A stretch of DNA of 43,598 bases, from NCBI GenBank assembly GCA_964520965.1, contig CAZFPM010000002.1, positions 188 to 43,785 on the forward strand, written 5' to 3'. The translations under genes were made by a program, and so were the position numbers. This document shows, piece after piece, positions 1 to 43,598 of this stretch; position 1 is the stretch's first letter; each line of letters begins with the position of its first letter. Source of the stretch: an uncultured Myxococcales bacterium. Its GTDB lineage: Bacteria; Myxococcota_A; Bradymonadia; REDH01. A model generated the notes under the pieces. It was not told the DNA's origin, ran no database searches, and worked only from the letters and a program-made list of their open reading frames with translations.

Positions 1-2
1 AC

Positions 3-1943
3 GGCGACGCCGACTGCGCGGACGACGCATGCGCGGCGGCGCCCGGGTGCGCCGACCTGGATTGCGTCGACGAGGAATTGGGAGACGCGCTCGGTCCCGC
101 CATCGCGACCGGAACGAACGCAGGTGCGCCCCGGGATCGCACCGGATCGTGCGCCGGCGACGGCCGCGAGGTGGTCTTCCTGTGGGAGGCGCCGAGCACC
201 GCCGTTTACGTGTTCGACACGTTGGGATCCACCTACGACACCGTGCTCTATGCCTATGCGGACTCGTGCGAAGGCGCGGAGCTCGACTGCAACGACGACG
301 CGTTCACCGGAGACGATCGCCTGCGCTCCCAACTCACCCTCGTGCTCGACGCGGGCGACCAGATCGTCTTGGTTCTCGATGGCTACGGGAGCCGGAGCGT
401 CGGGGACTACCAGCTCAACGTTGAGCTGAACGCCATCGAGATCTGCGACAACGGTGAAGACGACGACCTCGACGAGGCCATCGACTGTTTCGACCCGGAC
501 TGCGCAGGAAGCGATGCTTGCACGAGCACCGACTGCCCGGATATCGATGCCGGCGAAGACGTGGGAGAGAGCGTCGTGTCCGGTACGACGTTGGAGCAGA
601 CCTACGCGCACGCCGGAACCTGCGGCGGAGAGGGCGCGCGTGATGTCTCGATTCAGTGGACCGCTCCGGAGACGGGCACCTGGATCTTCGACGCCACCGA
701 CGCCGACTTCGACGCGGTGCTCTACGCGCTGAACGGCTGCGGCGGAGGCGAGATCGCGTGCGACGCGGGTGGTCTCCTGGAGCTGGACCTCGAGGGGGGT
801 GACGCTGTCGTCGTGGTGGTCGACGGATTCGACGGAGCCGCGGGGGAGTTCGACCTCGCCGTCTACCGGTCCGAGACCTGCGACAACGGCGAAGACGACG
901 ATCTCGATGGGCAGGAGGACTGCTTCGATCTCGACTGCGCGGCGGACGACGCCTGCCTCTTCGATGACTGCCCGACCGACGATCTCGGTACCGAGGTCGG
1001 TGAGGCCGTGGCGGAGGGTTCGACGGAAGACGCTCCGTACGCGTACATCGCCGGTTGCGGTGGCGCATCTGGCGGAACGCCGTCCGGAGGCGAGGCCGCG
1101 CCCGATCATTTCCTCACGTGGTCTCCGCCTCATGCGGGACGCTACGCGTTCGACACTCTGGGTTCCGACTTCGACACCCTGCTCGCGGTGACGGTCGCGA
1201 GCTGCGGCGGCATCGAGATCGCCTGCAACGACGATGCCTTCGTCGGTGACGACCGAACCCGCTCCCGCGTCGCCCTCGATGTGCCCGCCGACGCGGGTTA
1301 CACGGTCGTCGTCTCCGGGTGGGGGGACAGCTCCGGAGACTACGTGCTGAACATCGAACAGCTCGAGGTCGATTGCGCCGACGGCGACGACGAGGACGAC
1401 GACGGACTCGTCGATTGCGAGGACCCGGACTGCACCGGCTCCGACGACTGCGTGGAGATCTGCGACAACGGAGTCGATGACGACGCAAACGACCTCGTCG
1501 ACTGCAGCGATCCCGACTGCGAGCTCGGCGAAACCTGCTGCTTCGACGACGTGTTCGAACCGAACCAGGGAACCTCTGGCTCTCCGTCGACCCTCCCGGA
1601 CGTCTATGAAGCCGACCGGGACGCCATGCTGACCGTCGGGCCTGGAGACGTGGATTCGTTCCGGCTCTCGTCGCTCTGTGCGGGCGCGGTGATCGAGACG
1701 ATGGCCCACTTCGACGCCGCCGACGGCAACATTGACACCCGCATCCTGATTTCCGACGGAACCCTGATCGCCGCGGGCAACTCGACGACGGACAGCGAAC
1801 CACTCGACCTCGTGGTTCCGCCCGGTGTCGTCACGCTCTTCTTCCAGGTCTTCATGAACGAAGTCGGGCGATGCAACCAATACTGGCTGGACATCGACAT
1901 CGACCGCTCCGCATGCGCCGTCGACGGCGGGGGCGGTGGTTGA
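3..1943 (+). CDS. Secreted/surface Cys- and Asp-rich repeat protein with tandem PPC-like beta-sandwich modules; 5' truncated by the window edge
   Basis: The frame is open from position 3 (GDADCADDACAAAPGCADLDC...), so the listed start at 78 is not the true start. It has three homologous modules (WEAPSTAVYVFDTLGSTYDTVLY / WTAPETGTWIFDATDADFDAVLY / WSPPHAGRYAFDTLGSDFDTLLAV) separated by CDNGxDDDxDxxxDCxDPDC motifs typical of myxobacterial extracellular proteins. Confidence 0.75.
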   Translation, partial: GDADCADDACAAAPGCADLDCVDEELGDALGPAIATGTNAGAPRDRTGSCAGDGREVVFLWEAPSTAVYVFDTLGSTYDTVLYAYADSCEGAELDCNDDAFTGDDRLRSQLTLVLDAGDQIVLVLDGYGSRSVGDYQLNVELNAIEICDNGEDDDLDEAIDCFDPDCAGSDACTSTDCPDIDAGEDVGESVVSGTTLEQTYAHAGTCGGEGARDVSIQWTAPETGTWIFDATDADFDAVLYALNGCGGGEIACDAGGLLELDLEGGDAVVVVVDGFDGAAGEFDLAVYRSETCDNGEDDDLDGQEDCFDLDCAADDACLFDDCPTDDLGTEVGEAVAEGSTEDAPYAYIAGCGGASGGTPSGGEAAPDHFLTWSPPHAGRYAFDTLGSDFDTLLAVTVASCGGIEIACNDDAFVGDDRTRSRVALDVPADAGYTVVVSGWGDSSGDYVLNIEQLEVDCADGDDEDDDGLVDCEDPDCTGSDDCVEICDNGVDDDANDLVDCSDPDCELGETCCFDDVFEPNQGTSGSPSTLPDVYEADRDAMLTVGPGDVDSFRLSSLCAGAVIETMAHFDAADGNIDTRILISDGTLIAAGNSTTDSEPLDLVVPPGVVTLFFQVFMNEVGRCNQYWLDIDIDRSACAVDGGGGG

Positions 1944-2060
1944 CCGGGCGCGATCGCGGGTACTAGCTTGAGCATCTCGTGACGCCGCGCCGTGGTTCCG
2001 GCAATCGGCCGCCCGCCGCGTCGCATCGACTCGAATGATTCTCCCGCGTCGAACGACGAG

Positions 2061-2825
2061 ATGACCACCGACCTCGACCGCCCCTGGCAAGGCTGCCGGA
2101 TCGCCGCGTTCGATCTGGAGACCACGGGTACGGACATCCAGAACGACCGAATCATCGAGGTCGGCGTCGTCATATTCGAGGAGGGCGAGGTCGTCGAGCG
2201 TTGGAGCCAGCTCGTCGATCCCGGCGTCCCCCTGCCGGCGGAGAGCACCGAGGTCACCGGGATACAACCCGAAGACCTGGTCGGACAGCCCCCGCTCGTC
2301 GACGTTCTCGACGACCTGTTCGCGCAATTCGAGAACACGGTGCTCCTCGCGTACAACCACGAGTTCGACGTCGGCGTACTCATGTCGGAGCTCGACCGCA
2401 TCGGCCGGAGTGCGCAGCTGCCGCCGTGTCTCGACCCGTTTCCGTTCTGCTGGGAGCATATCCGCGCCAAGGGACTCACCCGGAACGCCCAGCTCGGCAC
2501 GATCGCCGAGTACATGGAGATTCCGCTCGACGAGGCCCACCGCGCAGTGCACGACGCCGAGGCGGCCGGCCGCGTCATGCTCGAGCTGCCCAACCATGCG
2601 CTCCTGCCGGATAAGCTGGGCGAGATCCTCCAGGTGCAACGCGTGCTCCTGCAGCAGGTGAGCGAGCGGTTCAATCGCTTTCGCCGCGGCCGCGGCGAGG
2701 GGCGGTCGATGCTCAGCGCCGGCGAGGTCGTGATCGAGCTCGGCGCCGCCTACGTCTACGGTGACGAGGCCGACCCTGTTCGGGCGCTCTTCTCCCGAAT
2801 CCCCGACGTCCGCGACCTGAGCTGA
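2061..2825 (+). CDS. DEDDh 3'-5' exonuclease (DnaQ/epsilon-like)
   Basis: ExoI AFDLETTG, IIEVG, ExoII AYNHEFD and ExoIII HRAVHDAEA are present. ATG 2061 is preferred over GTG 1992. Confidence 0.9.
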   Translation: MTTDLDRPWQGCRIAAFDLETTGTDIQNDRIIEVGVVIFEEGEVVERWSQLVDPGVPLPAESTEVTGIQPEDLVGQPPLVDVLDDLFAQFENTVLLAYNHEFDVGVLMSELDRIGRSAQLPPCLDPFPFCWEHIRAKGLTRNAQLGTIAEYMEIPLDEAHRAVHDAEAAGRVMLELPNHALLPDKLGEILQVQRVLLQQVSERFNRFRRGRGEGRSMLSAGEVVIELGAAYVYGDEADPVRALFSRIPDVRDLS

Positions 2826-2853
2826 CGCGCGCGGCGTCAGCACCGAATCGCGT

Positions 2854-4176
2854 TCAGCGCCGACGCAAGACCACCAGGCAGAGGAGCGCGACGCCGACCC
2901 CGAAGACGCCGGCGAAGCTGCGGCCGGGCGAGCGGCTGCACTCGCACAATGCGTTCGGGTCGTCGACGCACTTGCCCTCGTCGTTGCACGTCTGCAGGAA
3001 GTCGCATCGAAGCGTCTCCTGTCCCAACGCGCAGTCCGGATCATACGCGCCGCACTCGCAGTCACACCCATCGAGGGTCGCGTAGTAGGAGAGGTCGCAG
3101 GTCCACTCCGCGGGGGCGGTGACCCGGCAGTCCTCGTCACAATCCGACCACTCGGTGAGGGTGCAGATCCCGTCTCCGCACGTGTTGGCTCGGCAATCCT
3201 CGTCGCAATCTGTCGGAGTCTCGTCCCACGCGCAGAAACCGTCGCCACAGGTCGAACCCGTGCCGCAGAGGACCTCATCGGTGCCGTGGTCGCAGAAGTC
3301 GTCGATGGCGGTGCGGGCGTAGTGGATCTTCTCGCCGCCACATCCAGACTCGCTACAGCGGTTCACGCGGTTGCAGGCCCCATCGGCCGCGTAGTCGGTC
3401 TCCCCCTGGATCAGCATGCCGAACAGACTCAGTGTGTCCGGCAGGAACACGCCGGAGCCGGAGTTCCCGCCGAACGTATCCGGGGTCCCTTCGAGATAAT
3501 CCCCCTGTTGGGTCCGCGGGTCTCGGACCCGCCCGCCATCGTCTATCTTCATCGGCAACCCGGATGGTGACCCGATCAGGACGAAGGAATCGCCCTCCGA
3601 CAGGCGCGGAATCTCGGCGACGACTTGAGCGGGAGCAAAGTCGTCCGCGGGCCGATCGAGTTGGAAGATCGTGTAGTCGCCGGCACGGCCGACGGAGCGG
3701 TGCTCGTGCACGACGACATTCCGGCAGGCGAACACCTGGTCGATGGTGATGGGAGCGAGCTCGTCGTCCCATTGGAGCCCGAACACGACGAGCGTCTGCT
3801 CGCACGACGCCTGACCCGACGCGAAGCAGTGTCCTGCCGTCAACACGAGATCCGGTGCGATCAACGTTCCCGAACAGAACCCCGGGGTCGGCTGGTCGAC
3901 GAATCGCTCGTCGTCACAGAGGTTCTGTGCGTTGCCCAGCGTCGTCGCGTGAAACCCGACATCTGACGTGTCCGTCGTGTCGAACATCGGCTTCGCGACG
4001 AGCGTCACGACAGACGACTCGGCGAGAGTTCGAACGAGCTCGTCCGGATGGTCGGAGACCTCGACGCGGTCGTCGTCTCCATAGACCACGGGCTGGCGAA
4101 TCGTCTCTGCATGCGCACCCGCCGGCGCGGCGAGCACGACGCAGAAGGCGAGAACAAGGGGCACCGCTGTCTTCAT
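2854..4176 (-). CDS. Secreted trypsin-like (S1) serine protease with Cys-rich C-terminal repeats and a MYXO-CTERM-like anchor
   Basis: Signal peptide MKTAVPLVLAFCVVLAAPAGAHA; CSGTLIAPDLVLTAGHC (His), GDYTIFQL (Asp), DTFGGNSGSGV (Ser); CGDGxC repeats; C-terminal CECS...hydrophobic helix...RRR. Confidence 0.88.
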   Translation of the reverse strand: MKTAVPLVLAFCVVLAAPAGAHAETIRQPVVYGDDDRVEVSDHPDELVRTLAESSVVTLVAKPMFDTTDTSDVGFHATTLGNAQNLCDDERFVDQPTPGFCSGTLIAPDLVLTAGHCFASGQASCEQTLVVFGLQWDDELAPITIDQVFACRNVVVHEHRSVGRAGDYTIFQLDRPADDFAPAQVVAEIPRLSEGDSFVLIGSPSGLPMKIDDGGRVRDPRTQQGDYLEGTPDTFGGNSGSGVFLPDTLSLFGMLIQGETDYAADGACNRVNRCSESGCGGEKIHYARTAIDDFCDHGTDEVLCGTGSTCGDGFCAWDETPTDCDEDCRANTCGDGICTLTEWSDCDEDCRVTAPAEWTCDLSYYATLDGCDCECGAYDPDCALGQETLRCDFLQTCNDEGKCVDDPNALCECSRSPGRSFAGVFGVGVALLCLVVLRRR

Positions 4177-4529
4177 GTCGACTCACGCAAGACCACGAGG
4201 TCGCCCAGGCTAGCCCGCAACGTTCACCGGGTCACGTTGCGAGGTACAGCAGCGTCATGTGCCGTCGAGGCGTGGTGATGCGAAGCCGCAGCGGGGAACC
4301 GGTGAAGGATGCGGGCTGGATGCAGTCGTCGGGTTATGCCAATGCATCCGGACCGACGGCGGATGCCCGTCGCCACTGCCGGTGGCGGGCCCCCCAGCGC
4401 CGAGCGGGCTTGACCGGTCGGCGCGGGGCGACGATGACAGAACGAGAATCCTGTTCACAGCGGATCGGGCCGGAACCCAGGGACCGGCAAGCGCGACGCA
4501 TCGTGACGATCGAAGGGAACGCCTCGCCG

Positions 4530-6179
4530 ATGGCTCTAGACGACACGGACCAGAACGACAGGTCGGCGGTACCATCGTCGACGCAGAGCGCTCGCGTGAT
4601 CGAACGAAGGCGCATGCTGTCCCGAATCGTGACGCGGATCGCGCCGCTCGAAGCGACCGCCGCGGAGGCCGGTTGGCAACTGGCGAAGACGGGCGGCAAA
4701 CAACAGGTCACGACATTGCGGGAAGCTCGGGCGAAGCTCGACGCCGCCCTCTCCGACGAGGAGACGTGGCGGACCCTGAACCGATGGTCGCAAGAAGATC
4801 CGTCGGAGGATCCGGCTCTCGACCGCGCGATCGTGTTGATGGAACGACGCTATGCCGACCGGCGCGTCGACGCAGACCTGCGCAAGGAGATTGCGGCCCA
4901 CGAGACGGACCTGCGCCGCCGATACGCGGTGTTCCGAGGCAAGATCGACGGAAAGAAGACCTCGCAGGGCGAGATCGACCGTATCCTGGTCGAGAGCAAC
5001 GACGTCAAACACCGACAGAAGGCCTGGCGGGCGTCGAAGCAGGTCGGGCGCGAGGTCCACGAGACGATAATCGAGCTCGTTCAGCTGCGGAATCGCATCG
5101 CGGTCGCGAAGGGGTACCGGGACTTCTACGCGATGCGGCTCGACCAGCAGGAGCTGTCGGAAGAGGAGCTGTTCTCCACGCTCACCCGCCTGGAGAAGGC
5201 GACCAGGGCCCCGTATCGGACGCGCAAGGCCGTCCTCGACGGCGAACTGGCTCGGCGATTCGAAATCACGGCCGACGACCTGCAGCCCTGGCACTACGCA
5301 GACCCGTTCTTCCAGCGGATCCGCGCCAGTGGTGGGCTGAAGCCCGACGATTACTACGCCGAGCGCGATCTCTCGGAGCTGGCGATCCGCTTCTTCGACG
5401 GGCTCGGAATGGACGTCCGCGACGTTCTGGAGCGGTCGGACCTCTTCCCGCGCGCCGGCAAGGAGCAACACGCGTTCTGCACGCACATCGATCGCAAGGG
5501 TGACATTCGCATCCTCGCCAACGTCACGCCCGGCGAACGCTGGATGACGACGCTGCTGCACGAACTCGGGCACGCGGTCTACGAGCGCTACAACGAGCAG
5601 CCCTGGGAGCTTGCCACGCCGGCCCATATGTCGACGACCGAGGCGGTCGCGATGTTGATGGGACGGCAGGCGACCGATATCGAGTACCTGATCGAGTACG
5701 CGGACGTGCCCGCCTTCGATGTGACACCGCTGTCGGGCGAGCTGCGGCGACACCAGTGCTTCCGCATGCAGATGTTCATGCGATGGGCTCTGGTCGTGGT
5801 CCACTTCGAGCGAGAGCTCTACGCAGACCCCGTGCGCGACGACCTGAACGCGCTCTGGTGGGAGCTCAAGCGGAAGTACCAGCTCATCGAGCCGCCAGAC
5901 GGCCGCACCGAGCCCGACTGGGCGGCAAAGCTCCATCTCGCGCTCGTGCCCGTCTACTATCAGAACTACGTCATCGGGGAGCTGGTCGCTTCCCAGCTCC
6001 GCAGCGCGATCTGTGAGGAAGCCCGGATCGGATCGCTGGTCGACAGCCAGTACGCCGGGGAGTTCCTGATCGAGCAGGTGTTCCGCCACGGAGCGTCGAA
6101 GCGGTGGGACCAGCTCCTCGTCGACGCGACCGGTGAAGCGCTGAATCCGCAGCACTTCATCCGCGAGTTCACCGGGTAG
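4530..6179 (+). CDS. Gluzincin metallopeptidase (M2/M3-like peptidyl-dipeptidase or oligopeptidase)
   Basis: LLHELGH zinc motif with downstream STTEAV glutamate; DLFPRAGKEQHAFC, PDWAAKLH and YYQNY. The start is uncertain (ATG 4530 or 4613); the ORF extension back to 3855 overlaps the protease and is spurious. Confidence 0.85.
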   Translation: MALDDTDQNDRSAVPSSTQSARVIERRRMLSRIVTRIAPLEATAAEAGWQLAKTGGKQQVTTLREARAKLDAALSDEETWRTLNRWSQEDPSEDPALDRAIVLMERRYADRRVDADLRKEIAAHETDLRRRYAVFRGKIDGKKTSQGEIDRILVESNDVKHRQKAWRASKQVGREVHETIIELVQLRNRIAVAKGYRDFYAMRLDQQELSEEELFSTLTRLEKATRAPYRTRKAVLDGELARRFEITADDLQPWHYADPFFQRIRASGGLKPDDYYAERDLSELAIRFFDGLGMDVRDVLERSDLFPRAGKEQHAFCTHIDRKGDIRILANVTPGERWMTTLLHELGHAVYERYNEQPWELATPAHMSTTEAVAMLMGRQATDIEYLIEYADVPAFDVTPLSGELRRHQCFRMQMFMRWALVVVHFERELYADPVRDDLNALWWELKRKYQLIEPPDGRTEPDWAAKLHLALVPVYYQNYVIGELVASQLRSAICEEARIGSLVDSQYAGEFLIEQVFRHGASKRWDQLLVDATGEALNPQHFIREFTG

Positions 6180-6183
6180 GGCG

Positions 6184-7899
6184 GTGCACCAGGCGGCCTA
6201 CTGGATCGTTGCGCTCGTCGTCTTCTCGGCACTGGTCTTCCCCGGCGCATTGCTCGCCCGGCAGCTCTGGCGCGGCTGGACGCCAGCGATGCACATGGCG
6301 CTCGGCCCGATCGTCGGGCTGCCCCTGCTGCTCGTGTGTTGGCGGCTCTTCGGGGCGGGTCCGCCGCTGATCTGGTCGACGATCCTCGGCGCCATCGCCG
6401 TGTTGGGACCGGTCGCCTGGTTCACCACCGGCGGTCGCAAGAACGGATCGCCCGCGTTGATCCTCGCGGCCCTCTTCGTCCACTTCGTCGCCGCCATCGC
6501 GGTGCAGACGTTGTGGGATGCACCGAGCTTCCACGGGGGCGACTTCTTCGGCCACACCTTCCGGGCGCCGTACGGATTCCTCGTCGATGGCTCGTTGCGA
6601 GGAGACCGGCCGGTTCTCGTGACGCTCACCTCGCTCGCCGTGCTCGACGCGTTCCGCGGAGACCTGACCACACAGTGGGTGTTCCAGCTGGTCTTCTCGG
6701 GCGCGAACACCCTGGTCGTCGGCCCGGGAATCCTGCTGGCCGAGCGATGGGGAGGGCGCCGCGCGGCCTGGTGCGCCGCCGGCCTGTTGGCACTGAACCC
6801 GTTCATGGTCCAACAGACGTTCTACTGTTGGCCGAAGATGGCGGCGGCGGCCGGGGTGCTCGCGATCGTCTATCTTCTGTTCGCGCGCGACGATCGCTCC
6901 TCGGCGTTCGCTGCGGGTCTGGCGGCGGCAGTCGCCTATTGCTGCCACCAGCAAGCGGCCCTCTTCGTCTTGCCAACGGGTCTGATCTGGTTCCTGCGCC
7001 GCGACGTCGCCGACCGCTGGATCCGCGCGCTGCTGGTGCTCGCCGCCGGGGCGGGCGGGTTCGCGATCTTCGTGGTCTGGGCCGGTCGTTTCTCCTACGA
7101 CCCGTCTGGCTCTCAACAGCTGCTCTGCCCGCTGATGAACGAGTGGTGGTACATCTGGTGGAACCGCCCCGTCGAAGAGGTGATCGCGCGCTTCCACGAG
7201 TTTACGCCCTGGGAGCTCTTCCGCCACCGCGCGTTGAACTGGGTGGCTACGTTCGCCCCGAACCGCAGCTTCAGCAGCAACCCGGTCGACGATCGGCATT
7301 TCTACTTCGAGTACGACAAGGCGACGGCCGCCGTGGGCTTCGTCGCGTTCACGCTCGCTTGTGTCACCGGCTGGCGCCTGGCCCGCCATCGGCAGGCTGG
7401 CATCGCGTCGCGAGCGATTCTCCTGTCGGCATTCGCGTGGACCGTGTCGGTAGCCGCCTTCGCCGGCTGCGTCGTGCACGGACTCGCCGGGTGGGGGCTG
7501 CCCTCGTTCGTCGCCCTCCTGCTCGTGCTGGCTGCGGTGGGCGTTGCCGCGGCGCCGCCTCCGCGGCGGGCTCTGCTCCTGTCGGCGATCGTCGTCGAGA
7601 CACTGTTCTGGTGTTGGCGCTGGGTGGTCCACATGCGCGTGATCGTGGCCGGACACCAGGAGCTCGGCGATCCGCGCTTCGACGACTTCCTGGAGAGGGA
7701 TCTGCGCACCGTGGGCATCTACGCCCCCGGAGATCTGTTCTTCGCCGACGACTTCGTCGGGAGCGGGGGCGCCTGGGTCGTGGTCGCGATCGGGCTCCTG
7801 CTCTGCGCGGCCGCCGTCTTCGGCGCCGTGCGCAGCGCTCAGCGAGACTCGGTCTCGACCGACTCCGCCACGACCTCGACGGCCGACTCTACAGGCTGA
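6184..7899 (+). CDS. Polytopic membrane protein, possibly a GT-C fold glycosyltransferase (ArnT/PMT-like)
   Basis: More than 10 hydrophobic segments with extracytoplasmic-type loops; the AAGLLALNPF segment resembles GT-C enzymes. It starts 4 nt after the peptidase stop. Confidence 0.5.
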   Translation: MHQAAYWIVALVVFSALVFPGALLARQLWRGWTPAMHMALGPIVGLPLLLVCWRLFGAGPPLIWSTILGAIAVLGPVAWFTTGGRKNGSPALILAALFVHFVAAIAVQTLWDAPSFHGGDFFGHTFRAPYGFLVDGSLRGDRPVLVTLTSLAVLDAFRGDLTTQWVFQLVFSGANTLVVGPGILLAERWGGRRAAWCAAGLLALNPFMVQQTFYCWPKMAAAAGVLAIVYLLFARDDRSSAFAAGLAAAVAYCCHQQAALFVLPTGLIWFLRRDVADRWIRALLVLAAGAGGFAIFVVWAGRFSYDPSGSQQLLCPLMNEWWYIWWNRPVEEVIARFHEFTPWELFRHRALNWVATFAPNRSFSSNPVDDRHFYFEYDKATAAVGFVAFTLACVTGWRLARHRQAGIASRAILLSAFAWTVSVAAFAGCVVHGLAGWGLPSFVALLLVLAAVGVAAAPPPRRALLLSAIVVETLFWCWRWVVHMRVIVAGHQELGDPRFDDFLERDLRTVGIYAPGDLFFADDFVGSGGAWVVVAIGLLLCAAAVFGAVRSAQRDSVSTDSATTSTADSTG

Positions 7900-8531
7900 T
7901 CCGACGCTTGGTCGTCGTCGGCCAGAGACCCCGATGCGGCGCTGCGATCCGCCTCCGCCGCCGCCGCGACCCGGGCCGAGAAGTCCTCGAGGCTTCGTCG
8001 CTCCTCAGCGCTGGCAAGGAGCGGGGCCTCGCCGTCGTCGATGAGAGCGTAGATGTCGGCGCCCGACTCCGGGTGCACGTCGACCGTCACACGGCCGCGA
8101 CGAACGAGATCATCGGCGACGGCGCGCACTGCACGGACGTCGAGGCGCATGCGCTTGGCGGCGTCCTCGTCGGTCACGAGGTCCCGCTCCGTGAGCATCC
8201 GGACCAGGCGGCGCTCGATCTCCTGGCGATCTCCCTCCTTGACGACCTGTCCCGCGAAGTAGAGCGATCCACCGCCGAAGAGCGAGGTCAGCACGCCGAG
8301 CGCGAGAACCACGACACCAATATTGTAGACCACCGCGCCGCCGAGCGCGGCCATGAGCCCTCCGGCGGCCAGAAAACCGACACCGAACAAGAGGGCCAGC
8401 GCCCCGACCGCTCGACCAGCGCCTGCCCCGAAGTGACGAAGACCCCGGCGAGCCGGCTCGACGAGAGAGTCCTCGATTCGCGCCGTCGTCAGAGGCTTTG
8501 GCGGGTCCTTGTGTGGCGAACCGGTGGACAT
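7839..8531 (-). CDS. Hypothetical membrane protein (2 TM helices plus a possible winged-helix-like cytoplasmic domain)
   Basis: Two hydrophobic stretches are followed by LVTDEDAAKRMRLDVRAVRAVADDLVRRGRVTVDV and an acidic tail. ATG at 8531; its 3' end overlaps the convergent gene by 61 bp. Confidence 0.6.
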   Translation of the reverse strand: MSTGSPHKDPPKPLTTARIEDSLVEPARRGLRHFGAGAGRAVGALALLFGVGFLAAGGLMAALGGAVVYNIGVVVLALGVLTSLFGGGSLYFAGQVVKEGDRQEIERRLVRMLTERDLVTDEDAAKRMRLDVRAVRAVADDLVRRGRVTVDVHPESGADIYALIDDGEAPLLASAEERRSLEDFSARVAAAAEADRSAASGSLADDDQASDQPVESAVEVVAESVETESR

Positions 8532-8601
8532 CGCGTGCTCCTGCGTCGCGGGCCGATCTCGTGGTGCCGGAGTCCCGAGTCTCGACACTTTCACCGTCGG
8601 A

Positions 8602-9861
8602 TCAACGGGGTTCTGCGATCGGCAGGTGTAGAATCACCCAATAGATCCACGTGTCGCCGCCCTGTCCGACCTGCCAGCTCACGTCGTCTCCGTCGAGCGG
8701 CGACGTGTAGTTGAACACGAGGTGGCGACCGCCGCCGAGGTCGATCGCCTCCGGGAAGCAGGTGTCTCCACGCGATGGAAGGTCGAGCGCCAGGTCGACC
8801 GACAGCGTCGTGGGCGACACTCGCCAGACGCTGCAGCGCTTCGGGCGTGTCCAGTAGTCGAGCTGATATCGCAACGAGCGTTCGTTCGACGGCAGGTCGG
8901 CGAGCTCGAGGTCATAGGCGCCCGATTCCGTCAGGTTGCGCCGGCCGATCAACCACACGCCACTGGCGTCGCGGAACACGAGCGGAGAGTCGAACTTCCG
9001 CACATCCGACCGACACTCCCAAGCGCCCAGGTCCTCGGGCTCGGCTCGGCAGATGTGCGAACCGAATCCGGTCTCGTCGCCGGCCTCGTTTCGGCTGACG
9101 GCCACGATGCCGCCGTCGGGCAGGAACGCGAGATCGGTCTCCGAACCGCCGCCACGCAATACGACGGGGTCGTCGCCGATCGCCGGGTCCCATGACACTC
9201 CGTCGTCCGACGCGAGCCAGTGCACCTCCAATCCCCCCGCGCCTCCGTCGTCGTAGATCTGCTCGCCGCCGGTGTAACCGAGCAGGTCGAATCCGTCGCC
9301 GCGACGATGCGTACGCCAGACGACGAAGCCAGGATCGAACGCCGCCTCCGGCTCCGTCCACTGTCCCGGACCCGAGTAGAGCGCTCGCCACACGCCGTGC
9401 GGTTCGAAGTCCAGCGGGTTGTCGCCGAGCTCCGCGAAGTAGAGAACGAGCTGCTCGCCATTCGCCACCAGCTGGGGCTCGCGGATGTCGGTTCCGATCT
9501 CGAAGCGCCCCTCGAACCGCCAGGATTCCAGGTCCGGGGTGCTGACCACGAAGAGAACGGTGTCCGCGCTCGCGAAATGATTGGGGGCCGTGCGGAAGGC
9601 GAGGAACACGCGCCCGTCGAACCATGCAGCGTCGAGGTTGTTGTGTGCGCGTTGGGAGTCGATCCCGTCGGGCATCGACGCACTCGGCAGCACGACGACG
9701 GGATCGGTGAACGACGGATCAGTGCCGACCCGGTCGACGCACAGGTCCGGCCGGGCGTCGCAGAGCGGATGGAGTGTCGGCTTCGACGACTCGTTGGCCT
9801 CGTCTCCGCACGCAGCCATCGTGACGCAGGCGAGCACGACCGCCAGACCGACGAGACGCAC
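8602..9861 (-). CDS. Lipoprotein with a sialidase/BNR-like beta-propeller
   Basis: Signal/lipobox VRLVGLAVVLACVTMAAC; Asp-box-like ASDDGVSW and STPDLESW. GTG 9861 was chosen because longer starts overlap phoH. Confidence 0.6.
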   Translation of the reverse strand: MRLVGLAVVLACVTMAACGDEANESSKPTLHPLCDARPDLCVDRVGTDPSFTDPVVVLPSASMPDGIDSQRAHNNLDAAWFDGRVFLAFRTAPNHFASADTVLFVVSTPDLESWRFEGRFEIGTDIREPQLVANGEQLVLYFAELGDNPLDFEPHGVWRALYSGPGQWTEPEAAFDPGFVVWRTHRRGDGFDLLGYTGGEQIYDDGGAGGLEVHWLASDDGVSWDPAIGDDPVVLRGGGSETDLAFLPDGGIVAVSRNEAGDETGFGSHICRAEPEDLGAWECRSDVRKFDSPLVFRDASGVWLIGRRNLTESGAYDLELADLPSNERSLRYQLDYWTRPKRCSVWRVSPTTLSVDLALDLPSRGDTCFPEAIDLGGGRHLVFNYTSPLDGDDVSWQVGQGGDTWIYWVILHLPIAEPR

Positions 9862-9946
9862 GGGCTCGGCGTGCCCGGGTGCACGCTCGGGTCGGCGTGG
9901 ATCCACGCCGCAGGGCTCTCCGCGTCGTTCGGGCACCGGCAGTCGG

Positions 9947-11416
9947 CTACAGCCGCGAAGCGGCCAGCTCGGCCAGAAGGCTGCGCTCGCCCTTGGTGAA
10001 GTACACCGCACCGGTCACCGGCGAGTCCTTCAGCCGCTCCGTCACGTAGACGAGCCCGTTGGACGACTGGTCGAGGAAGTGGTTGTCGACCTGGAAGGGA
10101 TCGCCCGAGAGGATCACCTTCGTCCCGTCTGCGGCGCGGGTGATGATCGTCTTCACCTCGTGCGGCGTCAGGTTCTGCGCCTCGTCGATCAACATGAAGG
10201 CGTTCGGGATCGAACGACCGCGTATGGAGTGGATCGCCTGTACCTCGAGCTGCCCGACCGCGAAGAGGTGCTCCCAGGCCTTCTCGGGACGCGAAGCGCC
10301 CTTCGCCATCGACAGACCGTCGTCGGTCGGGATCAGCTGGTCGAGATTGTCGAAGAAGGACAGCATCCAGGGCTGCATCTTCGCTTCGAAGTCGCCCGGC
10401 AGATAGCCGATGTCCTTGCCCATCGGGATGACGGGTTTCGAGAGCAGGATTCGATCGTAGTGGCCGCCGGAGCCCAGACCGGTCACCTGGGCGACCGCAG
10501 CCGCGAGCGCCAGGAAGGTCTTCCCGGTGCCGGCCTTGCCGACCAGCGAAACCAGCCGCACTTCGGGATCCATCAGCAGATCGAGCGCCATGCGCTGCTC
10601 GATGTTGCGAGGCGCGATGCCCGCTGCACGCGAGTAATCCCGCGGAACCGGTCGCAATGCCCCCGACGTACCGTTGAAGCGCAGCACCCGCTCCTTGTCG
10701 CCGTCTCGACAGATGACGAACTCGTTGGGCAGCAGGTCCGCGAGCCCGATGTCTTCGGCGAGGAGCTCGGTGTCGGGCACGTAGGCGGTCTGAACCACGT
10801 TCGGGTCGGCGTCGTCGACATACCGGTAGCCGTGGAACATATGCGTCGGCTGCACCCGGTCCCTGTTGTAGTCCTCTGCTTCCAAACCCTCGAAATCCGC
10901 CAGGATTCTCAGGTTGACATCCTTCGAGAGCAGGACGATTCGTTTGCCGGGCATCGACCGCTGCAGCGACAACGCCGCGCTGAGGATCAACAGATCCATC
11001 TTGCGTACCGTGTCCGACTCGCGCAGCGCCCCCATGCCGTGACCTTCGCCGTTCGCCGTGATCCGGAACGTCGTGTCGAGCTCCGGGTGATGAACGCCGG
11101 CCTCTTCGTGAAGGTGCCCGTACTTCATCAGCGATGAGATGAAGCGCGACGCGGTCCGAGCCGCTGCAGCGACCTCGACCCGTCGGTTGTCCTTCAGGTC
11201 GTCGAGCTCCATCACGACGAAGATCGGGATGACGACCGTCGTACCCCGGAAAGTCGTGAGGCAGTGCGGGTCGTGAACGAGGACGCTCGTGTCGATCACG
11301 TACACGCCGCGCCTTCTTTCTCCCAGGGTCTCTATCTCGGAGTCGCTCTCTGCTTCGGGGGGGGACAGTTCAACGGCCGGATCGATTTCAGCCGGCAGGG
11401 AAGCAGTCGTGTTCAT
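9947..11416 (-). CDS. PIN-PhoH (PhoH2/YlaK-like) protein
   Basis: PIN motifs YVIDTSVL, VVMELD and LLSKDVNLRI; PhoH motifs PRNIEQ, GKAGTGKT, IGYLPG, IRGRS, IDEAQN and GDPFQVD. Confidence 0.93.
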   Translation of the reverse strand: MNTTASLPAEIDPAVELSPPEAESDSEIETLGERRRGVYVIDTSVLVHDPHCLTTFRGTTVVIPIFVVMELDDLKDNRRVEVAAAARTASRFISSLMKYGHLHEEAGVHHPELDTTFRITANGEGHGMGALRESDTVRKMDLLILSAALSLQRSMPGKRIVLLSKDVNLRILADFEGLEAEDYNRDRVQPTHMFHGYRYVDDADPNVVQTAYVPDTELLAEDIGLADLLPNEFVICRDGDKERVLRFNGTSGALRPVPRDYSRAAGIAPRNIEQRMALDLLMDPEVRLVSLVGKAGTGKTFLALAAAVAQVTGLGSGGHYDRILLSKPVIPMGKDIGYLPGDFEAKMQPWMLSFFDNLDQLIPTDDGLSMAKGASRPEKAWEHLFAVGQLEVQAIHSIRGRSIPNAFMLIDEAQNLTPHEVKTIITRAADGTKVILSGDPFQVDNHFLDQSSNGLVYVTERLKDSPVTGAVYFTKGERSLLAELAASRL

Positions 11417-11654
11417 GCGCGCTCCGCTTGGGGGGCCATACACCAAGTATGGGCCCGTCTCGGACTCGCTTCAAGAATCCACCGCAAAACACCGCCTTGG
11501 GCCGCACAGCACCGCACATGTCCCACACGGTCGCACACCGGGGGCCGCGTCGACCACGGTCCGGAACGCAACATCCGCCACGACGAGCCGACCACCCCTT
11601 CCAGCGATGGCGATCAGCGAGCCATTCGCTGCCGTGGATTGGTCGGAGGCCCAG

Positions 11655-14600
11655 ATGTCGCATAGGCCGGATCTCTCGAAGACCGCCAGGAAGGTCAGGT
11701 CGCTCACCAACGCCGTCGCGCTCGTCGACTGGCTGAAGCTGGCGGGCTGGAGCGGCGTGCCGGTGCTGGTCTCCAGGACCGGCCACGGCCGACTCGGCGC
11801 AGCGCTGGATTGGGAAGAGGACACCTGGATCGTCGACCCGACCGCGCCCACCCCGTTGCTCGTCACGACGGCCGACGAGGCGATCGATGGGCGCATGGCT
11901 CGGGTGGCGCGGACCGTCGCCCGAATGTCGCGCGGGCGCGCCGCGATCGTGATTCGCACGAGCACGGCCGGTGCGACCATCGCCGCCTGCACTGGCGAGT
12001 GCTCGGCGTCGACGATGTGGACGAGTACATTCGACCGACTCGATGCTGATGGGGTCGTCGTGTGGTCGTCGTTCGAGGAGACGACCTCGTCGACCGTGGC
12101 GGCCGTTCGCCTGGTGGCCCGCATCGGTCGGCGCGCGCTGGGGCGTCGCTTCTTCCGAGACGTTCGTCGTCACGTCACCGAGCTGACGCATGCCTGGTCG
12201 GGTGTCGAGAGCTCCGCCGACCGGCGTGCTCTCTCGATTACGCTCCTGTGCCGCCTGATGTTCCTCTACTTCGTGCAGCGAAAGGGGTGGCTGGACGGGG
12301 ATCCGGGGTTCATGGCGGCGCTCGTGCTCGATCCCGCCGCCGAGTCGGTCTACGAGGAGCGCCTCCGACCCCTCTTCTTCGACGCGTTGAACAGACCCCC
12401 GGATCGACGGGGATCCGGGCCGCGATATAGGGGGGTGCCGTTTCTCAACGGGGGGCTCTTCGCACCGAGCGAGGCCGAGCAGCGAAACCCGAACGCGACG
12501 CTCGATGACGCCGTCGTGCGCGCGCTCGTCGACGCTGTCCTCGAGCGCTATCGATTCGTGGAGCGGGAAGACATCGATGGTGAGGTCGCTGTCGATCCCG
12601 AGATGCTCGGCTGCGTCTTCGAGCAGCTGATGTGCGACGAACAACGGACCCGGACCGGGGCGTTCTACACGCCCCCGTCATTGGTCCACGACACGGTCGA
12701 CCTGGCCCTGGCCACGTTGATGGAGTGTCGCGTCGGCGCCGAAACCTGGGCCGCTGTCGAACGTCGCGATACGATCGATTCGAGAACCTGCACCGAGGTG
12801 GTGGCCGCGCTGGACGACCTCCGGATCCTCGATCCGGCCGTGGGAACGGGAGCCTTCCTGCTCGGGGCGCTTCAACGATTGGTCGACTGCCGTGCCCACC
12901 TCCAGCCGGGGCTGCCCAGAGCGGAGCTCGCCCGACGCATCGTGGGGAGGAACCTGTACGGGGTCGACATCTCCGCCACCGCGGTGACCCTCTGCGAGCT
13001 GCGGCTGTGGCTTGCGGTGGCGGCCGAAATGTCCGACGGACCCGGCGCGCACGTTCAGCCGCTGCCGAACCTCTCCCACCACGTCCGGCGCGGCAACGTG
13101 TTGACGGGCACCAGTGTCTTCGCCGCGTTCGAGGGGGTCCCGGTGCCGCCGGACATCATGCGGAGACTCGAGCGTGCGACCGAGATGTTCCCGACGGCGG
13201 TCGACCGACGGAAGCGAGAGCTCGAAGAAGCGCTGCGGGTGGCGGAACGCGAGCTCGCCGTCGAGCTGTTGAGCACACTCCTGACGCGCCTCGAGGGCGA
13301 GGATCTCGCGGAGAGGGCGCCGGTTCGCGATCTCTTCGGTGTCGAGGTGACCGCCACCCGGTCCCAGGTCGCTTCGCGGCGCGCCCGTGAAGCCAGGATC
13401 ACCGACGTCCGCCGAGCGCTCGCCGACGCGCGGTCGGGAGATGGCACGCCGACCTTCGACCCACACGTCCACTTCGCGTCGGTGGTGGGTCGTGGCGGCT
13501 TCGACCTCGTGGTCGGCAACCCGCCGTGGGTTCGGCTGGCTGATCTGCCCGGGTCGGAGCGGCGGCGCGTGAGGGGAGCCTACCGTTGGGTGGCCGAGGC
13601 CGGGGGAGGAAGGCCTTTCGGCGCGCAGCCAGACCTGTCCGTGGCGTTCACCGAGCGGGCGGTGCGCTTGACGACGAACGGTGGGGTCGTGGCGTTGGTC
13701 GTTCCGACGAAGCTCTTTACCGCCGGCTACGGCCGCGCGCTTCGGGCCGGGCTGCTTCGAGAGACCGATCTCGTCGCGCTCCGGGACCTGTCCGGGGCGG
13801 GAGTCTCTCTCTTCTCGGCAGACGCCTATCCGGGGACGATCGTCGCGAGAGTCGGCGGAGGAAGAGGGGGGCAAGTCGCTGTAGACAATGGAGGAAGCCG
13901 CTTCGTCGTGCCGACCGGAATGCTCGCGGCGACCCCGCTTCCCGGTGCACCGTGGCCGCTGCTCGGGGCCGAGGAGATGGCCGTGTATCGGCGCCTGACG
14001 GGCTGCGCCCACACCGTAGGGAGCCAATATGAGCTCCGGATGGGCATCAAGACCGGGGCGAACGTCGCGTTCGTCGACCTGGAGCTCGAGGGTCTCCCGA
14101 TCGTACCCGCGATCCGCGGCAAGGATATCCAACCGATGCATGCCGCGCCGACCACGACGCTCTTCCTCGCGCATGACCCGGCAACCGGCGCCGTGTTGCC
14201 AGCCGAATCGCTCGGCGCTGACCTGGCGCGATGGTTGGGCCTTTTCGAAGATACCGTTACGCGTCGCGCGGACCACCGCCCGACGACTGCGCCCTGGGCC
14301 GTCTTCCGCGTTCGGCCCGGCGCACTGGGGCACCGTGTGGCCTGGCGGGACATCAGTCGACAGCTCGTTGCAGCGCCGGTTCCACCGGTCGAAGCCGGTG
14401 GACCGGTTGCGCTCAACTCTGCCTATACCCTTGCAGTGCAGAGCGCGGCCGAATCGCTGCGAGTCGCCGCGTGGCTCTGCGCTCTCCCAGCGCGCTTCGT
14501 CGCCTCGGCACCCGCTGACCGGGCGTTGTCAGGCCACCGCCGGTTCCGAGCGGAAGCCGTGGCGCGCGTTCCGTTTCCCCCGTGTTTACAGGGCGATGGC

Positions 14601-14768
14601 GGCCGTGCCTCACGTGCGTTCGACGAAGCGGCCGCGAATTTCGCCGCTGACGCTCAATCTGTAGAAGCGCAGCGGCGACTCGACACGGCTGCGGCCGCGT
14701 TGCTCGGAATGTCCGACCACGAGCAGACCGTGATGAGGCGGGCGTGCAGCGCACTCGGATGCGCGTGA
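11655..14768 (+). CDS. Eco57I/type IIG-like N6-adenine DNA methyltransferase with a C-terminal target-recognition domain
   Basis: RLMFLYFVQRKGWL, VPFLNGGLF, DPEMLGCVFE, GAFYTPP, DPAVGTGAFL (motif I), LYGVDI and VGNPPW (motif IV); TaqI_C-like GIKTG, RGKDI and WRDIS. GGAGG lies upstream of ATG 11655. Confidence 0.88.
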   Translation: MSHRPDLSKTARKVRSLTNAVALVDWLKLAGWSGVPVLVSRTGHGRLGAALDWEEDTWIVDPTAPTPLLVTTADEAIDGRMARVARTVARMSRGRAAIVIRTSTAGATIAACTGECSASTMWTSTFDRLDADGVVVWSSFEETTSSTVAAVRLVARIGRRALGRRFFRDVRRHVTELTHAWSGVESSADRRALSITLLCRLMFLYFVQRKGWLDGDPGFMAALVLDPAAESVYEERLRPLFFDALNRPPDRRGSGPRYRGVPFLNGGLFAPSEAEQRNPNATLDDAVVRALVDAVLERYRFVEREDIDGEVAVDPEMLGCVFEQLMCDEQRTRTGAFYTPPSLVHDTVDLALATLMECRVGAETWAAVERRDTIDSRTCTEVVAALDDLRILDPAVGTGAFLLGALQRLVDCRAHLQPGLPRAELARRIVGRNLYGVDISATAVTLCELRLWLAVAAEMSDGPGAHVQPLPNLSHHVRRGNVLTGTSVFAAFEGVPVPPDIMRRLERATEMFPTAVDRRKRELEEALRVAERELAVELLSTLLTRLEGEDLAERAPVRDLFGVEVTATRSQVASRRAREARITDVRRALADARSGDGTPTFDPHVHFASVVGRGGFDLVVGNPPWVRLADLPGSERRRVRGAYRWVAEAGGGRPFGAQPDLSVAFTERAVRLTTNGGVVALVVPTKLFTAGYGRALRAGLLRETDLVALRDLSGAGVSLFSADAYPGTIVARVGGGRGGQVAVDNGGSRFVVPTGMLAATPLPGAPWPLLGAEEMAVYRRLTGCAHTVGSQYELRMGIKTGANVAFVDLELEGLPIVPAIRGKDIQPMHAAPTTTLFLAHDPATGAVLPAESLGADLARWLGLFEDTVTRRADHRPTTAPWAVFRVRPGALGHRVAWRDISRQLVAAPVPPVEAGGPVALNSAYTLAVQSAAESLRVAAWLCALPARFVASAPADRALSGHRRFRAEAVARVPFPPCLQGDGGRASRAFDEAAANFAADAQSVEAQRRLDTAAAALLGMSDHEQTVMRRACSALGCA

Positions 14769-16921
14769 CCGCCGGCCCGCTCCGCGTGAGGGACCTGGTC
14801 GCGTGGTGGCATCCCGAAGGACGCGCGCGACGCGCGGCGGCTTCGGGGCCGGACCCAGACCTCGAGCCATTTCAGCAGGTTGGGTGCTGGTTGCTCACGG
14901 AGCGCTTGCGTTCTGGGGGTTGTGCGGTGCTCGCCGATGCACCGGGCCTCGGGAAGTCGCACACCGCGATCGCGGCCGCCCGTGCCGTCTCGGACGCGGG
15001 AGTCGTCGTGGGACCGGCGGTGCTGCGGACCCAGTGGCGGCTCCTGCTCGACGGTCTTGGTCTCGGGTGGCCGTTCGTATCTGACGGTGTGCTCTCGCGG
15101 CGGTCGATCACCGTGGGAACCTCGGACGTCGTGATCGTGGACGAGGCCCATCGGTTCAGAAACCCGGCGACCCGCCGGTACGAACACCTTCGTGAGCTGA
15201 TCGGCTCGAGGCTCGTGCTCTTCGTGTCCGCAACGCCGGTTCAAAACACACGGAACGACCTGATTGGGCTGTTGCGCCTGGCGCTTCCGGACCATGCGAT
15301 CGCAGGATCCACCCCGGACGAATCGAGAGACGCGCTTGGTCGGCTGGACCGGGACGACGAACTCTTCGCCGCAATCGTCGAGACATGGGTGGTGTGTCGA
15401 ACAGCCGCCGAAGCCCGGCGGTGGAACGCTTCGTTCCCGGTTCGTTGGGGGCCGGGCCTTTCGGTGCCCGAACGCTCGAACATCCGGCACACCACGATCG
15501 TTGCGTCGACGGTCCCGAGCGAGGTCGCGGCGGAGGTGGCCGGCGTTGCGGAGTTCGTGTCGGTATTCGCCGAGGAATCCGTCGCATTGTTGCGCACGAC
15601 GTTGTTGCGCCGGCTTGCCTCGTCGCCGGAAGGCGCGAGCGAGACACTGTGGCGCATGGAGAACTTTCTGGAACGGCTGCGAGAAGCCCGGGCTGTCGGC
15701 AGCGGGATCAGCCGAGCCGAATTCCTGGCAGTGTTCGGAGCGGATCCGACCGCGCAACTGGCCCAGCAGGTGCTGCCGTTCTGGTATGCGGGTGACACGG
15801 CGTGCGGCCTCTCGGTGGCAGAGGTGAGCGCCCGTCTCGATGCGGTCAGGCGAGTCCGTGGTCGGGTCTCCGATGCACCGTTGGGGCGCAGCGAAAAGGG
15901 GAACTCACTAGTGGAACTCGTCAGCCGAGATGCACGGCGGATGCTGATCTTCACCGAGTACGGCGCCACGGCCCGGGCGGTGCGGGACACGCTCGGGGAT
16001 CTCGACGTGATCCTGCTGACCGGCGCCGAGGCTGCGCTGTCCGGGGTCGGTCGGGTGTCGCGGGCGACGGCGTTGCGGGTGTTCGCGGGGCAACCTCCGC
16101 GAGGGTTTCGCCCCGGTCGCATCCTGGTGGCGACCCCCGTGGCCTCCGAAGGGCTGGATTTGCCCGGCGTCGACGTCGTGGTGCACTTCGACCTCCCGTG
16201 GAACCCTGCGCGACTCGCTCAGCGGGAGGGGAGGGCCGCGCGCATGGGGGGAGATTGCGCCGTGGAGGTCGTGCGCTTTCGACCGCCGGACGAGGTGGAG
16301 GCCGAGCTTCGGCTCGAAGACACCCTGAGTCGCAAGGAGGGGTTGGCGCGAACGCGACGCTCGCGCACGCCGCCGTCGTCTGCGGCAGAAGCGAGCCGAG
16401 TGCCGCGTCTCGCACGTCGAGCGCCGGGCTTCGTGGCGGGCGAGGGAGTCGTCGTCGTCATCGTCTGGCTGGACACCTGGCGAGCCCGGTTCGCGACCGG
16501 CGTCGGGGTCCGGCGGTTGTCGAATCTCGTGGCGGCGGCCGGGGATCTGGAGGTGGGCGCGTTGACACCGGCGGAGGTGGCGGCCGCGCGGAGCACCCTC
16601 TCTGCCGGGAGCACGTTGGCCGGGACCGCGCCGATGTCGGGTTCATGGTGGCAAGAGGCAATGCTCCGGGCGCGGGTCCGGCCGACGAGCTGTGAGGGGA
16701 TCGACGCCCTGGTCGACGCAGCGTCGCGTCCCCTCGGGAGGGCACGCGCCCTCGGACGACAGCGGTTGATCGACCACGAGACGCGGGTCCGCGGGTGGGA
16801 CGCCGACGAGCTGGCAACAGCGGTGCGGGCGATTCCGGACGGCGAGTGCGACCAGGGTCCGGTGTTGGTGATTCGCCGCTCGGCGCTCGGTCCGGACGGG
16901 CAATGCGTCGACGGACGGTAA
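14759..16921 (+). CDS. SNF2-type superfamily 2 helicase/ATPase
   Basis: LADAPGLGKS, IVDEAHRFRN, SATPVQN, LIFTEY, SEGLDL and DLPWNPARLAQREGRAAR. The start (ATG 14759, or GTG 14765 as a GTGA overlap) overlaps the end of the MTase gene. Confidence 0.88.
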   Translation: MRVTAGPLRVRDLVAWWHPEGRARRAAASGPDPDLEPFQQVGCWLLTERLRSGGCAVLADAPGLGKSHTAIAAARAVSDAGVVVGPAVLRTQWRLLLDGLGLGWPFVSDGVLSRRSITVGTSDVVIVDEAHRFRNPATRRYEHLRELIGSRLVLFVSATPVQNTRNDLIGLLRLALPDHAIAGSTPDESRDALGRLDRDDELFAAIVETWVVCRTAAEARRWNASFPVRWGPGLSVPERSNIRHTTIVASTVPSEVAAEVAGVAEFVSVFAEESVALLRTTLLRRLASSPEGASETLWRMENFLERLREARAVGSGISRAEFLAVFGADPTAQLAQQVLPFWYAGDTACGLSVAEVSARLDAVRRVRGRVSDAPLGRSEKGNSLVELVSRDARRMLIFTEYGATARAVRDTLGDLDVILLTGAEAALSGVGRVSRATALRVFAGQPPRGFRPGRILVATPVASEGLDLPGVDVVVHFDLPWNPARLAQREGRAARMGGDCAVEVVRFRPPDEVEAELRLEDTLSRKEGLARTRRSRTPPSSAAEASRVPRLARRAPGFVAGEGVVVVIVWLDTWRARFATGVGVRRLSNLVAAAGDLEVGALTPAEVAAARSTLSAGSTLAGTAPMSGSWWQEAMLRARVRPTSCEGIDALVDAASRPLGRARALGRQRLIDHETRVRGWDADELATAVRAIPDGECDQGPVLVIRRSALGPDGQCVDGR

Positions 16922-16975
16922 CGCAGTCGGACCCCGATCGATTCGATGAGCCGCGGGCGCAGATGGCGCCTCGCG

Positions 16976-17314
16976 TCAGCGCGCGGCGGGCATCGGCTCC
17001 GGTGGTCCGGCGCACGCGGGCGCATGGCCTCGCGAACATGCGAGGTCGCGCAGCGTGGCTGCCCGATCGACGTCTTTGGGCACGCCCTGAGCGTTCTCGT
17101 CGCCGAAGTAGTAGACGAGGGAGAGCGCGTAACAGCTGCTGGCGACGCCGTCGTCACACTCCGCGGCATATCGGCGCGCGTTCTCCGACGCCTCTGGCGA
17201 CAACGCGCGAAGATGACTGGAGCGGCAGGCGACGAGGGTGGACGCCAGGCATGCGACAAGGACCACGGCGCGGGAGAGAGCAGGCCGCGATGTTGCACGT
17301 GAAACGGCGACCAT
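16976..17314 (-). CDS. Small lipoprotein with a Sel1-like (Cys-paired) repeat
   Basis: Lipobox STLVAC; CDDGVASSCYALSLVYYFG...GVPKDVDRAATLRDLACSRGHAPAC matches the Sel1/Hcp repeat pattern. The start is approximate. Confidence 0.7.
   Translation of the reverse strand: MVAVSRATSRPALSRAVVLVACLASTLVACRSSHLRALSPEASENARRYAAECDDGVASSCYALSLVYYFGDENAQGVPKDVDRAATLRDLACSRGHAPACAGPPEPMPAAR
17291..17306. promoter_or_regulatory. parS: parS-like site (degenerate)
   Basis: TGTTGCACGTGAAACG has 2 mismatches to the canonical TGTTTCACGTGAAACA. Confidence 0.65.
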
Positions 17315-17318
17315 CGGC

Positions 17319-18662
17319 TTAGTACAGGGGTTCGACATCGGTCCACTCCACCCAATCGCCGAGGCGGGGCCGCCCGTCGTGATCACGCAGCCATACGGGG
17401 CGCTGCATGCGCCCAGGACTGGTGATCCGCCGCACGCCCAGGCGTCCGAGCGTGGCGAGGAAGTCGGTGCGTCGGGCGCGCGGGTAGTCCAGCCCTACCG
17501 TCGAGATGGCGCCACGCAGGCGATCGAGCTCCGAGAGCAACGCCGCCTCGTCGTCGTAGGGGACGAGGTGCAGGGTGCGTCCGCCCGGTGAGGCGCGGAA
17601 CCCCGGCTCGCGGTGCACGACGACGGCGGCAGTCTCGGCCCGGAAGACCTGCGCCGTGAACTCGGCCACGCCGAGCTCTTGAAGCAGCGCCGCCGCGGTG
17701 TCCGTCGACAAGCGGCCGCGTGGCAGGGTCTGCTCGACGTGCGGGAAGCCGATGTCGACCAGCGCGCGGGCGACCTCTTCGAGCGTCCAGGGTGCCGCCC
17801 GCGCGACGAAGAGGCAGTGCGGCGACATGCAGCCACGTTGATCGTACACCGCGGCGTCGAGGGCGAAGCCCCGGGCGAGCTCGCCGAGGCGGGCCGGTCC
17901 GCGTTTTCCGTCGTCCGGCCCGATGATCCCGAACGAAACGCGGTGCCCGTAACCAAAGAACCGGGTCGGGAATCGGCAACGGGCCAACAGCGCATTGACC
18001 GTGTCGTCGCCCCCGTAGACCGTCACGACATCCGCCGCGCGGCTGGCGAGGGAGTCCAGCGCGTCGTGGCCGCCGGGCCACGTGAGCACGGCGACTGAGT
18101 TCGCGAGATCCGGAGCGAGCTTGCGAAGGGAGTCGAGGAAGAGTCGAGGAATTGCCGGCTCGTTGGTGGCCGTCTTGATCAACAGCGGGCCACGGGCGAG
18201 CAGAGCCAGGGCGATCGACTCGATGGCGACCGGGGGAACCGTGCTGGCGAGCACCTGGAACACCAGCGCGGGCGGATTCGCCGCGCGGGCGCACGGGAGG
18301 GGGCTCTGCGCCCTCGGCGCCTGGAAGGGTTCGCGTGCGCCGAGCTCGGTCTCCACGAGGGCGACCATGCTGGCTGCCGTCAGGCGACGCAGCAGGTCGG
18401 CGAGGCTCCAACGGACCATCTCTGGGGAGTAACCGGTGGTGGCAGCAGTGGCCGTCGCGGCCTGATCGAGCCACGAGGCGTCTTCGTCGAGCCAAGCGAG
18501 CGTCGCACGCTCCAGGCGGTTGGCGATCTGGGCGGTTGTCAGAGCGGTGAGAGCTGGTCCGGAGGCCCGGAGCTGTCGGATGGTCGACACCAGGAAGTCC
18601 GGTGTCACCGGGCCCGTCGTGTCGCCCGCGGGCGAGAGCTGGCGCAGGGGTTCAGAGGTCAT
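17319..18662 (-). CDS. luxC: LuxC-family acyl-CoA reductase
   Basis: ALDH-like layout (TGYSPEMV, IKTATNEP, VYGGDDTV, GYGHRVSF) and YDQRGCMSPH carrying the catalytic Cys. ATG 18662 overlaps the end of luxE. Confidence 0.85.
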   Translation of the reverse strand: MTSEPLRQLSPAGDTTGPVTPDFLVSTIRQLRASGPALTALTTAQIANRLERATLAWLDEDASWLDQAATATAATTGYSPEMVRWSLADLLRRLTAASMVALVETELGAREPFQAPRAQSPLPCARAANPPALVFQVLASTVPPVAIESIALALLARGPLLIKTATNEPAIPRLFLDSLRKLAPDLANSVAVLTWPGGHDALDSLASRAADVVTVYGGDDTVNALLARCRFPTRFFGYGHRVSFGIIGPDDGKRGPARLGELARGFALDAAVYDQRGCMSPHCLFVARAAPWTLEEVARALVDIGFPHVEQTLPRGRLSTDTAAALLQELGVAEFTAQVFRAETAAVVVHREPGFRASPGGRTLHLVPYDDEAALLSELDRLRGAISTVGLDYPRARRTDFLATLGRLGVRRITSPGRMQRPVWLRDHDGRPRLGDWVEWTDVEPLY

Positions 18663-19731
18663 CGGGCCTGCTCGAGCGGCGGTTGAGATGGGCGAGGACC
18701 TCTTCGGCGGCGAGACCGCAGCCGCGGGGCGTCGCCCCGGCTGCGCGGCCGAGGAGGGTGACGGAGCCGTTTTCGTGGACATGGCCGAGATCGGACGTCT
18801 GCACGGCGACGACGGTGTCGACGTTGGCGAGGTCGATGAAGCGGAGCAGTCCGACATCGCCTGGAGGCAGGGGCTCCGCGGTCTCGGGGTCCACAGCGAT
18901 GACGCGACACCACGGCGGCGCGACGAGGCGCCGGGCGCTGACCGGCTCGGTAGGCTCGGAGTAGAGCTGGCTGGAGAGCTCGGTCATCGAGTACTCGGTG
19001 CGGACCGCCGATGAGGGCAGGCGAAAGGTCGTGGTGGTCCGTTGGTAGAGCGAAGCGGCATCGACGGAAGTTCGACGACCCTTGAAGCCGCCGGTTTCGA
19101 CGATAACGCTGCCTGGGGGCAGGGGGATGGCTTCGGTCACCGCGTCGAGCAGGTTGGCCAACGCATAGGCCGTGGCGAAGAGGACGACGGGTCCGGACGT
19201 GTCGCGGAGCGCGCCGACGACGGTCGGAATGTCGAGGCCATCGACGGGGTCGAGAAAGAAGCGAGGTGGGAGATCGGAGCGGTGCTCGGCGAGGACGCCG
19301 ACCATGTGGGAGAGGGAGGAATCGCGAGCGGCAGCGGGATCGAAGACGAGGGACAAGAACACCGGCTTGGGCACCGTTGCCGGGATGCAGCGGTCGAAAT
19401 GGGCGCGTGCGGAGGCATCGTAGCAGCGGACAGACAGCCGAGCGGATTCTCCGCGGGGTCCCGCAGTTGTGCCGCTGGTGCGGAAGAGCCTGGCCACTTT
19501 CCGCTCGGCGGAGACGAGGCGGGCATGACGGAAGACCTCCGTGGGGACGGCGGGTGTCGTCTCCGGGGTGGCGGTTTCGGGATCGAAGTCGCGCCGCTTC
19601 CAGAAAGCGGCGAGCGGCGGGATGTGATCACGTTGGTAGGTCGCCACGTGCCGCAAGGTCTCGTCGAAGGCCCCCTCGCCGTCGATGAAGCGGAGGACCA
19701 GCTCTTCCACGTCAGCCAGTCGGTGTTTCAC
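18652..19731 (-). CDS. luxE: LuxE-family acyl-protein synthetase
   Basis: FRTSGTT, VETGGFKGR, EYSMTELSSQLY, VQTSDLG and the C-terminal LGRAAGATPRGC with the acylated Cys. Confidence 0.88.
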   Translation of the reverse strand: MKHRLADVEELVLRFIDGEGAFDETLRHVATYQRDHIPPLAAFWKRRDFDPETATPETTPAVPTEVFRHARLVSAERKVARLFRTSGTTAGPRGESARLSVRCYDASARAHFDRCIPATVPKPVFLSLVFDPAAARDSSLSHMVGVLAEHRSDLPPRFFLDPVDGLDIPTVVGALRDTSGPVVLFATAYALANLLDAVTEAIPLPPGSVIVETGGFKGRRTSVDAASLYQRTTTTFRLPSSAVRTEYSMTELSSQLYSEPTEPVSARRLVAPPWCRVIAVDPETAEPLPPGDVGLLRFIDLANVDTVVAVQTSDLGHVHENGSVTLLGRAAGATPRGCGLAAEEVLAHLNRRSSRPDDL

Positions 19732-20674
19732 GTGAAACGTCTCGCGATTGGGGAGAGCGTGCAGCGTCGGCCTGGGCGCGAACGACGACCGCGAGTCCTA
19801 GCAGGAGGAGCGCGCCGCCGCCAACCTCGAACCGGGCGATCGGCTCGCCGAGCACGAAGAACGCGAGGATCGCGGCCCCGACGGGCTCTAGGAGTACGAC
19901 CAACGAGACGATGGCCGCACCGACCCGGCGAAGCGCGAAGAGGAGCGCATTGTGGCCGATCAGCTGCGGGAACACGGCGAGCCCCAAGAACGCCATCCAG
20001 GTCGTCGGGTCGTATCCGCGCAGTGGGTGACCGCCGAGAAGAAGGGCGACGGCCAACACCACCGCGGCCACGGAGTTCGCGCCCGCGGCGTACGCGATCA
20101 GACCCATCTGCTGCCGTGCCCTGCGGCTGACGACCAGGTAGGTTGCCATCAGCCAGGCGCCGACGACAGCCAACGCCAGCCCCGGTAGCGAGACCGCAGT
20201 GTCGTTGCCCGCGCCCGCGTTCGCGCCGATCACCGCCGCCCCGGCGAGGGCGATCGCCACGCCGAGCCAGGCCCGAAAACCGAGGGCCCGTTCGTCTCGC
20301 AGAAAGGGAGCGGCCGCAGCGATCCAGACCGGCGTGGTCGTGACGAGCAGCGTAGAGCTGGCGACCGACGTCAGCTCCAGAGAAGCCATCCACGCCCAGA
20401 AGTGGAACGCGAGCGCCGTTCCACCGATGAGGATCGGTCCGACCGCCAGTCTGCCGGCGCCGCGCGCCCGCGTCGCCATCAGCCAGCCGCCGAGGAGCAG
20501 AGCTGACAGGGCGACGCGGTAGAAGGCGGTGACGACCGCCGGCGCGTCGCTGAGACGGATCAAGACGGCCGCGCTCGACAGGGCGCAGACACCGAGCGCG
20601 AGTGTCAGCGCCGAGAGTCCTGCGGTCGAGCCGGGTTCCGCGGCAGAAGCATGGCCGGGCGATCGAGATGTCAC
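19712..20674 (-). CDS. EamA/DMT family transporter
   Basis: About 10 TM segments; AFYRVALS, SLELTSVASSTLL, FPQLIGH and LLEPVGA. GTG 20674 forms a GTGA overlap with the upstream stop. Confidence 0.9.
   Translation of the reverse strand: MTSRSPGHASAAEPGSTAGLSALTLALGVCALSSAAVLIRLSDAPAVVTAFYRVALSALLLGGWLMATRARGAGRLAVGPILIGGTALAFHFWAWMASLELTSVASSTLLVTTTPVWIAAAAPFLRDERALGFRAWLGVAIALAGAAVIGANAGAGNDTAVSLPGLALAVVGAWLMATYLVVSRRARQQMGLIAYAAGANSVAAVVLAVALLLGGHPLRGYDPTTWMAFLGLAVFPQLIGHNALLFALRRVGAAIVSLVVLLEPVGAAILAFFVLGEPIARFEVGGGALLLLGLAVVVRAQADAARSPQSRDVSRETPTG
19724..19739. promoter_or_regulatory. parS: parS site overlapping the luxE start codon
   Basis: TGTTTCACGTGAAACG has 1 mismatch to the consensus. 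It encodes VSRET at the EamA C-terminus and contains the luxE GTG. Confidence 0.85.
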
Positions 20675-21546
20675 GAGTGGAGTGTCCACCGCTCGAGCCG
20701 GTTGCCTCGCCAGATCCAGGCGCGGGGCGAGACGGCATGCGGCCGGCCCAACCAATCGGCGCTGGCCCGGCTCAGAAGGCGGTCGACCGCGTGGGGCCGA
20801 TCGACCGGAGCGGCGTAGACCCGGTCACGGGTCGGCACAGCCAGCAGGAGATCCGCCCCGCAGACCCCAGCAACCTCTTGCCAGAACTCGGGCAACAGAA
20901 GGCGCGAAGAGTCCAATCCGTCGCCTCCGCGCAGGAAGTAGATCTCGACCCCATCGTGTTCGTCCCACATCACAGCGGTGTCTCGTGACCGGAGCCATAG
21001 GTTGTGTCGACTCCGCTCCAAGAGCAGGCCGAGATCCGCTCCCCAGAGCTCGACGTCGCGCTGCAGAAGCCACTGGCCGGTATGCGGCCCCTCGCGCACG
21101 AACCCCACGGCGAGGTCCGGCTGCAGGAGCAGAGTCGCACGGGCACAATCGCCAACGGCCTCGGCTCGATCGAGGGGCAGCGGCACCGGCAACAGCGTGT
21201 CGAGGCACTCTCGTTCCCAGCGTTCGCTGAGCGGCCGTCGGCGGAGCGCTCGATCGAGCTCCGCGATGACATGGTCCACGCCCAGGCCCGCCCGCCCGAC
21301 GTCGGCGCCGATGACCCGCTTGAGATGCGTGAGCGACGCCACAGCCTGCGCTCGCTCGTGGCAGAGGTACACGACGCCGTCTTCGGCGGCCACGTCGGCG
21401 CCCCGGAATCGGGCCCTCAACGATGCGCATACCAGCGCCTCGATCCCCGACGGCCGCCGCCTCGTTCGAGAGCGGCCGAAGACGACCACGCCCAAGACGA
21501 CACAGATGCCGCCCGCGAGCAGGGCGATGCCGGTCAGCCAATCCAT
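20671..21546 (-). CDS. Membrane-anchored DUF1444/YtpQ-like protein
   Basis: N-terminal TM helix; GDGLDSSRLLL and LLLAVPTRDR resemble DUF1444 conserved blocks. Confidence 0.6.
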   Translation of the reverse strand: MDWLTGIALLAGGICVVLGVVVFGRSRTRRRPSGIEALVCASLRARFRGADVAAEDGVVYLCHERAQAVASLTHLKRVIGADVGRAGLGVDHVIAELDRALRRRPLSERWERECLDTLLPVPLPLDRAEAVGDCARATLLLQPDLAVGFVREGPHTGQWLLQRDVELWGADLGLLLERSRHNLWLRSRDTAVMWDEHDGVEIYFLRGGDGLDSSRLLLPEFWQEVAGVCGADLLLAVPTRDRVYAAPVDRPHAVDRLLSRASADWLGRPHAVSPRAWIWRGNRLERWTLHS

Positions 21547-21570
21547 TCGGCCACAGGATAAAGGCGCGCG

Positions 21571-21586
21571 TGTTTCACGTGAAACA
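21571..21586. promoter_or_regulatory. parS: parS site (perfect palindrome)
   Basis: TGTTTCACGTGAAACA is an exact match to the canonical ParB/Spo0J site. It lies 24 bp upstream of the DUF1444-like ATG. Confidence 0.93.
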
Positions 21587-22052
21587 ACGACCCGGTCGGG
21601 TCCGCACACCCCCCACTCTAGCCGGCATCCCTCCCAGGATCACCTGGCGATCCACACCAGGCAGGGCGCGAACGAGGCGCATCGGTCCGACCAACACCGC
21701 CTCACGGCGGGCCCACGCAAGAATCCTGCCGACTTCGCTCCCAGCGCCCCCGGACCCACCGCTTGGTACGAGAAAAACCACGATCCCGCAATTCCCCTTA
21801 GATTCTCGCCAGTTGCGCGCCCGACACCGCGCGAGCCACCAAAAGGCACCAAAAACCAGGACGTTACAAGGCGCCCCCAGATCGATCAGATCGCGCGGAT
21901 CGCAGATCCAAGAGGCGCCGTCACCGTGAACGCCTGCCGGGCGAGAGATCGCGCCTCAGCGCGCCTCACGGCGTGTCGTTCGACGCCCCGGCCGGCCATC
22001 GCGCGGCCGGGGCGGCGAATCCGATCGACGGCCCGCATCGGCCGCCAGAGGC

Positions 22053-22484
22053 TCAGAACGGAATCTCGTCGTCTGAGAACGACGTCTCGGCAGGCGCGTC
22101 GGTATCCGAGGGCGGCGGCGGGAAGTCGGAACCACGTCCGGCCCCGGCCTCGCGACCGCCCACGAACACCACGTCGCGGGCGACGATCTCCGTCGTCCAC
22201 CGCTTGTTGCCCTCCTTGTCCTGCCACTCCCGCGTCTGGATCCGGCCCTCGACGTAGACCATGCGCCCCTTCTGGAGGAAGCGCGCCGAGTTCTCACCCT
22301 GGCGCCCCCACACGATGACGCGGTGCCACTCCGTCCGCTCCTGCTGCTCACCGCTCTTGTCCTGCCAGCGCTCGTTCGTTGCGACGCGGAACTCGCAGAC
22401 CGCCTGGCCGCTCGTCGTGTGCCGCAGCTCCGGGTCGGCGCCGAGATTGCCGAGAATGATCACTTTGTTGACCGAACTTGCCAC
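22053..22484 (-). CDS. ssb: Single-stranded DNA-binding protein
   Basis: [36 protein letters not shown] and acidic tail DDEIPF; RBS AGGAG precedes GTG 22484. Confidence 0.97.
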
Positions 22485-22994
22485 GATGAACTCCTGTCGT
22501 TGGGAAGGTGTGCTCCGCGACACGGATGGTCGGACGTTGTCCGAGGATGTTGCGTGCGATCTGCTCGAGCGCCGACCGTCGAGGGGAGACCCTCGTCCGT
22601 CCGGCGTGGCGCGGACGGCTCGAATCGATGATGGAATCCCTACGATCTCGTGGCGTCGAGGTCCAGCGCCGTGCGGTCGCGCGGCCGCCGTCGACAACGA
22701 TGGCTCGGTGTCGAGACTCGGCAAGCCGCCCGGACACTGCGCAGCGTTCACATACCAGCTCTGCGCGGCGGTGCATCGGCCGGCGCTCGGCGCTGCGATG
22801 CCACCAGCAGAGCTCGGCCAGAGGAGGGCCGATACCCGGAGCGGCCCAGTCTCTGCGCAGCGCCGACCCTTCGGGCCGACTCCATGTGGACTCCATGTGC
22901 AGAACCAAGCCCAACCCCGCATTCCTCGCGGGAATCGCCACGACCAAACAGGGTCGCCGGCCGCCGGTGTTTGCTTCGCCGTGTGCTCCCCGCG

Positions 22995-23036
22995 CGCCGC
23001 CTCTTCGAGAACCACAGGGTCTTCGAAGAGACGGCG
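22995..23036 (-). terminator. Imperfect 19-bp stem-loop downstream of etfA (possible terminator or stability hairpin)
   Basis: Arms CGCCGCCTCTTCGAGAACC / GGTCTTCGAAGAGACGGCG with a 4-nt loop. Two of the three mismatches become G-U pairs on the minus strand. There is no U-tract. Confidence 0.35.
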
Positions 23037-23112
23037 GGTCGAGGAATCGCTGTTGGCTGCCGGGCGCGCGAAGGACCATTGGCGGGGCTGCCGAAGCGGT
23101 CGCTCGGGCGGC

Positions 23113-24075
23113 TTACCCGAGCTTCTCGGTCAGTTCCGGAACGACGTTGAAGGCATCAGCGACGAGACCGTAGTCGGCCACTTGGAAGATCGGCGCTTCG
23201 GGATCCTTGTTGATCGCGACGATGGTCTTCGAGCCCTTCATGCCGGCCAGGTGCTGGATGGCGCCCGAGATGGCGACGGCAAAGTAGAGGTTCGGCGCGA
23301 CGATCTTTCCGGTCTGGCCGATCTGCCAGTCGTTCGGCGCGTAGCCGGAGTCGACGGCGGCACGGGACGCACCGAGCGCGGCGCCGAGCTGATCGGCGAA
23401 CACCTCGAGCATGTGGAAGCCGTCGGCGGACTTCAATCCGCGGCCGCCGGCGACGACGACATCGGCCTCCGTGAGGTCCGGTCGATCGGACTTCACGAGG
23501 TGGAACGCCACGAACTCCGCACCTTCGGCGGCTGTCACGCCGCCGGACCGCTTGTCGACCGAACCGCCGACACCGCCAGCGACCGGGTCGAACGCAGTCT
23601 GGCGCACGGTGACGCACGTGACGTCGGCGTCGCTGGCGACGCATTCGATGAGGTTGCCGGACAGCACCGGCCGCTTGTAGGCGATGCCTCCCTCGTCGTC
23701 GTCGTCGTAGACCGCGATCACGTCGCTGACCATGCCTCCGTCGACGAGCGCGGCTGCGCGGGGGAGGAAGTCCTTGCCGGTGGTGGTTGCGGCGGTGGCG
23801 ATGATCTCGGCGTCGAGCTCGCCGGCAACGGCGGCGACGGCCGGTGCGTACGACTCAGCGAGGTAGTTCGCGAACGACGGATCGTCGATGTAGACGACCT
23901 TGCCGACGTGGCCGGCGAGCTCTGTAGCGACGTCATCGACGCCGCTTCCGAGAACGAGGCCAACGACCTCACCTTCTTCGATCTCGGCCGCTTGATTGGC
24001 AAACCCGAGAGCAGAGAGGGTCGCGCCCTTCAACTTGCCTTCGAGGTGCTCGGCGACAACTAGAATGGTGGTCAT
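23113..24075 (-). CDS. etfA: Electron transfer flavoprotein alpha subunit
   Basis: [42 protein letters not shown] and [11 protein letters not shown]. Confidence 0.97.
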
Positions 24076-24141
24076 GTGTACTTCTCCGTACAGGTCTCGT
24101 CCCGTTCGGGGCGGGACGTGTGAATCGTTGTCGGGGGACCT

Positions 24142-24888
24142 CTAGAGGACCTTGGCTTCGTTCTTGAGCTTGTCGATGAGCTCGTCGACGTCGGCGACGA
24201 GCACGCCGGCCGCGCGCTCCGGCGGGAGCTCGTAGCCGATGGTGCGCGTCTGGCGCTCGACATCGGCGAGGTCCGCGCCGTCGATCACGTCGAGGGGCTT
24301 CCGCTTCGCCTTCATGATTCCCGGCAGCGACGCGTATCGCGGCTCGTTGAGCCGAAGGTCGGCGGTGACAATGGCCGGGAGCTTCACCTTCACGTCGGCC
24401 GTGCCGCCATCGACCTCGCGACCGACCAACGCCCAGCCGTCCTCGACGGCGAGGCTGTGGGCGAAGGTGCCCTGGGGCATTCCGGCGATGGCGCCGAGCA
24501 TCTGCCCGACCTGGTTGTTCTCGGAGTCGACAGAGAGCTTGCCCATCAGGACGAGCCCGGGCTTCTCCTTCTCGACCACGGCGGCCAGAAGACGCGCGAC
24601 GGCGAGGGTGTCGAGGTCGTCGCTGTCGGCGCTGACCAGGATGCCGCGGTCCGCCCCCATCGCGAGCGCCTGCCGGATCTCCTTCTGCGCCGCCTCGGAG
24701 CCGACGCTGACCACGACGATCTCGTCGGCTTTTCCTGCCTCTTTGAGCCGAATGGCCTCTTCGACCGCGTATTCGTCGAAGGGGTTGAGAACGTAATCGA
24801 CGTTGCCGGTGTCCAGCCGTCCGTCGGCGCCCAGCTTGACCTTCATGTCGGGATCGATGGCCCGCTTCACCGTTACCAGAACCTTCAT
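24142..24888 (-). CDS. etfB: Electron transfer flavoprotein beta subunit
   Basis: MKVLVTVKR, NPFDEYAVEEA, ALAMGADRG and LRLNEPRYASLPGIMKAK; RBS AAGGAG is 6 nt before ATG 24888. Confidence 0.97.
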   Translation of the reverse strand: MKVLVTVKRAIDPDMKVKLGADGRLDTGNVDYVLNPFDEYAVEEAIRLKEAGKADEIVVVSVGSEAAQKEIRQALAMGADRGILVSADSDDLDTLAVARLLAAVVEKEKPGLVLMGKLSVDSENNQVGQMLGAIAGMPQGTFAHSLAVEDGWALVGREVDGGTADVKVKLPAIVTADLRLNEPRYASLPGIMKAKRKPLDVIDGADLADVERQTRTIGYELPPERAAGVLVADVDELIDKLKNEAKVL

Positions 24889-24937
24889 TCTCATCTCCTT
24901 TTCGGCGGTCACCGTCTCCGGCGACCCGGACGCGCGC

Positions 24938-25537
24938 TCACGGCGCTTTCATTCCGTGCAGAAACAGATTCGACAGCTGCTCGGCGGCGATCTCGATGTC
25001 AACAGAGCGATGCCGAGACGCCAGGGTCAGCGTCAACAGCACCTCGTCGAGAGCTCCGAACACGGCTCGCACCGTGGCGCGCGCGTCGATGTTCGGAAGC
25101 AACGTGCCCTCGGCCTGCCCTTCCTCGACCAGGTCCCGGAGCACCTTCAGGTAGCTCAGGAACTTCGGATTCTCGTAATCCTTGATGAACTTACCGCTCT
25201 GGCGCAGCTCGACCGTGATGAACTCCGCCAGGTCCGGGGACTCGTGGGCGATCGACAGGTGCATGAACACCATGCGCCGAATGCGATCGACCGCGCTGCC
25301 ACCCACTCTCTCCAACTCCTCGACCAGGCGCGTGATCAGGTAGTCCATCCGATCTTCGAACAGACTGATCAGCAGGTCGTCCTTGTTTCGGAAGTAGAGG
25401 TAGATGGTCCCGTCGGCGACGCCGGCCTCCCGCGCTACCTCGGAGACCTTCGCGTTGTAGAAGCCCCGGTCGGCGAACACCTTGAGGGCTGCCGAGAGGA
25501 TTCGCTCTCGCTTGTCCTGAACTCTCTCTTTCGTCAC
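24938..25537 (-). CDS. TetR/AcrR transcriptional regulator, FadR(YsiA)-like
   Basis: HTH VSEVAREAGVADGTIYLYFRNKDDLL and ELRQS. It precedes etfBA, as B. subtilis fadR does in its operon. Confidence 0.88.
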   Translation of the reverse strand: MTKERVQDKRERILSAALKVFADRGFYNAKVSEVAREAGVADGTIYLYFRNKDDLLISLFEDRMDYLITRLVEELERVGGSAVDRIRRMVFMHLSIAHESPDLAEFITVELRQSGKFIKDYENPKFLSYLKVLRDLVEEGQAEGTLLPNIDARATVRAVFGALDEVLLTLTLASRHRSVDIEIAAEQLSNLFLHGMKAP

Positions 25538-25598
25538 CGTCGACCCGGTGCCAAAGCCTTGATTTCGGGGCCCACGCGACAGGCTGTCTGCCGCTCTA

Positions 25599-25644
25599 AT
25601 GAACCGTCATTCAGGTGTCAAGGCGTCACTGAATGACGATTCAG
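25599..25644 (-). promoter_or_regulatory. tetR-etfBA promoter: -35 TTGACA flanked by two inverted FadR-box-like operators
   Basis: ATGAACCGTCATTCAG (25599-25614) and CTGAATGACGATTCAG (25629-25644); TGTCAA at 25616-25621 reads TTGACA on the minus strand; a weak -10 TAGAGC follows at 17 bp spacing. Confidence 0.7.
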
Positions 25645-25675
25645 TCAGCTCGCGGCCCAAGACGACTTCGATGAG

Positions 25676-26761
25676 TCACACGCCCCGATCGGCTGGCGGT
25701 TGCGCTCTTCGCGAAGCCAGGGCGTCGGCCAGGACCAGCGCCGTCATCGCCTCGACGATCGGCACTGCTCTCGGAAGCACGCACGGGTCGTGTCGGCCAC
25801 GCGCCGTCACCGTCGTCTCCTCGCCGTCGCGCGTGACCGTCCGCTGCGGCCGGAAGATGGTGGCGACCGGCTTGAAGGCGACCCGGAACGCGATCACTTC
25901 GCCGTTGGTGATGCCGCCCTGTACCCCGCCGGAGTGGTTGGACGACGTCCGGACCCGCTCGTTCCGCATCTCGAACGGATCGTTGTGCGCGGAGCCAGGC
26001 ATCCGCGTGCCCGCGAAACCGCTCCCGATCTCGAACCCGCGGGCGGCGGGCAACGACACCATCGCCGCGGCGAGCTCGGCATCGATCTTGGCGAATACGG
26101 GATCACCCAGACCGGCCGGAAGACCTCGGACGACGCAACGAACGCAACCGCCGACGGAGTCCTTGTCGTTCCGAACGGCGGCGATGCGCGCCTGCATCTC
26201 GTCCGCGGCCTGCCCGTCCGGACACCGGACATCATTGGCATCGACATCGTCGCGCGTGACCGACTCCGGGTCGACCGAGGCGCCGATGTCCGCGACGTCA
26301 CTCACCCACGCCACGATCTCGACCGACGTCGGTAGGGTCAGGGCAGCGACGGCCCCGGCGGCGACCCGCGCTGCGGTCTCCCGCGCGCTCGCTCTGCCCC
26401 CGCCTCGCCAATCGCGTTCACCGTAGCGCGCCTCGTAGGTGAAGTCGGCGTGCGATGGTCGATAGAGGTGCTTCAGATCCTCGTATTTCGACGAGTCGGC
26501 ATCGGCGTTGTCGATGACGAGGGAGATCGGTGTTCCGGTGGTGTGCCCCTCGAAGACTCCCGAGAGGATGCGGACGCGATCCGGCTCCTTTCGCGGCGTC
26601 ACGAGCGCGCTCTGGCCCGGTCGCCGACGATCGAGGGCAGGTTGGATCGCCGCGGCATCGAGTGGAACGCCGGGGGGACACCCGTCGACGACGGCGCCGA
26701 TGGCCGGGCCGTGAGACTCGCCCCAGGTCGTCACGCGGAAGAACCGCCCGAAGGTATTCAT
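25676..26761 (-). CDS. aroC: Chorismate synthase
   Basis: [46 protein letters not shown] and GRHDPC; ATGA overlap with the pyrC stop. Confidence 0.97.
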
Positions 26762-28080
26762 GCCCAATACCCGCCCCGCGAGTGGTCGTAGATGGCCTCG
26801 TGCCCACGGACGTCGTCGTCGATCTTCCCGTCGCGGAACACCTCCCGTCCCATGACCCAGGTGCGAACGGGCCACCCGGTCAGGGAGATCCCGTGCCAGG
26901 GGCTCCACCGACACCGGGTCAGCTGGTCCTCGTCTCGGATCGTCCGAGAGAGGTTGAGGTCGACGAGAACGAGATCGGCATCGTATCCGGCGGTGATTCG
27001 GCCCTTTCCGACGATGTCCCAGACCCGGGCAGGGGCGTCGCACATCCACGAGACGACGTGGTCGAGCGAACAACGGCCGCGAGCGACCTGGTCGAGCATC
27101 AATGCCAGCGAGTTCTCGACGGCCGGCACCCCCGACGGCGATTGCGGATAGGGTCGAGCCTTCTCCTCGAGGGTGTGTGGCGCGTGATCCGTGGCGACGA
27201 CCTGGACGTCTCCGTCGACGAGCGCCGCCCAGAGAGCCTCGCGGTCGGCACGCGACTTGAGCGAGGGGTTCATCTGGATGCGAGTTCCCAGTCGGTCGTA
27301 ATCGTCGACGTCGAAGAAGAGGTGGTGCGGACAGACCTCGGCCGTGATCAGGCCGCGAGCGTCGTTCACCAGCTCGATCTCCGCCGCCGTCGACATGTGC
27401 AACACGTGAAAGCGGTGTTGATGACGAGTGGCGAGGTCGATCGCGCGCCGGGTCGCCACCACAGCGGCTTCCTCGTCGCGGATCCGGGAGTGATCGTGGA
27501 TGCTGGTGGTGGGGCCGATCCGCGCGGCGTTGCGACGGAGGGTCGATTCGTCTTCGCAATGCGCGGTGATCGGCAGGGTCGTCTCGGCGAAGATGCGCTC
27601 GAGGGCATCCTGGTCGTCGACGAGCAGGTTTCCGGTGCTCGAGCCGATGAAGATCTTGATCCCAGGCGTGCGGTGGGCGAGCGCCAGCTCGCCGACGTTG
27701 TCGATAGTGGCGCCGATGTAGAACCCGTAGTTGACGACGGACTTGCGGGCGGCGAGCGCGAGCTTGGCCTCGAGTCGGGCCTGGGTGGTGGTGCTCGGCC
27801 GGGTGTTCGGCATCTCGAGGAACGTCGTGACCCCGCCGGCGGCGCACGCGCGAGACGCCGAGAACAGGTCTTCCTTGTAGGTGACGCCGGGGTCACGGAA
27901 GTGGACCTGGTCGTCGATGACGCCAGGCATGAGGTGCAGTCCATCGGCCTCGACCAGCTCGTCACACGCGGTCGTGGCGGCGGCGTCGACATCGACGATC
28001 GAATGTCCCTCGAACAGGACGTTGGATCGACGGCACCCGTCGGGAAGGGCGACGGTGGCACCTCTAACGAGCATCCTCAT
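26758..28080 (-). CDS. pyrC: Dihydroorotase (amidohydrolase family, DDQVH variant)
   Basis: [50 protein letters not shown] and ATDHAPH. Confidence 0.88.
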
Positions 28081-28430
28081 GATCGCTCCGGTGGCAGCGA
28101 GGGGTCGTCCCATCGGCTACCTGCTCCCCGATCTCCGGTCAACGGCGAGGGTGACGGCCGTACCTCCGACGGACCTTGTCGAGCCCGATGGGGCCCGACG
28201 GTCCGTGGGGGCTCGGCACCGGCTTCGTCGCAGAGCCCGGAGCGCTCTATCGGGCCGCCGGCGCAGGTGTCCGAGGCGCTTGCGAAAAACTGTGCCGTCT
28301 CGGTTCCGCGCGCTAAGGTGTGCGCACACGATGCGCGCATCCCTACGGTTTCGATTCCGGGAGTTGGGGGGGCCGGTGCCCGTACGGTGCACACCCCACC
28401 CAGCATGCGGTCTGCAGACGAGGCGGTTCA

Positions 28431-31040
28431 ATGAGCGCTCCCAACGGGACGAACATCCAGACGCTACTGGAAGAAGGTCTGGCGGCCCTCGACGCGGGAA
28501 AATACGAGACGGCGCTGGAATGCTGGAACGAGGTCCTGGCTCGCGATCCCGGGAATCAGCGTGCCAGCCGTCTCGTCGAGGAGCTGGGCTTGCTGATCCG
28601 AGACGACGGCGATGGCGCGATCCCCGAGGTGTCCGCTGGATTCGTCGTCGTCGTGGGTGACGACGACATCGAGCCGCTCGCGAGCGGTCCGGAGTCGGAA
28701 TCGCAACATGCGCTGGAGCGTCTGACCCGCCTGGCCGACGAGCAGGCGAAGGAGAACGACAAGCTCCGCAACTCCCTCGGCCAGCGCGAGCAGGATCTCC
28801 TCGTCCTGAAGGAACAGCAGCAGGCCCGGGAGCAGGAGCTCGTGGAGGCCCACGGGAAGACGGTCGAGCTCGAACGCCAGATAGGCGACCTTGGCGCGCG
28901 ACTCCGTGAGCTCGAGTCGCAGGGTCGGCAGCGTGAGCGCGAGACCGCAGATGTCGAACTGCGGCTGGCCGAGCGGAAGATGTTCGAGCGTCAGACTCTC
29001 GAGCAGATGAAGGAGGTCACCGACGAGCGCGACGCCCACTCCAAGGAGATCCGAGACCTCCGTGACGAGCTCGACGGGCTTCGCGCACAACACGAGCAGA
29101 CCTCTGCCGAAGCCGACCTCGCGCGCACCTCGCAGGAAGACCTGCGGAAGGAGCTGGAGGAGACCCGCGACACGCTCGCCTCGACGCAAGGCAAAGCGGA
29201 CGAGCTGAGCGAGGAACTGGCTGAGGCCAAGAAGGCCCACGACGAGACCCGCAATGCGTTCGCCGAGCTCGACGAGAACACGAAGAAACAGATCGCTGGT
29301 CTCGACGCGGAAGTCGCCGAACGAGGGACCCGAACCGAGTCGCTGACAGCCGAGCTCGAGGCGGTGCAGGAGACGCGCACGGCATCCGAACAGGAATGCG
29401 CGACACTCCGCGAGAAGCGAGAGGAGCTGGAGGCCGCGCTGACCGCCCGAGAGGCGGAGATCGAGCGCGTGGCGTCAGAGCTCGCCGAGACGGTCGAGAC
29501 GGTGCAGGGCCAACTCGAGGAGGCGCAAGAAGCGCTCCGCGAATCCCAGGAAGCCAGGGGCTCGCTGCGGTCGGAGATGGCGAAGGCCATCACCGAGTAC
29601 GAAGAGACCCACGAGAAGGCGGTCGAGCTCGAGGCGAAGCACGAAGCCGATGCGGCGACGCTGGCCGAGATCCGCGACGAACTCGAGCGAACCCGAGACG
29701 ATGCCGAGCTGGCCAAGACCCTGCAGGAGAACCTCGAAGCACGAGAGGTCGAGCTGGCGGAGCTGGCGGCCGCGCACGACGAGAACGTCAAGCGCACCGG
29801 CGAGCTCGAAGACCAGCTGCAGAAGGCCTTCGCGGAGCACGAGCAGGAGCTCGAAGAGGCCGGGGCGACTCGGGCGGCCGAGGTCGCGGAGCTGGCCAAG
29901 ACCCACACCGGGGAGGTCGAGTCCCTCGTCGAGCAGCTGTCGACCGCGCAGGCCGCGCAGGAAGAGCAACGAAAGGAGCTCGAAGCGCTCGCCGGCTTGC
30001 AGGCACGTGTGACCGAATTGGAGACCGAGCTCGCCGCCGAGGCGGCGCTCGCCGGTGAGCATGCCGCGGCCTTGGAGGAGGAGACGCAGGGGACGACCGA
30101 GCGGGAGCAGCGGATCGCGGAGCTCGAATCCCGGACCACCGAACTGTCCGCGCTCGCAGACAGCCGGTCCGAGGCCGTGGCAGACGCCGAGCGGACCGCG
30201 ACCGAGCGGGAGCAGCGGATCGCGGAGCTGGAGGCCGAGCTGTCGACCAACGCGAGTCGGGTCGCCGAGCTCGAGGCAGCCGCCGCAGCGGTCAGCGGGG
30301 ACGCTGCGGCCCATGAAACGCAGCGGCTCGAGAACGAAGACCTGCGCGCCCGACTCGTCGAAGCCACGGCGCTCTCCACCCGATACGAACAGCGCGAGGG
30401 CGGGCTCCAAGAGGAGATCGACTCGCTCAAGATCTCGTTGTCGGCCGCCGAAGGGCGTGCGCGCAACGCCGAAACGGAGACGGAAGAGCTTCGGGGACGC
30501 GCCGAGGCGCCGATCATCGACATGCGCGTGGAGTCTGATCAGACACCGGCGGTCGAGACCGCGTTGCCGTCGCCGTCCGCCGAGACGCCGACGGAGAACG
30601 TGGTGGTCTCGGGAGCGTTCCGTGTGGCCGAAGAGGAGGAAGCGCGTCAGGGCGCGCCTCCGCCTTCGCCTCCATCGTCTTCGGCGCCAGCCCCGCCCGC
30701 GCAGCCTCCGCCGATACCGGGGGCCCAGACAGCGCCTGCGCCCGATGCGGCCTCGGCCGAGAATTCCCCGGCCACCCGTCTGCGCGACGCTTCGCTCGCG
30801 TATACTGATCGTCTCAGCTGGCTCGTGGACGAGACGCCATCGCTCTCGGCGAAGCAGTTCGATCCGCATCAGGACATCAGTAGCCAGGCAGCGTTCGTGT
30901 TGCAGGTCGTCGACGGGAACGTTTCGTTGGCGGATATCATCGACATCGTCGGGTTGCCGACTGAGGAGACGTCCGAGATCCTCGTCGACCTCCTCGTGCG
31001 CAACATCATCACCACGCCCTCTCTCCAGGGCCGCCAGTGA
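28431..31040 (+). CDS. Large coiled-coil protein: N-terminal TPR-like motif, about 600-aa coiled coil, Pro-rich linker and small C-terminal domain
   Basis: EGLAALDAGKYETALECWNEVLARDPGNQRA is TPR-like; E/A/L/R-rich heptads follow; then PPPSPPSSSAPAPP and a C-terminal AFVLQVVDGNVSLADIIDIVGL (HTH-like). No ATPase motifs are visible. Confidence 0.75.
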   Translation: MSAPNGTNIQTLLEEGLAALDAGKYETALECWNEVLARDPGNQRASRLVEELGLLIRDDGDGAIPEVSAGFVVVVGDDDIEPLASGPESESQHALERLTRLADEQAKENDKLRNSLGQREQDLLVLKEQQQAREQELVEAHGKTVELERQIGDLGARLRELESQGRQRERETADVELRLAERKMFERQTLEQMKEVTDERDAHSKEIRDLRDELDGLRAQHEQTSAEADLARTSQEDLRKELEETRDTLASTQGKADELSEELAEAKKAHDETRNAFAELDENTKKQIAGLDAEVAERGTRTESLTAELEAVQETRTASEQECATLREKREELEAALTAREAEIERVASELAETVETVQGQLEEAQEALRESQEARGSLRSEMAKAITEYEETHEKAVELEAKHEADAATLAEIRDELERTRDDAELAKTLQENLEAREVELAELAAAHDENVKRTGELEDQLQKAFAEHEQELEEAGATRAAEVAELAKTHTGEVESLVEQLSTAQAAQEEQRKELEALAGLQARVTELETELAAEAALAGEHAAALEEETQGTTEREQRIAELESRTTELSALADSRSEAVADAERTATEREQRIAELEAELSTNASRVAELEAAAAAVSGDAAAHETQRLENEDLRARLVEATALSTRYEQREGGLQEEIDSLKISLSAAEGRARNAETETEELRGRAEAPIIDMRVESDQTPAVETALPSPSAETPTENVVVSGAFRVAEEEEARQGAPPPSPPSSSAPAPPAQPPPIPGAQTAPAPDAASAENSPATRLRDASLAYTDRLSWLVDETPSLSAKQFDPHQDISSQAAFVLQVVDGNVSLADIIDIVGLPTEETSEILVDLLVRNIITTPSLQGRQ
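30094..30229 (+). repeat. Exact 31-bp direct repeat within the coiled-coil gene
   Basis: CGACCGAGCGGGAGCAGCGGATCGCGGAGCT occurs at 30094-30124 and 30199-30229 (TEREQRIAEL twice), with a period of 105 bp. Confidence 0.9.
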
Positions 31041-33961
31041 CGGAAGCGGGCCGGGGGATCGCCGATCGCGGTGTCCTGCTCCTGCTCGGTGTCTGTGTCG
31101 TGGCCGGAGGGGCGGCCGGGCTCGTGTACGAGATCGTCTGGGCGAGGATGCTCGGTGTCTTTCTCGGGGCCTCCGCGCCCGCGCACGCCATCGTGCTCGC
31201 CGGGTTCCTCGGCGGGCTGGCGCTTGGGAACTTCGTGTTCGGCCGAGTCGTCGACCGCCGCCCGGAGCGCGCGCTCGCCGTCTACGCGGCGTTGGAAGCC
31301 GTGGTCGGCGTGTGGGGGCTTCTATCGCCGGAGCTCTTCGCCGCGATGTCCGGAGCCTATGAAAGCGCGACCGCCGGCGTCTCGCTCGAGGCGTCGCTCT
31401 TCCCTGCCAAGCTCGCGTGTTCACTGGGGTTCGTCGTCGTACCCGCGGCGGCGATGGGGGGGACATTGCCGGCACTCGCCCGCGCGGTCGTCCGCCAGCT
31501 CCGAGACCTGGGCCCCTATGTCGCGCGTCTCTATCTGGCCAATACGGCGGGGGCTACGGTCGGCGCCTTCGCGACCGGGCTGATCTTCCTCCCGGCGGTC
31601 GGCGGGGTGGCGACGGTCCGCTGGACCGCGATCGTCAACCTGTCGATCGCAATCGCACTGGGCCTGGTCTGGCTCCGGAGCCGGGCTCCCGTCGAGCATT
31701 CGGAGTCTACCGCGGTCGCGCCACCGCAAGGACGCCGGTCGGCGACCCTTCTGGCGGTCGCCGCGTTGGTGGGGTGGGCGTCGTTGACCATGGAGGTCGC
31801 CTGGACCCGCGTCTTTGCAATGGTGTTCGGGAGCTCGGCGCAGGCATTCACACTGATGCTGACCGTCTTTCTCGCCGGCATCGCGCTGGGCTCGCTGCTC
31901 GTGCCGCCGCTGCTCCGGCGATGGGGCGGGCGCGGATCCGACGTGACCGTCCTCGCGCTCTTGCTCGCGGCCGCCGCGCTCGTCCTTGTCGTCCAGATCC
32001 CGCTATACGAGCACCTGCCCTACCGGCAGTTCGCGATCGCCCAGGCCCTCGAGCGCGCCCCACACGTCTACCCGCTCTACCTCGGGTGTCAGAGCGTGCT
32101 CGCGTTCGCGTGGATGTTGCCACTCACGATCGCCACGGGCGCGGCCCTGCCGATCGTGGTGCATTGCTACACGGAGCGCGTGGAGTCGGTCGGCGGGGGT
32201 GTCGGCGCCGTGTTTGCGAGCAATACGGCGGGTAATGTCGTCGGGCCTCTCGTGGCGACGTTTCTGCTCTTTCCTTCGTTCGGTCTGCGCGGAGCCGTAG
32301 GGGGCGCCGCCCTCGGGCTCGTCGCCGCCGCCGCCGCGTGTCTCCGCCTGTCCGGCCGGCGTACGCCGATCATCGTGGCATTGCTGGCTGCGACGACCGT
32401 CGGCTCGCTGACCCTGCCTGGTTGGGACCCGTCGGTCATGCACGCTGGCGGCTTCCGCCGGTGGACCCTGGCGGCCGGGTCGTCCTACGGGGAGTTTCAG
32501 GACGTACGAGACCGGGTCGGAGTGCTCTTCTCGCACGACGGCGCTGCTGACTCGGTCGTCGTCGTCGAGAGTCGTGACGGCTTCCGGTTCATGAAGGTCA
32601 ACGGCAAGACCGACGCTTCGGACGAAGAGGATCTGCCTACCCAGAGAATGGTCGCGCACGTGCCTCTCCTGCTGCACAGAGCTGCGTCGGTCGGCGTCGA
32701 ACCACGGGTCTTCGTCGTCGGAGTCGGAAGCGGTGTCACGGTCGGCTCGGCGGCGCTGCACACCGGCGCCGCTGTCGTCGCGGCCGAGATCAGCGAGGGC
32801 GTTCTCGCCGCCAGCCGCTACTTCGACCACGTGAACAACGGCTATCACGCGCTCCCCAACGTCACCATCTACCAAGGAGATGCACGCGAGCTCCTCGCCC
32901 GCAGCGCCGGCGGCTGGGACGTGATCATCAACCAACCGAGCAACCCCTGGATCGCCGGCAACGCCGCCCTCTTCTCCCGCGAGTTCTTCGTCATGGCGCG
33001 CGGCAGGCTCGCCCCGGGCGGGATCATGGCGCAGTGGATGCACGTCTACGCCATGGACGACGCTTCGGTCGACATCGTGATGGAGACATTCGCCAGCGTC
33101 TTTCCCCACGTGACCGTCTGGTGGCCGCAGGGCGTCGACCTGTTGCTGGCCGGCAGCGAGGAGCCGCTCGTGCTCGACCTCGACGAGCTGCGTGCCGGGC
33201 TTGCCCAGCCCTGGCTGCGCGAGGAGATGGCCGGATACGAGCGTGAGGGCGTGCGGGTTACCAACGTGGGGCGTCTCCTCGCTCTCCAGGTCCTCTCCGA
33301 CGCCGGCTTCCGCGAGGCGTGGACCGGCGCCCCCCCCTTCACGACCGACCTGTGGCCTACGCTCGAATACCGAGCGCCGCTGTCCCAATTCGTCGGCGGG
33401 CGCAGTGAACGCTTCGTCGATGTCGACGAGCGACTGCACCCGGAGCCCGGCGGGGGGCTATACCTCTTCGACATGCTCGCCGAGGTCGATGTCCACGATC
33501 TGCTCCGCTTCTTCTCGGAGCGAGACACGCCGTTCTCGCAGCGCATCGCCGGATCGCTCGTTCATGCAGCGCACGGGACCCGCCCCGACGCCGATGCGTT
33601 CGTACCGGTCGTCCGGCGGGCGACGGGACTGCCGGTGATTCTCGATGCGTGGGCCGAGCAGATGGTGGTCGACGCACCGAGCGCGGACACGTGTCGCGAA
33701 TTCGTGGAGGTGGCGACGGCGACGTATCCGGCGCGCGCCACGCGCTTCTACCGGCCAGAGCTCGCGGAGGCCTACGAAGCCCTGTCCAGCTGCGCGGAGC
33801 TCCACCCCGAGCTCGCCGTCTACCTGCGCGGAAGATGGGTAGAAATCCTGGCAGGGTGCGGCTGGACCGAACGGGCACGCGCCGAGATCGACGCCCTGCT
33901 CGCCCTGCCCCTTCCCGCGGAGTCGGTCGAAGCGCTGGAGGCTCTGCGGAGCGAGCTGTAG
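31037..33961 (+). CDS. Fused MFS-like membrane domain / spermidine synthase-like SAM-binding protein
   Basis: Duplicated TM modules (YEIVWARML / MEVAWTRVF, LYLANTAG / FASNTAG); VGVGSGVT, AEIS, GDARE, WDVIINQPSNPW and LFSREFF. GTGA overlap with the upstream gene. Confidence 0.88.
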   Translation: MTEAGRGIADRGVLLLLGVCVVAGGAAGLVYEIVWARMLGVFLGASAPAHAIVLAGFLGGLALGNFVFGRVVDRRPERALAVYAALEAVVGVWGLLSPELFAAMSGAYESATAGVSLEASLFPAKLACSLGFVVVPAAAMGGTLPALARAVVRQLRDLGPYVARLYLANTAGATVGAFATGLIFLPAVGGVATVRWTAIVNLSIAIALGLVWLRSRAPVEHSESTAVAPPQGRRSATLLAVAALVGWASLTMEVAWTRVFAMVFGSSAQAFTLMLTVFLAGIALGSLLVPPLLRRWGGRGSDVTVLALLLAAAALVLVVQIPLYEHLPYRQFAIAQALERAPHVYPLYLGCQSVLAFAWMLPLTIATGAALPIVVHCYTERVESVGGGVGAVFASNTAGNVVGPLVATFLLFPSFGLRGAVGGAALGLVAAAAACLRLSGRRTPIIVALLAATTVGSLTLPGWDPSVMHAGGFRRWTLAAGSSYGEFQDVRDRVGVLFSHDGAADSVVVVESRDGFRFMKVNGKTDASDEEDLPTQRMVAHVPLLLHRAASVGVEPRVFVVGVGSGVTVGSAALHTGAAVVAAEISEGVLAASRYFDHVNNGYHALPNVTIYQGDARELLARSAGGWDVIINQPSNPWIAGNAALFSREFFVMARGRLAPGGIMAQWMHVYAMDDASVDIVMETFASVFPHVTVWWPQGVDLLLAGSEEPLVLDLDELRAGLAQPWLREEMAGYEREGVRVTNVGRLLALQVLSDAGFREAWTGAPPFTTDLWPTLEYRAPLSQFVGGRSERFVDVDERLHPEPGGGLYLFDMLAEVDVHDLLRFFSERDTPFSQRIAGSLVHAAHGTRPDADAFVPVVRRATGLPVILDAWAEQMVVDAPSADTCREFVEVATATYPARATRFYRPELAEAYEALSSCAELHPELAVYLRGRWVEILAGCGWTERARAEIDALLALPLPAESVEALEALRSEL

Positions 33962-34037
33962 CGCTCGTCCACACGGGTCGCCTCCCGGCGCGTCATACGG
34001 GGCGCCATCGAGCGAGCTGACTCAGTGAAGGACCGTA

Positions 34038-34445
34038 TCAGTCGAGGCCGCCGTCTGGCCCTTCGAGGCGTCGGATCATCGGCAGGTCGGCCGGCGCCCA
34101 CTCGACCGACCGGAGCCCTTGTCGGTCGAGCCAACGGAGCTCGCAGTGCTCCCGCGCATGCGGCTCACCGTGCGCGATCTCGCAGCGGTAGCAGACCAGC
34201 TCGATCACGATGTCGTCGTAGGCGTGGATGTCTCTCCCGAGCGCTCTCCCGACCGTAATCTCGACGTCGAGCTCCTCGGCGATCTCCCGGCGGAGCGCCT
34301 GCCGGTCGACCTCGTCATCTTCGACCTTCCCACCCGGAAGCTCCCACAATCCTCCGCGGCTCGCGGTCGGTGAACGGCGGGCGGCGAGAAGGCGTCCGTC
34401 GCGGATCACGACCGCGGCGACGACCCGGACGGGAGGCCCGTTCAG
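34038..34445 (-). CDS. Nudix hydrolase, MutT/NudG-like (d)NTP pyrophosphohydrolase
   Basis: WELPGGKVEDDEVDRQALRREIAEELD Nudix box and WAPAD. The start is uncertain (GTG 34409 or CTG 34445). Confidence 0.88.
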   Translation of the reverse strand: MNGPPVRVVAAVVIRDGRLLAARRSPTASRGGLWELPGGKVEDDEVDRQALRREIAEELDVEITVGRALGRDIHAYDDIVIELVCYRCEIAHGEPHAREHCELRWLDRQGLRSVEWAPADLPMIRRLEGPDGGLD

Positions 34446-35533
34446 TTTGTCTTGGCCGCCTTCTTCCGGCGGCGCTCGACGGCCCGGGAGACGCGCTTCA
34501 TGGTCCGCTCGAGCCCCATGGCCTTGCGCACCTCGCGCATGGTCTCGCGAGCGATTTCCCGCATTTGCGCGGTACCCTCGAAGAGGACCTCGTCGACGAG
34601 TCCGGCCTGGCCTTCGTAGTGGGTGCGGCGCTCGCGCATCGGGTCCATGAACGCGTTGAGGGCGCGGGTCAGCTTCTCCTTCACCTCTCCGTCACCCACC
34701 GTTCCGGCCCGGTAGCGCTCCTTGAGGTCGTCGACCTGTTGGACGTCGGGGTTGAAGAGGTCGTGGTAGACGAAGACCGGGTTGCCTTCGACCGTGCCCG
34801 GGATATGAGCGTGGACGCGGTTCGGGTCGGTGTACATCGAGCGCACGCGCTTCGCGACGGTCTTCTCGTCGTCCGACAGCATGATCGCGTTGCCGAGCGA
34901 CTTCGACATCTTGCTCTTGCCGTCGGTCCCGACGAGCGTCGGGACGTCGCCCACGAGTGGGTCGGGGAGAGGGAAGACCTCGCCGTAGAGCGTGTTGAAA
35001 CGCCGAGCGATCTCTCTCGTGATCTCGATGTTCGCGAGGTTGTCCTTGCCCACGGGGACGAGGTGGGCGCGCGGCAACAAGATGTCTGCCGCCTGCAGCA
35101 CCGGGTAGCCGAGGAGCCCGTACGGGATGGACTCGTCGTCGATGTTCGCGGCGCGGGCCATGTCCTTCAGGTTGGGCAGGCGCGCGAGTCGGTTCACGGT
35201 CGCGAGGTTCTGAAAGAGCGTGTTGAGTTCGTAGACCTCCGGTATCGCCGATTGCAGGTAGATGGTGGTCTTCTCGGGGTCGACACCCGCTGCCAGGTAG
35301 TCGAGGAGGATGTCCCGCGAATTCGCCGTCACCTGCTCGATGTCCGAAGCCGTGGCCTTCGTCGTCAGCATGTGAAGGTCGGCGATCAGGATGATGGTCT
35401 CGTACTCGTCCTGTAGCCGAACCCGGTTCTGAAGGCTGCCCACGAGGTGGCCGAGGTGGAGCTTCCCGGTCGGCCGATCGCCGGTCAGGATCCGCTTGCG
35501 GCCTTCCGCCGGGGCAAGGGTGGATTCGCTCAT
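34442..35533 (-). CDS. trpS: Tryptophanyl-tRNA synthetase
   Basis: TGDRPTGKLHLGH (HIGH), YPVLQAADI, VPVGKD and KMSKS. Confidence 0.96.
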   Translation of the reverse strand: MSESTLAPAEGRKRILTGDRPTGKLHLGHLVGSLQNRVRLQDEYETIILIADLHMLTTKATASDIEQVTANSRDILLDYLAAGVDPEKTTIYLQSAIPEVYELNTLFQNLATVNRLARLPNLKDMARAANIDDESIPYGLLGYPVLQAADILLPRAHLVPVGKDNLANIEITREIARRFNTLYGEVFPLPDPLVGDVPTLVGTDGKSKMSKSLGNAIMLSDDEKTVAKRVRSMYTDPNRVHAHIPGTVEGNPVFVYHDLFNPDVQQVDDLKERYRAGTVGDGEVKEKLTRALNAFMDPMRERRTHYEGQAGLVDEVLFEGTAQMREIARETMREVRKAMGLERTMKRVSRAVERRRKKAAKTN

Positions 35534-35536
35534 CGT

Positions 35537-36496
35537 TCAGATCTCGCGGGCAAAGAGGCGACCGATGCGGGCGACGACCTCGTCGTCGAGCTCGATCGTG
35601 GCTGCGGAGAGATTCGCTCTGACCTGCTCGGGTCGCGTCGCACCGGTGATCACGCTGGTGATCCCGGGTCGTCGGAGGAGCCAGGCGAGGGCGAGCGATC
35701 CGACCTCGACGCCGAGGTCGGCCGCAATGGCCGTCAGCTCGCGCACGCGCGCGAGATTGGCTTCCGTCAGGGTGTTGTCGAGCCATTGCGTCGTCGACCC
35801 GCGGCTCCCTTCCGGGACCCCGCCGTCGTACTTCCCCGTCAACAGGCCCTGCGCGAGTGGACTCCAACAGACCAGCCCCATCCCCAGGTCGCGCACAGCG
35901 GGCAGGACTTCGTCTTCGATCGAGCGGTCGACGAGGTTGTACCGGGGCTGCTCGACGATGGGCAGCACCCAACCCCGACGCTCACAGAGATCGGTCACCT
36001 CGGTCAGCTGTGCGGCGGTCCAGACGCTGGTGCCCCAGTAGAGCACCTTGCCCTTCGCGACGAGGTCGTTCATCGCGCAGGCCGTCTCGGCGAGCGGCGT
36101 ATCGGGGTCGAAGCGGTGGCAGAAGTAGATGTCGAGGTAGTCGGTGTGCAGTCGGCGCAACGACTTGTCGACGCTCTCGAAGAGATGTTTCCGCGACAGC
36201 CCCTGGTCGTTGGGGTCGTCACTCATCGGCCAGAACGCCTTGCTCGAGATGACGAGGTCGCTTCGCTGATTCCCCGGCGTCGCACAGTAGCGCTCGAGGA
36301 AACGGCCGGCCGCGCTCTCGGCCGCGCCGAAGGCGTAGATGTCGGCGAGGTCGATGAAGTTGACGCCGCCCTCGACCGCCGCCTCGAGGATCTCGGCCGA
36401 CGCGTCGTGATCGACGCTGGCGCCGAGGGTCAACCAACCGCCGACGGAGACCGCACTGACGCGTAGCCCCGAGCGTCCGACTCTCCTGTACTCCAT
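35537..36496 (-). CDS. Aldo/keto reductase (Kv-beta-like)
   Basis: MEYRRVGRSGLRVS, FIDLADIY, ISSK, YLDIYFCHRFD, YWGTS and WSPLAQGLLTGKY; RBS GGAGGAG. Confidence 0.93.
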   Translation of the reverse strand: MEYRRVGRSGLRVSAVSVGGWLTLGASVDHDASAEILEAAVEGGVNFIDLADIYAFGAAESAAGRFLERYCATPGNQRSDLVISSKAFWPMSDDPNDQGLSRKHLFESVDKSLRRLHTDYLDIYFCHRFDPDTPLAETACAMNDLVAKGKVLYWGTSVWTAAQLTEVTDLCERRGWVLPIVEQPRYNLVDRSIEDEVLPAVRDLGMGLVCWSPLAQGLLTGKYDGGVPEGSRGSTTQWLDNTLTEANLARVRELTAIAADLGVEVGSLALAWLLRRPGITSVITGATRPEQVRANLSAATIELDDEVVARIGRLFAREI

Positions 36497-36649
36497 CACT
36501 CTCCTCCGCTCGTCCCAGGGGGCGCAATCTGCCACGCGAGTCGTGGTCTGTGAAGGGCATCGCCCGGTCGCTTGTCCTGCACCCACACCGGTGGTACCTG
36601 GGCTCGCGGAGGGCGTCGTTGCTGCCGCCCCGTGCTGCGAGATGCGGCG

Positions 36650-38044
36650 ATGTGCGGAGTCATCGGTATCTTCGGGTCCCCGACGCGGGACGTCTTTCCG
36701 GAAGCCGCACACGGCCTCTTCCAGATGCAGCACCGTGGCCAGGAAGCCTGCGGGCTCGCCATCAGCGACGGCCGCCGCATCAGGCTCCACAAGGACATCG
36801 GGTACGTGCGTCGGGTCTTCGCCGCGCGACCGACCGACGACTTTGCCGGTCACGTCGCCTGCGGCCACGTTCGCTACCCGACCCAGGGCACCAACCGAAT
36901 CCGGAACGCTCAGCCGCACCTGCTGACGACCCTCGAAGGGACCGTGCTCGCGCTGGCCTCCAACGGCGACCTGACGAACTACCACGCCGTGAGGGCCACC
37001 CTGGAGCAGAAGGGGGTCGACTTCGTCGGCACGAATGACGCCGAGTTGCTCCTCAACGTGATCGCCTACGGCCACCTGCGCGAAGGTCTGAGCCTCGTCG
37101 AGGCGATCCGCGAGATGCAGCGTGTCGTCCACGGCGCCTACAGCGCAGCGTTGATCACGCGGGACCGCCTCTTCGCGATTCGGGACCCGTTCGCGCTTCG
37201 ACCGTTGTGCTTCGGTGGAGACCATAAGCTCTGGGTCGTCGCCAGCGAGACCAACGCGCTCGACACGAACCAGGTGGATCTGATCGACGAGGTCGAGCCC
37301 GGCGAGATCATCGAGATCGACGCGCAGGGTGTCCATCGCCACCCCCACCCGGATCCGGTTGGCGCCCGCAACGGCCGCGAGCACGCTGCCCACTGCGTGT
37401 TCGAGCACGTCTACTTCAGCCGTCCGGATTCGATCGCGTTCGGGCAGCGGGTGTACGACGTGAGGAAACGAATCGGCGCCTGGCTCGCCGCAGACGATCC
37501 GATCGTCGGCGACGTGGTCGTTCCGGTGCCGGACTCGTCCAACGCGATGGCGCTCGGGTACGCGCAGAAGTCCGTGATCTCGTTCGAGTTCGCGCTCATC
37601 AGGAACCACTACGTCGGCCGCACCTTCATCAGCCCCGACCAGGCGCTTCGGGACGATGGCGTGCGCCGCAAGTTCAATCCGATTCGGAGCCTGTTCAAGG
37701 ACAAGCGCGTGATCCTCGTCGACGACTCGATCGTCCGGGGAACGACCCTACGCAAGATCGTGCGCATGGTTCGAAGCCAGGGCGCGGCCGAGATCCACCT
37801 CCGAATCGGCAGCCCGGTGACGCGCCACTCCTGCTTCTACGGTGTCGACACGCCGACGTCGGACGAGCTGATCGGCGCGGCCCTCGATGTCGACGGAATA
37901 CGGGAGCACATCACGGCCGATACGCTGCGCTACATCTCGCTCGACGGGCTGTCCGAATGCGTCGGCGACGTGGGCAACTACTGCCGCGCGTGCTTCGACG
38001 GCAGCTACCCGGTGCCGGTCACGGAGTCGAAACGGTCGGAGTGA
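36650..38044 (+). CDS. purF: Amidophosphoribosyltransferase (Fe-S type)
   Basis: N-terminal MCGVIG, QHRGQE, GHVRY, CVFEHVYFSRPDS and VDDSIVRGTT; Fe-S cysteines in CFYG and YCRAC. Confidence 0.97.
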   Translation: MCGVIGIFGSPTRDVFPEAAHGLFQMQHRGQEACGLAISDGRRIRLHKDIGYVRRVFAARPTDDFAGHVACGHVRYPTQGTNRIRNAQPHLLTTLEGTVLALASNGDLTNYHAVRATLEQKGVDFVGTNDAELLLNVIAYGHLREGLSLVEAIREMQRVVHGAYSAALITRDRLFAIRDPFALRPLCFGGDHKLWVVASETNALDTNQVDLIDEVEPGEIIEIDAQGVHRHPHPDPVGARNGREHAAHCVFEHVYFSRPDSIAFGQRVYDVRKRIGAWLAADDPIVGDVVVPVPDSSNAMALGYAQKSVISFEFALIRNHYVGRTFISPDQALRDDGVRRKFNPIRSLFKDKRVILVDDSIVRGTTLRKIVRMVRSQGAAEIHLRIGSPVTRHSCFYGVDTPTSDELIGAALDVDGIREHITADTLRYISLDGLSECVGDVGNYCRACFDGSYPVPVTESKRSE

Positions 38045-38987
38045 GGTGGGCGACGAGCTGCTCGAAGTCGATCGGCATCGGTCGCTCGAAGCGAAGGGCG
38101 CTGCCGTCGACCGGGTGCTCGAACTCGAGCGCCTCCGCGTGCAACATGACGCGCTCCACGCATTGGTCGGCGAGCGTCGTGGGTCCGCCGTAGTGGGCGT
38201 CGCCGACGATCGGCAACCCAGACGCCGCCAGGTGTGCCCGGATTTGGTGGGTCCGGCCCGTTCGCGGCCTCGCCTCGACCAGTAGGGCCTCTTCGAAGGT
38301 CGATCGCACGGAGAACTCCGTTCGCGCCGCGCGCCCCCCCGATCGGACGACACCGTAGTGGTCCTCACCCCTGCCCTCGCGCTTCGCGCGGCCGATGGCC
38401 CGCCCCTCGGTCCAGCGACCGGGCATCGGCTGCTCCGGAGCAACGGTCAGCGCGACGTATCGTTTGTCGACCTGCCCGGCGGTGAAGGCCGCGCCGAGGC
38501 CTGCGGCGGCCGTGGTTGACCGAGCGAGCACGAGCACTCCGGATGTGTCGCGGTCGAGTCGGTGAGCAGAGCGCAGGCCCTCGGGCAGGTGGTGGCCGTT
38601 CGCTTCGCACCACCGGGTCACTGCTCCGACCACCGAGTCGCGCAGCGGGTCTACGCCAGGGTCCGTCGGCAACCCGGAAGGCTTGGCGACCACCACGAGC
38701 GCATCGTCGCAGAGCAGGACATCTCCCGTTGTCGGTTCCCAGCGCGCTCCTCGCCGGGCCTGTGCCTCGTCGCACAGCTCCGCCTCGCTGCGCGCGATCA
38801 GGAAGACGATGCGCCCGCTCAGCCTTCGGGACGACCGCACGACCCCGATGTCGTCGACGCGCGCCGCTCGGCTCTCCAGCAGCGAGCGCGCGCTGCGCCG
38901 GGAGATCGGAACCCCGTGGTCACGAAGAGCGCGATGGAGCACGAGGTCGGCGCGCTCGTTCGCGGCCGCCGCGACGAGTCGGATCAC
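38019..38987 (-). CDS. RluA/RluD-family pseudouridine synthase
   Basis: VAKPSG, HRLDRDTSG, KRYVAL, TGRTHQIRAHL, PIVGDAHYG and LHA; GTGA overlap with the kinase stop. Confidence 0.93.
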   Translation of the reverse strand: MIRLVAAAANERADLVLHRALRDHGVPISRRSARSLLESRAARVDDIGVVRSSRRLSGRIVFLIARSEAELCDEAQARRGARWEPTTGDVLLCDDALVVVAKPSGLPTDPGVDPLRDSVVGAVTRWCEANGHHLPEGLRSAHRLDRDTSGVLVLARSTTAAAGLGAAFTAGQVDKRYVALTVAPEQPMPGRWTEGRAIGRAKREGRGEDHYGVVRSGGRAARTEFSVRSTFEEALLVEARPRTGRTHQIRAHLAASGLPIVGDAHYGGPTTLADQCVERVMLHAEALEFEHPVDGSALRFERPMPIDFEQLVAHLTPTVSTP

Positions 38988-41731
38988 GACTGTACGATCG
39001 GGGAGTAGGCGAGGCGGAATCCGACCGTTGCCAGGCGCGCACCGCGGTGGACCCGCCATCGCGACGACGCCCGACACGCTCGGTCATCGCCGTTCCAGAA
39101 TCCCCCGCGGACGATGGCGTGGGGATCGTTGCTGGATTCGACCCAATCGCGCACGCCGCCGGCCATGTCGCAGGCCCCGAACGGGCTCCGGTCGTACGGG
39201 AACACGCCCACCGGCTCGGGCTGACTCTCGACGGCACGGGATTTGGCCATCTTGCAGAAGTTGGCGTCGAACCGGTTCCCCCACGGAAACGAGCGTCCAT
39301 CCGCGCCGCGGGCGGCGCGCTCCCACTCGAGCTCCGTGGGCAACCGGTACCGGAAACCGTCCCGACCGGACCGCCATCGGGCGTAGGCGATGGCGTCTTC
39401 GTATCGTACTGCGAGCACGGGCAGCGAGAACTCGTGTCCCTCGCTCTCGGGGTATCGGGCTCGCATGTCTCCCTCGATGAGGATGTCGGAGGGCACGAAC
39501 CGGCCGCCGTCGGCAATGTCGACGAGCGGCCCCTCGGATCCACGCGTGCGCGGTGCGCGCTCGAGCGCCAGGTCCGGCTCATCGATCGCGAGGGCGTCGA
39601 GGAACTCGACGTATTCACGAAACGTGACCGGGAATCGCTGAAAGAAGAACCCCGGTACCTCTGCGCGCTGTAACGGCAACGGGTCGTAAGCCTGGGGGTC
39701 CCCGCCAACGACGCTCGTCCCCGCCGGCACATATACGAAGCCCTCCGCGAAGTGCGCCCGGGGCGGCAGATCCACCGCGATGGCGACCGGGTCGGCGCGG
39801 TTGATCTCCAGGGGAACGACGACCGCCGGGTGCCGTGGGTGCTTGATGCGCACCTCGTAGCTTCCGCCATCGACGAAACGCTCCGCCACGGGGCTTTCGC
39901 CGAGCACCTCCGGCTTGCCGAGGACCAGGCGCCGGTCGATCTCGGTGTACGGGTAGATGAACACCGACGCCCCCCTTGGCTGGGTGTAGACCGAGAGGGG
40001 GGCGTGATCGAGGAGGCGGGCCTGGAGGGTGCCGTCGATGTCGTACTGCTCGAGCAGAGACCGGTAATAGACCTTGTCGAGGGCGTTCTCCTGTTGTTCC
40101 GCAAGCTCGTAGCGGCTGAAGAAGAGCCTCCCGAGGGCCCGCATCGCGTTGTCGTGCCCCGGGACGTAGGCGAGAGCCTGCGTGAACTCGCGGATCGCGT
40201 TTCCGAACCCCTGGACCATCTGGGTCGCGGTGTCCTGCCGACGATCGTCCAGATCCCACAACCCGCGCTTGACCTCGATCGGCTCCCAGTCCTCGACCAG
40301 TGCGTGAGCGGCGTGGAAACGTTCGCCGAGCTCGATCATCTCCCGCTTGGCGAACTCATAGAGCCGGGCATAGCTCTCGCCCTCCAACACCCGGCGCTCG
40401 GCTTCGCGCACGTTGCGGCCATCGAGGAACTTCTCGACCGCATCGTGCAGCAACTTCGCCGACTGCCACCGCTCGCTGGGGTTCTTCTCGAGCGCCCGCA
40501 TCACGATGTACTCCATGTCGTCCGAGACGAAGGAGTCGGTGACAGTGCTCGGCGGCGGGATCGGCTCGGTGATCACGGCCATCAGCGTGCCCATGACCGT
40601 CTCGCGGGTCGACGGCTGCTCGAGGGTGATGAGCTCGTAGAGAATGACCCCGAGGGAATAGACGTCGGAGCGTTCGTCGACCTTGTCGAGCGCCCCCCGG
40701 GCCTGCTCTGGCGGCATGTACGCCGGAGTGCCGACCGTCTGCCCCGCCTCGAGCCGATGTCCTCCCTGGAGGCTTCGATCGGTCACCACCTCGCGGTCCA
40801 TGATCCGCGCGAGACCCCAGTCCATGACGTGGACTTCGCTGTAGTCGCCCAACATGATGTTGCTAGGCTTCAGGTCCCGGTGGATGACGCCGCGAACGTG
40901 CGCGTAGTGCACCGCCTGGCAGACCTGCAGGAAGATCGACAACAGGCGGGTGACGCCGTACTGGGCGACGATCTCGGGTCGGCCCTCGATCAGCCCCTCG
41001 ATCACGTCGCGGAGCGAATACGATCGCACCCGCTTCATCGTGTAGTAGAGTTCGCCGTTGTCGAGCCGTCCGATGTCGTAGATCGGGACGATGTTCGGGT
41101 GCTCGAGCTGCCCTGTCGCCTGGGCCTCCTCGATGAACTTGTCCGCCTCGTCGTCGGGCAGGGGCCAGCTCAGCGGCACCTTTAGCGCGACCGTGCGGCC
41201 GAGTCCTCGGTCGAACGCCTTGAAGACGCGCCCGACCCCACCTCGTCCGAGCTCGCCGCCGATGAGGTAACGCGTGGTCTCTTCGGTCTCTGGCGCTTCA
41301 CCGACCTCTGTGTCTCCGACCCGATCGTCTTCGTACGCGGAGTCGAGCTGAATGCGGTCGCTGAACCCATGGGTTCGCATCACGTCGGCGAGGTTGTACG
41401 AGCGTCCGGGATCGTCGTCATCGATCGGCGCGACCTGGCCCCTGCCCGAGATCGCCGTGTCATCACCTTCGGCGAGCCCGCCACCGTCGATTCGCCGCAG
41501 GCGGCTGAGGATCTCGGCGAGCTCGGTCCGGTCGAGGATCCCGTCGCGCACCCAGATCTCGGCCGGTCCTGCGTCGGGCTGCTCGCCCACTCGGGTCATG
41601 GCCCGAGCCAGTGCCGCTACCGTCGCGTAGCCCTGATCGACCGCCGCGAGGCCGATTCGCACGTGCAGGTCACGCGAAGGCCCGGCACCGTCGTCGCCGC
41701 CGGAGGAAGACGGACGATGCGGGTCGGTCAT
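38984..41731 (-). CDS. Hanks-type Ser/Thr kinase fused to PEGA-like and C-terminal FGE-sulfatase (SUMF1) domains
   Basis: ELGRGGVGRV, VALK, HRDLKPSN, DWG, GTPAYMPPEQ and SDVYSLG; YTQPRGASV (PEGA-like); RLPTELEWERAARG, FPWG, DMAG and GFRL. ATGA overlap with the FHA gene. Confidence 0.92.
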   Translation of the reverse strand: MTDPHRPSSSGGDDGAGPSRDLHVRIGLAAVDQGYATVAALARAMTRVGEQPDAGPAEIWVRDGILDRTELAEILSRLRRIDGGGLAEGDDTAISGRGQVAPIDDDDPGRSYNLADVMRTHGFSDRIQLDSAYEDDRVGDTEVGEAPETEETTRYLIGGELGRGGVGRVFKAFDRGLGRTVALKVPLSWPLPDDEADKFIEEAQATGQLEHPNIVPIYDIGRLDNGELYYTMKRVRSYSLRDVIEGLIEGRPEIVAQYGVTRLLSIFLQVCQAVHYAHVRGVIHRDLKPSNIMLGDYSEVHVMDWGLARIMDREVVTDRSLQGGHRLEAGQTVGTPAYMPPEQARGALDKVDERSDVYSLGVILYELITLEQPSTRETVMGTLMAVITEPIPPPSTVTDSFVSDDMEYIVMRALEKNPSERWQSAKLLHDAVEKFLDGRNVREAERRVLEGESYARLYEFAKREMIELGERFHAAHALVEDWEPIEVKRGLWDLDDRRQDTATQMVQGFGNAIREFTQALAYVPGHDNAMRALGRLFFSRYELAEQQENALDKVYYRSLLEQYDIDGTLQARLLDHAPLSVYTQPRGASVFIYPYTEIDRRLVLGKPEVLGESPVAERFVDGGSYEVRIKHPRHPAVVVPLEINRADPVAIAVDLPPRAHFAEGFVYVPAGTSVVGGDPQAYDPLPLQRAEVPGFFFQRFPVTFREYVEFLDALAIDEPDLALERAPRTRGSEGPLVDIADGGRFVPSDILIEGDMRARYPESEGHEFSLPVLAVRYEDAIAYARWRSGRDGFRYRLPTELEWERAARGADGRSFPWGNRFDANFCKMAKSRAVESQPEPVGVFPYDRSPFGACDMAGGVRDWVESSNDPHAIVRGGFWNGDDRACRASSRWRVHRGARLATVGFRLAYSPIVQS

Positions 41732-42396
41732 TCCCCGCCGGTGGTCAGCACGCGCAGGACGACCCGGCCGATGCGGATCTTGTCCCCGATCTGAACCAGA
41801 GCCGAGCCGTTCTTCTCGACGAGCTGATTGTTGAGGTAACTCCCGTTGCGTCCACCCATGTCGCACATCATGAGCTGGTCTCCGCTACGAGAGAACACGA
41901 GTCGCACGTGCTGGCGATGGACGTACGCGGGATCCTGAGCCGTGAGGTCGATGTCCGGACAGCGTCCGGTGCCGGCGTCGTAACGTCCGATCACGATCTC
42001 GCGGTCGGCCAGCAGGAACTGCTCTCCGAGAATGCGTCCCTGCTCGACAACGAGCTTGACGCGTCCGACACCCATCGAGTTCGCGGCCGCGTCGTCGCGG
42101 CTATTGCCCCCGGAGCGCCCACTGCCTCCGGAGCGTCCACTGCCCTCGGGGCGGCCGCTGGCCTGGGGACGTCCACCGGCCTCGGGACGTCCGATCTCGG
42201 CCGCCGTGAACGCGCCGGACGGGGGCTCGTCTTTCGGCACCGTGACGGTCAGGCCACCGCTCGCCCCGGTGGAGGGCACGAAGTCTTCGGCCGGGATCGT
42301 CTTGAGGACATCCGTCAAACCCGGAAGTACCGCGCCACAAGAGTGGCAGGCGATCGCGTTGGGGGCGCAGCTGGCGCCACAAGAGGGACAGAACAC
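41728..42396 (-). CDS. Zinc-ribbon plus FHA domain protein
   Basis: CPSCG...CHSCG, then a Gly/Ser/Arg linker, then IGR...DIDL...RQH...NGSYLN...GDKIRIG. GAGG lies upstream of GTG 42396. Confidence 0.85.
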   Translation of the reverse strand: MFCPSCGASCAPNAIACHSCGAVLPGLTDVLKTIPAEDFVPSTGASGGLTVTVPKDEPPSGAFTAAEIGRPEAGGRPQASGRPEGSGRSGGSGRSGGNSRDDAAANSMGVGRVKLVVEQGRILGEQFLLADREIVIGRYDAGTGRCPDIDLTAQDPAYVHRQHVRLVFSRSGDQLMMCDMGGRNGSYLNNQLVEKNGSALVQIGDKIRIGRVVLRVLTTGGE

Positions 42397-42629
42397 TCCT
42401 ACCTCGAAACTGGCGAATGGTCTCGCCGGCTGCCGATGCCGGGCAAACGAGCAGCCTAGAAATCGAAGGCATTCTATCCGGCGCTCCGGGAGATCGCAAT
42501 TCGGTGGCAACGGGCGTGCTCCACCGGGCTTTCGCGCCCCGCAGCGCCTCGATTTCGTGCCCCCCGCGCTGGTGATTCACGCCCGGCCGATCTATGGTTC
42601 GGCTCTCCGCAACGACACGGGAATCGATA

Positions 42630-43598
42630 ATGTCGCTCGATCTCAATCATTGGATTGGCTCCGACGCGGGGATCGTACGCCAGGTCAACGAAGACGGGTT
42701 CCTCTGGCTTGGCCCCGAACAGAGCAGCGACGACAGCTTTCTTTGGATGGTCATCGACGGCGTCGGAGGTCCCGGGCGCGGGGATCTCGCCGCAGGACTG
42801 ACCGTGTCCGCGGTGACCGACGGGTGGCCGGAGGCGATCGCCGAGACCCAGGATCCCTACGAAGCCCTCGACCGCGTTGCCGACGAAGCGAATCGCCGCG
42901 TGCTGGCCGTCGCCGCGACCTATCCGTCGCTGCGCGGCATGGCGGCCTCTGTTGCCGCCGTCTGCTACCGCGAAGGGCAGCTCTTCGTCGCCCATGCCGG
43001 CAGCGCGCGCGTGTACCTGCACCGCGGAGAGCACATCCAGTGCATCACCCGGGACCATGTCGGCGTGCCCCAGGTCGCCATCGGTACCGGCGACGATCCC
43101 GATATCGGATGCCTGCGTCGGGCCATCGGACACCCGGATTTGCGCCTGGATCGCGGAAGCGGCAGACCGATCCCCGCCGACGAGCTCACGGTCCTCCTGT
43201 GTACCGACGGCATCTCCAGGGTCGTCAGCGACGAGCTGTTGGGCCATGCCCTCAGCCGCCTCTTCGCCCGCGATGCGACAGAAGCGCTCATCGAGTTGGC
43301 CAAGCGGAACTGGAGCGATGACAACGCCACCGCCGGCGTCATCCGCTTCGTCCCGCCGGATCGCACCCGGGTTACGACTGCAGACGACTTCCTCGAGTGG
43401 GCAGCCAGCGGCATGACCGGATCGCCGGATCGCACCCTCGTGTTGCGGAGCATCGGGACGGCCGACGAACTCGATTCCCCCCCGACGACCAACATCGAGT
43501 CGATTCCGCCCATCGACGCCGAGCCGGTCCGGCCGTCCGCTGGCGACGGCGAAGACTTCGCCAGCACCCGAGCGTTCTCGCCGGACGCGATCGCGTCG
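42630..43598 (+). CDS. PP2C/PPM-family protein phosphatase-like protein; 3' truncated and absent from the ORF track
   Basis: My translation: MSLDLNHWIGSDAGIVRQVNEDG...VIDGVGG...AHAGSARVY...ITRDH...LLCTDG...SDDNAT. The frame stays open to the window end. Confidence 0.85.
   Translation, partial: MSLDLNHWIGSDAGIVRQVNEDGFLWLGPEQSSDDSFLWMVIDGVGGPGRGDLAAGLTVSAVTDGWPEAIAETQDPYEALDRVADEANRRVLAVAATYPSLRGMAASVAAVCYREGQLFVAHAGSARVYLHRGEHIQCITRDHVGVPQVAIGTGDDPDIGCLRRAIGHPDLRLDRGSGRPIPADELTVLLCTDGISRVVSDELLGHALSRLFARDATEALIELAKRNWSDDNATAGVIRFVPPDRTRVTTADDFLEWAASGMTGSPDRTLVLRSIGTADELDSPPTTNIESIPPIDAEPVRPSAGDGEDFASTRAFSPDAIAS

Follow-up and report, generated by a model that had tools for sequence, protein, structure and literature searches.

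A likely chromosomal parS centromere at gene starts and junctions of a luxE-luxC operon in an uncultured Myxococcota lineage

Introduction

The Spo0J/parS system of Bacillus subtilis reportedly rests, as set out by Lin and Grossman in 1998, on a 16-bp TGTTNCACGTGAAACA consensus. Within the parS palindrome the outer positions and position 5 are the tolerated ones. Passages of PMC3778016 describe 24 parS sites in M. xanthus, directly upstream of parAB and about 30 kb from ori, and sections of PMC7022226 describe three parS sites for the ParB1/parS1 system of V. cholerae chromosome I, with a spreading zone of ~16 kb and few local genes responding. At parS3 and parS4 of P. aeruginosa, ParB was shown experimentally to lower the expression of adjacent genes, more strongly with ParB in excess (excerpts of PMC5521831). 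What drives the placement and clustering of parS sites has been reviewed as an open question (PMC7333895).

Here we analyse three palindromes of this type in a stretch of 43,598 nucleotides (the window) from an uncultured Myxococcales bacterium. The locus resembles B. subtilis Spo0J/parS in having the same palindrome at few, probably origin-region, sites, some of them inside coding sequence, and differs from it in that no site lies in or beside parB, all sites fall within 4.3 kb and one operon, and one site supplies a conserved candidate start codon. It belongs to the same phylum as M. xanthus, and the top solved-structure match of its ParB is 7bnk; unlike the arrangement in those passages of PMC3778016, there are three sites, at least ~26 kb from parAB and on another contig in 8/8 family genomes checked. 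The count of three recalls V. cholerae chromosome I, whose organism and gene context are unrelated and for which the passages of PMC7022226 mention no parS over start codons. As far as the excerpts of PMC5521831 extend, P. aeruginosa parS3/parS4, chromosomal sites beside gene starts, form the closest precedent for a regulatory role; unlike there, no promoter was located here and the locus is known from sequence alone. We consider it likely that the palindromes are the chromosomal parS centromere and that they occupy gene starts and junctions through coding tolerance, not regulation.

Results

Three parS-like sites within one operon

A motif scan of the window for TGTTTCACGTGAAACA at up to three mismatches returned exactly three matches (Table 1), against a mean of 0.04 in shuffled windows, with three matches reached in 0 of 100 shuffles. 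Across the whole draft assembly (6,383,829 bases), the same three sites were the only matches at up to two mismatches, compared with 0.19 expected by chance from base composition, and all fall inside 4.3 kb. The initial annotation had seen nothing comparable elsewhere in the window and had proposed a genome-wide scan; at up to two mismatches both the window and the 6.38-Mb draft yield only these sites. Three further matches at three mismatches were distributed on other contigs (chance expectation 3.4), and a search for decayed copies between 16 and 23 kb gave none more, bar one 5-mismatch match. The three sites fit the 16-bp inverted repeat tGTTNCACGTGAAACa at 0, 1 and 2 mismatches, with the 14-base core GTTNCACGTGAAAC intact in parS-1, parS-2 and parS-3, and parS-2 and parS-3 deviate from it at the tolerated positions.

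Table 1. Coordinates of the parS sites, the operon genes and the upstream region in the window
Feature	Position	Strand	Description
parS-1	21571..21586	.	perfect TGTTTCACGTGAAACA, 0 mismatches
parS-2	19724..19739	.	1 mismatch, at an outer position
parS-3	17291..17306	.	2 mismatches, at position 5 and an outer position
DUF1444-like membrane-anchored protein	20671..21546	-	291 aa; first operon gene; Pfam DUF1444, 26.5 bits (cut-off 23.8)
EamA-family transporter	19712..20674	-	320 aa; Pfam EamA, 93 bits
LuxE-like acyl-protein synthetase	18652..19731	-	359 aa
LuxC-like acyl-CoA reductase	17319..18662	-	447 aa; Pfam LuxC, 196 bits
Small lipoprotein	16976..17314	-	112 aa; last operon gene; signal peptide ending LVAC, one weak Sel1-like repeat
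ssb	22053..22484	-	143 aa; next to the parS-bearing operon, a placement conserved within the family
Spacer between ssb and parS-1	21587..22052	-	466 nt

Each site lies at a gene start or junction. The end of parS-1 lies 24 nt from the ATG (21546) of the DUF1444-like gene, and a G+C-rich hairpin (21602-21589) is found directly upstream of the site. The luxE frame can start no earlier than the central GTG of parS-2 (19731-19729, minus strand), and the same site falls within the last codons of the EamA gene, where it reads V-S-R-E-T. The third site begins 13 nt past the stop codon of luxC; in the Sel1-like lipoprotein gene it is read as A-V-S-R-A-T, codons 3-8. These relations agree with the initial annotation, which had placed a perfect palindrome 24 bp upstream of the first operon gene, a 1-mismatch copy over the luxE start codon and a 2-mismatch copy just past the luxC stop, at the 5' end of the Sel1 gene.

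The operon is compact: the GTG start of the EamA gene overlaps the DUF1444 stop as GTGA, luxC starts at an ATG inside luxE, whose last 11 nt it shares, and these overlaps of 4 and 11 nt mark the genes as translationally coupled. Some gene limits of the initial annotation needed correction. Its EamA gene (ORF 19728-20738) was wrong, the in-frame gene being the one in Table 1, its Sel1 gene (long ORF 16219-17355) was rejected as antisense to the SNF2 gene, and the luxC start was set at ATG 18662. The Sel1 similarity of the 112-aa lipoprotein lies under the Pfam cut-off (17 versus 30.7 bits). The spacer between ssb and parS-1 is the presumed place of the operon promoter and also holds a terminator-like hairpin (21877-21858) past ssb. 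An Rfam search of the window found no family.

A single ParAB, unlinked to the parS cluster

The draft genome holds one canonical parA-parB pair, on contig C18, and its single ParB_N match has the ParA gene adjacent. This ParB scores 185.5 bits against TIGR00180 (cut-off 58.45), shows the GERRLRA and LGRGL motifs in translation and finds its best solved-structure relatives among ParB/Spo0J chains (E 4e-52), the top match being the 'ParB family protein' chain 7bnk, which we take to be from M. xanthus. Mapping of the cluster against dnaA and parAB, as suggested in the initial annotation, found it linked to neither, both being on contigs other than the parS contig C2; parB was likewise on a different contig from parS in all eight family genomes checked. 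No parS was present on the 43.5-kb parAB contig, and the distance from the cluster to parAB is at least ~26 kb by contig arithmetic. This departs from the usual pairing of parS with parAB, a linkage that is typical rather than defining. In a second family (f2), the same motif clusters beside parB, ~1 kb away in both G027 and G024. Synteny around parAB between C18 of the draft (G000) and the relative G020 was limited to parA-parB.

Position relative to the origin

In the draft, dnaA is on a 9-kb contig, while contig C2 (82 kb) showed no skew switch and no DnaA box at up to one mismatch; the relaxed DnaA pattern TTWTNCACA matched neither C2 nor the surroundings of parS in G020. G020 is a complete relative from the same class and another family, with a single 5.05-Mb chromosome. 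Its parS sites lie at 4.545-4.562 Mb and its LuxE-LuxC homologues at 4.5275-4.5298 Mb, with the cumulative GC-skew minimum near 4.53 Mb, 15-32 kb from the parS cluster; dnaA lies at a distance of ~0.48 Mb and parAB close to the terminus. DnaA-box trios were observed on C314 of G000 and at 4.412 Mb in G020. The initial annotation had proposed the chromosomal centromere region, with parS usually near the origin: the centromere is supported by uniqueness, the one ParAB, the family locus and G020, but the draft itself, where C2 has no skew switch, gives no placement relative to the origin. As in G020, the parS operon is probably origin-proximal in the source genome.

Conservation of the locus and its sites

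Among 12 same-family genomes, with parS counted at up to one mismatch, sites were detected in 10; the other two assemblies have a completeness of 86% and 71%. In all ten parS-bearing genomes the cluster sits in an SSB-(DUF1444)-(EamA)-LuxE-LuxC-(Sel1)-SNF2-methylase neighbourhood (SSB in 9 of 11 family loci), and this entire neighbourhood is syntenic in at least five genera at 40-60% protein identity. Four genera retain the parS at the luxE start. Its 14-base core is invariant in G000, G001, G003, G006, G009, G010 and G011, against variable flanks and variable LuxE residues 4-8. The positions of sites otherwise turn over from genus to genus; the initial annotation had asked whether the sites keep to the same junctions in relatives.

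A single-protein LuxC scan of genome contigs found no relative; relatives were recovered through a LuxE alignment scan, which gave 80 LuxE loci. Only 13 of these carry parS (at up to two mismatches, within ~10 kb), ten from the same family, and the linkage of LuxE and parS is therefore lineage-specific rather than a general LuxE property. The non-family loci with parS were L169 and L194, with three sites each, and L185, with one 2-mismatch site. Neither parS nor luxE was present in ETF-based loci (L043-L045, L074, L082, L112) taken from other Myxococcota and from Proteobacteria.

Overlap of parS with coding signals

In five of the eight family genomes analysed for coding relations, the central GTG matches the reading frame at the LuxE N-terminus, and no other codon is as good a candidate for the luxE start as the GTG of parS-2. 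In G008 a central GTG also stands in frame at the N-termini of LuxC, EamA and DUF1444, with LuxE stopping at a TGA inside parS and LuxC beginning at the parS GTG (GTGA stop/start overlap); an in-frame parS GTG at the LuxC N-terminus is possible in G003 and G010 too. From parS to the first start codon the distance is 24 nt here, 5 nt in G001 and 0 nt in G008, counted to candidate starts in the relatives. The core CAC-GTG-A provides both a GTG start and the GTGA overlap; one parS frame has a TGA stop, and the other two read V-S-R-E-T and F-H-V-K-(H/Q). By a hand tally of the site table (not scripted), 7 of 41 family sites are inside gene bodies, for example LuxC in G003, G010 and G012, LuxE and LuxC in G006, SNF2 in G001 and a methylase gene in G007; junctions are thus preferred, not obligatory. 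Literature searches at the level of titles and abstracts gave no title on parS acting as a start codon; those on parS and ParB in Myxococcota gave nothing on this lineage, and none was found on ParB in Bradymonadales.

Discussion

Several observations at the level of sequence argue for a parS centromere: the sites are unique in the genome, a cognate ParAB is encoded, the locus and the site at the luxE start are both conserved, and the reading frames relate to parS as described above. We infer ParB binding and spreading at the three sites: the single ParB would load on parS as a CTP-dependent clamp, spread across neighbouring kilobases and hand the region to ParA, and probably SMC also, for segregation, with the centromere embedded in the compact DUF1444-EamA-luxE-luxC-Sel1 operon, away from parAB. 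On this reading the centromere is an ordinary one, of the ParABS type already known, and its position is what is unusual. For the placement of the sites, tolerance, which the initial annotation had itself offered as an alternative, seems to fit best. Where coding DNA is densely packed, gene starts and junctions are places in which a fixed 16-mer can persist, and the sites may be found there for that reason; since parS offers a GTG start and a TGA stop and leaves two frames open, it fits first codons, last codons or coupling junctions cheaply. Tolerance leaves the persistence of the cluster in one operon, despite site turnover, unaccounted for.

The initial annotation had suggested that ParB loading may couple the operon to chromosome segregation. 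On such a reading, ParB at the 5' end and internal starts of the operon might repress or gate transcription, or an mRNA hairpin might gate translation, so that the output of DUF1444-EamA-luxE-luxC-Sel1 would depend on the state of the centromere in replication or segregation. We disfavour this coupling as unlikely. Consistent with it, parS-1 precedes the first start by 24 nt, as a site does at 5 nt in G001 and on the candidate start itself in G008, four different genes have sites recurring at their start codons, and the RNA fold around parS-1 is better than those of shuffled sequences (z -2.4); passages of PMC7022226 report ParB effects on few genes near parS in V. cholerae, and those of PMC5521831 repression of promoters beside parS3/parS4 in P. 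aeruginosa. However, the scan of 16.8-22.3 kb found no sigma-70-like promoter, and therefore no operator-promoter overlap is shown. The internal sites lie in a translationally coupled operon, where promoters are not expected, at start codons and stop/start overlaps with no fixed promoter distance, and their positions turn over between genera. The exact coincidence with GTG and TGA is a relation at the RNA or coding level, needless for DNA-bound ParB. The RNA folds at parS-2 and parS-3 are no better than shuffles, and the passages of PMC7022226 describe chromosomal ParB effects on local genes as mostly mild.

That the overlap of centromere and translation signals was selected, beyond mere tolerance, we regard as rather improbable. 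If it were, ParB clamps or an mRNA hairpin would tie production of a LuxE/LuxC fatty-aldehyde-type pathway and its transporter to the state of the origin in replication and segregation; CAC-GTG-A would repeatedly have become the start codon or GTGA joint of different genes in one conserved operon, in a lineage that would also have parted its centromere from parAB (near the terminus in G020).

We think it very unlikely that the cluster serves to partition a secondary replicon or an integrated mobile element, be it a plasmid, chromid or island, instead of the main chromosome. The sites are unlinked to parAB and dnaA, and the neighbouring ssb, SNF2 helicase and large Eco57I/PglX-like methyltransferase genes are of types common on mobile elements, but the genome has only one ParB_N gene, genes for ETF and chorismate synthase are also present in the window, the G+C of the window is even, the neighbourhood is syntenic across genera at the protein identities given above, and in G020 the cluster is at the skew minimum of a single chromosome. 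It is scarcely credible that the palindromes match by chance or serve as operators for a CACGTG-binding regulator unrelated to ParB: CACGTG by itself is common (18 occurrences in the window), but full 16-mers at 0, 1 and 2 mismatches stand against the 0.19 expected genome-wide, the 14-base core is kept across genera while flanks diverged, a canonical ParB is encoded and the motif clusters beside parB in family f2.

The reading of the palindromes as a centromere tolerated within coding DNA leaves the accepted working of ParABS unchanged. It offers a sequence-level reason for parS at gene boundaries, namely the GTG start, the TGA stop and the two open frames, which bears on the question of parS placement and clustering raised in PMC7333895. 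Here parS is separable from parAB and, in G020, from dnaA, which urges caution against using either as a proxy for centromere or origin. Ultimately, a centromere would thereby be located for an uncultured Myxococcota lineage, with the luxE-luxC locus as its marker in related fragmentary genomes.

The parS cluster and its identity

Matches to the parS palindrome TGTTTCACGTGAAACA at up to three mismatches number exactly three in the window, parS-1, parS-2 and parS-3 (0, 1 and 2 mismatches respectively), against a mean of 0.04 in the shuffled window, which bears out the initial annotation's description of three sites without comparable copies elsewhere in the stretch. The mismatches of parS-2 and parS-3 fall at outer positions and at position 5, and the 14-base core is therefore intact in all three; a search of 16–23 kb of the window for more decayed copies returned nothing except one 5-mismatch match. 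The genome-wide scan likewise found the window's three sites alone at up to two mismatches across the draft (6,383,829 bases, 462 contigs, 68.6% G+C), where base composition predicts 0.19. Three 3-mismatch matches, all on other contigs, are regarded as noise since 3.4 were predicted.

One ParB_N gene was found in the draft, on contig C18, adjoining a ParA gene. Its product scored 185.5 bits on TIGR00180 (cut-off 58.45), contains the LGRGL and GERRLRA motifs and matched solved ParB/Spo0J chains at E 4e-52. At the sequence level, the unique near-perfect cluster and this single canonical ParAB pair support the earlier proposal that the three palindromes are the chromosomal centromere, of the ordinary ParABS kind.

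Gene map of the operon and its neighbours

The gene map (Table) was based on third-position G+C, translations and family searches. Against it, the site placements originally reported hold in substance, whilst the bounds of EamA, luxC and Sel1 do not. parS-1 ends 24 nt before the ATG at 21546, the luxE frame has its earliest possible start at the GTG at 19731 within parS-2 (none lies upstream in frame within the open frame), and parS-3 begins 13 nt past the luxC stop, coding residues 3–8 of the lipoprotein. The ORF 19728–20738 assigned to EamA was in the wrong frame, the luxC start was corrected to ATG 18662, and the long Sel1 ORF 16219–17355, antisense to the SNF2 gene, was rejected for a small one. 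A G+C-rich hairpin, GACCCGACCGGGTC (21589–21602, minus strand), lies directly upstream of parS-1.

Table. Features of the window and of G020, a complete genome (5,045,683 bases) of the same class and another family
Sequence	Feature	Position	Strand	Remarks
Window	Chorismate synthase-domain ORF	25676–27847	minus	723 aa; domain confined to residues 370–710
Window	ETF beta	24142–24912	minus	
Window	ETF alpha	23113–24075	minus	
Window	ssb	22053–22484	minus	
Window	Spacer	21587–22052	minus	466 nt, ending at parS-1
Window	parS-1	21571–21586		
Window	DUF1444-like	20671–21546	minus	
Window	EamA transporter	19712–20674	minus	GTGA: start overlaps stop of DUF1444-like gene
Window	parS-2	19724–19739		
Window	LuxE-like	18652–19731	minus	
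Window	LuxC-like	17319–18662	minus	11-nt overlap with luxE
Window	parS-3	17291–17306		
Window	Sel1-like lipoprotein	16976–17314	minus	112 aa; Sel1 score under Pfam's cut-off
Window	SNF2 helicase	14744–16921	plus	Convergent with operon
Window	Eco57I/PglX-like methyltransferase, large	11289–14768	plus	Convergent with operon
G020	dnaA	491		
G020	parB	2,247,259 (2.247 Mb)		
G020	LuxE-LuxC homologues	4.5275–4.5298 Mb		
G020	parS sites	4,545,119; 4,554,572; 4,562,307		Cluster ends 4,562,322
G020	GC skew positive	0.10–1.87 Mb		
G020	GC skew negative	2.10–4.51 Mb		
G020	Cumulative skew minimum	~4.53 Mb		

Across 11289–16921 (plus strand), the 1159-aa methyltransferase ORF pairs with the SNF2 helicase, which has a weak DISARM DrmD-like match far under the cut-off. 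Several genera keep this pair next to the centromere operon (also at the relatives' loci L033, L035, L037 and L038), a stable synteny not usual for gene pairs of the defence type. The long N-terminal part of the 723-aa chorismate synthase-domain ORF is probably spurious, a product of the open frames that high-G+C DNA contains.

Conservation among relatives

Sites with at most one mismatch were present in 10 of 12 same-family genomes, the remaining two being 86% and 71% complete. All ten share the neighbourhood ETF, SSB, (DUF1444), (EamA), LuxE, LuxC, (Sel1), SNF2 and methylase, with proteins 40–60% identical to those of the window. Only 13 of 80 LuxE loci, from Myxococcota and beyond, had parS within ~10 kb, 10 of them in the window's family, and the luxE–parS linkage is therefore lineage-specific. 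The others were L169 and L194, with three sites each, and L185, with a single 2-mismatch site. L169 and L194, from other Myxococcota-like MAG contigs differing in base composition (62% and 50% G+C), place a LuxE homologue (~38% identity) within a three-site cluster of 6–8 kb, and the luxE–centromere neighbourhood may therefore predate the family. Two genomes of family f2 (G027 and G024) have the classical layout, with parS ~1 kb from parB.

The 14-base core of the site at the luxE start does not vary among G000 (the window's own draft), G001, G003, G006, G009, G010 and both G011 contigs, whilst its flanks and LuxE residues 4–8 vary freely, which points to DNA-level selection on the core. Each of these genomes has the central GTG in the LuxE frame, before the first conserved block, with a purine-rich stretch 8–11 nt ahead of it. 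Conservation at the same junction held for this core in these seven genomes, the window's own among them; candidate starts of other genes also carry sites, and 7 of 41 family sites at up to two mismatches lie inside gene bodies, by a hand tally whose counts are not independent, as one genus contributes five genomes that are close relatives. In G008, DUF1444 (M-K-H, then a membrane helix), EamA and LuxC each have the central GTG in frame at the N-terminus. LuxE there ends ...ERAGST at a TGA within parS, and the GTG that begins one base before it is the candidate LuxC start, which makes the palindrome the putative GTGA coupling joint. LuxC of G003 and G010 has a parS among its first 17 codons, and a candidate ATG lies 5 nt past parS in G001.

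Loci of genus g4 (L034:10017–10301, L040:2697–3023 and L041:783–1046) carry a degenerate parS-like array in the luxE–luxC spacer, with 3–5 repeats of 1–2 mismatches (e.g. TGTTCCACGTGACACA) spaced 42–126 nt apart and bracketed by perfect parS within luxC and where luxE starts. In G004 (L035:10049–10114), two perfect parS, 50 nt apart, lie just past the luxC stop, in the spacer ahead of the convergent SNF2 gene.

Position on the chromosome

Linkage of the sites to parAB and dnaA was not supported, both lying on other contigs of the draft (parAB on C18, 43.5 kb and without parS; dnaA on C235, 9.2 kb). Contig arithmetic separates parS from parB by at least ~26 kb, and the two were on different contigs in all eight family genomes checked. 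Neither a skew switch nor a DnaA box was found on C2, the contig that holds the window at 188–43,785. In G020, the centromere and luxEC genes lie at the skew origin, with dnaA ~0.48 Mb off. The only parAB is close to the skew terminus, the sign changing somewhere from 1.87 to 2.10 Mb, and neither the skew origin nor dnaA had a DnaA-box cluster. By analogy only, this layout supports a centromere close to the origin in the family of the window, and it shows that parAB–parS uncoupling extends more widely in the class. The only DnaA-box-like clusters found were trios of the TTTTCCACA type (1 mismatch, within ~250 nt) at G000:C314:1147–1252 and G020:C1:4,412,150–4,412,391, which may be origin or DnaA-regulatory sites.

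Coding tolerance and regulation

A stop closes one frame of the 16-mer (TGT TTC ACG TGA); V-S-R-E-T (as parS-2 reads in the EamA tail) and F-H-V-K-(H/Q) are the readings of the remaining two, and the palindrome offers the same frames on either strand. The least costly places for a fixed 16-mer are therefore spacers, the first or last codons of genes, and stop/start overlaps. Positions within 30 nt of a start codon make up only about 7% of the operon, yet the three sites all fall in or close to them. This stop in one frame, with two open, supplies a sequence-level reason for the alternative first offered, that parS is simply tolerated at junctions. ParB may have a regulatory side-effect on the operon; local effects of chromosomal ParB are described as mostly mild in one review (PMC7022226). 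Coupling of operon expression to segregation through ParB at parS is disfavoured, as the internal sites lie among translationally coupled genes, not an expected place for a promoter, a scan for sigma-70-like promoters found none, three genomes differ in the spacing from parS to the first start codon (24, 5 and 0 nt), and RNA folds at parS-2 and parS-3 did not surpass those of shuffles, the parS-1 region and its adjoining hairpin alone standing out (z -2.4). On these grounds we think that coding logic accounts for the placement better than operator logic.

Comparison with known systems

In Myxococcus xanthus, a member of the same phylum, 24 parS are described immediately upstream of parAB and ~30 kb from ori (PMC3778016), and reviews place ParAB-parS systems usually near oriC (PMC7022226, PMC7333895). 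Here, in contrast, only three sites were found, unlinked to parAB and inside one conserved operon, with the parS core serving as candidate start and stop codons. Literature searches returned nothing on parS of the window's lineage or, in titles and abstracts, on start codons provided by parS. The centromere is of an ordinary kind, to which its placement adds a neat but modest twist.
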